A stretch of 64,000 bases of DNA from Blastocladiella emersonii ATCC 22665 (GCA_025594325.1 JANHCV010000002.1:2232001-2296000); one strand, 5' to 3'. Shown: positions 1 through 64,000, counted from the stretch's first letter. Numbers and translations are program-made. Notes: generated from the sequence alone by a model not told the origin.

Positions 1-1400
1 CTGACTCCCAGGCCACCATTGCAACGGCCATCCGCGTCACGTCGTTCCTTTCCTCCTCCTCGTCTGATTCTGGCTTTCCTTCTTCCCTCAGTTCTAGCGA
101 TGCATGGTCGTTTGCAGTGGCGGCCGCGCGCGCCCGCCGTGTGACCTTTTTGCTCTCCTGGGTCCGCGGGCACGCGGGCGTTGAGGGGAATGAGATCGCC
201 AACGAGCTCGCTGCTGATGGGGCCGGTCTGGCCCAAGAGCTCGTCCTCGCTCCCCCCTTCGCCAAACAGATCCGGTTAGATGTTCAGCATGTGTTGCACT
301 TTGATGACGTTCCTGTTCCAATTCCCTCCACCGCGTTCCTCAAGTTCCTGTCCACTGCACGTTGCGAGGCCACCCTTCGCTCCAAGTCCTCTCTCCTCTC
401 CTCCCTCCTCTCCTCCCCTGACCCCGAAGAGCACCCAGACATGACCGCGACCTCCATGGCCATTGGCTCCGGCTCCCGCCCGCTTGATAAGCGCACGTCC
501 AGCGCAGCGAACCACAACATTGTCTACCGAGTGCGCCACCTGCTTGGGATCACACCCACTCGCTCACTACTGCACGCTCGCCACCCTACTCTAGTCACGT
601 CACAGGTGTGTCCTAGGTGCCGAGCAGCCGACGACGACGGAAGTCACTGGATGATCTGCACAGGTAACGCCGCGGCTGTGTCCGCTGCGCTGGGCTCTGC
701 CCAAAAGTCTGTTGAGCGCTTCGCTCGCCGCGCCGCCGCCTCTGTTGCCGCCGCAGCCGCCGCAAAACGACCACTTGAATCTTCTACTACACCACCAACA
801 CCACCACCACCACCCGCTCCGTTTTCTCCTGTCCATGGCGAGGACCTCAGCACGCCCAGCTACACCATGGTCAGCAAGTCCGTTGCTGGCGCAACGCGGT
901 CCCTTGCTTTGTTTGGCCGTCGCCTCCTCGCCTCCATCTGGCGCGACCCCGCCGCTCTGTCTCGCCTCGCCGGCTGCGTTGTACGCGCCTGCGACGTCGC
1001 CTTCGCCTCCCACTCGCTCCAACTCGACTGCGACCTTGCTTGACCCATCCTCGCAGCCATCACGTCCGTCGCCTCCCAATCCCTCTGGCGCGGCGCCTGG
1101 CTCTCTCACTCTGCTGGCTGCGCCAAGGCCAACCCACTCAATTTTTCTGAAGCTCCGCTGCGCAAGCCGCGTGAGCGGGCCCGCCGCCCATTTGGCCAGC
1201 CCATTGCCACACTCGAGTTCATCAACTGCCACCACTACTGCTCTCGCTGTCTGAGCTCGCTCCATTCCCACGTCCCCAACCCGTCTGGGCGTGAAGAAGA
1301 CCCGCCAGTGTGCCCACCGTCCACCGCGGCCCAGGCGGCTCTTGTTGCAGATCCCTCTGTCCAACTTTGGCTGCTCGGTTCCCCAAGGCACATCCAGTGA
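1..1400 (+). mobile_element. 3' part of a non-LTR retrotransposon (LINE) ORF2: RNase H plus Cys/His knuckle; runs off the left edge; in-frame TGA at 1041-1043
   Basis: Frame open from base 3: DSQATI...SWVRGHAGVEGNEIANELA (RNase H motifs), then CPRCRAADDDGSHWMIC. After the TGA the same frame stays open to 1400 (PILAAITSVASQSLWRGAW...HYCSRCLSSLH). Confidence 0.8.
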
Positions 1401-1540
1401 TGTGACTAGACCAAAGATCGGCGCAGTTGATGCAAGTCCAGCAGCACCAGGTGTTTGCGCGCAGTACTGACTCATCCACTTTCTCTCGTTCTGACAACAA
1501 TGAAACGCATGATCCGCCACTGAATGGCGCTGACGCACAG

Positions 1541-1620
1541 AAGAAAAAGAAGGAGAAAAACAAAAAGAAAAGAAACGCGAAAGAAGAACGTCCGCACAAA
1601 AAGATGGAAAAACATCTGAC
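1541..1620 (+). repeat. A/purine-rich tract, possibly the decayed 3' tail of the LINE
   Basis: aagaaaaagaaggagaaaaacaaaaagaaaagaaacgcgaaagaag about 140 bp after the extended ORF2 stop; the tail interpretation is inference. Confidence 0.35.
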
Positions 1621-2589
1621 GAACCTCACAGGCTGTGCCCAATACCACAGCACTGCCACTGGTCCATTGGCATGTCCTCGCGCTTTAGCTGGTCACGCCA
1701 GCGTGTCTCTCTGCTCGGTCTCTCTTTACTGCTCTTCGTTCGCTCTCTTAGCTCGCTGCTCAAGCTCGCTCTCTCTTCGCCTCGTTTGCCAATCTCTCTT
1801 GTACTCCCCTCTCCTCCCACAATTCTTCCCCCTATGCTCCTCGACGTGCACGGTCCGGGCTTGTCGTACTGCGGCTTGCCCACAAAAAGGCTACTGCCCG
1901 TTGCACAGTGGATATTCTGCTTGCAGTTCACAACCGCTGTTAAGGAATAAATGCATTGGTCCCAAAAAAACCATCGCGGCCAAAACTGCCCTTCGCACAT
2001 TGCCAAAAAAAAGTGGTTTGGCCAGAAATACCAGCCTCAATGATATAGTGGATATCAGCACGTTTATCTTAGTTGTCGACGTCACTCTGACGAGGTTGAA
2101 GTGTGTCTGTAGTCAAGCGTTGGACCTGGAACCCATGATTGAGACGTAAAGCGCGCGGTAAACCCTTCACTCGGAACATTATCTGGTCAAAAAGACCCGA
2201 ATCAAGAACAGCGATCTGAAGGAAAGGGCGGTCAGAGGAGTTTCCCACACAGCAGCGGACGGCAAATCGTGTGCAAGGGGTGGGAGACGTACCGGAAATC
2301 AGCGGGGTTGATTGCGTTAAACCCTTGTGTCAGGGTCTGTGTTGCTCACGGGCAACGACCTGTTGTTTTGAGACGGCGCGCTGGCTGACGCGTGGTGTGG
2401 GAGACACATCAGGCTCCGCCCACGCTGGGGCAACTCAGAACGCCCGCTCTCCATCAAACATCCTGATTATATTCACGATCAAGTTCCTCGTATAGAAGGG
2501 CAATGTAACACCATGGATCGTGTCTGAGTCCTCGCACCTGGGCTCATTGCAATCTGCGCGCTTCAATGTGTCCGCAGCGTGCATGCTGC

Positions 2590-3971
2590 TGCGGCAGAGT
2601 TCAAAATCGCTGTCAACCTGCCCTTTGACTCGCCGAGTATGACCTTGCACCTACTTTCACGCGACCATTAGAACTCGCTCACAGTTCCGCTCATTTAGGT
2701 CTTGGGAACGCGGTGTCTGGCGTGCCGACTTTCTCAACCTGATCGCGCCGTTGTTCAATGCCACCGAGCCCACGGGCAACGTAACGTTCAAGCTGATCCG
2801 CCATAGCACCAGGTACTCGAACCTTGGGAGCACGCAGGCCGAGCAGGCCGCGATCATTCGTTCCTGCGCACATGCGCTCATCACCAAGTTCTCGTTGGGC
2901 AACACGATCCCCGCCGTGCTCACCAGCGCGAGGTACAACGGGTGGGCCTGCTCAGGCTCGGCCACATCGACCCAGCTCAACAACAAAGTCAAGTACCCGA
3001 CCTTCTTCCGCACCATCGCGCCCAACAACGTGCAGGGCGTGATTCTTGCTAATTTCATGCAGCACATGGGGTGGGCGCGTGCGTGCGTCCTCACCACAAA
3101 CGATGCCTACGGTCAGGGCGGTCGGTACTCGCTTCGTCGCCTGCCCCCGTTCCGCATACTCATGAGTCTGTCTCTTGTAGTCTCGTCCGTCTTTCTATCC
3201 AACGCGCCGCAGTTTGGGATCACAGTCGCGTTGCACCAGTTCATTGACCCCCGGCCCGCAACTACTCGCTTGTTCTCAACAACATTCTGCACAGCGACAC
3301 CAACATTGGCATCATCTTCTCCAACCCCAAGGTGTTTCTACCTCTCCTTCGCCAGGCCAGGTCCGTTTCATGTCTTCCTCCACCGCAGCCCAGTACTGAC
3401 TCTCACGTATTGCCGTCTGCGTGTAGAAAACACAATCTGATTTCCGACTTGTATGTGTGGCTTGGCACTGAGTCCTGGTCCTTGTTCAAGTCGCTGTCGG
3501 GGCTCACAGACGAGGACCGCGCGAATGCCAATGGCTTGCTGTATGTGATGCCGCGCAAAGAGGCCCTCACGGCGCGGTACAACTCAAGTATCGCGCAGTG
3601 GAGCGCCGCGTACCCAGGTCGCACGCTGCCGTCCTACTCGCTCTTCTTCATGGACTGCGCGACGGCGCTCACGCGTGGCCCCGTCCGGCCCTTGCGCTAG
3701 TTTGGCGTTGACCGCGTCCTCACGCGCAACTACACAGCGTGCATCTCCGACTTTCTTGAGCCGTTCGACGGGGTATTGGGCGACGTCGTTTTTGACGCTA
3801 TTGGCAACCGCCAGTCCTATTTCTCCGTGTACAACATCCACAGCGGCGCCTCTAAGGTTGTGTACAAGATTGGGCCCGACCTGTCAATTACCAACAGGGC
3901 GCCGCCGCGCTTCTACTCAGGGACGAGCGTCGTCCCGCGCGACAGCACCATCAAGCGCGCACTATATCTTA
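2590..3971 (+). pseudogene. Venus-flytrap (ANF receptor / class C GPCR-type ligand-binding) domain gene, disrupted and truncated by the Harbinger insertion
   Basis: SGSATSTQLNNKVKYPTFFRTIAPNNVQGVILANFMQHMGW..VLTTNDAYG, YVWLGTESW, FDGVLGDVVFDAIGNR and FYSGTSVVPRD match VFT motifs. Intron 3361-3426, frameshift near 3255, in-frame TAG at 3698-3700. Confidence 0.72.
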
Positions 3972-4194
3972 GGGCCCGTTTGGTTCCGGGGTGAATCAGG
4001 TGGATCAATCGATTTTACACGGTCCGGTGTTCACCCAGCTGAAACGTGGCATTTTCACCCCGTCGCGTTCATCGCGGCGTTTGGTTTGACCCCCGGATGA
4101 ACTGAATGGAACCCTCGTCGCGGAATCGCCCGTCTGCTCGCCCCCGAAACTTTCAGGCTGTGCTTCCCGGCCTATATAAACGCTGTTTTCCTTC

Positions 4195-4570
4195 GTGGGG
4201 CAGCTCGACCGCCACCGGCGAGTACTCGCACCTCGAGCAGGACGGCAAGGAGTCTGGTGCCGTGGAAGGTGTTGATGGTCAAGACGACGCGGCCCCCGCC
4301 AGCAAGCGCAGCCGCACTTCGGACAGCAGCTCGCGTCGCCTCTCGGACTCGGAATTCCTCATGGGCATCAAGGAGGTGTTCCAGAGCGTCTCAACCGCCG
4401 ACTCCAAGCCCGTTCTGACCGCCGCACTTGAATGGGTCCAGGACGCGTACAATGACAATGAAGAGTACCAGATCGACGTCGCCACCCGCCTGACCGAGGA
4501 TCAAGCGCTTCGCGCCATGGCCGTGTCCGGACCGAAGCGCAAGCGCGTCCTCGAGTTTTTCATTCAGTAG
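4195..4570 (+). pseudogene. 3' remnant of the Harbinger Myb/SANT-like gene
   Basis: WGSSTATGEYSHLEQDGKESG...RVLEFFIQ matches the last exon of the copy 2 gene; the 5' exons are deleted. Confidence 0.8.
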
Positions 4571-4882
4571 CTCTCTCGCACATGTCCCCCTCCCTCGCGT
4601 TGCTTCCTGGCCTTGTTCTCGCCCATTTGTGTCCAATACATCTGGCTTTGTGTCCATCGTATCTTCAATCGTTACCCTTGGCTCGAAAATGACGCGACTC
4701 GTTGAGAAACGCGTGGTTCGCAAAGTGTCTCACACGTCACGTGATTGATCGACGCGTCTCCACCGATGCGTTCTGACCTCAGCGACGCGTCAAATCATCT
4801 GGAATCGCTTATCTAACGTTATAGTACTTGACAAATCAGTATATTACAGCATGCATGCGGGTACAACAATTATTTCGCGCCT

Positions 4883-6200
4883 TCAAAGACGGGTCCCACG
4901 AGCGGCCATGACGCGCCTGTACTCGGTCCAAAGAACATTTGCGACGCGGTTCCGAAGCGAGATACCGCGCTGACGAGCTCCGTCCAGCGAGGCCTCGAGG
5001 ACAGCGGCCTCGTCGTCCTCCTCGTTCTCGTCGTCCAGGGGCTCGCGCCCACGTACTGGCGCCTCACGCGCCGCGTCCCGCGCGCGCCGGAGCTCCGTCT
5101 CGGCGTCGCGAAAGAAGGCGTCGCCGCCTTGGTTCCACTTGTTGATCATGTTGTGCAGCGTGCAGAGCGCGTACACAAGCTTGACTTGAGTCTTGATTGG
5201 GTAGGCCGCGCCAATCGAGAGGACGCGGAACCGCTTCTTGAGCACGCCAAAGATATGCTCAATGGAGTTGCGGAGCGACGCGTGACGCAGATTGAAAAGC
5301 TCTTCGCTGTTCTCAACTCTACGTACGTTGGTGAAGCAGATGAGATGGCGCCAACGTGATGGTCATGGCAGTGAGAACGTACCCATCCTTGCCGCGGGCA
5401 AACTCGCGAAGATGATAGCGGGTACCGCTGAAGGGCACGATGATGGACGTGCGGTTTGCGTAGCCGCCGTCGGCGAGGTAGAAGCGGCCGGCGGGGATCT
5501 TGAACCCACGGGCGAAGGCGTCCGAGAGCACGCGCGAGTCGTGCGCCTTGCCCTCCCACCCTGCGAGAACGTAGGTGAAGTTCAAGTCAAAGTCGCAGGC
5601 AGCGAGGACATTTGAGGAGATGGTCCCCTTGCGGTTTCGGAACGAGTCGTGAAGCTTGGCGGGCACAACAAACGGGATGTGCGTTCCGTCAAGCGCGCCG
5701 ACCGCGTTCTGGAACGGAGCGTATTTCGGGTCGTGGGCGATGCGCTCATGCACGGGCGTAGAATCGGACGGCTGGACAATGAACTCGGGCATCAGGCGGT
5801 ACAGAGCGTCGAGCACCTGCTTCAGAACCCTGGACGCGGTCTCGCCAGAGATTTGGAACCGCTCCCTGAGGTTGCGGTTGGTGCTGCCCTCGCCGGCCAT
5901 GACAAGAAAAACCATGAAGCGCGCCTCGACGGACAGCTCGCGGCCGTCGGTGAGAAGTCCACGGTCGCGGAACAGGCGGCAGATGGCCTTGAAGGTCTCG
6001 CGGGGCATACGGGCGATTTCCGAGAAACGCGTTTCGCTGTTACACGTCAGCAGCTCTTGAACCCACGACTCGCCGGAAAGCGTGGACGTGCGGATAGGCT
6101 CCCGCGAGCGGCGCTCGTTGCGAGCAGCGAGACGTCGCAGGAGAGCGAGGGCGGCCGTGAGCATGAGGCCGCGCAGCTTGCGGTTGTATCCCTTGCCCAT
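4883..6200 (-). CDS. Harbinger/PIF DDE transposase, join(6200..5383,5318..4883), 417 aa
   Basis: ALDGTHIP, WEGKAHDSRV, YLADGGY. Splicing the 64-nt GTACGT..AG intron restores ELFNLRHASLRNSIEHIFGVLKKRF. Confidence 0.92.
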
Positions 6201-7857
6201 GTTGTTTGAGGGCTCGAGAACACGATGCGTGAGGTTAGGTGTTGATTCGTTGCAATAAGTGCGGCTGCAAAGAGGTGGGAAAGATTTTATTGCGGGGAGG
6301 GGGAGGGGCGTTCATCCAGCGGGGCGTTTGGTTCGCACGGCCGCTGAGATGAACGGGGGTGAGGTGAAACGTGGCAACTTTTTCAGCTGATCCACCTGAT
6401 CTGAACCAAACGGACCCTAAATCGGGACGTTCAGGTCCCCTCCTCAGCGTCCCAGGGCAGCTGAAACCGGCCGGGTTTGCCCGCTGCACGGACACGTGAC
6501 CTATCACCTGAATTAGACGCGTTTTTGTCTCGCACCCACCAACGCGTCTGTCTCGCGCGCTTCCTTCAGCGCCGAGTGATCGCCGACCAGAACTCATGCG
6601 TTATAACGTTGAAATGCAAAGCGTGGAGCCAGAGTGCGTGCGCCGCGTGGACTTGCACGCGGTGCGGCGGCGGGGCTGTGCTCCAGCGCACACTACTCCA
6701 AACACGCGCGCTACTGCGGAAGCCTTGCGCAGTCATGAACGAGGGCCAGTCATTCGTCGTGGCCGTACGAAAGCACCGCGGGTTGTCCGGTTTGGGAATC
6801 GCCCACGACCTACTTTGGGATGAGGTGGTCGCATGGTTCAAGGCGTAGGACATAAAGTAGCAACGCGGACGTGCTTTCAGCACGGCTTACACCATGTCGC
6901 GAACTGGATCATGCGGCGAGCGAAGTGGAGAGCGATCACACCGACGGCAGGGCTGAGCAGGTAAGCGAGGTTTGGCGACTAGTCAAGCGAGCGAGGCGAC
7001 GCGAATGCACGTCCAATGGCTGACGAGCGAGGCCGTAGACTTGAGCGGCTGGTCAGGCGGCAAGGTCGGCAAGCCGAGAAGTTCAACGCGCGGGAAGGGG
7101 GCGCGGAAGGCGGCGAACGAGCACAACAGCGGCGACGGGGTTGAAGATTATGGTGTGACGAGGGACCGCGAGTGCAAGGATGTTGCAAGCGAGAGCGCTG
7201 CGGGTGTGAGGTGCCCACGACGTAGGGGAGAAGTACGGAGGTGGGTGCGGCGACGGCTACTACGGCAGCGTACAAGTAGCTGCCGCTCATGGCACGAGGC
7301 GTACGAGCAGGGGCGCAGCGTGAGAGCGGGAGGAGAGTGAGGCCGACTGCGAGCCCTGCTGCAGTTGCTGGGGAAAGAGGAGGAGGCGACGACAAGGATG
7401 AGGGCGAAGATGGGGATGAGCGCAAGAGCACGGTACGCGTCCGCGGCGGCAAGCGAGAAGGCACACGGTGAATCGTGCGAGGGGCGGGGGCGGATGCGTG
7501 CGGCCTGCGACGATCGAGAGCGAGGCCGGTCAGGCAGCACTGCCAGCCGCTGGGTGCTGCGCGGGACGAGTCTGATGCGGGTGCGTAATGCAGAGGAGAG
7601 AGAGAGCGGTCTGCGACAAGAACTTATATGGGCGCGAGCTCCCCCACGTGGCGAAGAGCGTCAGCCCGTGCTGCCTCGTGGGTGAGCGCCCGAGGAGCTG
7701 GGGCCAATCAGAGAGCTCGGGCGACGCCGCGTCACGTGCGTACGCGTATTCTTAGTAACGAGCCCTGGGACGTCGGTTTGGCTAGCCTGGACTCCCCCAT
7801 TTAGTCCCCCTGCCCAAACGACCAACTCACACTGCACTCGCGCGCGTCCCCCTCTAG

Positions 7858-8659
7858 GCCGAGTACATCTTCATGCAGGTCTCGATGCGGTACGTCGAGG
7901 CAACTTTCGGCAGCGTGACGTGCCTGCCGGGCGCGCTGACCATGATCAAGTACAACACCATGCACGAGCTCGCCAAGATCTACTTCCACCAGCCCGACGT
8001 CGACTCGACCTTTGAGTTCTGCCGCCGCAAGCTCGGCGAGAACCGGTTCCTGACGCACCTCGCCATGGAGTACCTGCCCGCGTACTCGATCAGCTTCGTG
8101 CCCGATGCCGTGTCCAAGACCGAGGCGCCCAACATCTTCTACGACCTGCTCCGCCAGCGGCGGCGCTGGCTCCTCGGCTCGCTGACCAACGAGCTGCACA
8201 TGGTGACCACACCCAGCTTCCTCACCAAGTACCCGGCGCTCATCGCGCTGCGCATCACATCCATGCTGCGGCTCGGTGGCACCTGTTTCTACCTTCTTTT
8301 GGACTACCGCAGTCGTCACGCTCATCGAATCGCCCGACCAGGCCAACGCCGTCGACGTGATCCTGCTCATCGGCGTGCCTGGCATGTTCTTCGTCCTGCT
8401 CGCCATCTGGTCGCTGTGGCAGCGCCGCGCCAAGTTGCTCGTCTTCTTCTTCGCCTTCCTCATCACCAACCAGATACTCGAGATGCTCTACTACTGCTAC
8501 ACGGCGTGGACCATGAACGAGCGCACGTGGGGCGGGCCGCGCGCCGATGGCGGTGCAGCGGACGAGGCGGACGACGAGGACGAGGATGACCTCGGCAGCT
8601 CGCCAGCACCGGTTCCTGCGTACGGTGTCCGCGGCGCGGCCCCGGCTGTCGCTGCGTAG
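7858..8659 (+). pseudogene. C-terminal chitin synthase fragment (5'-truncated, frameshifted, EDR changed to ENR)
   Basis: FGSVTCLPG, LGENRFLT, QRRRW, then TM segments and WTMNERTWG after a frameshift near 8275. Begins at an AG acceptor with no recognisable upstream exon. Confidence 0.8.
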
Positions 8660-9314
8660 GCGTGATTCGGGGCTCGCTTGGCTCCCGCCGTCCAACGGCT
8701 CCAGACGCGGGAATCGACTATTATTGGGGTCTCCCTTAGGTTGCGCTCGCACAAATATAACCCTTATGCGTGTATCTGACTTGTCTCACTGTTTTCAAAC
8801 GAGCGCGTGCGAGGACTTTCGCGTTCGCAACCTCGGGAGTCCACAGGAGACGCGTCGCGAAATCACGTTTGTCTCGCACTTCCGTCACGTGTTTGTCTCA
8901 CGTCTCTTTCACCGCGCCCCTCCGCGCGCCGCGCCGCTCACTCCCGCTATCATGAACGACAGTCGCATCGACTAGCATCTCTCAGGCTAGAACAGTAACG
9001 ACATCAGCGTTGATGGTCATGGGCAGGCCATGGTCGACAGTGGCTTGCTCCGCGCGCGTGGCGACACTTGCTGAACACGGCGTCGACCGTGGCCGCCTTC
9101 TTAAACACTTTCGGGGCGAGGACGAGAAGTGAGGCGTGGTCGAGAAGCTTGCGCCGAAGGCACCAGATTCGTGTGGGCGTCGCTTGCGGCGGAGATGTTT
9201 CAGTGACTCGGCGGCAGAGACGCCCTGAAAACTCCGAACGCCCACTTGACCATTTCCTCTCTCTCGCAGTAGACCTCCCCACAAGAACGCTGATGAAAAT
9301 CTCGATGCAACGCC

Positions 9315-10634
9315 ATGAGTGAACTTCCTGCAACGATGAAGAGACTCCCTATCGAGCTCATCGAGCACGTCCTCATCCTCACCGTCCGCAAGGAGTCGTG
9401 GGGGTTCAACCCGCTGCCGTACCTTCGCGTCGCACCGGGCATGACCAAGCTCCGCCGCGTCGTCTTCAACCTGAACTTCACTCCCAGCTTCAACGCGGCT
9501 GCCCTGGCCGCGAACCTGCCGCTGCTCAAGGAGTACGTCAAGTACCGCGACCCCAAGAACAAGTTTTTCGTCGACACAAGTGCTCTCTGCGACGTGTGTC
9601 GCAAAGGCCGCGTCGATGTTCTCGAGTGGTGGCTATCGTCGGGCATCCCGTTTCCCAAGTGCTCGCTCTACTTTGAGACCGAGCACGTCGCCGTGCTTGA
9701 CTTTTGGCGCCGGTCGGGCCTCGACTTGGAGTACGACGAAGGCTCCGTCGACACGGCCGCCGAGCGCGGCTGGATCCACGTCTTGGAGTGGTGGCGGACG
9801 AGCGGGCTCGAGTTCAAGTACTCGCACAGCGCCATCGACTACGCCGTCGCCAACCAGCGCATGGACGTGCTCGAGTGGTTTGCCTCGCACAGGATGGAGC
9901 TCAAGCACAACATGGCCTTCTACTACGCGTCGAACTGGGGCCGCGTGCACATACTCGACTGGTTCAAGGCGCACGGTGTGGTAATGGACCCGGCCAAGAT
10001 CGAGGGCGAGCTTCGTTCCATCAAGGCGGTTGCCCTTGACTGGTGGCGGCGCGAGTGTCCCGAGTGGTTCGATGGATTGCCGTGGGGCGTCATGATCGTG
10101 GACGCCACGTCCGACGACGATCCCAGCCGGCTCCAGTGGATCGCCGACAGTCTCGTCCCAGTTGACGACCCGCGCTGGTGCACCACGCCGTCGCTGCTTG
10201 ACGTGACGTGTGAGCGCGGCGAGGTCTCCGTTCTCGACTGGCTCGCGGCCAACCTGCCGCCCGCCGCGCTCACGTACACCGAGATCGCGATTGACAACGT
10301 GTCGCCGTGGCGCACCAAGCTTCCTGTGCTGGAGTGGATGCACCGCACTGGCCGCGAGCTCAAGTACACGGACGCGGCGCTCGAGTGCTTTTCGATGTAC
10401 GGTCGAGTCGAGTGCCTCCAATGGCTCATGAACCACGGCTACGAGATCAAGTACAAGCCCGGCATCGGCAGCCGCGCCATCATGCGCGGGCAGAAGAAGG
10501 TCGCCGAGTGGTGGCGGTCGACGGGGCTGCCCAACTGCTTCCTTGCAGACGAGCAGATCAAGTACGGGTCGGAAAGCACGTGGATGTGGGCCCAGGATAC
10601 GGGCTTTGATGTTGGTTACGCTCTGAGCGGTTGA
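9315..10634 (+). CDS. F-box-like N-terminus plus degenerate ankyrin-like repeats, intronless, 439 aa
   Basis: KRLPIELIEHVL; repeated units such as VLEWWRTSGLEFKYSHSAIDYA, VLDWL and CLQWL. Confidence 0.75.
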   Translation: MSELPATMKRLPIELIEHVLILTVRKESWGFNPLPYLRVAPGMTKLRRVVFNLNFTPSFNAAALAANLPLLKEYVKYRDPKNKFFVDTSALCDVCRKGRVDVLEWWLSSGIPFPKCSLYFETEHVAVLDFWRRSGLDLEYDEGSVDTAAERGWIHVLEWWRTSGLEFKYSHSAIDYAVANQRMDVLEWFASHRMELKHNMAFYYASNWGRVHILDWFKAHGVVMDPAKIEGELRSIKAVALDWWRRECPEWFDGLPWGVMIVDATSDDDPSRLQWIADSLVPVDDPRWCTTPSLLDVTCERGEVSVLDWLAANLPPAALTYTEIAIDNVSPWRTKLPVLEWMHRTGRELKYTDAALECFSMYGRVECLQWLMNHGYEIKYKPGIGSRAIMRGQKKVAEWWRSTGLPNCFLADEQIKYGSESTWMWAQDTGFDVGYALSG

Positions 10635-10750
10635 GTAGCAGGTTCTTTATAGACACCTTTCAATACTGTTATCCTTCTGGCAAGCCGGACGCTCAATAAA
10701 TCACTCGAGCAAGTCGTCGCGCTGCTCCCACGCTCCCCATCACCGTCACA

Positions 10751-13007
10751 ATGAAGCGTACCGCGGAGCCTTCGTGCTCCAACTTGATGCAAACGAATGA
10801 ATGTGCTTTTTATCGACTCCCAGCGGAACTCGTCAGCCTAGTGCTCCAGCTTGCGGAACCTTGCGCTGCCATTCCGGTCGCGTTGTATACTCTTGGACCG
10901 TTTGTGCCATTGGGCGGATCCTTGCGCTACCGTTTCGCGACTACTTCCAGCCCGGCGACGACTTGACTCGTCTCGTTCGGGCCAATCTTGCCCCTGACGA
11001 GGCCTCGACTGCTCCCGCGCCGAATCTACAGCCGAGCATCCCGAGCTACGTTCGGGTCCCGACCCCGATCCTCGTCAACCTCGCCCGTTTACTACTTCTC
11101 CGCATTCGCCCCCGCGACGTCAGCAACGACGCCTTGCTCTGCTACTTGAACGCGCCTTACAAGGAGCGGGATATCACCATTTTCAAGGAGCCCTTTATGA
11201 CACCAGTGCGGCTCATCATCGCAACCGTTGTGCGCGACTGGGCCGATGCGCTACAGCAAATTCTCGAAATTGTTCTGGCCGAATCGCGCGAGCTTCTTGA
11301 CCTACAGCTGGAAGTCGAAGAATGGACTTACCTCCTCTCCAATATTTATACGGAGGACACCCCCGCCGAATATTTTGACATCCCCACGATCCCGCTCGGA
11401 TTCAGCACTGCCCTTGCCTTCCTCGCTGTGCTGTCCTGGAAATACTCGCCCTTCCGCTTGCTTTTGGAGGAGCCTCGTTATGCGGTCGACGAGTCGAAGA
11501 TCGTGGCACTGCTATGCACGGAGGGACCGGCCGAATACGTCCTTCGGTCAGCATGGCCCACCGAGGAGCTTTACTCTTGGATTCTCTTGCAAAGCTCGCA
11601 CATGTCAACGGATATCCTCGACTTGTACTTGCACACCGCTGTCTACGTCGGATCCTATCTTTTCCTTCCGCTTCTCGCCAAGTTTCCGGACCTGGTTGCT
11701 TCCTCGCTCGCCATTAACCCGCGACTCGAGGACACCCAGCTCGTCTGTCGGATTCCTGACGATGGTGGCCTGGACGAGTCCGAGGCGTCTCAGCTCGGCA
11801 GATTCATTGCTGAGTGGGTCGATCACGGCATTTCCATCGAGCAGCTCGAGACTCTCAACAAGCACGGCCTCGTTGCGCAGCACTGTTGGGGCTCCATAAT
11901 CGGCGCAATGCTCGTCCGCGGAGAGCTGGAATATGTTGCACGGGTTCGCGAGCGGTACAACCTTGTCGAGTGGCAGGGTCTCCTACTCAACGGTTCGGTT
12001 CAGCAGCATGTACCCGCAAAATTACAACTGACATGGCTCCTACGCATCTAGCCTACTGGAAAGGTCGCTTCGACGCCCGCGACTACAAAGCTGCCGCCCC
12101 TGCTTTACTCCGATACGCACTTGTTCCAGACCCATCCAACGACGACAGCCATCACCTGAGCCTGTACGACTTTGCCTACGACTACTGCATGCTCGCTGAC
12201 GACCCCTACGATGGGTGGCAGTCCGTCTTCTTGTTCGAGGACAACGGCAATCTCGTTCTTCCCGTCGAGCTCTTTACTTTCACTCCAGCCGACGAGGACG
12301 AGGAGTGCGGGATCTGGACCGTCGCCGTCGACCTGACAAGCATTCTCGTGTCGGCCGCGTCGCGCCGGGATTCCTGGAAGAAACTCTTGCGCCAAATAGA
12401 AACCTCAGGAACTGCGCACTTGTTCCTCAACAGCGTTCTTCGCTCGCTCCTCCCGCTCGCATGCGTCGAGCGTCGCGGTCCGCGTCCGCTTCCTGGGTTC
12501 TCTCGCACTAGCGTTCCGCACTACATGTGCTTCGAATGCCCGCTTGCCGAACAAATTTATTGGCGCGGCCTTGTCAAAACGTTGCGGGACATGTGCAAGT
12601 CAGACCAGCGCAGTTTACTTGTTTCCTCGCTGGTCACTTGGGTGTGGCCGCGACTTGGCGAAATCGTGGATGCCAGGAGTGACCTCCCCCACCCTGATAA
12701 TGAATCGGACTGCGACTGCAGCTCGTTGGAATCAGCCAAGTTGTTCGTGCGAATCCTTCTCGCTGGTGATTCAAGACTCGCAATCAGCTCGCTCATGGAC
12801 GCGTTGGATAATGAGACCGTCTCGTTGTCCATCTTCCGTCTCCTTCCCGATGGCGCGCTGGAAACGCTAGTCGACCCGCAGACTCTCCAAGTTTTCATCG
12901 AGGATCTCGTCTCAACGGTTGGCGCAGAGATTGATTTAGGTCAGACCGCCCTTGAGTTTGCGCGAGTTGCACCAACTGCGGCCAACTTGGCCACGTTCGG
13001 TTCGTAA
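10751..13007 (+). pseudogene. F-box-like hypothetical protein split over three frames (or 2-3 adjacent genes)
   Basis: FYRLPAELVSLVLQLA start; three overlapping ORFs (10751-10966, 10801-12051, 11814-13007), each shifted by -1; no introns seen. Confidence 0.5.
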
Positions 13008-13497
13008 AGTTTTCTCCGTTGCGCCCGTCATTTTTGCCTGCATTGCTTGCGAGGCCTCCAGTTTTATGTCTTCTGGATTTTAATTCGATCATTGTTCCTT
13101 CTCCTGTGTATGAGCTGCCCCTGAGTAGCGCTGGGCACTTAATGCCATGGATCTTGAGCTCACCATGATTCAGGTCACATCGAATTCGTTCAGCAATGCC
13201 CCGCCGCGAACGACGTGTCTCAATGGACGCGTTGCGCCACCACGTGATGGGTGTGGCGCACGTTGCGAAGCCGAGCTTCGAGGCCAATGTCAACGTCGAA
13301 CATGCTGTGCAAAGCAATGGATGGCTGCTGACTGACTCCGCAGCGGTCTTCACTCGTGGTGGCCCGGCTCGTGCGAGGACTCGACGCGCCACTTTCTCTC
13401 AGGTCTGTAACGATCACGATCCTGACGCTCCCGGTCACAGTTGACGGCATAGTGGCAGTTAAGCGATGTAATACATAGATATAGCGGAGAACAATAG

Positions 13498-14256
13498 CTA
13501 CGCGTCCTCGTCCGTGTCGAGGAGAGGGGCGCTCGAAGCGGCCGGCGCGAGCGGAGCATCCTCCTCAAGCGTGTTCTTCGCGACATCCCGCTCCGCGCTC
13601 GGCAGCCTCGCGTACCCGCCTCGTACCGCGCCCGGCACCACTTCCACGGCTCCTGCTGCTGTTATCAACGGCATCTCTCTCCTCGACGCGTGCCCCGCGG
13701 CCATGAGCTGCCGCCACTCGCGCTGCTCAATGGCCGCGATCTGACGCGCTCGCCACAGTGGCAAGAAGATCCCGAAGCACACCATGAGGAGCAGTCCCGT
13801 CACGCCCATGCTCAGCGCGAGCGCGGCAATCGCGGGGACCGACGGGAACGTGGTGAAGTGGGGTGCACGCATCGCGGGCGAGTGGTTGAACGCTGGGCGC
13901 GGGTGCAACGGTGCGACGTGCGGTAATGGTGGCGGTGGTGGTGGTGACGATAGGTTCTTGGCCCGACGGCGGTGCGGTTCGCGGACAGCGAGTGCGGGCG
14001 CGCGAGTCGGTGATGGCAGCGCAGCATTCCGCTGCTTCGAGACGCGTTGCTGGTTCGGAACGTGTGGAGCAGCGGTGAGAGCCGTGATCGCCGCGTCACT
14101 CACACGTTCTTGTGGAAGTGGAATCGCGTTGACGGCCGCGGCCAGGGTTACGGCGAGCGCCGCAGCGACCACCACGGCTTTTCGAGCGCCGAGTGCCGAT
14201 CTTACGCGTTTTCCACGCGTTTTGGCCCGCCTCATGTGCATTGTGCAAGAGTTCAT
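13498..14256 (-). CDS. Putative single-pass membrane protein
   Basis: Signal-like AVVVAAALAVTLAAAVNA, Pro-rich region, TM IAALALSMGVTGLLLMVCFGIFLPLW; start codon uncertain. Confidence 0.55.
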   Translation of the reverse strand: MNSCTMHMRRAKTRGKRVRSALGARKAVVVAAALAVTLAAAVNAIPLPQERVSDAAITALTAAPHVPNQQRVSKQRNAALPSPTRAPALAVREPHRRRAKNLSSPPPPPPLPHVAPLHPRPAFNHSPAMRAPHFTTFPSVPAIAALALSMGVTGLLLMVCFGIFLPLWRARQIAAIEQREWRQLMAAGHASRREMPLITAAGAVEVVPGAVRGGYARLPSAERDVAKNTLEEDAPLAPAASSAPLLDTDEDA

Positions 14257-14422
14257 TGTAGTGTGGTGCGTTGGGAGAGCGCGGACCTCGCGCGCGAACA
14301 CACCTGTCCTTGAACGTTGCCAAGACCCCCGCACCCCCCGTTTTAGCAAGACGAGCAACACGTTTCATATCAGATCAGATCTTCCGCACTCCCGCACGTC
14401 GCAGTGACACATCGCCTCCTCT

Positions 14423-17400
14423 CTAACCCAGCAAGCTGCGCATGTACACGGGCTTGCGCACCGCGTTCGAGTACCCCTCGTGGAACTTGTACCGGACGGC
14501 AGCGACGCGGAGCTCCGGGTGTCCGCTGACGCGGGCGTTGGCGCGCTCGAGCTGCGTCGCCGTGGGCTCGGGCCGCACGATCGGCCGCCCAAAGAAGTCG
14601 CGCTCGACCTTGCCGTCCTGGCCCGCGAGGATCGCCGCCGCGACGCTGGACTGCGCCTTCTCGCGGACCGTCCCGACCGCGTCGTCGGCGATCTGCTGCT
14701 GCCCGGCGCCCGCGCGGATCGCGCTCGTCTCGAGCTGCGTCGCGATCAGCTGCCGCACGGGGAAGCTCGCGGGCAGGAGCGACTTGATCTTGCCGTTTGC
14801 CATGGCAAGGCCGCAGATGACCTGGATCGGGCTACACGAATGAGAGGGGAAGTCAGCGCGCGCAGTGAGAGAACGCGACGCACGCGCGATCACGTACGGC
14901 TCGAGGCGGAACGTCTGGACCCCGTCGACCGAGTCATGCACGAGCCGGACGTTGAGCCCGTGCAGCGCGCCGACGAGCGCGTCGAATTTGGCGCGCTCGG
15001 CCGCGGGCATGAGCAGCAGGTTGGCGTGGCGCAGGCCGGGCGGCGACAGGATCCGCGCGAGCGGGCCCGCCACGAGGTCCGTGACGAGCGTGCCGGCCGA
15101 GAGCGTCGTGAGCGTGTACCCCTTGCGCGGGTTGGCGTTGCGGGCGAGCGAGTGGAGGATCTGGCGGTGGTCGCGCTGGCGGACAAAGGCGTCGTAGTCC
15201 TGCTTCGGGTACTCGATGCGGCCCGCGGCGCCGCCCGCGTTGCCCGTGAGCCCCGTGCGGAACTGCAGGTGCAGCGCGGCGAGGGTCCACGGCACGTACT
15301 GGTGGATGGCGCCGGCGTTCCCGCTGGTGCGGAACCCGAGCGAGTGCAGCGTGTCAAAGTCGACGAGCGCGTCGAGCGCCTCGCCGTACCGCGCAAAGTC
15401 GTGCGACCGCGCCTGCACCAGGTACTCGTGCAGCCCGACCGCGATCTTGTCCCAGTCGCCGTGCCCGTCAATCGCGTGCGCGAGCCCGGCAATCGACGAT
15501 ATGGAGCCCGGCACGGCGACCGCCGTCTTGGACTTGGCGAACACCTTGGCCGCGAGCTCCTGCGCCGCGGCCGCCGAGAACATGGCGTCCCACAGACTCG
15601 GCAGCGACCGCGACGTGTCCTTGGTCCCGAGCTGGCTGTTCTCGAGCGTCGCCTTGGTGATGATCACGGGTACGCGCTTGGCGCTGCTGCCGCCGGCCGC
15701 GCGCCGATCGCGCACGGCGCTGCGGTGCGCAAACTGCAGCGCGTGGAGGCACGCGCGGATATCGCCCTCGGCGCGGTCGGCGAGCCAGTGCAGCGTCTGG
15801 ATCGACGCGCGGATCCCCTCGCGCTGGCAGATGTGCGTGAGCCGGCGCACCAGGACCGCGTGGGTATCTGGCTTCCACACCTGCACGATGCGCGCGATCT
15901 GGCGCAGTGGCCGCAGCGCCGGCGCGTACAGGTCGTTGCAGATGCAGATGATCGGGCGACGCAGCTGCGAGCCGTCCTGCTCCTTGTTGTTGCGGCGCTG
16001 CGCTACTGGCGCGCCGTCCACGTCCATATCCGTGATGCCCGGCCGCGGCTTGGGCTTGCCGCCGCGGTGCCGCGTCGCCGACTCGGCCATCTGGACGAGC
16101 TGCTTGATGAGCCCGTTGGCGTCGTTTCCGCCCGCGCCGCCGCCGCCGCCGCCTCCCGTGGCGCCGTCAATCTCGTCGAGGACCACGAGCCGCGGCCGCT
16201 TGCTGACCTTGCCGTTGACAATGGTGGTGCCGCCCATGGCGTTCTCGATGCGGTCCTGGACCGACCGCGCGGTGCGGTCGTCGGACGCGTTGATCTCGGT
16301 GACGTCGTACCCGGCCTGGCGCGCAATGATATGAACGAGGGTCGACTTGCCCAGGCCCGGCGGGCCCGCGAGCAGGAGCACCTTCTTGGCAGGGCGGTGC
16401 ATCGGGTCGCCGGGCGTGAGCTCGACGAGCGTCGACGACGGCTGGTACACGGGGGTGCCGTCGTCGTGCAGGTCCGTCTCGTCGCCGATCCCGTCGCTGA
16501 TCCCGAACCGCGACGTCTCTTTCGCGACCTGCTGCGCCGGAGGCTTCTTGCCGAACACGCACGGGTCCCACGCGCGCACCCACGCGAGCACCGCCCGCGC
16601 CACGGCCTCGTCGCCGATCAGGTCGAGGTACGTCCGCGGACGGTACCGGTCGACCCACAGGTCCTGCTCGGGCCGCGCGAGCGGGAGACGCAGCGGGTCG
16701 TGGCGCAGCGCGTCGTCGTCGGCGTCGGGCATCGACTCGCATATCTCGCGGATGATCTCGCCCACGTCCTCCTGCAGCAGCGCGCCGGCCGCCCCGCGCT
16801 GCGTCTCGTCGGCCAGCCGGTGCGGCTCGCGGCGCGGAAAGAAGAGTTCGGTCCCGTCGGCGGTCGTGGCGCGGGCGTATCTGCGCGCGGTCGGCTCGGC
16901 GCGGAACCCGTTGGCGCGCTGGGCCTGCGACGCGGGAGGTGCGCCGTAGAGCGGAGGGCGCGGGGGCGGCAGCTGCGACAGCGGGTCGAGCTCCATGTTG
17001 CCAAGCGACAGCCGGATCGAGTCCTCGGGGCCGAACGAGTCAAAGTCGAGCGCCATGGACTGGCCGACATCCCCAAAAGGTCCGCTGCGTGCGCCGGCCG
17101 CCTGCGTGTCGCGCGGGAGCGTGAACTGGTTTGCTGGGGGTTGCTGCTGCTGGGCCTCCATCATCATGGACTCGCGGATCATCTCCTCCTCGAACGCGAG
17201 CCGCGCCTCGAGCTCGGCGTCGGCGTCGGCGTCGATCCCGTCGTCCATGTCAAAGTCGAGGTCGTCGTCGGTGAGCGGGAACCCGCCGAACGCTGTACGC
17301 GAGGCTGGTGCCGGCGGGAGGGACGGCGGGGCGAGGGTGGGCGGCTTGGGCGCGGCAGCACCTGGAGCGGCGAAGGTACGCGGTTGCCACGACGGGCCGA

Positions 17401-17869
17401 GGTCGGCCGCGGAGACCCGCGAACCGGCCGCCGCGAGCTGCGGGCGCGGGATGGACACGATGGGCTGGCTGCCCGGGAACCCCGTGCCGTCATCGTCGTC
17501 GGACTCGGACTCGTCGTCGGAGATGAGCGCGAACCGCTTCCGCGCGGCCTCGTTGCGCGGCCGGATCGACTGCGACCGCGCATCCTGGTCGGCGATCCGC
17601 GCGGCCGCGTCGCCGTCGAGGGCGGGTGCTGCGGGACCGTTGTCGTCGTCGGCGCTGAGACCGAGGTCGACGCAGGTGCGTTTGGACGGCTCCGCGAAGC
17701 CCGAGAGACCGCTGGGCAGCTCGAACGACGACAGCCGGGTCAGCCCGCCGTCGGTGCCGTCGCGGTCCCCGTCGCCGTCGAGCGCCGACGACGCGGTGCG
17801 CTTGGCCCCCGCGGGCGCGCCGAGTGCACCGACTGCTGGCGGCCGTGCATTCGATTCATTGGACGACAT
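14423..17869 (-). CDS. CTF18: Chromosome transmission fidelity protein 18 (RFC-like clamp loader); probable in-frame 66-nt intron 14897..14832
   Basis: LWVDRYRPRTYLDLIGD, LLLAGPPGLGKSTL, EINASDDRT, LDEIDG, RPIICICNDLYAPALRPLR, C-terminal RDFFGR...YKFHEGYSNAVRKP. Confidence 0.95.
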   Translation of the reverse strand: MSSNESNARPPAVGALGAPAGAKRTASSALDGDGDRDGTDGGLTRLSSFELPSGLSGFAEPSKRTCVDLGLSADDDNGPAAPALDGDAAARIADQDARSQSIRPRNEAARKRFALISDDESESDDDDGTGFPGSQPIVSIPRPQLAAAGSRVSAADLGPSWQPRTFAAPGAAAPKPPTLAPPSLPPAPASRTAFGGFPLTDDDLDFDMDDGIDADADAELEARLAFEEEMIRESMMMEAQQQQPPANQFTLPRDTQAAGARSGPFGDVGQSMALDFDSFGPEDSIRLSLGNMELDPLSQLPPPRPPLYGAPPASQAQRANGFRAEPTARRYARATTADGTELFFPRREPHRLADETQRGAAGALLQEDVGEIIREICESMPDADDDALRHDPLRLPLARPEQDLWVDRYRPRTYLDLIGDEAVARAVLAWVRAWDPCVFGKKPPAQQVAKETSRFGISDGIGDETDLHDDGTPVYQPSSTLVELTPGDPMHRPAKKVLLLAGPPGLGKSTLVHIIARQAGYDVTEINASDDRTARSVQDRIENAMGGTTIVNGKVSKRPRLVVLDEIDGATGGGGGGGAGGNDANGLIKQLVQMAESATRHRGGKPKPRPGITDMDVDGAPVAQRRNNKEQDGSQLRRPIICICNDLYAPALRPLRQIARIVQVWKPDTHAVLVRRLTHICQREGIRASIQTLHWLADRAEGDIRACLHALQFAHRSAVRDRRAAGGSSAKRVPVIITKATLENSQLGTKDTSRSLPSLWDAMFSAAAAQELAAKVFAKSKTAVAVPGSISSIAGLAHAIDGHGDWDKIAVGLHEYLVQARSHDFARYGEALDALVDFDTLHSLGFRTSGNAGAIHQYVPWTLAALHLQFRTGLTGNAGGAAGRIEYPKQDYDAFVRQRDHRQILHSLARNANPRKGYTLTTLSAGTLVTDLVAGPLARILSPPGLRHANLLLMPAAERAKFDALVGALHGLNVRLVHDSVDGVQTFRLEPYVIARASRSLTARADFPSHSCSPIQVICGLAMANGKIKSLLPASFPVRQLIATQLETSAIRAGAGQQQIADDAVGTVREKAQSSVAAAILAGQDGKVERDFFGRPIVRPEPTATQLERANARVSGHPELRVAAVRYKFHEGYSNAVRKPVYMRSLLG

Positions 17870-18025
17870 GGCGAGTGCGCTGTGGTGAGGGTCGACGACG
17901 TCCGCGCGCGCGCCGTTCACTCACCGCCGCTGTGAGACCTGCCGTGAGACCGCCGCCGCGACGCTGACGACGACGTTTCCTCGCACACTGCCCATCATCT
18001 CCCGACTTCCTGCAACGTATCAACG
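17870..18025. promoter_or_regulatory. Short bidirectional promoter between CTF18 and THOC3
   Basis: 156 bp between divergent start codons; two GTGAGAC motifs at about 17932 and 17944. Confidence 0.55.
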
Positions 18026-19473
18026 ATGCTTCACCTCGGCCCTCCGCCGCAGTACCTGGAGCGGTCGATCTCCGACAACCTGAAGGTGCTGCGCGGCGCG
18101 AGCTGGCCGGCGACGGCGAGCGGGCTGACGAGCCGCGAGATGCACGTCGCCGAGTGGTCGCCCGACGGCCGGTTCCTCGCCACGGGCGGCGAGGAGCAGA
18201 AGATCCGCGTGTGGCACGCCGACTCGATCAAGTCCGGCACCAGCGCCGTCAAGTGCGACGAGTTCGAGTTCCCGGCGCCGCTTCCCTCGTCGGCCACAGT
18301 GCGCGCGATCGCGTGGCCCACCTTCGGTCCCGCGGGCGAGGCGAGCGGCGGCGGCAGCAGCAGCCGCGCCACCAGCGACACGGCCCGCCCGCGCGCGAGC
18401 GCCGCTGTCGTCCACGCCGAGCTCGCCAAGCACCAGCCGGCGCCCGCTGCGCCCGCCCCCGCGGCCTCCTCGTCGTCGCGGTCGCGCGGGTACGACCGCG
18501 GGTCGCGCTCGGCGAGTTCCAGCTCGCTGCCGACCCGCGCGCCCGCGTCGACGGTCTCGAGCATCACGCCCAACGCCGCGTGCGACGCCGACGGGTTTGT
18601 GACGGGCACGTCGACGGGCGCGATCCACTTCTGGGACCTGCGCACGACGCGCGGCGTCGCGGGGAACGCGCAGCTCGACCACACGCCGTTCGCGCTGGCG
18701 CTGGTCCCGCGGACGCCCGGGGAGGCGGGTGCGCCGACGCCCGCGTCGCAGCTGCTCCTCGCCGCGTGCACCGACCACTCGCTGCGCACGTTCGACCCGC
18801 GGAACCTCGCTGAGCCGCTCGCCGTGCGCCGGTGCCACGACCGGCTCAACGCCGTGGTTGTTGACGCGCACTCGACTGTGCCGCGCGTGTTTCTCGGTCT
18901 CGAGGACGGCACCCTCGAGGCCGTCACGCCGTATGACCTCGACACGGTCGTGCAGAGCACGCAGGCGCACGTCGGCCCGTGCACTGCGATCGCGCTGGAC
19001 CCGATGCGCCGGTACGTCGCGACGGGCGGGCGCGACTCGATTGTCGGGCTGCACGCGTGGGACACGCTCGACCCGGTGCGCATGTGCAAGTTTGACGAAG
19101 AGTAAGTGAGCTTGCATCAGTACCATCCGACGCTCAGCCGACTGACCTTGGGCCGTGTATGTAGCCTGCCGATCTACGACCTGTCGTTCAACCACGACGG
19201 CGACTTTTTGACCGGGTCCACCGACTCGACGTCGTTGACCACGGTACTTCACCATCTCGCCTCTCCATCCGCGACCCAGCCACTAACCCCTGTCAACCGT
19301 AGTGGTCCGTCGAATTCGGCCTCCCCGCGAGCGTCACGCACACGTCCGCTGGGATGGCGTCGAGCATCGACCGCGTGCGGTGGCACCCGACCCGCACGCT
19401 CCTGGCCGCGGTCCCGCGCGCGCCGCGCCCGCGCACGGGCAAGATCTTCATGTACACGGTGCCCCAGCCGTAG
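18026..19473 (+). CDS. THOC3: THO complex subunit 3 / TEX1 (WD40), introns 19102-19164 and 19244-19302
   Basis: EWSPDGRFLATGG, AHVGPCTAIALDPMRRYVATGGRDSIVGL, spliced LPIYDLSFNHDG and RWHPTRTLLA resemble THOC3 motifs; the introns restore the frame to TAG 19471-19473. Confidence 0.8.
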
Positions 19474-19505
19474 AGATTCAAAACTACTCTATTTTGTTCG
19501 TAGTG

Positions 19506-22500
19506 TCACACTGCAGCGGACCCATCCGACCGGTTCAGCGTTGCGGACGCGAGGATCCGCTGGCTCCCCGTCCGTTCCCTTGGCTCGCTGCCGCTGCTGC
19601 TGGGTTTGGTGTCGGGGTCGGCCATGGATAGTTGGGCGGGCGCCTTGGTCATGGCGGACACCGCCGTCGCGAGGTACGTGGTGAGCGGCGTGCGCGAGTC
19701 GGACGACGAGGTGCTCTGGGCGATGGGCGGGAGGCCCGGCGGTGTCGGCGCCCCCTCGTCCGTCTCGGTGAGCGGAGAGACCACGGCCGCCGTCGCGAGG
19801 ACGGGTGGCGGCGGGAACGTGAGTGGTGGTGGTGCGCGGTCGGCGCGCCGCAGCATGTCGTACCGGCGCAGCGCCGTCTCGTAGAAGAGCGCGAGCGCGG
19901 CAGCGATGATGAGCGTCGACAGGAGCACGCTGAGCGCAGCGACCATCCCCGCGAGGTTGTCCGTGACTGTGAGCACGCCGAGCTCGGCTGCGAGCCCGAC
20001 GGCAATCCACGCGAGGACGGGCAGCTGCACGCGCGCCTGGAGCCGCAGCGTCGTGGTGGCGAGGAGCGTGGACGTGACCTGGTGGAAGGTCGCCTCGAGG
20101 AGCGAAAAGTCGTCCGAGACGAGCCGCAGGAACGTGTCCATGCCGATGACGAGCGCACACGACAGGCCAATGTACACGACGACAAACCGCTCGAGCTGCT
20201 TGCCCTCGGCGACGCTCGGCGTCGCGGACCGCCTTGCGCACGCGAGGTACGCCACGGCGATCGCGTTGGGCAGCACGTTCGGCACGTACAGGACCCACCA
20301 CGACGATGGCAGGTCCCACCGCGTCAGCGCGCCGGACCCGAACCGGTTATACGTCGCGAGCCCGATCAGGATCGAGACGCCCAGCATCACGATGTTGGTG
20401 GCCACGGTCAGCACCAGCTGGACCCTCAGCTTGCGATAGTAGTAGATCTGGAACGCGGCCTCGTCGTCGGCCGACGGGAACGTGTACAGCAGCTCGCGCG
20501 CGATCCGCCGCACCGGCCGCATCCGCTGCTGCCACCACGCCGCGAGGTACCCGCGCACCCCGCCGCCGTGGTCGTCGTAGTACGCGGGCCCGGCGCCGTT
20601 CGCGATGCTGTGCACGTAGCTCGACGCCCGCGCGAGCGTCACGAACCCGACGCCCATGGGCAGCTGCATCGACATCGGCGGCAAGAGCGCGGCGCCGGCC
20701 CTGCTGCCAGGGCTGCTCGGCATCGCGTCGGCGTTGCCCGCGAGCGGGCGCGGGAGCGACGCCGTCGACCGCGACGACAGCGACTCCATGCGCGGCCGCA
20801 TCGGGGAGCCGCGGTACACGGTCGGGCTGCCCGGCGTGCTCCTGCCGCCCGCGCTCGGCAGGCGAAACCGGAACGGCGGTGCAGGCGGTACGACGGCCGA
20901 GCTCGGCGGCGACGCGCCGTCGGCCTCGACGAGTGCGAGCAGGCCCATGGGTCGCGCCTCGCCGCCACCGCTGAGCGCCGGGTCGACGATGATGGACGGC
21001 GGGTTCGAGTCCATGGCGCGCGGGCTGTCGGTGCCGCGCTTTCCCGAGAAGAGGCGCGAGCGCATCGTGCCCGGCGTCCCCGTTGGCGTCGAAGTCGAGG
21101 GGCGCATGGCGGCGAGCGAGTCGAGAAACGACGGCGGCGAGGGCAGCCCGGACGCCGAAATGGTCGCGAGTCCCGCGCCGCCCGCGGGCGCCGAGGCCAT
21201 GGTCCCGTGCGAGCTCAGCGGCGCTGAAGCCGGCTGATCAATCATCGGCCGCGACGACGCGACCTGGTCGCCGCTGCCGTACGGCGAGTTGAGCCGCGGC
21301 AGCGTCGAGAGCTCGACGAGATCGAACTTGCTGATGATGGCATTGATGCTCTGCATGTGCGACCCGAGCGACGCGCGGTGGTGGCTGCGCGAGCTGCTCT
21401 CGTACTGTGCCGACAGCCGCGCCGCGGTCAGCGCCGCCGCGGCATGAACCTGCGCGGAACCCGTCATGCTGCGCTTGCCGATGTGGCCGGTGCTCGTGCT
21501 CGCGCCCGACCGCGTCGAGTCGATGGACAGGCGTTTCCCGCCTGGTGGTCCAGCCCCCGGCGCTGGCGGCGGTCCTGTTCTCCCTGCCCGGACGGCGGGC
21601 AGCCCGGCGCGCCGCCGCTCCTCGTTGATCACGCCGAGTGACAGCGGCCGCCGGGGCGCCTCCTGCGCGACCGTCTTCCACGTCTCGACCAGCGCGCGCG
21701 CCGCGTCCGCGCGCGGCGCGGGGCGGCCGACGTCGAGCGAGCGCCGGCGCAGGACGTTGTTGGACCGGCGGCCGGTCCCCGAGAACCGCGTCGACCCGCT
21801 CGAGTGCGCGTCGTCGGGCGACTCGGAGCTCGTCGTCGTCGCCGTGTCCGCGCCGCTACCGCTACCACCGCCACCGCCCCGTCGGCCTGACCCGGGCGCA
21901 GCCTTGCCGTTCTCGCTGTTCCCGCTCCCCGTCCGCGACCGCGCCATAACGAGCGGCGCGCGGCGCGGTACGGGGCTCGCCGTGAACATGCTGTGGCGGC
22001 GCGCGGGGAGGGGCGAGATCATGCGCGGCGGTTTCCGGCGCGGGGCTTCGTCGCGCACGGGCTGGTCGGTGACCGAGAGCGTTGTGCTGTTGCCGATGTT
22101 GCCGATGTTGCTCGACACGGACGCGTTGGACGGCCGCCGCGACGACGGGCTGGGAGGCCCGCCCGAAGGCGTCCCGTAGCTGAGCGAGACGAGGTCGGCG
22201 GTCACGCCGAGCAAGCTCGAGGACGCCTGCGTGCTGCCGGTTGTGGGCGCCGGCGCACCGGGCGAGCGCGGTGGTGAGGATGGGTGTGGTGCGGCAGCGA
22301 CTAGCGGTAGTGGTGGAGGCGGAGCAGGGAGCGGCTCAGGCACAACGGTCGGCGGCCGCGGGATCCCGGACATGTCGGGCGGCGCGTAGAACCGGCTCTT
22401 CCTGCGCCCGCGGCCGGGCTCATGGGCCGCCTTGGCCTTGGCCTTGGCGAGACGGCGCACGTTGAGCATGAACGAGAGCCGCATGACGACCTCGCGCTGG

Positions 22501-24599
22501 TACGTGGCGAGGAACGACTTGCTGGCGTGGTCGAGCGCGTGGATCACGGTCGACAAGAACAGCGACGAGACGTAGAGCCCGAGGCCGGCGCCGAACGCGC
22601 TGCCCGCAACGATGAGCGAGGTGATGCTGACGACGGCCTGGCGGAACGGCAGGTTGAGCGACGAGCCGAGCAGGAAGACCGACACGCCGACGCTCGCCAT
22701 GTGGTGGTGGCCGGCCGAGGTTCTACACGTTGGACGCGTTAGTGGTGAGGCGGTGTGACGGCGGCTAGACCGCCAGGATCACGTACAGTGCGAGGATCTC
22801 GGTCCGCAAACTGTCGGACACCTTGTGCTTGATCACGCACTGATCCATGACGTCGAGCGGCGAGCTGAGGTACAGCTTGGTGCCCGTGGCGAGGTCGGTC
22901 TGCGAACACATGAGCATGCACGCCGAGCCCTGGACGTCGACGAGCGAGAGAATCGTGAACACAGCGATCGAGAGCCGCCAGACGGGCCGGCGGTGCGCGA
23001 CGAACGCGGGCGAGTAGATGAGCCCGATGCAGGTGAGAAGCAGGAGCAGGCCGAGCGCGACGATACACGCGACCACGAGCTCGCACATGCCGCACCACCC
23101 CGACAGCGACGGGCAGGTGGCCTGGACGTGCTGGTACGTGACGGCGGCGTGCGCGGCAATGTACAGCTTGACCGCCACGGGCAGCAGCATGCCTGTCTAG
23201 AATGGCTACCGCCGCAGCGGTACGGATGGTGAGCGCGACGTCGGCAAGCGACACGGTGGAACGGAGACATACAGCGAGGAACTGGAGCGGCAGCCGCGAG
23301 ACGCGCAGCGAGTGGTCGAGGTATTTGGCCTCGAGCGACCGCGGCGAGAAGGTGAGCGTCAGCATCGAGATGTGCTTCCGTTTCCGCTCGAGCGCGAGAT
23401 CCCAGGTCGAGTCGAGGATGTGCGGCGCGATCCGGCGCTGGTACCAGTCGACGAGCCGGCTCGACTTTGCGGCAGGCTCAGCGGTGCCCGCAAACGGCTT
23501 GTCGGGCGCCGTTTCGGACACGCGACGCGGCGCGGCCACGCTCATCCGGCGCGCGAGCATGCGCGGCGGCGGAATGACGGGGTCGGGCGAGCGCGTGGCG
23601 AGGCTGCCGGCGGGAAGACCGAGCGTCGACCGCGGCACGGTGCCCGGGACGGTCAAACTGCTCGACATCTGCTCCGTCGTGGTGGTTGACGATGCGGCGC
23701 CGTCGACGAGCGACGTGACACCTTCCCACAGCGTGCGCGAGCGACCAATGGCGAACTGGGATGTCCGAGCCGCTACGCTGCCCGACCGGAGCGACGAAGA
23801 GTCGTCGCTGAGGTCCGAGTCGAGCGAACTAGAGGAAGCGAGCGAGTCGTCGTCGGACAGGGAAATGTCAAAGTCGGCCTCGTCCTCTTCGGCGAGCGAC
23901 GGGCTCTGCAGCGACGAGGCGGCGTGGCTCGCCATGGCCGAGGCGCTGCGTCGGCTGTTCATGGTGAATGAGGGGACGACGATAGGTTCGGGCGCCTCGT
24001 TGTTCGTGAGCTGCGTGCTCGTGCTCCGGTGGACCGAGCCCGAGTGCAGCGCGTGCCCGCTCTGCTGCCGTTGCCGCGGCATGTCGGCCGTGCTGTTGTT
24101 GGCCGTGACCGACCGGGCAGACGAGAGGCCCGCCGCGCTCTGGCCGCGGAGTCCCGCGGCCGCGTCGCCCGCGCCATCGACACCGAGGTTGGTGCTCTTG
24201 GTGCGGAACGGCACGGTGGGGAGGATCATGTTGAATACATCGAAGAAGGAGGCACGGCGCTTCGGAGGTGCGGGGAGGCCGAGACCAGCGGCCGACGTGC
24301 CGGACGGCAGAAGCGACGCGCTCACTACGCATGGTCGCATACGTCAACAGGTCTGGCCGCAATGGCTGCGCGGCGTGCGAGGCACACGTACCGCGCTGTG
24401 GCTGATCCCGAGCGGCTCGATCCGGTTCCAGAATGGACAGGGGTGACAGCGAGGTGCCCGCGTCCCCCACCGACGCGGTCGAGTGCGCCGTGATGCTGAT
24501 GGTGAAGGGCAAGAGCGCGGGGCCGGCTGGCGGCGGGGGCGGCGGCGCTCCGCAATTCGCCCCGTCGTCGGGGCCAGGAGAGGCGGGGTAGGTTGACAT
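19506..24599 (-). CDS. Large membrane protein with two multi-TM bundles, join(24599..24392,24324..23273,23196..22787,22722..19506), 1628 aa
   Basis: Three canonical GTAYGT..AG introns give one continuous frame. Bundles start TLTFSPRSLEAKY and LYTFPSADDEAAFQIYY, with a long Ser/Pro/Arg low-complexity linker between them. Confidence 0.75.
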
Positions 24600-24933
24600 G
24601 ATCGCAGATGCATGGAGTGTGGCATTCAGTTACATGGCCATGTGCGGAACGATGTGCGGACAGGGCATGCGAGGCCGTCGACCGCGGAAGGTGATCGCTT
24701 CCGCGTAGCCAATGCGCCGAGTTGACCACCGCCCACTCCAAGCCTGCATTTGCGCTCGTTTGGCGCGCTCGGCTGAGCGAGGTCCAACTCCGATTCTCGA
24801 GATCGCGCGAAAGACGGAAGTGCGAGACGCGTTTGTCTCGCGACGCGCCTGTCACGCCGGTCACGTCGGCCGGCCGGGCGGTTCTTTGCCCTCCTCACTT
24901 GCAGCCGAACCCGCACTCCCCATACACCCCACC

Positions 24934-25998
24934 ATGCAAGCAAATGACAAACACGACTCTATGCAACGGCCCTTGAATGGCGCTCAAGACGAGGAGGGCA
25001 CGCCCATGGACGTGGACCTGCCCGCGGTCGTCGCCGAACCTCCAGCGGCAGCGGGCGAGGGCGCGGCGTCCGCTTCTTTGGGCTCCTTTCCGAGCTCCGT
25101 TTCCGGAGGAGCATCAGCCGCCGATGCCCAACCAGAAACAGTCGACCAGAAGGCCCAGGAGCCGCACGCCGCCCGACTTTTGACGAACGACCAACATGTC
25201 ACCGACAGAGCGCAAGTCGTTGCTCCTGCAGACCCTGATCAAATGGACGTCGACCGGATAGCGGAGTCGAAGCCCGCCTTGGACTACGCGGTACAAGTCA
25301 TGCCCGACGCTATCCCCGCCGTCGCCGAGCAGCCCGCGCATGTGGCCCCTGCCGCCGCTCCGCTTGCCGCGAGCTCGGCGCCCCCGACGTCGCCGCACGC
25401 TGCTCCTGCCTGCTCTCCGACTGCTTCCTCTGCGACGGACCAGAAACCGGCTGCACCTTCTCTCACGATTCGTCGTGGCGCACGCCCTTCAGTCGAGCCA
25501 GCAGCCGTCGCCAGCGGATCCGCCCATTCTCCAACAGCTCCGCCCTCTCCGCCTCCGCAGGCGTCCACCCCAGCACCATCCTCCGCCCCAGCCCCACAGC
25601 CGGCAGCCGTTCCGTACACCGGCGCCGCGGTCCCGCACCAGCTCCACGCGCACGTCGACGGCAGCCCGCGACTAGCTGACGCCGAGGCACGCGCCGCTTC
25701 AGCCCTTGCTTCGGCGCTTCCCGACTCGCTGCTGCCTGGCATTCTCGGCGACGTCGAGACCATCCTCGACACGATCCTGCCCGCTTTCCTCGCTCGAGCT
25801 GGGCCGGACGCCAGCGTCGATGCACTCCTCGAACCGTTGCTTGGCCGCGTCAAGACGCAGCTCGGACTGCCGCGCTTCATGGAGCGGCACATGAGCGTGC
25901 TCACGGCGCACGCGGCGCTGCAGGACGGACTCGACGCGGCGATCGAAGGCGAGCTTGACAACGCCGTGGCCGAGGGTCGCCGCGCTGAGCGACGCTAA
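24934..25998 (+). CDS. Hypothetical Ala/Pro-rich protein with a helical C-terminal domain
   Basis: Long ORF with good ATG context (accATG) and coding-like codon use; no family recognised. Confidence 0.6.
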   Translation: MQANDKHDSMQRPLNGAQDEEGTPMDVDLPAVVAEPPAAAGEGAASASLGSFPSSVSGGASAADAQPETVDQKAQEPHAARLLTNDQHVTDRAQVVAPADPDQMDVDRIAESKPALDYAVQVMPDAIPAVAEQPAHVAPAAAPLAASSAPPTSPHAAPACSPTASSATDQKPAAPSLTIRRGARPSVEPAAVASGSAHSPTAPPSPPPQASTPAPSSAPAPQPAAVPYTGAAVPHQLHAHVDGSPRLADAEARAASALASALPDSLLPGILGDVETILDTILPAFLARAGPDASVDALLEPLLGRVKTQLGLPRFMERHMSVLTAHAALQDGLDAAIEGELDNAVAEGRRAERR

Positions 25999-26108
25999 GT
26001 ACAAAACCCGCAATACAAAACCGATGATAAAGCTAGCCTTCAATACATTTTGATGATACGATTCCTCTTTCCACACTCGCCCACTCGTGAACGCACGAGG
26101 AGGTAGAT

Positions 26109-29012
26109 TTAGATGGCGCCGGCCATCTCCTGCGCCTGCACGTCGTGGAACGGCTCGAGGACGGCGCGGAACTCGCCGCGGCGGCCGATGAGCGTGCGCC
26201 GCTCGACCCACGGGACGGCGCCAAAGTCGAGGACCGCGTCGACGAGCGCGTTCACGTCGTGCACCACGCGCACCTCGGAGCGCGACACGAGCTCGACGGC
26301 GACGTCGAACACGGCGGCCTCGGCGCGCTGCGTCACCGTCTTGCGCCCGCCCTGCTTCTTGGCGAGCTCGTCGCCGACGACCGACGTGTGCAGCCCGCCG
26401 AGCAGGTTGCGCATGTCGCGGTTGCGCAGCACCGTGGCCACCGACCCGTGCGCCGTCGCCACCATGGCCTTGATGCGCGTCACCACGCTGCGCGCCGCGT
26501 CCACCTCCTTCTTGTCGCTGATCTCGTCGATCACGACCACGTCGGGCGTGTGGTTCTGGACCGCTTCCAAAAGAACGTGGTGCTGGTCCGCGCGCACCGC
26601 CACCTGCATGCGCCGCGCCTCGCCGAGCGACGCGTGCGGCGTGTCGCCCGGCCCGCCGAGCTCGTTGGACGTGTCGACGACGAGCACGTGGTGGTGCCCG
26701 CCCGCCGGCCCGCTGAGCCGCGCAACGACGTCGCGCAGCGTGTGCGTCTTGCCCGTGCCCGGCTTGCCCAGCAGCAGCAGCGACCGCTCGCCCGTGTGCA
26801 CCACGTCGCCCAGCAGCTGCGCGAGCCCCGTGCCCGGTGCGGCCGCGCGCCCGACGCGGATCGTGACGCCGACCGCGTGGCCCTCGCGGTTCGGGATCCA
26901 CGAGATGCGGTGCAGCTGCCCGTCGATGCCGCCGCGCCGGTCCGACGAGAAGGTGCGCCCGATGACGACCGACTCGATCATGTCCTCGTCGACCGGGCCG
27001 AGCTCCGTCAGGTCCACCGTCGGGTTCGAGGTGGTGCCAAAGAAGCGCAGGCGCGCGGGGCGGCCGACGTCGAGCGAGATCTCGTTGAGCGTGTCGACCG
27101 CGTCCGGGATCGCGTAGATGGCGTCGCGCACGGGCTCGGGCAGCAGCGCCAGCAGGTCGTGCACCTCCTGCCGCGTCGTCTCGAGCCACTCGGCGTACTT
27201 TGGGGAAGCCGACACGGCGGGGTCGAGCGCCGTGGTGCCGCCGGCGGGGAGCGCGGCGGCCTCGGCCTCGGTCATGGTGTGCCACTGCACCACCTTGTTC
27301 CCCGTCGCGGACTCGACGACGAACCGCGCGAGGACGGGGACGCGCGGCGGCAGCGGGCCCGTCGACCACTCGGCAACCTGCACCCGCTCGAGCCCGGCGA
27401 CGCGCGACTTGGCGCGGCGCACCCATTTCGCGAGCGCCGCCAGCTTGTCCTCAAGGACCGCCGCGGCCGCCGGCAGCTGGTCGACCGACAGCACGGCGTG
27501 CCGCTCGAGCACGTCCTGCGGCAGCCCGAGCTCCCAGTAGTCGACGCACCCGTCCATGGTGCGAAGCGCGGCCTCGACGACGGCCGCGTCCGCATCAACG
27601 GGGCAGCGGCACGCAGCGAGGACCGTGTTCACGTCGGCGGCGACGGCGGTCTCGGCGCGCGAAGTTGGGGCGCGCACACCAGCAAACTCGCGGCGCAGCC
27701 CCGCACACGCGGCGTGCAGCGGCTCGGGCAGCGCGTCGAGCTGGCCAAACAGGGTCTCGGCATCGCGCGTGGCCTCGACCCACTCGCGGAACAGGATCTG
27801 CGTGTCGACGAGCGGCGCCCCGGCGAGCTGGATGTCGAGATGGTGGTCGAGCGCGTCCACAAGATCGCGGCCGCCGTGCACGACCAGCTCCCACGGGGCG
27901 TCCTGGTTCTCCAGGACCGACTTGATGGCGACGCGCGCCGCCTCGCGGTCCGCGGCCGTCGTCGAGCGCGTGTCGAGGAGTACGGCGATCGGCGTGTTCG
28001 TCTTGTTTGGCGTAAACGCGAGCACGAGCGCTGCGAGATCGCCGTGGTTGGCGCGCGACAGGTCGCCCTGCGCGCCAAGCGCGATCCGGGTCGGCGCGGC
28101 GGCCGCGAGCAGCGTATCGAGCTGCTTGGCGAGCACGGGCGACTCGAACGACACGAGCGTGTACCGCGGCAGGTACCTCGGCGCCAGCGTGTTGAGGACA
28201 GGCCGCAGCGAGCACGCCGCGGACACGACGGGGACCGGCGGCGCGGGCTTGGCGGCGCGGGCGATGGGCGCGCCCGAGAAGGATGGCGAGACGGGCACCG
28301 ACGAGGACGGCGTCGGGAGCGCGTTGCCGACCGGCGTCCACGGGATGTCGAACTCGTCGAGCTCGGGCGCGTCGGGCGGGAGCGCCGGGTCGTCGGGCGT
28401 CGCCGAGCGGAACGGCGAGCCGGTGTAGGGCACCGAGACGTCGTCGGCGTCGGGGTAGGTCGGGAACACGCGCTTGGTGACGCGCGAGCGGTCCTTGTGC
28501 ACGGTGAAGGCGTAGGTCTTGGGCGGCTGCAGCTTGGTGAAGAAGAGGTGCAGCGGGACCTCCTTGCACAGCTTGACCCAGTCAATGTAGTTGGCCTTGA
28601 CGGCCGGGTGGTGCTGGAAGTCCTTGAACAGCTGGAAGTTGTTGCGCGGGCCGTTCTTGTACAGGTGCAGGTACAGGTCGATGATGAGCACCTTGATCGA
28701 CTTGTACGCGTCGTCGTTGTCGTCGGTCGCGGGCGCGCGCAGCAGGCGGTACTGCTTCTTGCCTTTAGGGCCAATGTCGACGTGGATGATGTCGGGGAAC
28801 AGGTCGGCGAGGCCCGACGGCGCGCCCGCGACGTGGAACGCCGTATGGTGGATGAGCTCGTCCGAGACGTCCTTGCCCGTGACGGTCTGGTCGGGCTCGA
28901 GCGCGGCCAGCGCGGCCACCTTGCCGAGCAGGTCGGCCAGGTGCATGGTCGCCGGGACCACGGCGGCCGGGTTCAGCTTGATAGCGCTGCTACTGTTGTG
29001 GTTGGTGGCCAT
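26109..29012 (-). CDS. Tandem winged-helix/LOTUS-like + dead DEDD (Egl/EXD1-like) exonuclease + Ycf45/SpoIIIAA-like P-loop ATPase, paralog 1 (967 aa)
   Basis: IALGAQGDLSR..GDL, LVVHGGRDLVDAL, LVDTQILF, YW..LP; GIDGQLHRIS, TIRVGRA, GKPGTGKT, VVDTSNELGG, EAVQNHTPDVVVIDEI, ATAHG. Confidence 0.85.
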   Translation of the reverse strand: MATNHNSSSAIKLNPAAVVPATMHLADLLGKVAALAALEPDQTVTGKDVSDELIHHTAFHVAGAPSGLADLFPDIIHVDIGPKGKKQYRLLRAPATDDNDDAYKSIKVLIIDLYLHLYKNGPRNNFQLFKDFQHHPAVKANYIDWVKLCKEVPLHLFFTKLQPPKTYAFTVHKDRSRVTKRVFPTYPDADDVSVPYTGSPFRSATPDDPALPPDAPELDEFDIPWTPVGNALPTPSSSVPVSPSFSGAPIARAAKPAPPVPVVSAACSLRPVLNTLAPRYLPRYTLVSFESPVLAKQLDTLLAAAAPTRIALGAQGDLSRANHGDLAALVLAFTPNKTNTPIAVLLDTRSTTAADREAARVAIKSVLENQDAPWELVVHGGRDLVDALDHHLDIQLAGAPLVDTQILFREWVEATRDAETLFGQLDALPEPLHAACAGLRREFAGVRAPTSRAETAVAADVNTVLAACRCPVDADAAVVEAALRTMDGCVDYWELGLPQDVLERHAVLSVDQLPAAAAVLEDKLAALAKWVRRAKSRVAGLERVQVAEWSTGPLPPRVPVLARFVVESATGNKVVQWHTMTEAEAAALPAGGTTALDPAVSASPKYAEWLETTRQEVHDLLALLPEPVRDAIYAIPDAVDTLNEISLDVGRPARLRFFGTTSNPTVDLTELGPVDEDMIESVVIGRTFSSDRRGGIDGQLHRISWIPNREGHAVGVTIRVGRAAAPGTGLAQLLGDVVHTGERSLLLLGKPGTGKTHTLRDVVARLSGPAGGHHHVLVVDTSNELGGPGDTPHASLGEARRMQVAVRADQHHVLLEAVQNHTPDVVVIDEISDKKEVDAARSVVTRIKAMVATAHGSVATVLRNRDMRNLLGGLHTSVVGDELAKKQGGRKTVTQRAEAAVFDVAVELVSRSEVRVVHDVNALVDAVLDFGAVPWVERRTLIGRRGEFRAVLEPFHDVQAQEMAGAI

Positions 29013-32000
29013 CCTCGAAGTATGTCCTTAGGGACGAGTATGCTGCATCACTACCGGAGTCGACTGGCAGAATGGCAAGGAGCGCAAACGGGTTCGGGTC
29101 GCGAACGGCGAAGGGGGTCGGTCGGCGACTCACGCGCATCATCGTGCGTGTCGAGGACGCGTGACGGCACGGCACACGCGTCCAGCCGGTGTCCAGGCAC
29201 CGCAGCGATCGGCGCACATGAACTGCACCGATCTGCGGGCTGGTCGCGGCCTCGGTGACATGCCCTCGGCTATGCTGCTACCGTATCACCCAAACTTGGT
29301 GCAACGTCACCCGTGCGAGCGCTGGTTCTGTTAACCACAAACTTGGGGCGGAATCGTTGCGCAGCGGGCGTCAGCTGCGTCAGCTGCTGGACAGGCTTCG
29401 TGGTTCGGTCCCGCGAGCCCTCGGACGTCGTCTCGCATGGGCTATCGGTCAACGTCTGAGCTCGCCGTGGCCGCGAGCCATGGACCTCAGTGGCCACTGA
29501 GAGAGAGAGTCATGCTGGCTGCGTGAGTTGGAGCTCCCTCGAGGGCGCGTTCAGCCCTTCAGGAGAACGACCGGACGGCACGACCCGAGAACCCTGAGAT
29601 GAAGCCGTCGACAGTGTCTCCCAAACTAGCCTGCACCTTTGCGCCAAGTGTCACGCTGCTGTCGAGCTCTAGGGCTCGTGGCAGTGGACACGATCGCAGC
29701 GCCGGCCGACCGACGACACAGGGAGCAGGCGGGCTTGAAACCTCGATGCGCCTGCGCGTTCATCCTCGCTCCCCGTAATACTTGCGCTCGAGCCCAAGCA
29801 TTATCATAGTGAAACCCCCACCACGCCATGAAAGCAAAAGCTATTCCCGCGACTATGCACGTCGCCGACCTGCTGACCAAGGTCGTCGCCTTGGCCGCCT
29901 CGTCGGACGACCTGACGTGCTCGGCCAAGGATGTCTCGGCCGCCTACATCGGCCACCCGGCCTTCCACATCATCGGCGGGACGGCCGGGCTCGCCGAGCT
30001 GTTCCCGGACATCCTCGCGCTGGTCCCCGGATCTAAGAAGGTGTACCAGCTGCTCCGCACCCCGGCGGCCGTTGAGGAGGACCCGGCGTTCAAGTCGCCG
30101 CACGTCATCCTCATCGACCTCTACGTCCACCTGTACAAGAACGGCCCGCGCAAGACCTTCGAGCTGTACAAGGACTTTGCCGGCCACCCGGCCCTCAAGG
30201 CCAACTACATCTACTGGGTCGCCCTGACCAAGGTCGCCTACGACCACTTCTCGGTCATCAACCCCGCCGCGGGTGCGGGCAAGTCGGACGAGTCGTCGCC
30301 CAAGCCCAAGCCCGGTAAGGGCAAGGACCAGGTCCCCTACACCATCTGTGCCAACAAGCTCAAGTACACGAAGCGCATCCTTGGCGCGCCCGCCGCCTCA
30401 CCTCAGCCGGCGGCAGCACCATCGTCGCCGACGCCTGCCCCGGCCCCGAAGACCCCGTCCAAGTCGGCTGCCGCTGCTGCCGGCGCCGCGTGGACCCCGT
30501 CGCCTACGGCCACGCCCGCCCGCGCTTCCACCCCGACACCCGCACCTGCTTCCGCTCGCGCCAAGAGCCCGGCGCCGACCACCGCGTCTGCCCCGTCAAC
30601 CCCGAGTGGAGCACCGGTGCCGCGCAAGAAGCCGGCCGCAGCCGCGACCTCTTCTTCGCCCGCCATCCCGTGGGCGCCCGACGCGCCGGCGCTCCCGACC
30701 CCGACCGCGTCGGCCTCGCCCTCCCCGTCGTTCCCGCCGCCGCCGCCGCCTCCCACTCGCTCCCACCACAAACCCGCCAGGTCGGACACGAGCCAGTACA
30801 ACCCCAAGACGTTCTACAACACGGACGGCTCCACGCGGTGCGAGGCGCTGACGTTCGACGGCACCCCGCTCCACGAGGTCCTCGCCGGGATCCTCGACGT
30901 TTCCGCGCCGACCCGGATCGCGGTCGGCGCGCAGGGCGACCTGTCGCGCGCGAGCTACGGCGATCTCGCGGCGCTGGTGCTCGCCTTCACAGCGACGACG
31001 GTCGGCAGTGCGACGACGCCGATCGCCGTACTCCTCGACACGCGCTCGACGACGGCCGCGGACCGCGAGGCGGCGCGCGTCGCCATCAAGTCGGTCCTGG
31101 AGAACCAGGACGCCCCGTGGGAGCTGGTCGTGCACGGCGGCCGCGATCTTGTGGACGCGCTCGACCACCATCTCGACATCCAGCTCGCCGGGGCGCCGCT
31201 CGTCGACACGCAGATCCTGTTCCGCGAGTGGGTCGAGGCCACGCGCGATGCCGAGACCCTGTTTGGCCAGCTCGACGCGCTGCCCGAGCCGCTGCACGCC
31301 GCGTGTGCGGGGCTGCGCCGCGAGTTTGCTGGTGTGCGCGCCCCAACTTCGCGCGCCGAGACCGCCGTCGCCGCCGACGTGAACACGGTCCTCGCTGCGT
31401 GCCGCTGCCCCGTTGATGCGGACGCGGCCGTCGTCGAGGCCGCGCTTCGCACCATGGACGGGTGCGTCGACTACTGGGAGCTCGGGCTGCCGCAGGACGT
31501 GCTCGAGCGGCACGCCGTGCTGTCGGTCGACCAGCTGCCGGCGGCCGCGGCGGTCCTTGAGGACAAGCTGGCGGCGCTCGCGAAATGGGTGCGCCGCGCC
31601 AAGTCGCGCGTCGCCGGGCTCGAGCGGGTGCAGGTTGCCGAGTGGTCGACGGGCCCGCTGCCGCCGCGCGTCCCCGTCCTCGCGCGGTTCGTCGTCGAGT
31701 CCGCGACGGGGAACAAGGTGGTGCAGTGGCACACCATGACCGAGGCCGAGGCCGCCGCGCTCCCCGCCGGCGGCACCACGGCGCTCGACCCCGCCGTGTC
31801 GGCTTCCCCAAAGTACGCCGAGTGGCTCGAGACGACGCGGCAGGAGGTGCACGACCTGCTGGCGCTGCTGCCCGAGCCCGTGCGCGACGCCATCTACGCG
31901 ATCCCGGACGCGGTCGACACGCTCAACGAGATCTCGCTCGACGTCGGCCGCCCCGCGCGCCTGCGCTTCTTTGGCACCACCTCGAACCCGACGGTGGACC

Positions 32001-32898
32001 TGACGGAGCTCGGCCCGGTCGACGAGGACATGATCGAGTCGGTCGTCATCGGGCGCACCTTCTCGTCGGACCGGCGCGGCGGCATCGACGGGCAGCTGCA
32101 CCGCATCTCGTGGATCCCGAACCGCGAGGGCCACGCGGTCGGCGTCACGATCCGCGTCGGGCGCGCGGCCGCACCGGGCACGGGGCTCGCGCAGCTGCTG
32201 GGCGACGTGGTGCACACGGGCGAGCGGTCGCTGCTGCTGCTGGGCAAGCCGGGCACGGGCAAGACGCACACGCTGCGCGACGTCGTTGCGCGGCTCAGCG
32301 GGCCGGCGGGCGGGCACCACCACGTGCTCGTCGTCGACACGTCCAACGAGCTCGGCGGGCCGGGCGACACGCCGCACGCGTCGCTCGGCGAGGCGCGGCG
32401 CATGCAGGTGGCGGTGCGCGCGGACCAGCACCACGTTCTTTTGGAAGCGGTCCAGAACCACACGCCCGACGTGGTCGTGATCGACGAGATCAGCGACAAG
32501 AAGGAGGTGGACGCGGCGCGCAGCGTGGTGACGCGCATCAAGGCCATGGTGGCGACGGCGCACGGGTCGGTGGCCACGGTGCTGCGCAACCGCGACATGC
32601 GCAACCTGCTCGGCGGGCTGCACACGTCGGTCGTCGGCGACGAGCTCGCCAAGAAGCAGGGCGGGCGCAAGACGGTGACGCAGCGCGCCGAGGCCGCCGT
32701 GTTCGACGTCGCCGTCGAGCTCGTGTCGCGCTCCGAGGTGCGCGTGGTGCACGACGTGAATGCGCTCGTCGACGCGGTCCTCGACTTTGGCGCCGTCCCG
32801 TGGGTCGAGCGGCGCACGCTCATCGGCCGCCGCGGCGAGTTCCGCGCCGTCCTCGAGCCGTTCCACGACGTGCAGGCGCAGGAGATGGCCGGCGCCAT
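26113..32898. repeat. Inverted repeat: arms 26113-27995 and 31016-32898 (1883 bp each) around a 3020-bp spacer
   Basis: Encoded proteins are identical from TPIAVLL to EMAGA. Only one synonymous difference was noticed by eye (AAC/AAT at about 26251/32760); an exact alignment was not run. Confidence 0.92.
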
Positions 32899-32902
32899 GT
32901 GA
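29828..32902 (+). CDS. Winged-helix/LOTUS-like + dead EXD-like + Ycf45-like ATPase, paralog 2 (1024 aa)
   Basis: Same architecture as paralog 1; divergent N-terminus (HPAFHIIGGTAGLAELFPDIL; DLYVHLYKNGPR) and a longer Pro/Ala linker. Confidence 0.85.
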   Translation: MKAKAIPATMHVADLLTKVVALAASSDDLTCSAKDVSAAYIGHPAFHIIGGTAGLAELFPDILALVPGSKKVYQLLRTPAAVEEDPAFKSPHVILIDLYVHLYKNGPRKTFELYKDFAGHPALKANYIYWVALTKVAYDHFSVINPAAGAGKSDESSPKPKPGKGKDQVPYTICANKLKYTKRILGAPAASPQPAAAPSSPTPAPAPKTPSKSAAAAAGAAWTPSPTATPARASTPTPAPASARAKSPAPTTASAPSTPSGAPVPRKKPAAAATSSSPAIPWAPDAPALPTPTASASPSPSFPPPPPPPTRSHHKPARSDTSQYNPKTFYNTDGSTRCEALTFDGTPLHEVLAGILDVSAPTRIAVGAQGDLSRASYGDLAALVLAFTATTVGSATTPIAVLLDTRSTTAADREAARVAIKSVLENQDAPWELVVHGGRDLVDALDHHLDIQLAGAPLVDTQILFREWVEATRDAETLFGQLDALPEPLHAACAGLRREFAGVRAPTSRAETAVAADVNTVLAACRCPVDADAAVVEAALRTMDGCVDYWELGLPQDVLERHAVLSVDQLPAAAAVLEDKLAALAKWVRRAKSRVAGLERVQVAEWSTGPLPPRVPVLARFVVESATGNKVVQWHTMTEAEAAALPAGGTTALDPAVSASPKYAEWLETTRQEVHDLLALLPEPVRDAIYAIPDAVDTLNEISLDVGRPARLRFFGTTSNPTVDLTELGPVDEDMIESVVIGRTFSSDRRGGIDGQLHRISWIPNREGHAVGVTIRVGRAAAPGTGLAQLLGDVVHTGERSLLLLGKPGTGKTHTLRDVVARLSGPAGGHHHVLVVDTSNELGGPGDTPHASLGEARRMQVAVRADQHHVLLEAVQNHTPDVVVIDEISDKKEVDAARSVVTRIKAMVATAHGSVATVLRNRDMRNLLGGLHTSVVGDELAKKQGGRKTVTQRAEAAVFDVAVELVSRSEVRVVHDVNALVDAVLDFGAVPWVERRTLIGRRGEFRAVLEPFHDVQAQEMAGAM

Positions 32903-33223
32903 GGAAAGACCAAGGGATTCGAGTAATTGTATCATCACAATGTATGAAGAGTGTTTACCCCGAGCAAACTAGGAATGTTCAGCGCTTCTCGGGCGAGGCA
33001 GCTCTCAGCCACGCTGCCTGTTGGAGCAGCAGGAGTCACAGGCGCGCGCCAGCGGAGGCACTTGGCCCACGGAGCAAACGAGGAGGTCAGGAGTCGCACG
33101 GCAGATCGACGCGCGACGCCACTCGCGTGAGCGCGCTCATCCGAGTAACCCCGACCTTCGCCTCGCCTTCGCGCGCTCTCGACCCGCTCTCCCGCCCCTC
33201 TCTGACAGACCCGCCACATTGCA

Positions 33224-34897
33224 ATGTACAAGATCCCCGCGGTGCTCCACCTCGCGGACCTGGTGATCCAGGTCGCGTACCAGCTGGCGTCGCAGCAGCA
33301 GCCGCCGTGGCTCGACCCGACGTTCCCTTCCGCGTACTTGACGGCCGCGTTCGGCACGCACCCCGCCTTCGCGCTGATCGGCGGTCCCGCGGGGCTAGCC
33401 GCCACGTTCCCGGACATCCTCGCAGCGGTGGCGTACCCCGACGAGGTGCGGTACCAGCTGCTGCGCGTGCCGGGCCCGGTGCACGAGGAGCCGGCGTTCA
33501 AGCACCCGCGCGCGATCGCCGTCGACCTGTACCTGCACCTGCTCGAGCACGGCGAGCGCAAGTCGTTCCAGCTCGACCGCGATTTCGAGGACCACCCGAG
33601 TTACCGCGCGGGGAACAAGTACTGGGTACGCGTGTCGCGGCTCGACCGACGGGTGGGGGAGGAGCCCCGCTGACAGATGTAACGGGGCGTGTAGACGCCC
33701 GTGTCGCGGATCGCCTTCGACCACGTGTACTGCATCAACCCGATGGTGCGCACGGGCAAGAAGAACCCCAACTACCACGTGACCAAGAACCCCAAGCACG
33801 CGTACAAGTACGGCGCGCGCGTTACCATGCGCAACACGGCCATGTTTGATCCCGCTCCGACCGCGCCCGCAACGCCCGCAGTGCCCGCGGATGCACCCGT
33901 CGCCTCGGTTCCGGCCGCTGTGGTCGCACCCGAGATGGCGTCCCCGCCCGTCGATGCCGCACACGCTGTCGGGGACGCTCAGGAACCGGTTGCGCCGCCC
34001 GCGCCGGTCCCTGCACCGCCGCCTGCCCCAGCCGGCTCGACGGCGACCGCGGCCGCGTTCGCCGCGCCATACGCCCCGAAACCGATCTACAGCGGCACGC
34101 GCGGGCAGGGCAAGCTGCGTTGCCAGGTGCTCTCGTTCAGCGGCACCTCGCTCGCCGCCGACCTCGCGTCGGTCCTGGCCGCTGCGCAGCCCACCTTCAT
34201 CGCGGTCGGCGTGCAGGGCGACCTGTCAGCCGTGACGCTGTCGTTCAAGCCAACCACGGAGCTCAGCACGACGGTCCCCGTGGCGCTGCTTCTCGACACG
34301 CGCGCGTCGGCGACGCCCGCAGACCGCGCGGCGGCGCGCGCCGCCATCAAGTCGGTCCTCGAAGCAGCCGACGCGCCGTGAGAGATTGTCGTGCATGGCG
34401 GGCGCGACGTGGTGCGCTCGCTCGACGCGCACCTCGACATCCAGCTCGCCGGCGCGCCGCTCGTCGACACGCAGGTCCTGTTTCGGCAGTGGGTCGAGGC
34501 CACGCGCGACGCCGAGCACCTGGTCGCGCAACTGGACTCGCTCCCCGAACCGCTGCACGCCGCGTGTGCGGGCCTGCGGGCCAAGTTCGCCGCGGTCCGC
34601 GCGCCCGGTACGTCTCAGGCGGGCGCGACCAGCGTGAACACGGTCCTCGCGGCGTGCTGCCGGCCGGGGAACCCGGACGCGGCGGCGATCCGGACCGCGC
34701 TCGCCGCGGTGCCCGACGGGCAGTACGTCGATTACTGGGACCTCGCGTTGCCGGAAGAAGTGCTCGAGCGGCACGCCGTGTTCGCGGTCGACCAGCTGCC
34801 CACCGCGGCCGCGGTGATCGAGGAGAAGCTTGCGGGGATCGCGCGGTGGGTCGGACGCGCCAAGTCGCGGATCGCGGCGATCGTGGACGCCGAGTAG
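33224..34897 (+). pseudogene. Paralog 3: winged-helix + dead EXD only, no ATPase; intron 33626-33694; in-frame TGA at 34379-34381
   Basis: Spliced NKYW|TPVSRIAFDH aligns with YWVALTKVAYDH. DAP*EIVVHGG corresponds to DAPWELVVHGG in the paralogs. Ends IVDAE-TAG. Confidence 0.8.
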
Positions 34898-35150
34898 CGG
34901 ACAGTGGGGCGTGTGCGCCGCGCAGCTGCCCTCGAGGTCGGCGCAGGAGACGGCACGGGCCATCAGAGACTGTTCTTTTTGTGAGGAGCAATGTAGCGTG
35001 GAGCAATGTAGCGAGCTTTGCACGATATCGTCGGATCGCCCACGCTGGGCTTCGCAGTGGACAGGGGATTCGTAGCGATTACGCGACAGACGGCGACATC
35101 GTTCGTGTACAATCAAGTCAATTTCATGTGAACGTGCAATCCATCCTCAA

Positions 35151-36290
35151 TCAATCATCAATATCGAGCAAGTCCGCGAGCGGCGGGACGACGACCTCGT
35201 CAGGGTACACCCACGCTCCCTTATCGAGCTCCGCCACCGCCTCAGCCGTCGCGACATCGAGCCCGTGCGCGTCGAACGGCCGCTTGGCCTCGTTGTAGGC
35301 CCAGGTGCGCTCGTCCTCGGCGATATCGGGGCGGGTCGCGAACTCGGTGAGGTGGGCGAACCGGTCGCGCACCTGCTCGACGGCCAGCAGCAGGCGCACC
35401 AGGCAGTCGCGGTCGCGCCGCACGCTGCGCAGCATGTCGAGGATCGCGCGCCGCTCGCGCAGCTTGAGCGTTTTCTTGACGAGCAGGCCGCCCGTCACCG
35501 CCGTGGTCCCACCGACCAGCGCGCCCGCGACCAGCGGGCCCACGGCGACGCCCGCGCCCGTGGCCAGGGTCCCGCCGAGCAGCGACAGCGCGGCGGTCGC
35601 CCAGTCGCCGAGCGCAGCGCTCACCACGGCGCCGACACCGACGAGCGTCTCGGCGGCGGTCCCGCCGCCCGCGAGGACGGCCGCGAGCGCCGACGTCCCG
35701 GCCACACCCGCCGCCCCAGCCGCCCCGGCCGTCGCGGCGCCTGCGACCCCGAGCTCGACGGTCGCCTTGGTGCCGAGACTCCCGAGGTCGCGCAGGATCG
35801 CGTCGGGGTCGCGGTAGCTCGCCATGAGCGTGTCGCGGATGCCGCCGAGGAGGACGGCCTCGAGGTCGCCGTTGATGATGCCGATGCCGCGCAGCAGCGA
35901 GGCGCGGTCGACGAGGTCGCGGCGCGCCAGGGCGATGCGCGTGGCCAGCGCGTGCAGGTGCTGCGCGAGGACCGCGATGCGTTTGCGCATCAGCGTCCCG
36001 ACGCCCGGGGTGTGCAGGTCGATGGCGCGCGGCGTCGCGTCGACGAGTGGGGCGGCGATGGGCTTTTCGGCGACAGGAGGCGGTGGCGGAGTCGGTGGGG
36101 TCTCGGGCGCAGGTTCGGGTGCGGCGGCAGTCGGCGCCGGCTTGGTGGCGGTCGCCGCGGTCGAGGCGGACGACAGGACCAGCGGCTGCGGGACGAGGCT
36201 GCCGTCGCTCGCGATGAGGCGCGCGAAGCTCGACGCCGCCGACCCGACGAGGACGGGCGGCGCGCGGTTGGGTACAGCAGCGGTTAACAT
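35151..36290 (-). CDS. Hypothetical protein with a long Gly/Ala-zipper hydrophobic segment between amphipathic helices
   Basis: About 90-residue G/A/V/L stretch (LGVAGAATAGAAG...VTGGLLV) followed by KKTLKLRERR; 379-aa ORF. Confidence 0.7.
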   Translation of the reverse strand: MLTAAVPNRAPPVLVGSAASSFARLIASDGSLVPQPLVLSSASTAATATKPAPTAAAPEPAPETPPTPPPPPVAEKPIAAPLVDATPRAIDLHTPGVGTLMRKRIAVLAQHLHALATRIALARRDLVDRASLLRGIGIINGDLEAVLLGGIRDTLMASYRDPDAILRDLGSLGTKATVELGVAGAATAGAAGAAGVAGTSALAAVLAGGGTAAETLVGVGAVVSAALGDWATAALSLLGGTLATGAGVAVGPLVAGALVGGTTAVTGGLLVKKTLKLRERRAILDMLRSVRRDRDCLVRLLLAVEQVRDRFAHLTEFATRPDIAEDERTWAYNEAKRPFDAHGLDVATAEAVAELDKGAWVYPDEVVVPPLADLLDIDD

Positions 36291-36734
36291 TGCAGTGGAT
36301 GGGGCGCAGATATCGTTTCTGCAAGCGGGAGGAGGAGAGGATGAGGGCGACGGCGGCGAAGGACGAAACCCGCGCGCTGTGCGCAGCCGCTCCGCTTCGT
36401 CGCGTCGTCGGTCGAGGTCACGCGCCGCTCACCGCCGCGTGACCCGGCCCGTGTCTCGCGTCTCACGTCTCTCTCCCGACCTCCCCCACCCGGACGGGTC
36501 GGGCATCTCGTGGGAGACACCTCGCCGAGCGTCGGAACGAAGCGTCCAGCTTTCAATCTGTGCTCCACGTCGTGCGGTGAGGCGGTTTGGATCGGCCAGT
36601 CGGTCAGCTTCTCCCGCTGTGAACTGCCGCCCACGGGTATAAAGCGGGGGGTCGCCCACGCCGCCCGCCCGCTCTCTCTCCGTAAGCTTTGTCGCCCTCC
36701 AACACACAGCAACCACACCCTTCAATCTATCACC

Positions 36735-36956
36735 ATGTGCATGCCCGTCGAGTGCCCCCTCTGCCACAAGTACGCTCGCCTTCGTGCCGCACGCTCTCGG
36801 ACTCGCACTCACACGCCCCTCCCCCGTAGGACCACCTGGCGCGGCTGCGGCAAGCACGTCGACTCGGTCATGGCCGACGTGCCCAAGGACAAGCAGTGCA
36901 CCTGCCCGCGCGACCAGGTCGAGAGTAAGTTGAGCTCGGGCTGCTCCGTGCAGTAG
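36735..36956 (+). CDS. 53-aa Cys-rich protein (CxxC...C.H...C) with a C-terminal CaaX; intron 36770-36829
   Basis: Spliced product MCMPVECPLCHKTTWRGCGKHVDSVMADVPKDKQCTCPRDQVESKLSSGCSVQ; GTACGC..TAG intron of 60 nt. Confidence 0.85.
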   Translation: MCMPVECPLCHKYARLRAARSRTRTHTPLPRRTTWRGCGKHVDSVMADVPKDKQCTCPRDQVESKLSSGCSVQ

Positions 36957-38039
36957 TCTTCCCCCTCGGCGCGCGATGCGCCACCATGCCGCCACTGCCG
37001 CCGCCGCCGCGGCTCGCTCGCGTAGCTCCACGATGCATGCAACCGTGCGAGCTGCTGCTGCCGCTGCCGATGCTCTCCACCACCCGCTCCCCCGACTTCA
37101 CAATAGAGACCCGTTCTGACTCTCCGCTCCGCCGCACGCCCGCTCGTCTAGCCGCTATGAAGAAGTAGGTCCCGACTCGACCCGATCGATGATACCTGAG
37201 CCCCTCTTGTGAATATATGGACGTCCGCTGAACCTCTGCCTCGCTCGCGACTCGCGTGAGGCGTCGTCGCTCGTCGAAGTGCGCCGACTGTGCGCCGACT
37301 TGGCGATCCCGACGCGACCATCCGCCACCCAGCCGCTACGGCGATCCATGATACTCGAATGAACGCATGACCTGCCGCATCGCAACCGCTTCGGCCTAGG
37401 CGCGCTCGGGCACGAGTTGTGGGAGATCGTTGGCCTCGCGCCGTGCCTGTCGTGGCCGCATCGACGGCGCTCGCCTCGCTGCTTCACCGCGCTTGATCTC
37501 TGAGGGAGCTGGTACGGCGACACGCGCTCGCTTCGCGTTGCCGTCCATGATGTCTTGCGGGATCTGCGCGGATTGCTCGCGTGGCCGCTGCGACGCGCGC
37601 TGCGCGCCCGGTGAGCGCGCCGGGCGACCTGGCGCGGTCGCGGCGTCGGCGGCGCTTCTTGTGACTGTGTCGCTCGGATCGGCCGTGGACGTGCGCGCTG
37701 AGGCGGTCGGGTTGTCGCTGGTGCTTCGTCTGAGGTCCTGATCGTCCTGGTAAATACAGTCGCGCGCCCAGCAGCTCGCGCTCTCGTCATCGTCGGCGCT
37801 CGCGTGCCTGTCGAGCACAATCCTGGTCAGGACGACGCCCCTACACGACGGCAGGTCGCGATCACGACTGGCTGATCATGCTGGGCGAGAGGCCGTCGGC
37901 GGCACGCTGTACCTGCGAGGCAGGGCCAAGGGTCTGGCCAAGGGCAAGGATGACACTGTGTAACTAACCGGTTTGCGTTGTATCCCAGCCACGCGACTTT
38001 GCAATAAACCATCATCCTTCATCCTCCATCCTTCATCCT

Positions 38040-39851
38040 TCACGCAACCGCGACCAGCATGAGCGTCCGCGGATCGAACCCGAACACGGCCCACCACCCT
38101 ACTGCGCTGACCGTGGTCTCCTCATCACCCGCCGCCGCGACCGTCGGCGACGCGGCGCCGACCTCGACCCCGATCATCCCAATCTGCCACGCGCGCCACA
38201 CGGCGAACTCGGCGACGACCCACCGCGCGCTCTCGTCGAGCGGGAGCTTGGTCGCGGCGCGTGACGCGGCGATGGCAGCGTCCGCGGTAGCGGCGGTAGT
38301 CCCGCCCCCGTTGTTGGGCGGCGGTGTGCCGGAGCAAAAGTAGACGAGCGAGTGCAGCATCCCCGCGAGCGTGCGGGCGCGCGCCTTGACGAGCGAGTCC
38401 CACGTCGCGCGCATGTACGGCGCGACGAGCGGGTGGTCGGGCGCGCACGCGATGGCGAGCGTTGGTGGGAGGGCGGACACAGTCACGTCGTTAGCGTCAG
38501 CCGCAGCGGGGACCGGGGCGGTCTCCGGGACCAGGCGGTACGACTCCTTGCTTTCCCCCGATACGACCAGGCTGCCGCACGCGAGGAACCGCGCGAGCAC
38601 GGCGCGCGCCACGACCGACCGCGTCGGGACGTACGGGAACGCGGGCTTCAGCGCCGCGTCGAGGAACCGGAAGCACTCGGCGAGCGAGACCACGAGGCCT
38701 TTCGGCGATACGTTGGGCGACGGCGAGTCCGGATGTCGCGCGGGATGGTGGTGATGATGGTGGTGTCGATGTCGCGCGCCCGCGGGCTCGGCGGGATGCG
38801 CCCCTCGCTTCCGTCCGGCGACAGCGGGCCCGTGAGCCCGGTTCCGCGCGCGCGTCATGAGCGCGTCGAGCGTCGACGCAAGGAACGCCGCGTCCGCGAG
38901 GAGCGCGGGCGGGACGGGCATGGTGCCCGCGGGGATCCACGGGACCGCGGCGGTGTCGTCGTCGAGGCAGCAGTCAGCCGTCGGCTGCCGCGCCAGGTCC
39001 GCGCGCGGGGTCAGGATCGCGACGGTGCCCGCGTCGCGGTCGGGCTGCACGAGGTGGTCGGCCTCGAGCTCGAGGAACGCGGTGCGCAGGGCGGCGAGGC
39101 GGCGCACGGGCGACCAGTCCTCCGCGTCGGCGGGCGACGCGACGAGCGCCGTGAACAGGATCGAACGCGCGAACTTGTCGGCGCGCACGACGGGTGTGGT
39201 CGACTTATCTCCGCCGCGCTTCTTGCGGCGCACGTCGTCGACCTTGGCCACGGCCCACGCGACGAGGTGCCGGTCCGCGGGCCGCGCGGCAGCCGCGAGG
39301 TCGGCCGGGTCGGGCGTCCAGGCCACACGGAGCACGTCCCCATCGACCGTGATCCCGTCAGCCTCGCCCGCGGCGATGGCACGGTCGAGCTCTGCGCGCA
39401 GGACGGCGAGCTGGCGCTCGCGGTGCGCCTTGACGGGCGACCCGGCGAACACGTTGACGGCGAGCTGGAGCAGCATGGTGAGCTTGACGTCGGCCGCGAC
39501 GTGTGCGGGCCACGCGCCGGCCCACGCGTCGTCGGACGCGGCGAGGAGGGCGGCGACGGGCGCGTCGCGTAAGACCGCGTCGCACAGCGCGTACTCGCGC
39601 GCGAACCGGACGAGGCGCGCGGTACTGACAGTGAAACAGGTTTCGGGCAGATCGATCCCGGTATCCACGGAGGTGGGCGAGCGCTGCGGCGCGCGACCAT
39701 CCGGGGCCTGCTGCTTGCGCCGGCGCTTGGCTGAGGGGCCCGGGCCGGCAGCAGCAGCGCTCGGACTGCGGTCACGGCGGCGGGCGGGCGGCGCGCTATC
39801 TCGGTTGTGGTGGGGCGGTGAGGAGTCCATTGCAGTCAGTTGCATGCGCAA
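38040..39851 (-). CDS. Hypothetical protein, 603 aa, possibly nuclear with winged-helix-like segments
   Basis: Long ORF, basic NLS-like AKRRRK, His run; family not recognised. Confidence 0.6.
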   Translation of the reverse strand: MRMQLTAMDSSPPHHNRDSAPPARRRDRSPSAAAAGPGPSAKRRRKQQAPDGRAPQRSPTSVDTGIDLPETCFTVSTARLVRFAREYALCDAVLRDAPVAALLAASDDAWAGAWPAHVAADVKLTMLLQLAVNVFAGSPVKAHRERQLAVLRAELDRAIAAGEADGITVDGDVLRVAWTPDPADLAAAARPADRHLVAWAVAKVDDVRRKKRGGDKSTTPVVRADKFARSILFTALVASPADAEDWSPVRRLAALRTAFLELEADHLVQPDRDAGTVAILTPRADLARQPTADCCLDDDTAAVPWIPAGTMPVPPALLADAAFLASTLDALMTRARNRAHGPAVAGRKRGAHPAEPAGARHRHHHHHHHPARHPDSPSPNVSPKGLVVSLAECFRFLDAALKPAFPYVPTRSVVARAVLARFLACGSLVVSGESKESYRLVPETAPVPAAADANDVTVSALPPTLAIACAPDHPLVAPYMRATWDSLVKARARTLAGMLHSLVYFCSGTPPPNNGGGTTAATADAAIAASRAATKLPLDESARWVVAEFAVWRAWQIGMIGVEVGAASPTVAAAGDEETTVSAVGWWAVFGFDPRTLMLVAVA

Positions 39852-40143
39852 AGATGGGTGGGCGAGCAGCGGGGGCGGGGGAGAGGAGAGAAGCGTGCGC
39901 CAGGCTTACGCCACAGGGCGCCGCGGTGAGTCGCTGCACGTGAGCCCCCCGCGACGCGTCTCGCCTCGCGTTCCGCCGAAGGCACCCGATTGCACCGAAC
40001 AACGCGCTGGGGGGCGAGGCACCCGATGCATGGGCGATGCTGCGGCCGGCCCGGATCCCTTAAAATCCGAGCGCTCCCCTCGCGCCGGAATGCTTCTCCT
40101 CACGCTCTAGCACTCCCGCATACGCTCACCAACCTTCACCACC

Positions 40144-40958
40144 ATGCTCAACCGCTTCGGATCCGACTCGAACCACGGCCTCGTCAAGAACCTCGCCGGT
40201 GCTGATCCCTCGGCACCCATGTCCTCGCCTCGATCACGCACTCACACCTCCCTCCACCGGTAGCCGGCGGCGTGATCCAGGCCGACCGCATCGCCACGGC
40301 CATGACGTCCGTCGACCGCGCGCTGTTCGTGCCAGAGGCCAAGCAGACGCTCGCGTACAACGACTTGCCGCTCGGCATCGGCTACGCGGCGACCATCTCG
40401 GCCCCGCACGCGCACGCGCACGCGCTCCAGCTCCTCGAGCCGTTCCTGCACGAGGGCGCGCGCGTGCTCGACGTCGGGTCGGGCAGCGGGTACCTCGTCG
40501 CCGTCCTGTCCAAGCTCGTTGGCCCGACGGGCGCCGTCGTCGGCATCGAGCACATCCCCGAGCTCGTCGCCATGGGCCGCGCCAACCTCGAGGGCTGGAA
40601 CCCCGAGGCCGTGAGCGCGGGTAACCTCACGTGCGTCGAGGGCGACGGGCGGAAGGGGTACCCGGACCGCGCACCGTACCAGGCCATGTACATTTCGTAC
40701 AGCGCCGCTTCACTTTTGAACGCACAACTGACGATACGCACGCATAGCCACGTTGGTGCCGCCGCACCCGAGCTCCCCGCCGACCTCGTCGCGCAGCTCG
40801 CGAGCCCCGGCCGCATGATCATTCCCGTCGGTGCCCGCGACGAGCTGCAGTCGCTCATGCAGGTCGACAAGGATGAGCACGGCGAGGTCACTATCACCAC
40901 CATCCGCAACGTCAAGTTTGTCCCGCTCACGAGCACCGAGGACCAGCTCAACGCCTAA
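40144..40958 (+). CDS. PCMT1: Protein-L-isoaspartate O-methyltransferase; introns 40199-40263 and 40688-40747
   Basis: ATISAPHAH, VLDVGSGSGYL, VVGIEHIPELV, GDGRKGY...APY.AIHVGAAA, PGRMIIPVG, VKFVPLT. Confidence 0.95.
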
Positions 40959-41033
40959 ATGTTGGAGTGGGTGTGGGTGTGGAGGACACTAGCCAGTGCT
41001 CGTTCGCGGGTCGAGCGATTGCATACACTGTGA

Positions 41034-41744
41034 TTATCCCTCATGGAGTTCTTGGCGAAGCGAGAATTTACTTTGGCGACTCGCTGGATCATCATCGCGA
41101 TTGCAGCCTGATGAGTGAGAGGCTCGGTCGCGAGGTTCATGTCGGCGTGAGCCGCGTGATCGCAGAGCAGGTCGAACGGCGAGGCGAAGTGGGTCGGTCA
41201 CCGAGAGCGCTCGCGCGTCCGCAGTACTCTCAACCGTGACCATGGAGTTGAACGAAACTTGATGCATTGCAATTGGACGACATGATATGAAATACTGTGA
41301 GTGTGACGGCGATGTGCGACTGGTCCATGTTGAGCCCGCGCCGCGGGACTTGGACGCCACCGACGCAGGGCAGCAGGCAGGGAGCCCCGATACAGGTTTC
41401 TTGTCGCACTGGCTGAGACACCCGGTGCCGCAGTAGCTGGCCGACGTCCCGCACCACCCGTACTGCGAGCAGCACTGTCCGCCCGGGCACACCTTGAGCG
41501 CCGTACACTGCTGCAACGGCGACGCGAGCACGCAGCGGTAGGTCGGCGGCGTGACCGTTGGAGCGGGCGGTACGGTCGCGGTCGTGGTCGTGGTCGACGT
41601 GATCGTAGTCGTTGTAGTCGTTGTAGTCGTCGTAGTCGTCGTAGCCGGCAGCGGCCCCACGATACGGATGTTGCTGATCTTGAACCCGAAAAGTTTCGAG
41701 CACAAACAATGGCCGCGAGCGCGACCCGGCATCGAGTGGATCAC
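41034..41744 (-). pseudogene. Partial CBM18 (hevein) protein, paralog of the 50267-52086 gene, without a recognisable 5' end
   Basis: [11 protein letters not shown], poly-Thr linker, [38 protein letters not shown]. Confidence 0.7.
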
Positions 41745-43012
41745 GCGGGCCGCGTCAGCGCGCGCAACGTGCGTGACGTTCCCACGGCCCTTCCGTTCGC
41801 CGCCGACGCGTGGAGTTAATGCAAGTGGGGGACTTTCCCAAAGTGAGGGCGTCGCAACATAGGTCTCATCCGGCGGACGCGAGTCCGCATCGGAGTGCTG
41901 TCAGCTCATTTGCGTGTGAGACCGGGCTGATCCGGGGTTCGTCCGTGGTTTCCACACGTGTCGCCCACGCGAAGCTCAAGCCCTATCCTGTGGCGCCGCC
42001 GGGGCCATCCCGGCGCCACTCGGGTTGTCTTTCTCTGAGCTCATCATACCATCAAATACTCTCTGAAGCTGAGTCGAGACACTCCGCCTTCGGACGTGGA
42101 AAGTGACACGGCTGGAACTCATACGCGCACGTTACGACTCACGGACGCAGCGAGTGTGTTGCGCGTTCGTTTAGCTGTACCCAATGCTGTGGCCTGAGAG
42201 CTCAAGCGCTGTTGCGAAATGTCGTGGGATGACGTGAAGCTGACTCAGAGCGAGCGCAAGGCGAGAAAATAGCGGAGCTTTCGTCACGTGAAACGACCAA
42301 CGCGTCGCGCCTACCTCGCGTTTCTCGTTTCCGAAACCGAGCAACTCGGACCGAGCGCATTTATTTCCAACATGAGGGGGTTTCGACAATTGGGGTTCAT
42401 TTTTTCATCGCAGTTTATGTATAAACATACGAGTCACTATGGTGTCGTCAACGCAACAGATCCTTTAGGGAGAACAAAAAGCGCATGCGCTTGCTCATAG
42501 CTGCAGTTTTTGGTTTGACACCCGCGGGGCTTTACAGCGCGGCCCCACCCACGGCGACCTGCACAATCGGCTGGCTCACGGCGCCGCTGCGAGCCAGCAG
42601 TTCCCGCCGCGCACCTCGTCAACTGTCGAGTAGAACACGCCGCCGCCGCCGCCGCCGCCCACGCCCACGCCCCAGCGGTAAGGGCTTCTTTTGGGACACT
42701 CGTGGTCCGAGTTTCTCATTCGCATGTCGTTCGTTCAAATAAGGGCCCGTTTGGTTCCGGGGTGAATCAGGTGGATCAATCGATTTTACACGGTCCGGTG
42801 TTCACCCAGCTGAAACGTGGCATTTTCACCCCGTCGTGTTCATCGCGGCGTTTGGTTCAACCCCCGGGTGAGCTGAATGGAACCCTCGTCGCTGAATCGC
42901 CCGTCTGCTCGCCCCCGAAACCTTCAGGCTGTGCTCCCCGGCCTATGTAAACGCCGTTTTCCTCCAAAGTAACTCGCTCTCTCTCCCCCGTCCTCCCTCA
43001 AAGCCGAAAAGA

Positions 43013-44141
43013 ATGGCTCCCCTGTCAAGCAAAAAGCGCGCTGGCCGTACGGCCATGTCCATCGAGGAGATCGTCAAGAACGTGCCCGAAATCCCGCCGC
43101 CGCCCGCCGATAGCGACGAGGATGCAGATGACGACGCTGCTGGGAGCGACGGCAACGCTGCTGTCACGCCGACCAACCCGCTGCCGCCCGTGACCATCGC
43201 CAAGCCAAGCAAGCGCAAGGCCAGTGGCAGCAAGGCCAGCAGCGGCAAGGCCAGCGGCGGCAAGGCCACCTTCTGCTCCGCGTCGACCAACTTCCTCCTC
43301 GACCACTTCTGCAACCTCGCTGACGACGGCGTGCTCGGCGACAGCAACACGCTCAAGGCCCAGCACCGTGTGTCGATTGCCCAGGCCCTGTCGGACGAGT
43401 TCAACATGCAGTTTACGGCGGAGCAGGTCAAGAACCGCGTGACATACGTACGCTTTGTCTTGCGGACACGCGTCAACCGTAGCGCTAACAACGTCAGCGT
43501 TCGGCTCCAGCTTCGCACTTGTTTTCGCGCCGTAAAACGGCTTCTGTCGTACTCGGGCAACGGCTGCACCTGGAATGAGGGTGAGTGCACGGTCGACGTG
43601 CCAGAGGAGTTCTGGAACGATCTCTCGGTACGTTTGTTCAATATCGTTACGCGTCAACTCGCGGCGAGCTAACAGCGCCTGGCCTGCTTCAATTGTAGGC
43701 AGAGCTCAAGGAGGAGCTGACTGCGGGCTGCAAGCCCTTCCCGTACTACAAGAAGGCCAACATGCTGTGGGGCAGCTCGACCGCCACCGGCAAGTACTCG
43801 CACCTCGAGCAGGACGCAAGGAGTCTGGTGACGTGGAAGGTGTTGATGGTCAAGACGACGCGGCCCCCGCCAGCAAGCGCAGCCGCACTTCGGACAGCAG
43901 CTCGCGTCGCCTCTCGGACTCGGAATTCCTCATGGGCATCAAGGAGGTGTTCCAGAGCGTCTCAACCGCCGACTCCAAGCCCGTTCTGACCGCCGCACTT
44001 GAATGGGTCCAGGACGCGTACAATGACAATGAAGAGTACCAGATCGACGTCGCCACCCGCCTGACCGAGGATCAAACGCTTCGCGTCATGGCCGTGTCCG
44101 AATCGAAGCGCAAGCGCGTCCTCGAGTTTTTCATTCAGTAG
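43013..44141 (+). pseudogene. Harbinger Myb/SANT-like DNA-binding gene; introns 43448-43510 and 43628-43698; 1-bp deletion at about 43816
   Basis: FTAEQVKNRVTY|LRTCFRAVKRLLSYSGNGCTWNE...EFWNDL, KPFPYY...WGSSTATG. GACGCAAG here versus GACGGCAAG in copy 1. Confidence 0.82.
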
Positions 44142-44454
44142 CTCTCTCGCACATGTCCCCCTCCCCTCGCGTTGCTTCCTGGCCTTGTTCTCGCCCATTT
44201 GTGTCCAATACATCTGGCTTTGTGTCCATCGTATCTTCAATCGTTACCCTTCGCTCGAAAATGACGCGACTCGTTGAGAAACGCGTGGTTCTCAAAGTGT
44301 CTCGCACGTCACGTGATTGATCGACGCGTCCCCACCGATGCGTTCTGACCTCAGCGACGCGTCAAATCATCTAGAATCGCTTATATAACATTATAGTACT
44401 TGACAAATCAGTATATTACAGCATGCATGCGGGTACAACAATTATTTCGCGCCT

Positions 44455-45772
44455 TCAAAGACGGGTCCCACGAGCGGCCATGACGCGCCTGTACTCGGTC
44501 CAAAGAACATTTGCGACGCGGTTCCGAAGCGAGATACCGCGCTGACGAGCTCCGTCCAGCGAGGCCTCGAGGACAGCGGCCTCGTCGTCCTCCTCGTTCT
44601 CGTCGTCCAGGGGCTCGCGCCCACGTACTGGCGCCTCACGCGCCGCGTCCCGCGCGCGCCGGAGCTCCGTCTCGGCGTCGCGAAAGAAGGCGTCGCCGCC
44701 TTGGTTCCACTTGTTGATCATGTTGTGCAGCGTGCAGAGCGCGTACACAAGCTTGACTTGAGTCTTGATTGGGTAGGCCGCGCCAATCGAGAGGACGCGG
44801 AACCGCTTCTTGAGCACGCCAAAGATATGCTCAATGGAGTTGCGGAGCGACGCGTGACGCAGATTGAAAAGCTCTTCGCTGTTCTCAACTCTACGTACGT
44901 TGGTGAAGCAGATGAGATGGCGCCAACGTGATGGTCATGGCAGTGAGAACGTACCCATCCTTGCCGCGGGCAAACTCGCGAAGATGATAGCGGGTACCGC
45001 TGAAGGGCACGATGATGGACGTGCGGTTTGCGTAGCCGCCGTCGGCGAGGTAGAAGCGGCCGGCGGGGATCTTGAACCCACGGGCGAAGGCGTCCGAGAG
45101 CACGCGCGAGTCGTGCGCCTTGCCCTCCCACCCTGCGAGAACGTAGGTGAAGTTCAAGTCAAAGTCGCAGGCAGCGAGGACATTTGAGGAGATGGTCCCC
45201 TTGCGGTTTCGGAACGAGTCGTGAAGCTTGGCGGGCACAACAAACGGGATGTGCGTTCCGTCAAGCGCGCCGACCGCGTTCTGGAACGGAGCGTATTTCG
45301 GGTCGTGGGCGATGCGCTCATGCACGGGCGTAGAATCGGACGGCTGGACAATGAACTCGGGCATCAGGCGGTACAGAGCGTCGAGCACCTGCTTCAGAAC
45401 CCTGGACGCGGTCTCGCCAGAGATTTGGAACCGCTCCCTGAGGTTGCGGTTGGTGCTGCCCTCGCCGGCCATGACAAGAAAAACCATGAAGCGCGCCTCG
45501 ACGGACAGCTCGCGGCCGTCGGTGAGAAGTCCACGGTCGCGGAACAGGCGGCAGATGGCCTTGAAGGTCTCGCGGGGCATACGGGCGATTTCCGAGAAAC
45601 GCGTTTCGCTGTTACACGTCAGCAGCTCTTGAACCCACGACTCGCCGGAAAGCGTGGACGTGCGGATAGGCTCCCGCGAGCGGCGCTCGTTGCGAGCAGC
45701 GAGACGTCGCAGGAGAGCGAGGGCGGCCGTGAGCATGAGGCCGCGCAGCTTGCGGTTGTATCCCTTGCCCAT
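44455..45772 (-). CDS. Harbinger/PIF DDE transposase, join(45772..44955,44890..44455)
   Basis: The translated ORF segments match copy 1; DDE motifs intact. Confidence 0.92.
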
Positions 45773-46419
45773 GTTGTTTGAGGGCTCGAGAACACGATGC
45801 GTGAGGTTAGGTGTTGATTCGTTGCAATAAGTGCGGCTGCAAAGAGGTGGGAAAGATTTTATTGCGGGGGGGGGGGGGGGAGGGGCGTTCATCCAGCGGG
45901 GCGTTTGGTTCGCACGGCCGCTGAGATGAACGGGGGTGAGGTGAAACGTGGCAACTTTTTCAGCTGATCCACCTGATCTGAACCAAACGGACCCTAAAAT
46001 GATTCGATTGTGGCTTCTCACGGGGACGAAAGCTCTCAGCTAAGAGTGCAAGGAGGTTAGTTCACCGCTCAATGGTGACAGGAGATCAACGCGAGCGCTT
46101 CAGAAACAGCTCGCAGCGAACGCTGCGCGAGTCCCTGGATTAGCGGACGAGACGGTAACGAAGGATGCGGGTGGGCTTGTTGGCCTCGCGACAACTTCAG
46201 CTGCCCGAAGGTGCCGTTAAGTGCATTGCGATTAATCAACAGGGACACTGCGATGCGTTCGGAAGCTGTGCGTTACATCGCACTTGCTCGCGCGAAGGTC
46301 ATGTAACGTGACCACTTCAAGCCACTACCAAGCGGAAAGGGGATCAAGGGGATTGATGTGAAGGTGGATGTATTGCGAGTACAAGATCAGTTCCGCCATC
46401 ACCCAACGCAAATTGCCGG

Positions 46420-47736
46420 TTAGCAGCACATGTCGCAACCAATGTTGATGTCAGCAATCGCAGCAAGATCAGTGACTGCGCCAGCGAGGTTCGTGCCGAG
46501 CACGAGATCCGAGGCGCCGTCCTGGTTCACGTCCATGGCGCCATCGATCAGGCCGTCGTGGTTGGTGTCCGCGTTCGTCTCGAGCACACCGTCGCCGTCG
46601 TAGTCGATGCCAATAGACTGCGTGCCGTCAAGGTTGGTCTCGAGGCGCGTCTCGTGGTAGCCGTCGCCACTCACAGCACCGTCCGAGAACACGGGCGCGT
46701 CCGTGCTCACGTAGGTGACGGAGCCTTCAGCTGAAAACATAGCGACCGTGTCGGCGTACCCGTCGCCGTTCATGTCGTGCTCGAGCATCGTGGTGCCGTC
46801 CGTGTAGTGCGTCGCCGTCACGTCGGTCACGCCGTCGCCGTCAATATCGACGCGATCGACCACGGTGCCGTCCTCGAGCGTCTCGACGATGCGCTCTTGG
46901 CGCCCGTCGCCGTCGCGGTCCTCGGTGGCCATGGACCCGCTGGCGGGGGCCGACTCGTCCTCGGTCTCGTCGCGTGCCTCGCCAGCGACGGGCGCGAAGG
47001 CGGGCTCGTAGAGCAGCTCGGGGCGGTTCGCGGACACGTTGGCCGTCTGCGTGTCGCTGCCGTCGGCCGCGTCAATGAGTTCAGCGACCTCGGCCCAGGT
47101 GACGCCCGGGTTGTTGGCGACCACGTTGGCGAGAGCGTTGGAGAACAGGCCGCCGTCAGGGTCGTCGCCCGAGTTCTCGTGCGGGGCGGTCGCCGACAGG
47201 ACCACGACGTTGCCGGCAATGTCCGAGTCGCCGAGATCGATGTCGGCGATCGTGCCCGACCGACACGAATCGCATACCATGGTCATGTTGGCGCCCTCGG
47301 GCAGGTCGGCGAGGATCGCGCGAATCTCGTCGTCCGTGATGGGCCCGTCCGAGCACTGAATGAACTCGTCCTTGCCGTCGCCCTCGTCCCCGTTCTGGTC
47401 GGCCGTCTGGCCGCCGTGGCCCGCAAAGGAAAAGAGGAGAGTGTCGCCGGGTTGGGCCTAGATGGTTGTGAAGCGAGTGGGCAAACACCATGTCAGCATG
47501 GGCGCGGAAACCTTCTCGTGATCGCGACAGCATACCGAGGTAACCATTTCGCGAAGGCTGCCGAGCACCTGCTCGCGCGTGATGGGCGCGTCCGTGTCGG
47601 TGACAGTGTTGATATCCTCGATTCCCATGCTGGCGGCCACGTCCGACATGGTGTACGCGTCCATGTCGCAGCCCTCAAGCGAGCCGCTGGTGCCGGGGTA
47701 GTTGAGGCCGAAGCAGATGGCGACCGAGTTGGGCAT
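46420..47736 (-). CDS. Metacaspase/caspase-family (C14) protease with C-terminal DxDxDG repeats, join(47736..47536,47457..46420), 412 aa
   Basis: AICFGLNYPG...LEGCDMDA, spliced AQPGDTLLFSFAGHGGQ..DQNGDEGDGKDEFI, MVCDSCRSGT, GLFSNAL. Confidence 0.88.
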
Positions 47737-48522
47737 GGTGGGCGAGGGGGGGTTGGTCGTTGCGTCGATTCAATGAGTGTTGAGAGAGAGAACGGGCTGT
47801 CCTGCGCGGGATGGTGGTGCATTTATAGGCTCGCGCAAACTACAAGGCCGCGCAACGCCTCGATGTGACTTGTACTGTTCCGCGCCAAACGAACGGAAGG
47901 ATCGCTCGCGCGCGCGCTGAAGGCGGGGTGCGTGCCTGCGACAGTAACGGCCAGGCCTCGTGCTGGATCCACAGTATCAATATTCCACAAACTCACATTC
48001 CGAGCTTCCTTTTCCACGCTGCGACGCGTCTTCCTTGCTGTGGTGGCGCAGCGACGCGTCGAGAAGTCGCGTCCGCATCAGACTCGGATCACACAGGCCA
48101 TCCCTACTCGGCTTCCAGAGAGCGCTTTCCGCGAATCGATGCGAGGAAGCACCGGTGACAAGGTGGGTGCGTGAATCCGGAGCGACTTTCGCGAGTTAAA
48201 TGCTTTGCTGCGACATGACTGAGCGCGTCGTGTGAAGTGTTCTGTGCGAGTACGTTAGCGAGCGCCACGAGCGAAATTCGGCTATGGACTTTGGACGCGC
48301 GTGACTCGCTTCGGCTTCTCGCATGTTTGAAATCTGCAAGGAGAGCGCGAACCGCGGGCCGCCTGCAGTCGTGGCAAGCACTGGCCGCGACTTCAAGTGT
48401 GACCCTGCTTTGCTGAGTCGTCGCATACGGGCTCGATCCAAACCGCCCTTGTAAACAACAATCGATTTTATTCCATACTTTAGGACAGGTCCCGCACGAG
48501 CGTTCCGTTACCCGTGATTATG

Positions 48523-49883
48523 TCAACTGAACAGATTCTTCAGGGAGGACATGATGCGCTTGCGCTTGCTCCGACTCGCTTGCGACAACCGCGTCGGGCG
48601 TTCTTCGACCAGCCCCTCTGCTTCGACACGCACAGCGTCCTGATACCCGCCCAGTGGGACGACCAGCGCAGCTGAAGACCACCCGCCCGTGGCGAGGTGG
48701 ATCACGGCCTTGGTGCGGTCCTGCTCGAAGCACGCCATGAGCTTGGGCTCTTTGAAGGAACCACGCTCGTGCCCGTTGGCGCCGTTCGCGTGCGCGCCCC
48801 ACGTGTGCACGGACCCGTCGTCGGTGATGACCCGTGGTGCCAGTCGCCCGTCGCGAGGCTGCACACGCCAGCGGGCAACTCGCGTGGGGCCGGGTTATCC
48901 GGCTTGAGGAACAGCACGCGACGCGTGGTGCGGACCCCAATGGTACGAAAGAAGCAGTTGAGCTCGACAATAGACTCGCGCGGGCCAGAGGTCGCAACGG
49001 CAAACACCTCGAGCCAGGGGTCCGAATCGGCGGCGTAGGCTGAGCGTTGGTAGACGTGCGTCGCTGTAGCCACCACCAAGTCGCTCTCAACGTTTCCAAC
49101 GAACCGGACGCCTGGGTGCGGGAACGTGTCCTTGAATATCGTGCCGTAGCAGAACGAGACGACCCGCTTGCTCGCCGCGTCGTACGTGACGACATGCTCC
49201 CAGCCCGACCCGACGATGAGTGACGCGGGGCCGAGGTCGTCCTCGTCCTCCTCGTACCCCGCCCAGCTCGACCAGTGCTCAAACTCCTCGCGCTTCTTCC
49301 ACAAGTCAGTCCTGACCCACCGCCCGTTCTTGGTGAGGACCGCCACGCCGTACCGCGCAGGAACCACGCGGCGCACATCGCGGCGGATGACCGTGAGCCG
49401 GTTGCGCTGTTCGCCCGCATCATCAACGACGCGCCCGAGCACCGCGAGAGTTCCGTCGCCGTAAACGACGTACAGCGCGGTCCCGCCCATGGCGAGCTGC
49501 GTGATCGGCTCGGATACGCCTCTGGGCGTCTTGAGGACGACGGGGACGTGGCCGGGGTTGCGCGGGTTGGCCTCGCGCGCCATCTCACCCCACGCGTGGA
49601 TCTGGGTGCGGCACACGGTCGCGAAGTAGAGGTCGCGCGGCGAGACGTTGAGCTGGAGCTTGCGCGCACGGGCGAGGATGACGTGCGCGAACTGCGATGC
49701 GTGCGCGCGCAGGAGACTGTTCCAGAGATCTTCATCCGCGTTTGACAGCATCGTGTGCCACTTGCGCGAGAGCCGTGACACGTTCAGCACGTCGAGCGGC
49801 GCGCACCGCGCCAGGATGTTCTCGAGCGCGTCAAGCGGCAGGTCCTCGAGCGTCATTTTGGGCTGGTCTGGAGAATGATTCAT
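48523..49883 (-). CDS. F-box plus RCC1-like repeat protein (SAF1/Pof9-like architecture); frameshift near 48835
   Basis: LEDLPLDALENILARCAPLDVLNVSRLSRKW; IHAWG, ITQLAMGG, LATGDWH, ITDDGSVHTWG, LATGGWSS. One G missing in a G-run joins the two ORFs. Confidence 0.72.
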
Positions 49884-50266
49884 TGTAACGCTGTTGGAGA
49901 GCGAGATTCGCCGGCGGACAGGGCACCACTTTTAAACCAAGGAGCAAAGGTTGAACAGTAAGCTCGGCCGTTACTGGTCCCCCTTCGAGCCAGAACCGTC
50001 ATCGTTTTCGAACCGAAGAGCGCGTCTAGTCGAACGTCATCACGTGGAACGACCGACGCGTCTCTCCCACCTCGCGGTTCCGCCTCAATTCGCAAGAGCG
50101 TCCTGCTTGCCGACCACTCGCACTATCCTGTGGTCGCTTTCAAAATGATTCGAGTGCATAGTTGAGGAGCTGCATCACAAAATGTATCAATAGAGGAGAA
50201 GATGAACCAAACGACAAGCAGCAAGAGCGAGAAAGAAAACAAAGAGCTTTGGAGAGCGACCAGCAA

Positions 50267-52086
50267 CTAGCACGAAGGAAGTCCGGTCACGGGCTTCTTG
50301 TTGCACTGGCCGAGGCAGCCTCTGCCACAGTAGGCAGCCGAGATCCCGCACCACCCGTACTGCGAGCAGCACATGCCGGACGGGCACAGCTGGTTGACCG
50401 AGCACTGGCTGGCGCCGACGGGCAGGATGCAGCGGCGGTTGGGCGAACCGGGGACGCCCGTTCCGTCTGACGGCGGGCTGGGCGTCGTAGCCGTGGGCGA
50501 CGGGTTGGGCGAGCGGCTGTCGCACTTGGGCAGTTTCGGAATCGGGCGCTTGTTGCACTGGCTCTTGCATCCTAGCGATGGGTCGCGAGGGAAGGGTTAG
50601 GCTCGGGATCAGCACGCGTTCTTGCAAGCGTAATGAGTCGCGTACCAAACTTGCAGTACTGCGCCGAGGTGCCGCACCATCCGTACTGCGAGCAGCACTG
50701 GCCGCCGGGGCCCAGGCGGAGGCCAGAGCACTGCACCGCCGACGACGCGAGCACGCAGCGGCCGCTCGCGTCCGTTGGCGTTGCCGGCGCGGTCGTCGTC
50801 GTAGAAGTGGTGGTCGAGGCGGATGCCGTCCTGGAGCTGGCGGTGGTCGTAGGGACCGGCGGAGCAGTGGTGGTCGCGGTCGTAGTCGCGGTTGTGGGCG
50901 AGAAGATGACCGTCGAAGCCGTGAACGGGGTCGTGAAGCTCACGCCGCTCGTGAGATCAGCGGGAAGAGTGGAAGCCGTGAACGAGGGCGTGGAGCTCAC
51001 GCCAGCCGTGAGATCGGCGGGAAGAGTGGAAGCCGTGAACGAGGGCGTGGAGCTTACGCCGCCCGTGAGATCGACGGGAAGAGTGGAAGCCGTGACCGCC
51101 GCGGTAGCCGCGCTCGCGCTACCCGCCGAATCGTTGGGAAGGGTCCCGGTCCAAGACGGACTTGACGCAGACTGGGTGGCGGTGCCGGTAGTGCCCGTGA
51201 GGTCGCCAGAGAGAGTCGTCGAAGTCGTGGTCGACAGAAAGCGCGAAGTGGTGGTTGAGGCGCTGGAGGAACTGGAAGAGGTCGAGACAGAGCGCGAGGA
51301 CGAGGAGGTGTCGGAGGTGGTTGCAGAACTGGTTGACGCAGAGGTGGTCCACGTAGCCAGCGAAGAAGCCGTGGTGCTGGAGGAGAAACTCGGGGTATAC
51401 GACCAGGTAGTGGAGAACGTAGACGTGGACGTTGTCGTTGAAGTCGTTGGCGTAAAGAGCGTCGAGGTGGCGGTCGCGCTGGTCGCGGAAGCAGCGGGCG
51501 CTCCGCGCGCGGATCCAGCGATGCGGATGTTGCTGATCTTGTACCCGGTTGCGCCCGACCACATAAAAGCGTTGGCGCGCGACCCGTCGGCGAAGGTCCC
51601 GTTGACCAACTGGAACGCGCTCACCGGAATCGAGACGGTTCCCTGCGGAGCGTTGGCCTTGAACGTCCAGTAGTAGTGCATGTTGGCAGTCGAGCACGCG
51701 GCGTCGCGGTTCTGGAACGCGACGAGCAGCGCCGCGCTGGGTGAGGGCGCCTCGTAGCTGAAGTACAGCATGTCCACGTTGAAGCAGGTGTTGGCCGGCG
51801 CGACAACCTCGGTCCACTGCCCGCCGACCTACACACGGACGAGTTGTTTTGGGTCAGCCGAGTCTTCGGGGATGACAATGCTGGTGCAGGGGCGAGCGAT
51901 ACGAACACCAAGAGCAGCGCCATTGGCGAGCGTGACCGACTTGCCGACGCGCGAGAAGCCGAGGTTGTTGATGGGCGAGGAGTTGGACAGCGAAAAGTCG
52001 TCGACGAGGATCTGCGCGGGCGGCGCCGCGCGGGCAACAAAGCCTAGGATCGCCGCGAGGACGATGGCGAAGAAGGCGCGCGTCAT
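50267..52086 (-). CDS. Secreted protein: signal peptide, beta-sandwich domain, Ser/Thr linker, two CBM18 chitin-binding domains; two introns
   Basis: [20 protein letters not shown]; [17 protein letters not shown] and [25 protein letters not shown] after splicing; introns ending at 51829 and at about 50573. Confidence 0.85.
50915..51094. repeat. Coding tandem repeat, 3 x 57 bp (19 aa) in the Ser/Thr linker
   Basis: gaagccgtga recurs at 50915, 50972, 51029 and 51086. Confidence 0.9.
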
Positions 52087-52668
52087 GAAGGCCGTGGTGC
52101 GCGTCGAACTTGTTAAGCAGAGCGCGAGGGAGGGGCGACGACAATGCTGGCGACGTCGCGGGCGAGAGAAAGGAAAGCGACGGGGCGGCCGCGGCGCTCT
52201 TGAACTCAGCGAGTCGTAGTACGCCCGATTATGGAACAAAGGTAGGCTTGTAAACAACGGCCGTCGCCCTCACCGCACTCACCGCACTCCCACGTCGCCC
52301 TTGTCCCGGCAGTCCGGATGGGCTGCCCACGATTTCCACGCCGTGCGACTGGGCACTGTGTCCTCGTGGGGCCCGGCCTGACGACCAGATCCATGCGAGG
52401 CATCCATGGACTGCGGGGTCGGGATCGCGCTCGGCCGGCGACACAACCTGTTACGACGTGCGATCATAAATGTGTTGCAGCAAGTTACGGCGTCGCTCTC
52501 AATGCATTCGCTCTCATGCGCTTCTCGGGTCGGGAGAGCAACGGGCCGCGTGACGCGCGCGCAACTCGGCGTGCGCCTTGAGGCGCGTCCCTCCGCTCCT
52601 CCCCTCCCTTCTCCCTCAAGCCGCAAAATGAAGCATGAACACATTGCATGAAACAATTCAACGCAGAT

Positions 52669-54021
52669 TCAACGGTCGAATCCGTCGTCCGCCTCGTCAA
52701 CCGGCACATCATACGCCGCCAGCGCCATCTGGTCAGCGATGAGCAGTGCGGAGGCGACCTGCATCTGCAACTGCATCTGCCCGTCGTGCTCATCACGCTT
52801 GTCGCGCTCGTCGTGCGCGTGCTTGAGGTCGGACGCCGTCAGCTGCGGCGCGCCCGCCACATAGTTGTCCTCGACCTCACCGTCCACGTTGTTCGGCGGT
52901 GCAGTGGTGTCCGGCAGCGCCGCCCCGCTCGGGTGGACCGGCTTCAGGACCGAAGGCACCGGCATCGCGTAGATGGGCGCGTTCGGGGTGGCCAGCGGAT
53001 GCGTTGCGGCCGGGATGAGTGTGGTCGACTCGTGCGGCGCTGGCGCAGCGGGCGATGCGGCGGCGCGGTTGGCGACCGCGTGCGACGCGAGTGCCTTGGC
53101 AATCGCGGCCGACTTGGATTTGTGAGCCGATTCGATAGCAGGCGGCGGGCCCGTGAACGCGTCGGGACCTGGCACGGTGAGCGCTGCCTCGCCGACCGCT
53201 ACCGTGTGAGCAGCGTCAGTCGCTGTCACTTCGTACGCGAATGCGGACACGCGGAACATGTGCTTCCATTCGTCGATCTCGTCGGCACCGCCCATATCGA
53301 GGTCGGCGGGGGCCACGACGCGCGGGAACTTGGTGAATGCGATGCGCGTGATCGGCTCGACCATCTCGTCCGTCTCGCTGCCGCCGTCGCTGGCAAACTT
53401 GCTCGCGATCGTCGGGACTGGGTAATGTACCTCGTCGATGTGCACCTCGCTGCCAGCGGGGACCCAGTGCAGCGTGAAGCCCGGGTGAGCGACGCGCATG
53501 GCCGCGACCACGCGCACGCTGCCCATGACGGCGGCGTGGATCACATCCTCGTCATCGGTTGTGAGTTCGAGCCCGTCGAAGATGGTGCAGACGCGGGCGA
53601 CGACTGCGGCCACGGCCTGTGTCCACACGCGCGGCATCGGCTTGCCCGGCGGTTTGACGTGCGTCTCGACCATCTGCCACACGGCGCGCGCGTGGTCCGC
53701 GGCGTCGGACGTGGTCGGGAACCACCCAGAGACCGCGGCCAGCACCGCGTGCGTGACGAGCGCAGTCAGGTACGGCTGGGCGAGGTCGCGCGAGAAGTCG
53801 AGGTCCGATTCGGGCGACGCGCCGATCAGGGCGCGGAGATGTGCCACGGCGCCCTTGGCCACGGCCGCGGACGAGGCGTGGCGCATCAGGAAGTGCCCGG
53901 CGACGGCCTCCAGCAGGTCCTGCGCCTTCTTGAGCGAGCGTGCCATGCGCGACAGGTCGAACTTGATCTCCTGCTCGGTGTCAGCAGGTGGCGCCTCAGC
54001 GAGCGCCAGCGTCAGCTCCAT
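52669..54021 (-). CDS. Hypothetical protein, 450 aa; weak resemblance to the MIEAP/GIL1-type C-terminal fold
   Basis: Helical region, then AMRVAHPGFTLHWVPAGSEV...IAFTKFPRVV...FRVSAFAY; the domain call is low-confidence recall. Confidence 0.6.
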   Translation of the reverse strand: MELTLALAEAPPADTEQEIKFDLSRMARSLKKAQDLLEAVAGHFLMRHASSAAVAKGAVAHLRALIGASPESDLDFSRDLAQPYLTALVTHAVLAAVSGWFPTTSDAADHARAVWQMVETHVKPPGKPMPRVWTQAVAAVVARVCTIFDGLELTTDDEDVIHAAVMGSVRVVAAMRVAHPGFTLHWVPAGSEVHIDEVHYPVPTIASKFASDGGSETDEMVEPITRIAFTKFPRVVAPADLDMGGADEIDEWKHMFRVSAFAYEVTATDAAHTVAVGEAALTVPGPDAFTGPPPAIESAHKSKSAAIAKALASHAVANRAAASPAAPAPHESTTLIPAATHPLATPNAPIYAMPVPSVLKPVHPSGAALPDTTAPPNNVDGEVEDNYVAGAPQLTASDLKHAHDERDKRDEHDGQMQLQMQVASALLIADQMALAAYDVPVDEADDGFDR

Positions 54022-54401
54022 CGTGACAGCTGCGAGGGTGAGAGTAGACAGGATGGAGCCGCGGTGTGAGACTCGAGGTGCTTCCTACTTCTACGCGGAA
54101 CCTCATGAGATCAAGTTGCTGACAGTAAACTCAAGGAAACCTACTGTTGAACGTGAACCTAGCCTTGACAGGTGAGTTTCTACCGTTCTCGTCAGTTGTT
54201 CGCCGCTGCGATTCGCCCGTCAAGTCCGCGCTGGAACTTCAACCTTCCAGGCGTGATCTAGCCTGATCCTCGCGTGAGAGAACACTTTCGGAAGCTCGAG
54301 CCGATAGAAAATAGATATGTAAACAGCCATATTTGCATTTTGAGGCAAAGGTATAGGTATAAGAAGCGGAGAGGGAGGAGCGATGAGATGCGCACATGGA
54401 T

Positions 54402-55696
54402 CTACTCACCATCGTTGCCATCATCAGCCTCAAAATCAGCCATGTCGACCATAAAGTCGCCCCCGTCGTCAACGGTGGATTCTACCGGCTCAATGAAAGC
54501 ACCCGCGGGCATGGCGATGCCAGCGCTCTCCTCAAAGTGCCACATGGGCTCGGCCGATGCAGTCGTGTCCATCGTCAGCGCCTCGCTGGACACGCCGTGA
54601 CGGTTCTCGTCAATCTGCTGGTGCGCCCACCCGGACGGCCGATAGTCGTCCCAGGACATGCCAACGTCCTCGTAGCCGTTGCCGTTGCCCGAGGCGGGAC
54701 CGTAGTACGCGGCCGAATCCTGCGTCGTGTCCTGGGTCGCGCTGTTCCCCTCGTCACGCTGCTGGCGCGACGTCGTCTCGCCGTAGCCCGGCGCGAGCAT
54801 GCCGGCACCAGTAGCGCCCACGCCCGTGTCGTTGTCGCCGCCGCCACGAGCAAACCCGCCGCCGTTGTTGGACATGAGGTTGACGGCCGTGGCGCTGAGG
54901 CCGGCGATGGCGCTGGCCGCCATGGCGAACGGCGAGATGATGCTGGCGTTCTCGCGCAGGCGCTCCTTGAAGGTCTGGAGGCCGCGGGCCTGGTGCTGCA
55001 GGTCGACGCAGGCCTGGCGCTCGAGGCACAGGGTGAAGATCGAGTTCTCGTCGGCGGGGCGCGAGGCGTCGCCGGTGAGGCGCGCGGCGAGCGGCGCGCT
55101 GCGGGCGAGGCGGCCCGACTTGGACTTTTCAATGACGAGGCGCTTGTTGGACTTGACGTGGATCAGCGACACGGCGAGCTGCGACGACGGGTCCTTGATG
55201 ATCCGCCACAGCACCTCCTGCGAGTTGATGTCCTCGGTCGCGAAGAAGCGGCCGTTCGCGTGCGCGGCGAGGAGCTGCTTGGTGCGGGGCAGGTGGATGA
55301 CGACCTGCTGGTCGCGCGCCTGCTTGCTGTCGTAGGGCTTGAGCGACGTCTTCTTGTGGCCCTCGGGGTTCTCGGCGTCGTCGGGGTCCTCGACCAGGGC
55401 AAAGAACTCGAAGAAGGCGAGCTTGGCGCCCTCGCGCAGCGGGTCGACCTTGCCGACCATCAGGTTGGTGCCTGACGGGTCCGCGACGGACTCGGCCAGA
55501 ATGTACTGCTCGCGGTCCTTGTACTGGACAGCGAAGGGCACGGTGATCTCGACGCCGTGGTTGCCCTTCTCGCGGAGCTCGTCAAGCGCCGACGACAGCT
55601 CGCCCGACTTGATGGCGGCGGCCACGTTCTCGGCCGCGATCGGGACCATGGGCGCGAGCTTCTTGGCCGCGGCGGCGGTCGCAGCGGCGGCAGCGG

Positions 55697-55730
<34 letters not shown>

Positions 55731-56483
55731 GCCGGGCGCAGCAGGCACGGGCGGCGCGACGACAGCGGGGCGGGCTGGCGCGGCGGCAGCGGGACGGGCC
55801 TGTGCCGGCTGCGCGGGAACGCGGGGAGCAGCAGCGGGCGCGGCCTTAATGTCGACCTTGGGGACCGGCGACGCGTGGTAGGCGAGCTTGACGCCAATGA
55901 GCGACTCGGGCTCGGTGACGGGGACCATGGCGAGCTTGCCGTCCTTGATGCCGAATGCAAACTCGGGCTTGGCGTTGGATACGAGCGCGTAGACGTCGGG
56001 GTGGCCCTGCATCTCCTACTCGACAGATCGAAAAAGGACGAGGGAGTGAGCCGCCAAGTGGAGCAGGACAACGAGAGCGCGAAGCGAACGTACCAAGAGC
56101 GTCCAGGCCTGGTTCGAGTATGCCCGCATGCTCGCAAACAGCCGGTAGCCGCCGACGTTGACAAAGTAGATGCGCGACCCAGGAAAGTGGACGGCCATGA
56201 CGGCCTTCTCGGCGGCGAGGCGCGGCAGGTCGGCGGGCGTGGCGGGATCCTTGACGGCGCTGCCCACGATGGGCCGCAGCGACGCCTGCATGCTGGGCTG
56301 AGCCCAGTCGGCGAGGTTGGCGAGCTTCGGAGTGCCGCGGTCGAGCTGCAGCAGCGTGCCGGGCTTGACGGGCGTCGAGGAACCCGCCATGGCCACGGCG
56401 AGGTACGGGTAGCCCTCGGCGGGCGGCGCGAGGTCCGTCTGCGGCGCGGGACCAGTTGAGGCGGGAGGCGAGGCGGCGAGCAT
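54402..56483 (-). CDS. Protein with two beta-trefoil-like repeats, polyQ linker, hydrophobic helix and acidic tail; intron 56093..56016
   Basis: The 78-nt GTACGT..TAG intron joins two ORFs; internal similarity between AVHFPGSRIYF..RLFA and VIHLPRTKQLL..RFFA. Confidence 0.65.
55698..55727 (-). repeat. (CAG)10 microsatellite encoding polyQ
   Basis: (ctg)10 on the + strand. Confidence 0.9.

Positions 56484-64000: not shown

Follow-up and report, generated by a model that had tools for sequence, protein, structure and literature searches.

What would a plastid-less fungus do with a cluster of paralogous genes whose products join an exonuclease-like domain, apparently without its catalytic residues, to a P-loop ATPase? 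The question arises from a 64,000-nt window of the Blastocladiella emersonii ATCC 22665 genome (GCA_025594325.1 JANHCV010000002.1:2232001-2296000), the whole stretch analysed here, in which three such paralogs lie together (Table 1). ORF calling identified copies 1 and 2 as divergently oriented genes, each encoding a protein of ~1000 aa with the same domain order: the N-terminus is a winged-helix region, from which a disordered linker leads to a DEDDy exonuclease-fold domain, and a P-loop ATPase of Ycf45/SpoIIIAA type follows. The ORFs and coordinates given in the initial annotation agreed with these calls. Copy 1 was 46% identical to its Allomyces homolog P0003 across 97% of the domain-to-end region, and copy 2 is annotated in a slightly shorter version (P0002, 1015 aa, start 29855). 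The spacer between the two genes, in which no large internal palindrome was found, is presumed to be a bidirectional promoter region. Because GC3 is 0.90-0.95 here, long open frames are expected by chance, and antisense ORFs of >1000 aa are also present.

Table 1. Features of the paralog cluster, in positions counted from the first letter of the window
Feature	Position	Strand	Remarks
Copy 1 (P0001, 967 aa), full architecture, stop TAA	26109..29012	-	ORF calls; gene annotated in GCA_025594325.1; Pfam PF19568
Left arm, perfect 1888-nt inverted repeat	26113..28000	no strand	copy 1 codons ~338-966
Copy 1 beta-hairpin bridge (residues 546-600) and Ycf45/SpoIIIAA ATPase (601-967)	26109..27377	-	
Copy 1 Walker B	26520-26540	-	
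Copy 1 Walker A	26745-26768	-	
Copy 1 ATPase motif DRRGGIDGQLHRISW	26898-26948	-	
Copy 1 exonuclease-homology domain, residues 285-545	27378..28160	-	
Copy 1 ExoIII; ExoII; ExoI	27474-27503; 27849-27884; 28065-28085	-	
Copy 1 Pro/Ala/Ser-rich linker, residues 161-284	28161..28532	-	alignments, AlphaFold2
Copy 1 winged-helix region, residues 20-160	28533..28955	-	AlphaFold2 model, pLDDT 80-90
Copy 1 N-terminal signature DLYLHLYKNGPRNNFQLFKDFQHHPA	28602-28679	-	
Copy 1 N-terminal signature HHTAFHVAGAPSGLADLFPDI	28788-28850	-	
Spacer common to copies 1 and 2, 815 bp	29013..29827	no strand	
Copy 2, ORF 1024 aa, architecture as copy 1, stop TGA	29828..32902	+	
Copy 2 ExoI; ExoII; ExoIII	30917-30937; 31127-31162; 31508-31537	+	
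Right arm, perfect 1888-nt inverted repeat	31011..32898	no strand	copy 2 codons ~395-1023
Copy 2 Walker A; Walker B	32243-32266; 32471-32491	+	
Copy 3, wHTH modules and dead exonuclease-homology domain, without ATPase, stop TAG	33224..34897	+	
Copy 3 candidate 69-nt intron (GT..CTGAC..AG)	33626..33694	+	sequence-based
Copy 3 ExoI; ExoII; ExoIII	34199-34219; 34388-34423; 34769-34798	+	
Copy 3 TGA in place of conserved Trp codon (DAPWELVVHGG)	34379..34381	+	

Motifs were compared in a 34-sequence alignment that included bona fide PF01612 proteins, together with a residue table. Against a PF01612-side consensus of IAxDxEG, VVHDxRxDxxAL and YAAxDVxQL, copies 1 and 2 read IAL/VGAQG, VVHGGRDLVDAL and HAVLSVDQL, and copy 3 reads IAVGVQG, VVHGGRDVVRSL and HAVFAVDQL. 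None of the five DEDDy residues is therefore left in any copy (copy 1 has G, Q, L, H and S in their place), as had been claimed of the acidic catalytic positions, and the LSR..G.L scaffold is retained. Lacking D, E, D, Y and D, the window copies cannot coordinate the pair of metal ions. With a pLDDT of 88, the AlphaFold2 model of the middle domain has the DnaQ-like exonuclease fold originally proposed. Foldseek placed Egalitarian (Egl) on top (E 1e-6), followed by EXD1 and RNase D; VIA gave Egl residues 529-730 as the best solved match (Z 17.9), with Z ~16 for RNase D, Klenow exonuclease and EXD1 and likewise for the Pol theta and apicoplast Pol exonuclease domains; and among Swiss-Prot models EXD1 led (E 6e-7, TM 0.52). 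The Egl exonuclease-homology domain (ExoHD) and EXD1 are the best solved structural neighbours, in keeping with the earlier description of an Egalitarian/EXD1-like pseudonuclease. Past ExoIII, the model continues as a single long helix and a beta-hairpin.

By sequence, the nearest proteins were T. brucei RNase D, Egl, EXD1, Rrp6, NrnC and Mut-7. The blastoclad-only profile matched T. brucei RNase D (4.5e-7) and then Egl, its second-best solved match (1.7e-5), and in profile comparison the Werner exonuclease reached only E 0.1 against the blastoclad family. PF01612 was present in 72 of the 83 proteins scanned, nearly all of them matches from an exhaustive profile search, and Allomyces P0003 matched it at E 6e-5. 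A catalytically dead DEDDy domain is supported, and the protein that carries it is more likely to bind nucleic acid than to cut it. Against strong general nucleic-acid affinity, the exonuclease-homology domain is acidic in copy 1 (pI 5.0), and module 2 of the N-terminus is the only basic part (pI 9.1).

The C-terminal domain of copies 1 and 2 matched PF19568 Spore_III_AA (32.9 bits, cutoff 27) and TIGR02858 (E 1e-10), and carries Walker A GKPGTGKT, Walker B VVVIDEI and SSDRRGGIDGQLHRISW, motifs that are invariant throughout the family; no R3H domain was matched in these two copies. This bears out the intact, R3H-free Ycf45/SpoIIIAA ATPase of the initial annotation, of the PilT-like secretion-ATPase class. 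Assignment as a SpoIIIAA ortholog was rejected because the score (41.5 bits) lies far under the 281-bit SpoIIIAA equivalog cutoff. The likeness to cyanobacterial and plastid Ycf45 and Bacillus SpoIIIAA extends over the whole core, with the DRRGGIDGxLHRIS N-domain motif, Walker A/B and the TAHG box, and identity to the bacterial, R3H-bearing P0011 is 43%. Bacterial R3H fusions likewise tie this ATPase to a nucleic-acid-binding module, whereas the window proteins have neither an R3H nor a PTPase-like domain, place an exonuclease-type nucleic-acid module N-terminally and, unlike plastid or bacterial Ycf45, are encoded in the nucleus of a fungus without plastids.

At the N-terminus, AlphaFold2 modelled module 1 (residues 24-90) as a winged helix with the order a1-b1-a2-(short helix)-a3-b2-b3 and pLDDT 80-90, and module 2 (residues 106-158) as helical, its wing absent from the model. 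Both of the helical modules reported at first were modelled, but the likeness between them is weak (hhalign E 0.01, probability 4%). In the VIA-wide comparison, the top structural neighbours of module 1 included the LOTUS domains of TDRD5 (Z 7.6), Marf1 and TDRD7 and the Egl ED (Z 7.1, within the top three); Z 7-7.6 is the usual range for generic winged helices. The N-terminal region in the window gave no Pfam match to PF12872 or PF23713 and no sequence support against a real WH_Egal domain (hhalign E 0.31). The proposed LOTUS/Egl identity thus finds structural agreement and fails the sequence tests, and module 1 appears only weakly nearest to LOTUS/Egl domains. Because these domains are among its neighbours, the wHTH and ExoHD layout parallels that of Egl. 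Eight N-terminal residues (L68, P73, L90, R92, D112, F132, H135 and P136) were invariant over three genera, and the linker was poorly conserved, with pLDDT <50 past residue 154.

Copy 3 (annotated product, 524 aa) contains a 69-nt insert with three in-frame stops, a candidate intron whose excision makes the copy exactly colinear with copies 1 and 2. Its TGA showed no differences in independent read contigs and is read-supported; the annotated model bypasses it through an implausible 30-nt intron (34355-34384). Because the ATPase is absent and the TGA replaces a conserved Trp codon, copy 3, which is truncated, is probably a pseudogene. Of the three-gene cluster first described, three clustered paralogs therefore stand, though not three intact genes, and a system of three components does not, since these are paralogs, one of them broken, rather than three distinct parts.

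The arms of the inverted repeat are 100% complementary, span the 3' half of copy 1 and that of copy 2, and have a sharp inner boundary. The repeat is real, because word depth in read contigs doubles from 111-124 in the flanks to 222 inside the arms, and the 3' halves have been homogenised through very recent gene conversion. A like pattern occurs in a second B. emersonii pair, P0009/P0010, 32 kb apart on another contig, with N-termini ~50% identical and the C-terminal ~460 aa ~100% identical. P0010 has a TAG at the conserved LHRISW Trp of the ATPase N-domain, and the P0009 gene model has the same gap. Because copy 3 and P0010 carry nonsense codons, parts of the family are decaying, and the window genes are paralogs within an expanding, partly decaying family.

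The fusion itself is more widespread. With intact catalytic residues, it occurs in Chytridiales sp. JEL0842, in an oomycete-rich ESM Atlas cluster with PF01612 and PF19568 (similarity to the window protein, 0.93) and in environmental eukaryotes; P0022, P0032, P0040, P0046 and P0025 are all DEDDy-intact with the ATPase. Synchytrium microbalum (P0053, outside the residue table) also has both domains. The unnamed fusions KAJ3411085.1 and XP_031025123.1 share the two-domain core in the same order, and the ATPase of the chytrid, oomycete and protist fusions is 40% identical to that of the window. Those of these chytrid, oomycete and protist fusions that are in the residue table keep D-E-D-Y-D and have no blastoclad winged-helix N-terminus, whereas the window copies show the reverse. 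A 2009 listing gives cyanobacterial ancestry for a YCF45 gene in Phytophthora ramorum and Naegleria (PMC3087521). No paper describing exonuclease-Ycf45 fusions was found in the searchable literature, as the initial annotation had supposed, but such fusions also exist outside this locus. The ancestral fusion of chytrids, oomycetes and uncultured eukaryotes retains the DEDDy residues, and the winged-helix region is a blastoclad addition. Within blastoclads catalysis was lost repeatedly: in the ATPase tree (blastoclad clade support, 100/99), DEDDy-intact P0003 is nested within dead paralogs from Allomyces, a genus in which some members of the family still keep all the DEDDy residues.

Among known systems, Drosophila Egl (PDB 9rvy-9rwb) offers the same sequence of N-terminal LOTUS-like modules, flexible low-complexity linker and ExoHD with an unused catalytic site. 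Its LOTUS-like domains and ExoHD bind dsRNA non-catalytically, gripping a stem-loop of the RNA in a clamp that lies apart from the former active site, and its putative catalytic residues are kept, although dispensable for RNA binding and in vivo function (PMC13186709). In contrast, the fungal window proteins have lost all five, carry two modules where the animal protein has three, show no WH_Egal (PF23713) sequence match, have the long helix and beta-hairpin in place of a tetrahelical XAD and end in an ATPase that Egl does not have. The piRNA biogenesis factor EXD1 (PDB 5fiq/5fis) likewise uses an inactive DEDDy-fold domain as an RNA-binding or partner module, but has an Lsm-like N-terminus, neither winged helices nor ATPase, and just 14-19% identity. 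With the active PF01612 exoribonucleases RNase D, Rrp6, Mut-7 and NrnC the fold is shared and homology detected by profile, and the DEDDy-intact P0003, P0012 and P0022 look like working RNase D-kind enzymes; unlike that group, the window copies have no HRDC domains and a long helical insertion between ExoII and ExoIII.

We lean, with somewhat better than even confidence, towards a lineage-specific paralog cluster of an uncharacterised PF01612 exonuclease and Ycf45 family, in which a non-catalytic nucleic-acid module is coupled to an ATPase. The family might instead be dispensable and drifting to pseudogenes, its exonuclease-like and winged-helix parts functionless, at most the ATPase in use and gene conversion merely spreading sequence. 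The loss of all five catalytic residues, the nonsense codon in copy 3, the TAG of P0010 with the matching gap in P0009, an N-terminal dN/dS of 0.74-1.0 (not clearly <1) and the chance long ORFs expected at GC3 0.9-0.95 all fit such decay. We consider it unlikely: the catalytic substitutions are common to all three copies, and since that shared loss the dead exonuclease domain has been under purifying selection (dN/dS = 0.38 over 201 codons, copy 3 against copies 1 and 2, a difference of ~4.6 standard errors). The degenerate ExoI motif persists in all three copies, GAQGDLS being conserved despite its position outside the converted arm; eight N-terminal residues and the family-wide ATPase motifs are invariant; and dead-exonuclease paralogs are still present in Catenaria and Allomyces too. 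A DNA-directed role, with winged helices binding dsDNA, an ATPase working on DNA in repair, replication or segregation and an exonuclease domain whose ancestor was a nuclease for proofreading or processing DNA, would suit the winged-helix neighbours, most of which bind DNA (TFIIIC, MarR, Fox, Cdt1, MukE), and the equal fold matches to the polymerase exonucleases; R3H partners of bacterial Ycf45, moreover, bind single-stranded DNA or RNA. Yet the RNA-acting proteins are nearest in sequence, Egl and EXD1 lead the structural matches and RNA-associated LOTUS and Egl ED are the best local winged-helix matches, which makes this role quite improbable.

Expansion in this lineage (the three clustered copies, the second B. 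emersonii pair and three tandem neighbouring genes in A. macrogynus, two of them confirmed members) also recalls the birth-and-death evolution and clustering of other immune gene families, in which case the conserved ATPase would be the engine and the fast-evolving N-terminal halves, with their winged helices and pseudo-exonuclease, would be diversified sensors of foreign or selfish nucleic acids such as viruses and transposons. Divergent 5' and homogenised 3' halves in two independent pairs, pseudogenes, the high N-terminal dN/dS, a patchy distribution across eukaryotes and exonuclease relatives among the matches fused to MOV10-like helicases, KH, NACHT or STAND NTPases point the same way. 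However, the locus flanks hold no defence-associated domains or effectors, dN/dS never exceeds 1 and no positive selection was demonstrated, the sharp 100% tract resembles a single recent conversion rather than a selected mosaic, and chytrid members number one per species among the search matches; we consider such a role unlikely as well. Most improbable is that the dead domain pairs with a competent paralog, recruiting or gating that enzyme under ATPase control, as with EXD1 in the PET complex: EXD1, a dimeric, inactive exonuclease-like partner protein, is among the top structural matches and B. emersonii has a 330-aa stand-alone member with D-E-D-Y-D intact (P0043, H9P43_006440), but on a different contig.

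Overall, winged helices, a dead exonuclease domain and a Ycf45 ATPase make up an uncharacterised architecture, and the window proteins are a multi-copy derivative of a wider fusion family. A function in RNA surveillance or defence is purely conjectural. By analogy with Egl, the winged helices and dead exonuclease domain may jointly recognise nucleic acid, most likely RNA, without catalysis, and an oligomeric ATPase would use ATP to remodel, translocate or switch the ribonucleoprotein bound in this way; in relatives with an intact catalytic site, this ATPase may feed or gate a working exonuclease.

The three genes belong to an uncharacterised family that fuses an exonuclease to a Ycf45 ATPase, of which they are a winged-helix-bearing, dead-nuclease derivative. 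They form a set of paralogs that includes one broken copy, not the three-component system suggested by the initial annotation, which had correctly placed three homologous frames but had not recognised that stops interrupt copy 3. Otherwise its sequence-level observations were borne out almost point by point, from the ORFs to the motifs and domain models. Copies 1 and 2 are divergent genes separated by an 815-bp spacer, in a cluster region of ~70% G+C whose GC3 of 0.90-0.95 generates very long ORFs on both strands, so ORF length alone is weak evidence here. Two antisense ORFs across the real genes are by-products of GC3 >0.9, and the cluster lies within a more extensive G+C-rich block. Flanking ORFs had no informative domains, with the sole exception of an RFC1/Ctf18-like AAA+ protein 8 kb off, of the Rad17/RFC1/Ctf18 clamp-loader subunit type.

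Coordinates of features at the paralog locus (window positions) and at related loci elsewhere
Feature	Sequence	Position	Strand	Details
Copy 1 (P0001)	window	26109-29012	-	967 aa; encoded exactly on contig JANHCV010000002.1 of Blastocladiella emersonii ATCC 22665, GCA_025594325.1
Copy 2 (P0002)	window	29828-32902	+	1024-aa ORF; annotated as 1015 aa
Copy 3	window	33224-34897	+	single frame broken by four stops
Candidate intron, copy 3	window	33626-33694	+	69 nt; GT start, AG end, CTGAC within; three of four stops inside
Fourth stop, copy 3	window	34379-34381		TGA in place of Trp of conserved DAPWELVVHGG
Extra "intron" of deposited copy 3 model	window	34355-34384		30 nt; skips the TGA
Inverted-repeat arm, copy 1	window	26113-28000		1888 nt
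Inverted-repeat arm, copy 2	window	31011-32898		1888 nt
Antisense ORF	window	26145-29258	+	1037 aa
Antisense ORF	window	30596-32938	-	780 aa
G+C-rich block	window	14001-40000		~68-73% G+C; flanks 59-63%
AAA+ ORF	window	14423-17920	-	1165 aa; AAA+ domain and RFC1-like lid
P0010 gene, second B. emersonii pair	JANHCV010000006.1	L002:10001-12193		partner P0009 at L003
Allomyces macrogynus gene trio	GG745340.1	L001:10001-23561		consecutive, same strand; 1162, 1387 and >1402 aa

Pfam and NCBIfam scans of the N-terminal and middle domains of the window proteins returned no direct match, and word-indexed homolog searches recovered relatives in Blastocladiomycota only (Allomyces javanicus, A. macrogynus, Catenaria anguillulae and a second pair within B. 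emersonii). The A. javanicus ortholog P0003 keeps ALDVEG, VVHDGRADADAL and YAAYDVDQL and matches PF01612 (E 6e-5). An exhaustive profile search using the N-terminal and middle parts as query yielded 87 proteins; 83 proteins, including 80 matches from that search, were scanned for PF01612, and 72 carry it. When a blastoclad-only profile was compared with PDB sequences, it matched T. brucei RNase D (4.5e-7) and Egalitarian (Egl, 1.7e-5). The evidence for homology of the middle domain to PF01612 exonucleases is thus strong. The consensus of a 34-sequence alignment reads IAxDxEG / VVHDxRxDxxAL / YAAxDVxQL, whereas the window copies carry G-A-Q, HGGRDLVDAL and HAVLS at these motifs, with the five DEDDy residues replaced by G, Q, L, H and S in copies 1 and 2 and by G, Q, V, H and A in copy 3. 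The domain is a homolog of DEDDy exonucleases yet, judged by this loss of its metal-binding residues, a pseudoenzyme.

Structural modelling placed the domain in the same family. Its AlphaFold2 model (pLDDT 88, pTM 0.80) adopts a DEDDy exonuclease fold, and Foldseek against the PDB ranked the Egalitarian exonuclease-homology domain on top (E 1e-6, probability 1.0), followed by EXD1, T. brucei and E. coli RNase D, Nibbler, Rrp6 and NrnC, while EXD1 orthologs were the best Swiss-Prot model matches. VIA-align gave Z 17.9 to Egl 529-730 (rmsd 3.4 over 193 residues), a lead of small margin given that RNase D, Klenow exo, NrnC and EXD1 each scored about Z 16. The fold model, the Foldseek and VIA-align scores and the residue replacements together uphold the earlier description of a DnaQ-like pseudonuclease nearest to Egl and EXD1. 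Past ExoIII, the model shows a single long helix (229-260) followed by a beta-hairpin (276-295), and the tetrahelical exonuclease-adjacent domain (XAD) is absent from it.

In copies 1 and 2, the last ~370 residues match PF19568 (Spore_III_AA) at 32.9 bits against a gathering threshold of 27. They also match TIGR02858 (1e-10), at 41.5 bits against an equivalog cutoff of 281.3; on this score the window ATPase is not SpoIIIAA proper. Walker A (GKPGTGKT), Walker B (VVVIDEI) and the TAHG box are intact, as is the N-domain motif (DRRGGIDG.LHRIS), present as SSDRRGGIDGQLHRISW, and all fall in invariant columns of the family alignment. No R3H domain (PF01424) was found in copies 1 and 2 by Pfam and NCBIfam scans; R3H is not universal among Ycf45/SpoIIIAA ATPases, and the window ATPase shares 43% identity with a bacterial R3H-bearing Ycf45 homolog. 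With PF19568 above threshold and the Walker and N-domain motifs intact, the original assignment to a Ycf45-type ATPase lacking R3H holds. The closest solved sequences are PilT-type retraction ATPases, which match weakly.

The N-terminus was less readily classified. Residues 20-150 were modelled with pLDDT 80-90, and module 1 (24-90) takes the order a1-b1-a2-short helix-a3-b2-b3 of a winged helix, an identity that the model supports. Helices make up module 2 (106-158), for which no wing was modelled. That the two modules are related to each other was not established, their mutual match being marginal (E 0.01, probability 4%). In an unbiased structural scan, module 1 matched the LOTUS domain of TDRD5 (3s93; Z 7.6, rmsd 2.6 over 73/81 residues), a TFIIIC winged helix (Z 7.4), the Egl ED domain (Z 7.1), the LOTUS domains of Marf1 (Z 6.7) and TDRD7 (Z 6.4), and many generic winged helices (Z about 6-7.4). 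Foldseek searches of the N-terminal model against the PDB and Swiss-Prot returned generic winged helices only (E 0.02-0.4; probability 0.99 at E 0.2), and an Atlas shape search retrieved TFIIIC, PORR, Rpc34 and OST-HTH clusters (TM 0.3-0.4). At the sequence level, PF12872 (LOTUS / OST-HTH) had no match at E up to 5 in the window proteins, PF23713 (WH_Egal) had no Pfam match in the N-terminus, the N-terminal profile matched nothing among PDB sequences, and the query itself was all that a word-indexed search with the first 200 residues recovered. The N-terminal alignment, which comprises seven sequences from blastoclads only, gave E 0.31 against a genuine WH_Egal domain in hhalign. On the structural comparisons, LOTUS or Egl-ED identity is a reasonable lead, short of an established assignment.

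The exonuclease-Ycf45 fusion is not confined to this locus. A protein from Chytridiales sp. JEL 0842 (P0022) combines PF01612 (1e-17) with PF19568 (1e-14) and is DEDDy-intact, and the same DEDDy-intact PF01612 plus ATPase combination is seen in P0032, from a EukProt transcriptome, and on several contigs of environmental eukaryotes. Synchytrium microbalum P0053 has both domains as well, and the table of catalytic residues did not include it. The fusion is also present in an oomycete-rich ESM Atlas cluster, with similarity of 0.93 to copy 2 and 0.98 to P0022; a YCF45 gene of cyanobacterial ancestry was listed in 2009 for Phytophthora ramorum and Naegleria (PMC3087521). Our literature search found no description of an exonuclease-Ycf45 fusion, nor of SpoIIIAA with R3H or Blastocladiomycota with LOTUS, and a search on the plant homolog SPD1 gave nothing useful. 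The fusion is accordingly undescribed in the searched literature, as first supposed, but it also occurs in chytrids, the oomycete-rich cluster and environmental eukaryotes. Other matches of the exhaustive profile search (P0054, P0088 and others) combine exonuclease domains of the subfamily with MOV10-like helicases, KH domains, CCCH zinc fingers and a retroelement integrase, and P0066 combines one with a genuine WH_Egal domain.

In the ATPase-domain tree, which gene conversion can distort, every blastoclad member falls in one clade (support 100/99) and paralogs group by species; P0003, which is DEDDy-intact, branches within the inactivated Allomyces paralogs, and catalysis was therefore lost several times. 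Paralog clustering recurs in another genus, given the tandem genes of A. macrogynus, of which the first two (AMAG_07563 and AMAG_07562) are confirmed family members.

Copies 1 and 2 share an inverted repeat whose arms are 100% complementary. The arms are limited to the 3' coding halves of both genes, running from codon ~338 (copy 1 numbering) to the last codon, with an outer boundary one codon ahead of the stops and a sharp inner boundary inside the exonuclease-like domain, where identity falls to about 75%. An independent k-mer assembly of the reads gave a word depth of 222 in the arms versus 111-124 in spacer and flank, and one spacer unitig connects to arm sequence at both ends. Two identical arm copies exist in the genome; an assembly artefact as the source of the perfect repeat was rejected on the twofold depth and the unitig joining both arms. 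Very recent gene conversion is the simplest reading of their identity. Read contigs from run X1 carry C against the assembly T at 32761 (mirror 26250), at the doubled depth of both arms, a synonymous change (AAT to AAC) that is likely a consensus error or a polymorphism common to both arms. The second B. emersonii pair (H9P43_005512 / H9P43_005518; P0009/P0010) repeats this pattern of uniform 3' and diverged 5' parts; it lies 32 kb apart in direct orientation, with winged-helix N-termini about 50% identical and C-terminal ~460 residues about 100% identical, and lacks the exonuclease-like domain.

Once the candidate intron is taken out, copy 3 is exactly colinear with the other two copies, which makes the intron plausible. 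The deposited 524-aa model is reproducible only by the additional 30-nt excision, which looks like an annotation workaround, and at the remaining TGA the read contigs of three source-sample runs show zero differences. Through the TGG-to-TGA change, GTGGGA has become GTGAGA, which resembles a 5' splice site more closely. A Trp-to-stop change was seen twice in the family, in copy 3 and in P0010, where an in-frame TAG replaces the conserved Trp of LHRISW and the P0009 gene model has the same gap. Stop-codon reassignment was rejected, as all three stop codons serve as terminators in the copies (TAA, TGA, TAG) and the homologous site reads TGG in copies 1 and 2. Copy 3 stops right after the exonuclease-like domain, and the space before the next gene is too small for an ATPase; it is probably a pseudogene or encodes a truncated product. 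Three Blastocladiella britannica proteins (P0018, P0020 and P0021) are likewise ATPase-less, end at the same point and have D-D-D-x-D at the catalytic positions, in a fragmented assembly whose contig ends may truncate them.

Egalitarian grips an RNA stem-loop between its LOTUS-like domains and its exonuclease-homology domain, ~15 angstroms away from a catalytic site that goes unused (PMC13186709). If the window proteins work analogously, their winged helices and dead exonuclease domain would form a non-catalytic nucleic-acid recognition unit, and the PilT-like, presumably oligomeric ATPase could tie this binding to remodelling or switching that depends on ATP; in catalytically intact relatives, the ATPase may instead drive or gate a working exonuclease. 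The earlier interpretation is partly supported: the Egl/EXD1 parallel and the Ycf45 assignment survive, uniqueness of the fusion to this locus and a three-component system do not, and the suggested role in RNA surveillance stays an inference. RNA would be a more probable ligand than DNA, since those relatives that are closest in sequence all act on RNA. A DNA-directed role is one rival. The LOTUS likeness is structural only, with generic winged helices scoring similarly, and this, the absent XAD and the acidic pI (5.0) of the exonuclease-like domain count against the RNA-recognition proposal.

The paralogs might alternatively be decaying relics, and the family is visibly shedding members, which also counts against RNA recognition. 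Yet the exonuclease-like domain of copy 3 compared with copies 1 and 2 gave dN 0.20 and dS 0.53 over 201 codons (ratio 0.38, a difference of about 4.6 standard errors), and the degenerate ExoI motif GAQGDLS is conserved though outside the converted arm; the dead domain was therefore constrained after losing catalysis, the catalytic substitutions being common to all three copies. An immunity-like family with diversifying sensor halves is a further rival. The winged-helix region is fast-evolving, at a ratio of 0.74-1.0 that is not significantly <1, and despite this eight N-terminal positions are invariant across three genera. The dead paralogs could also be pseudoenzyme partners of an active stand-alone exonuclease; on its sequence a possible partner is P0043 (H9P43_006440, on another B. 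emersonii contig), a 330-aa protein of the same exonuclease subfamily with D-E-D-Y-D intact. Combined into one proposal, which we consider improbable as a whole, zoosporic early-diverging fungi would possess an Egalitarian-like RNA-recognition unit, made of LOTUS-like winged helices and an exonuclease-homology domain without catalysis, that is permanently joined to a Ycf45-type ATPase hexamer and encoded by a multigene family, with the motor half kept uniform by gene conversion and the recognition half diversifying, as an ATP-driven machine for RNA selection or surveillance acting on stored zoospore mRNAs or against selfish RNAs. If true, this would open a first route to the function of the enigmatic Ycf45 ATPases, and would suggest that recruiting dead exonucleases to recognise RNA, as in Egl/EXD1, predates animals or arose twice.

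Overall, the locus displays half-gene concerted evolution within a gene palindrome in a fungus, and the family offers a natural series for the origin of a pseudoenzyme, from active exonuclease-ATPases through a winged-helix-bearing active form to repeatedly inactivated and domain-lacking forms. The likeness to Egalitarian and EXD1 may be convergent or ancestral, and in both cases is informative on how exonuclease folds give rise to modules that recognise RNA. Ycf45 is a conserved plastid and cyanobacterial gene without known function, its mentions almost confined to plastid gene lists. Its ATPase is partnered by R3H in bacteria, by an RNase D-like exonuclease in several eukaryotic lineages and here by a dead exonuclease with winged helices; being tied to nucleic-acid modules in more than one way argues that this ATPase works on nucleic acid, a view that proteins as tractable as these could put to the test.
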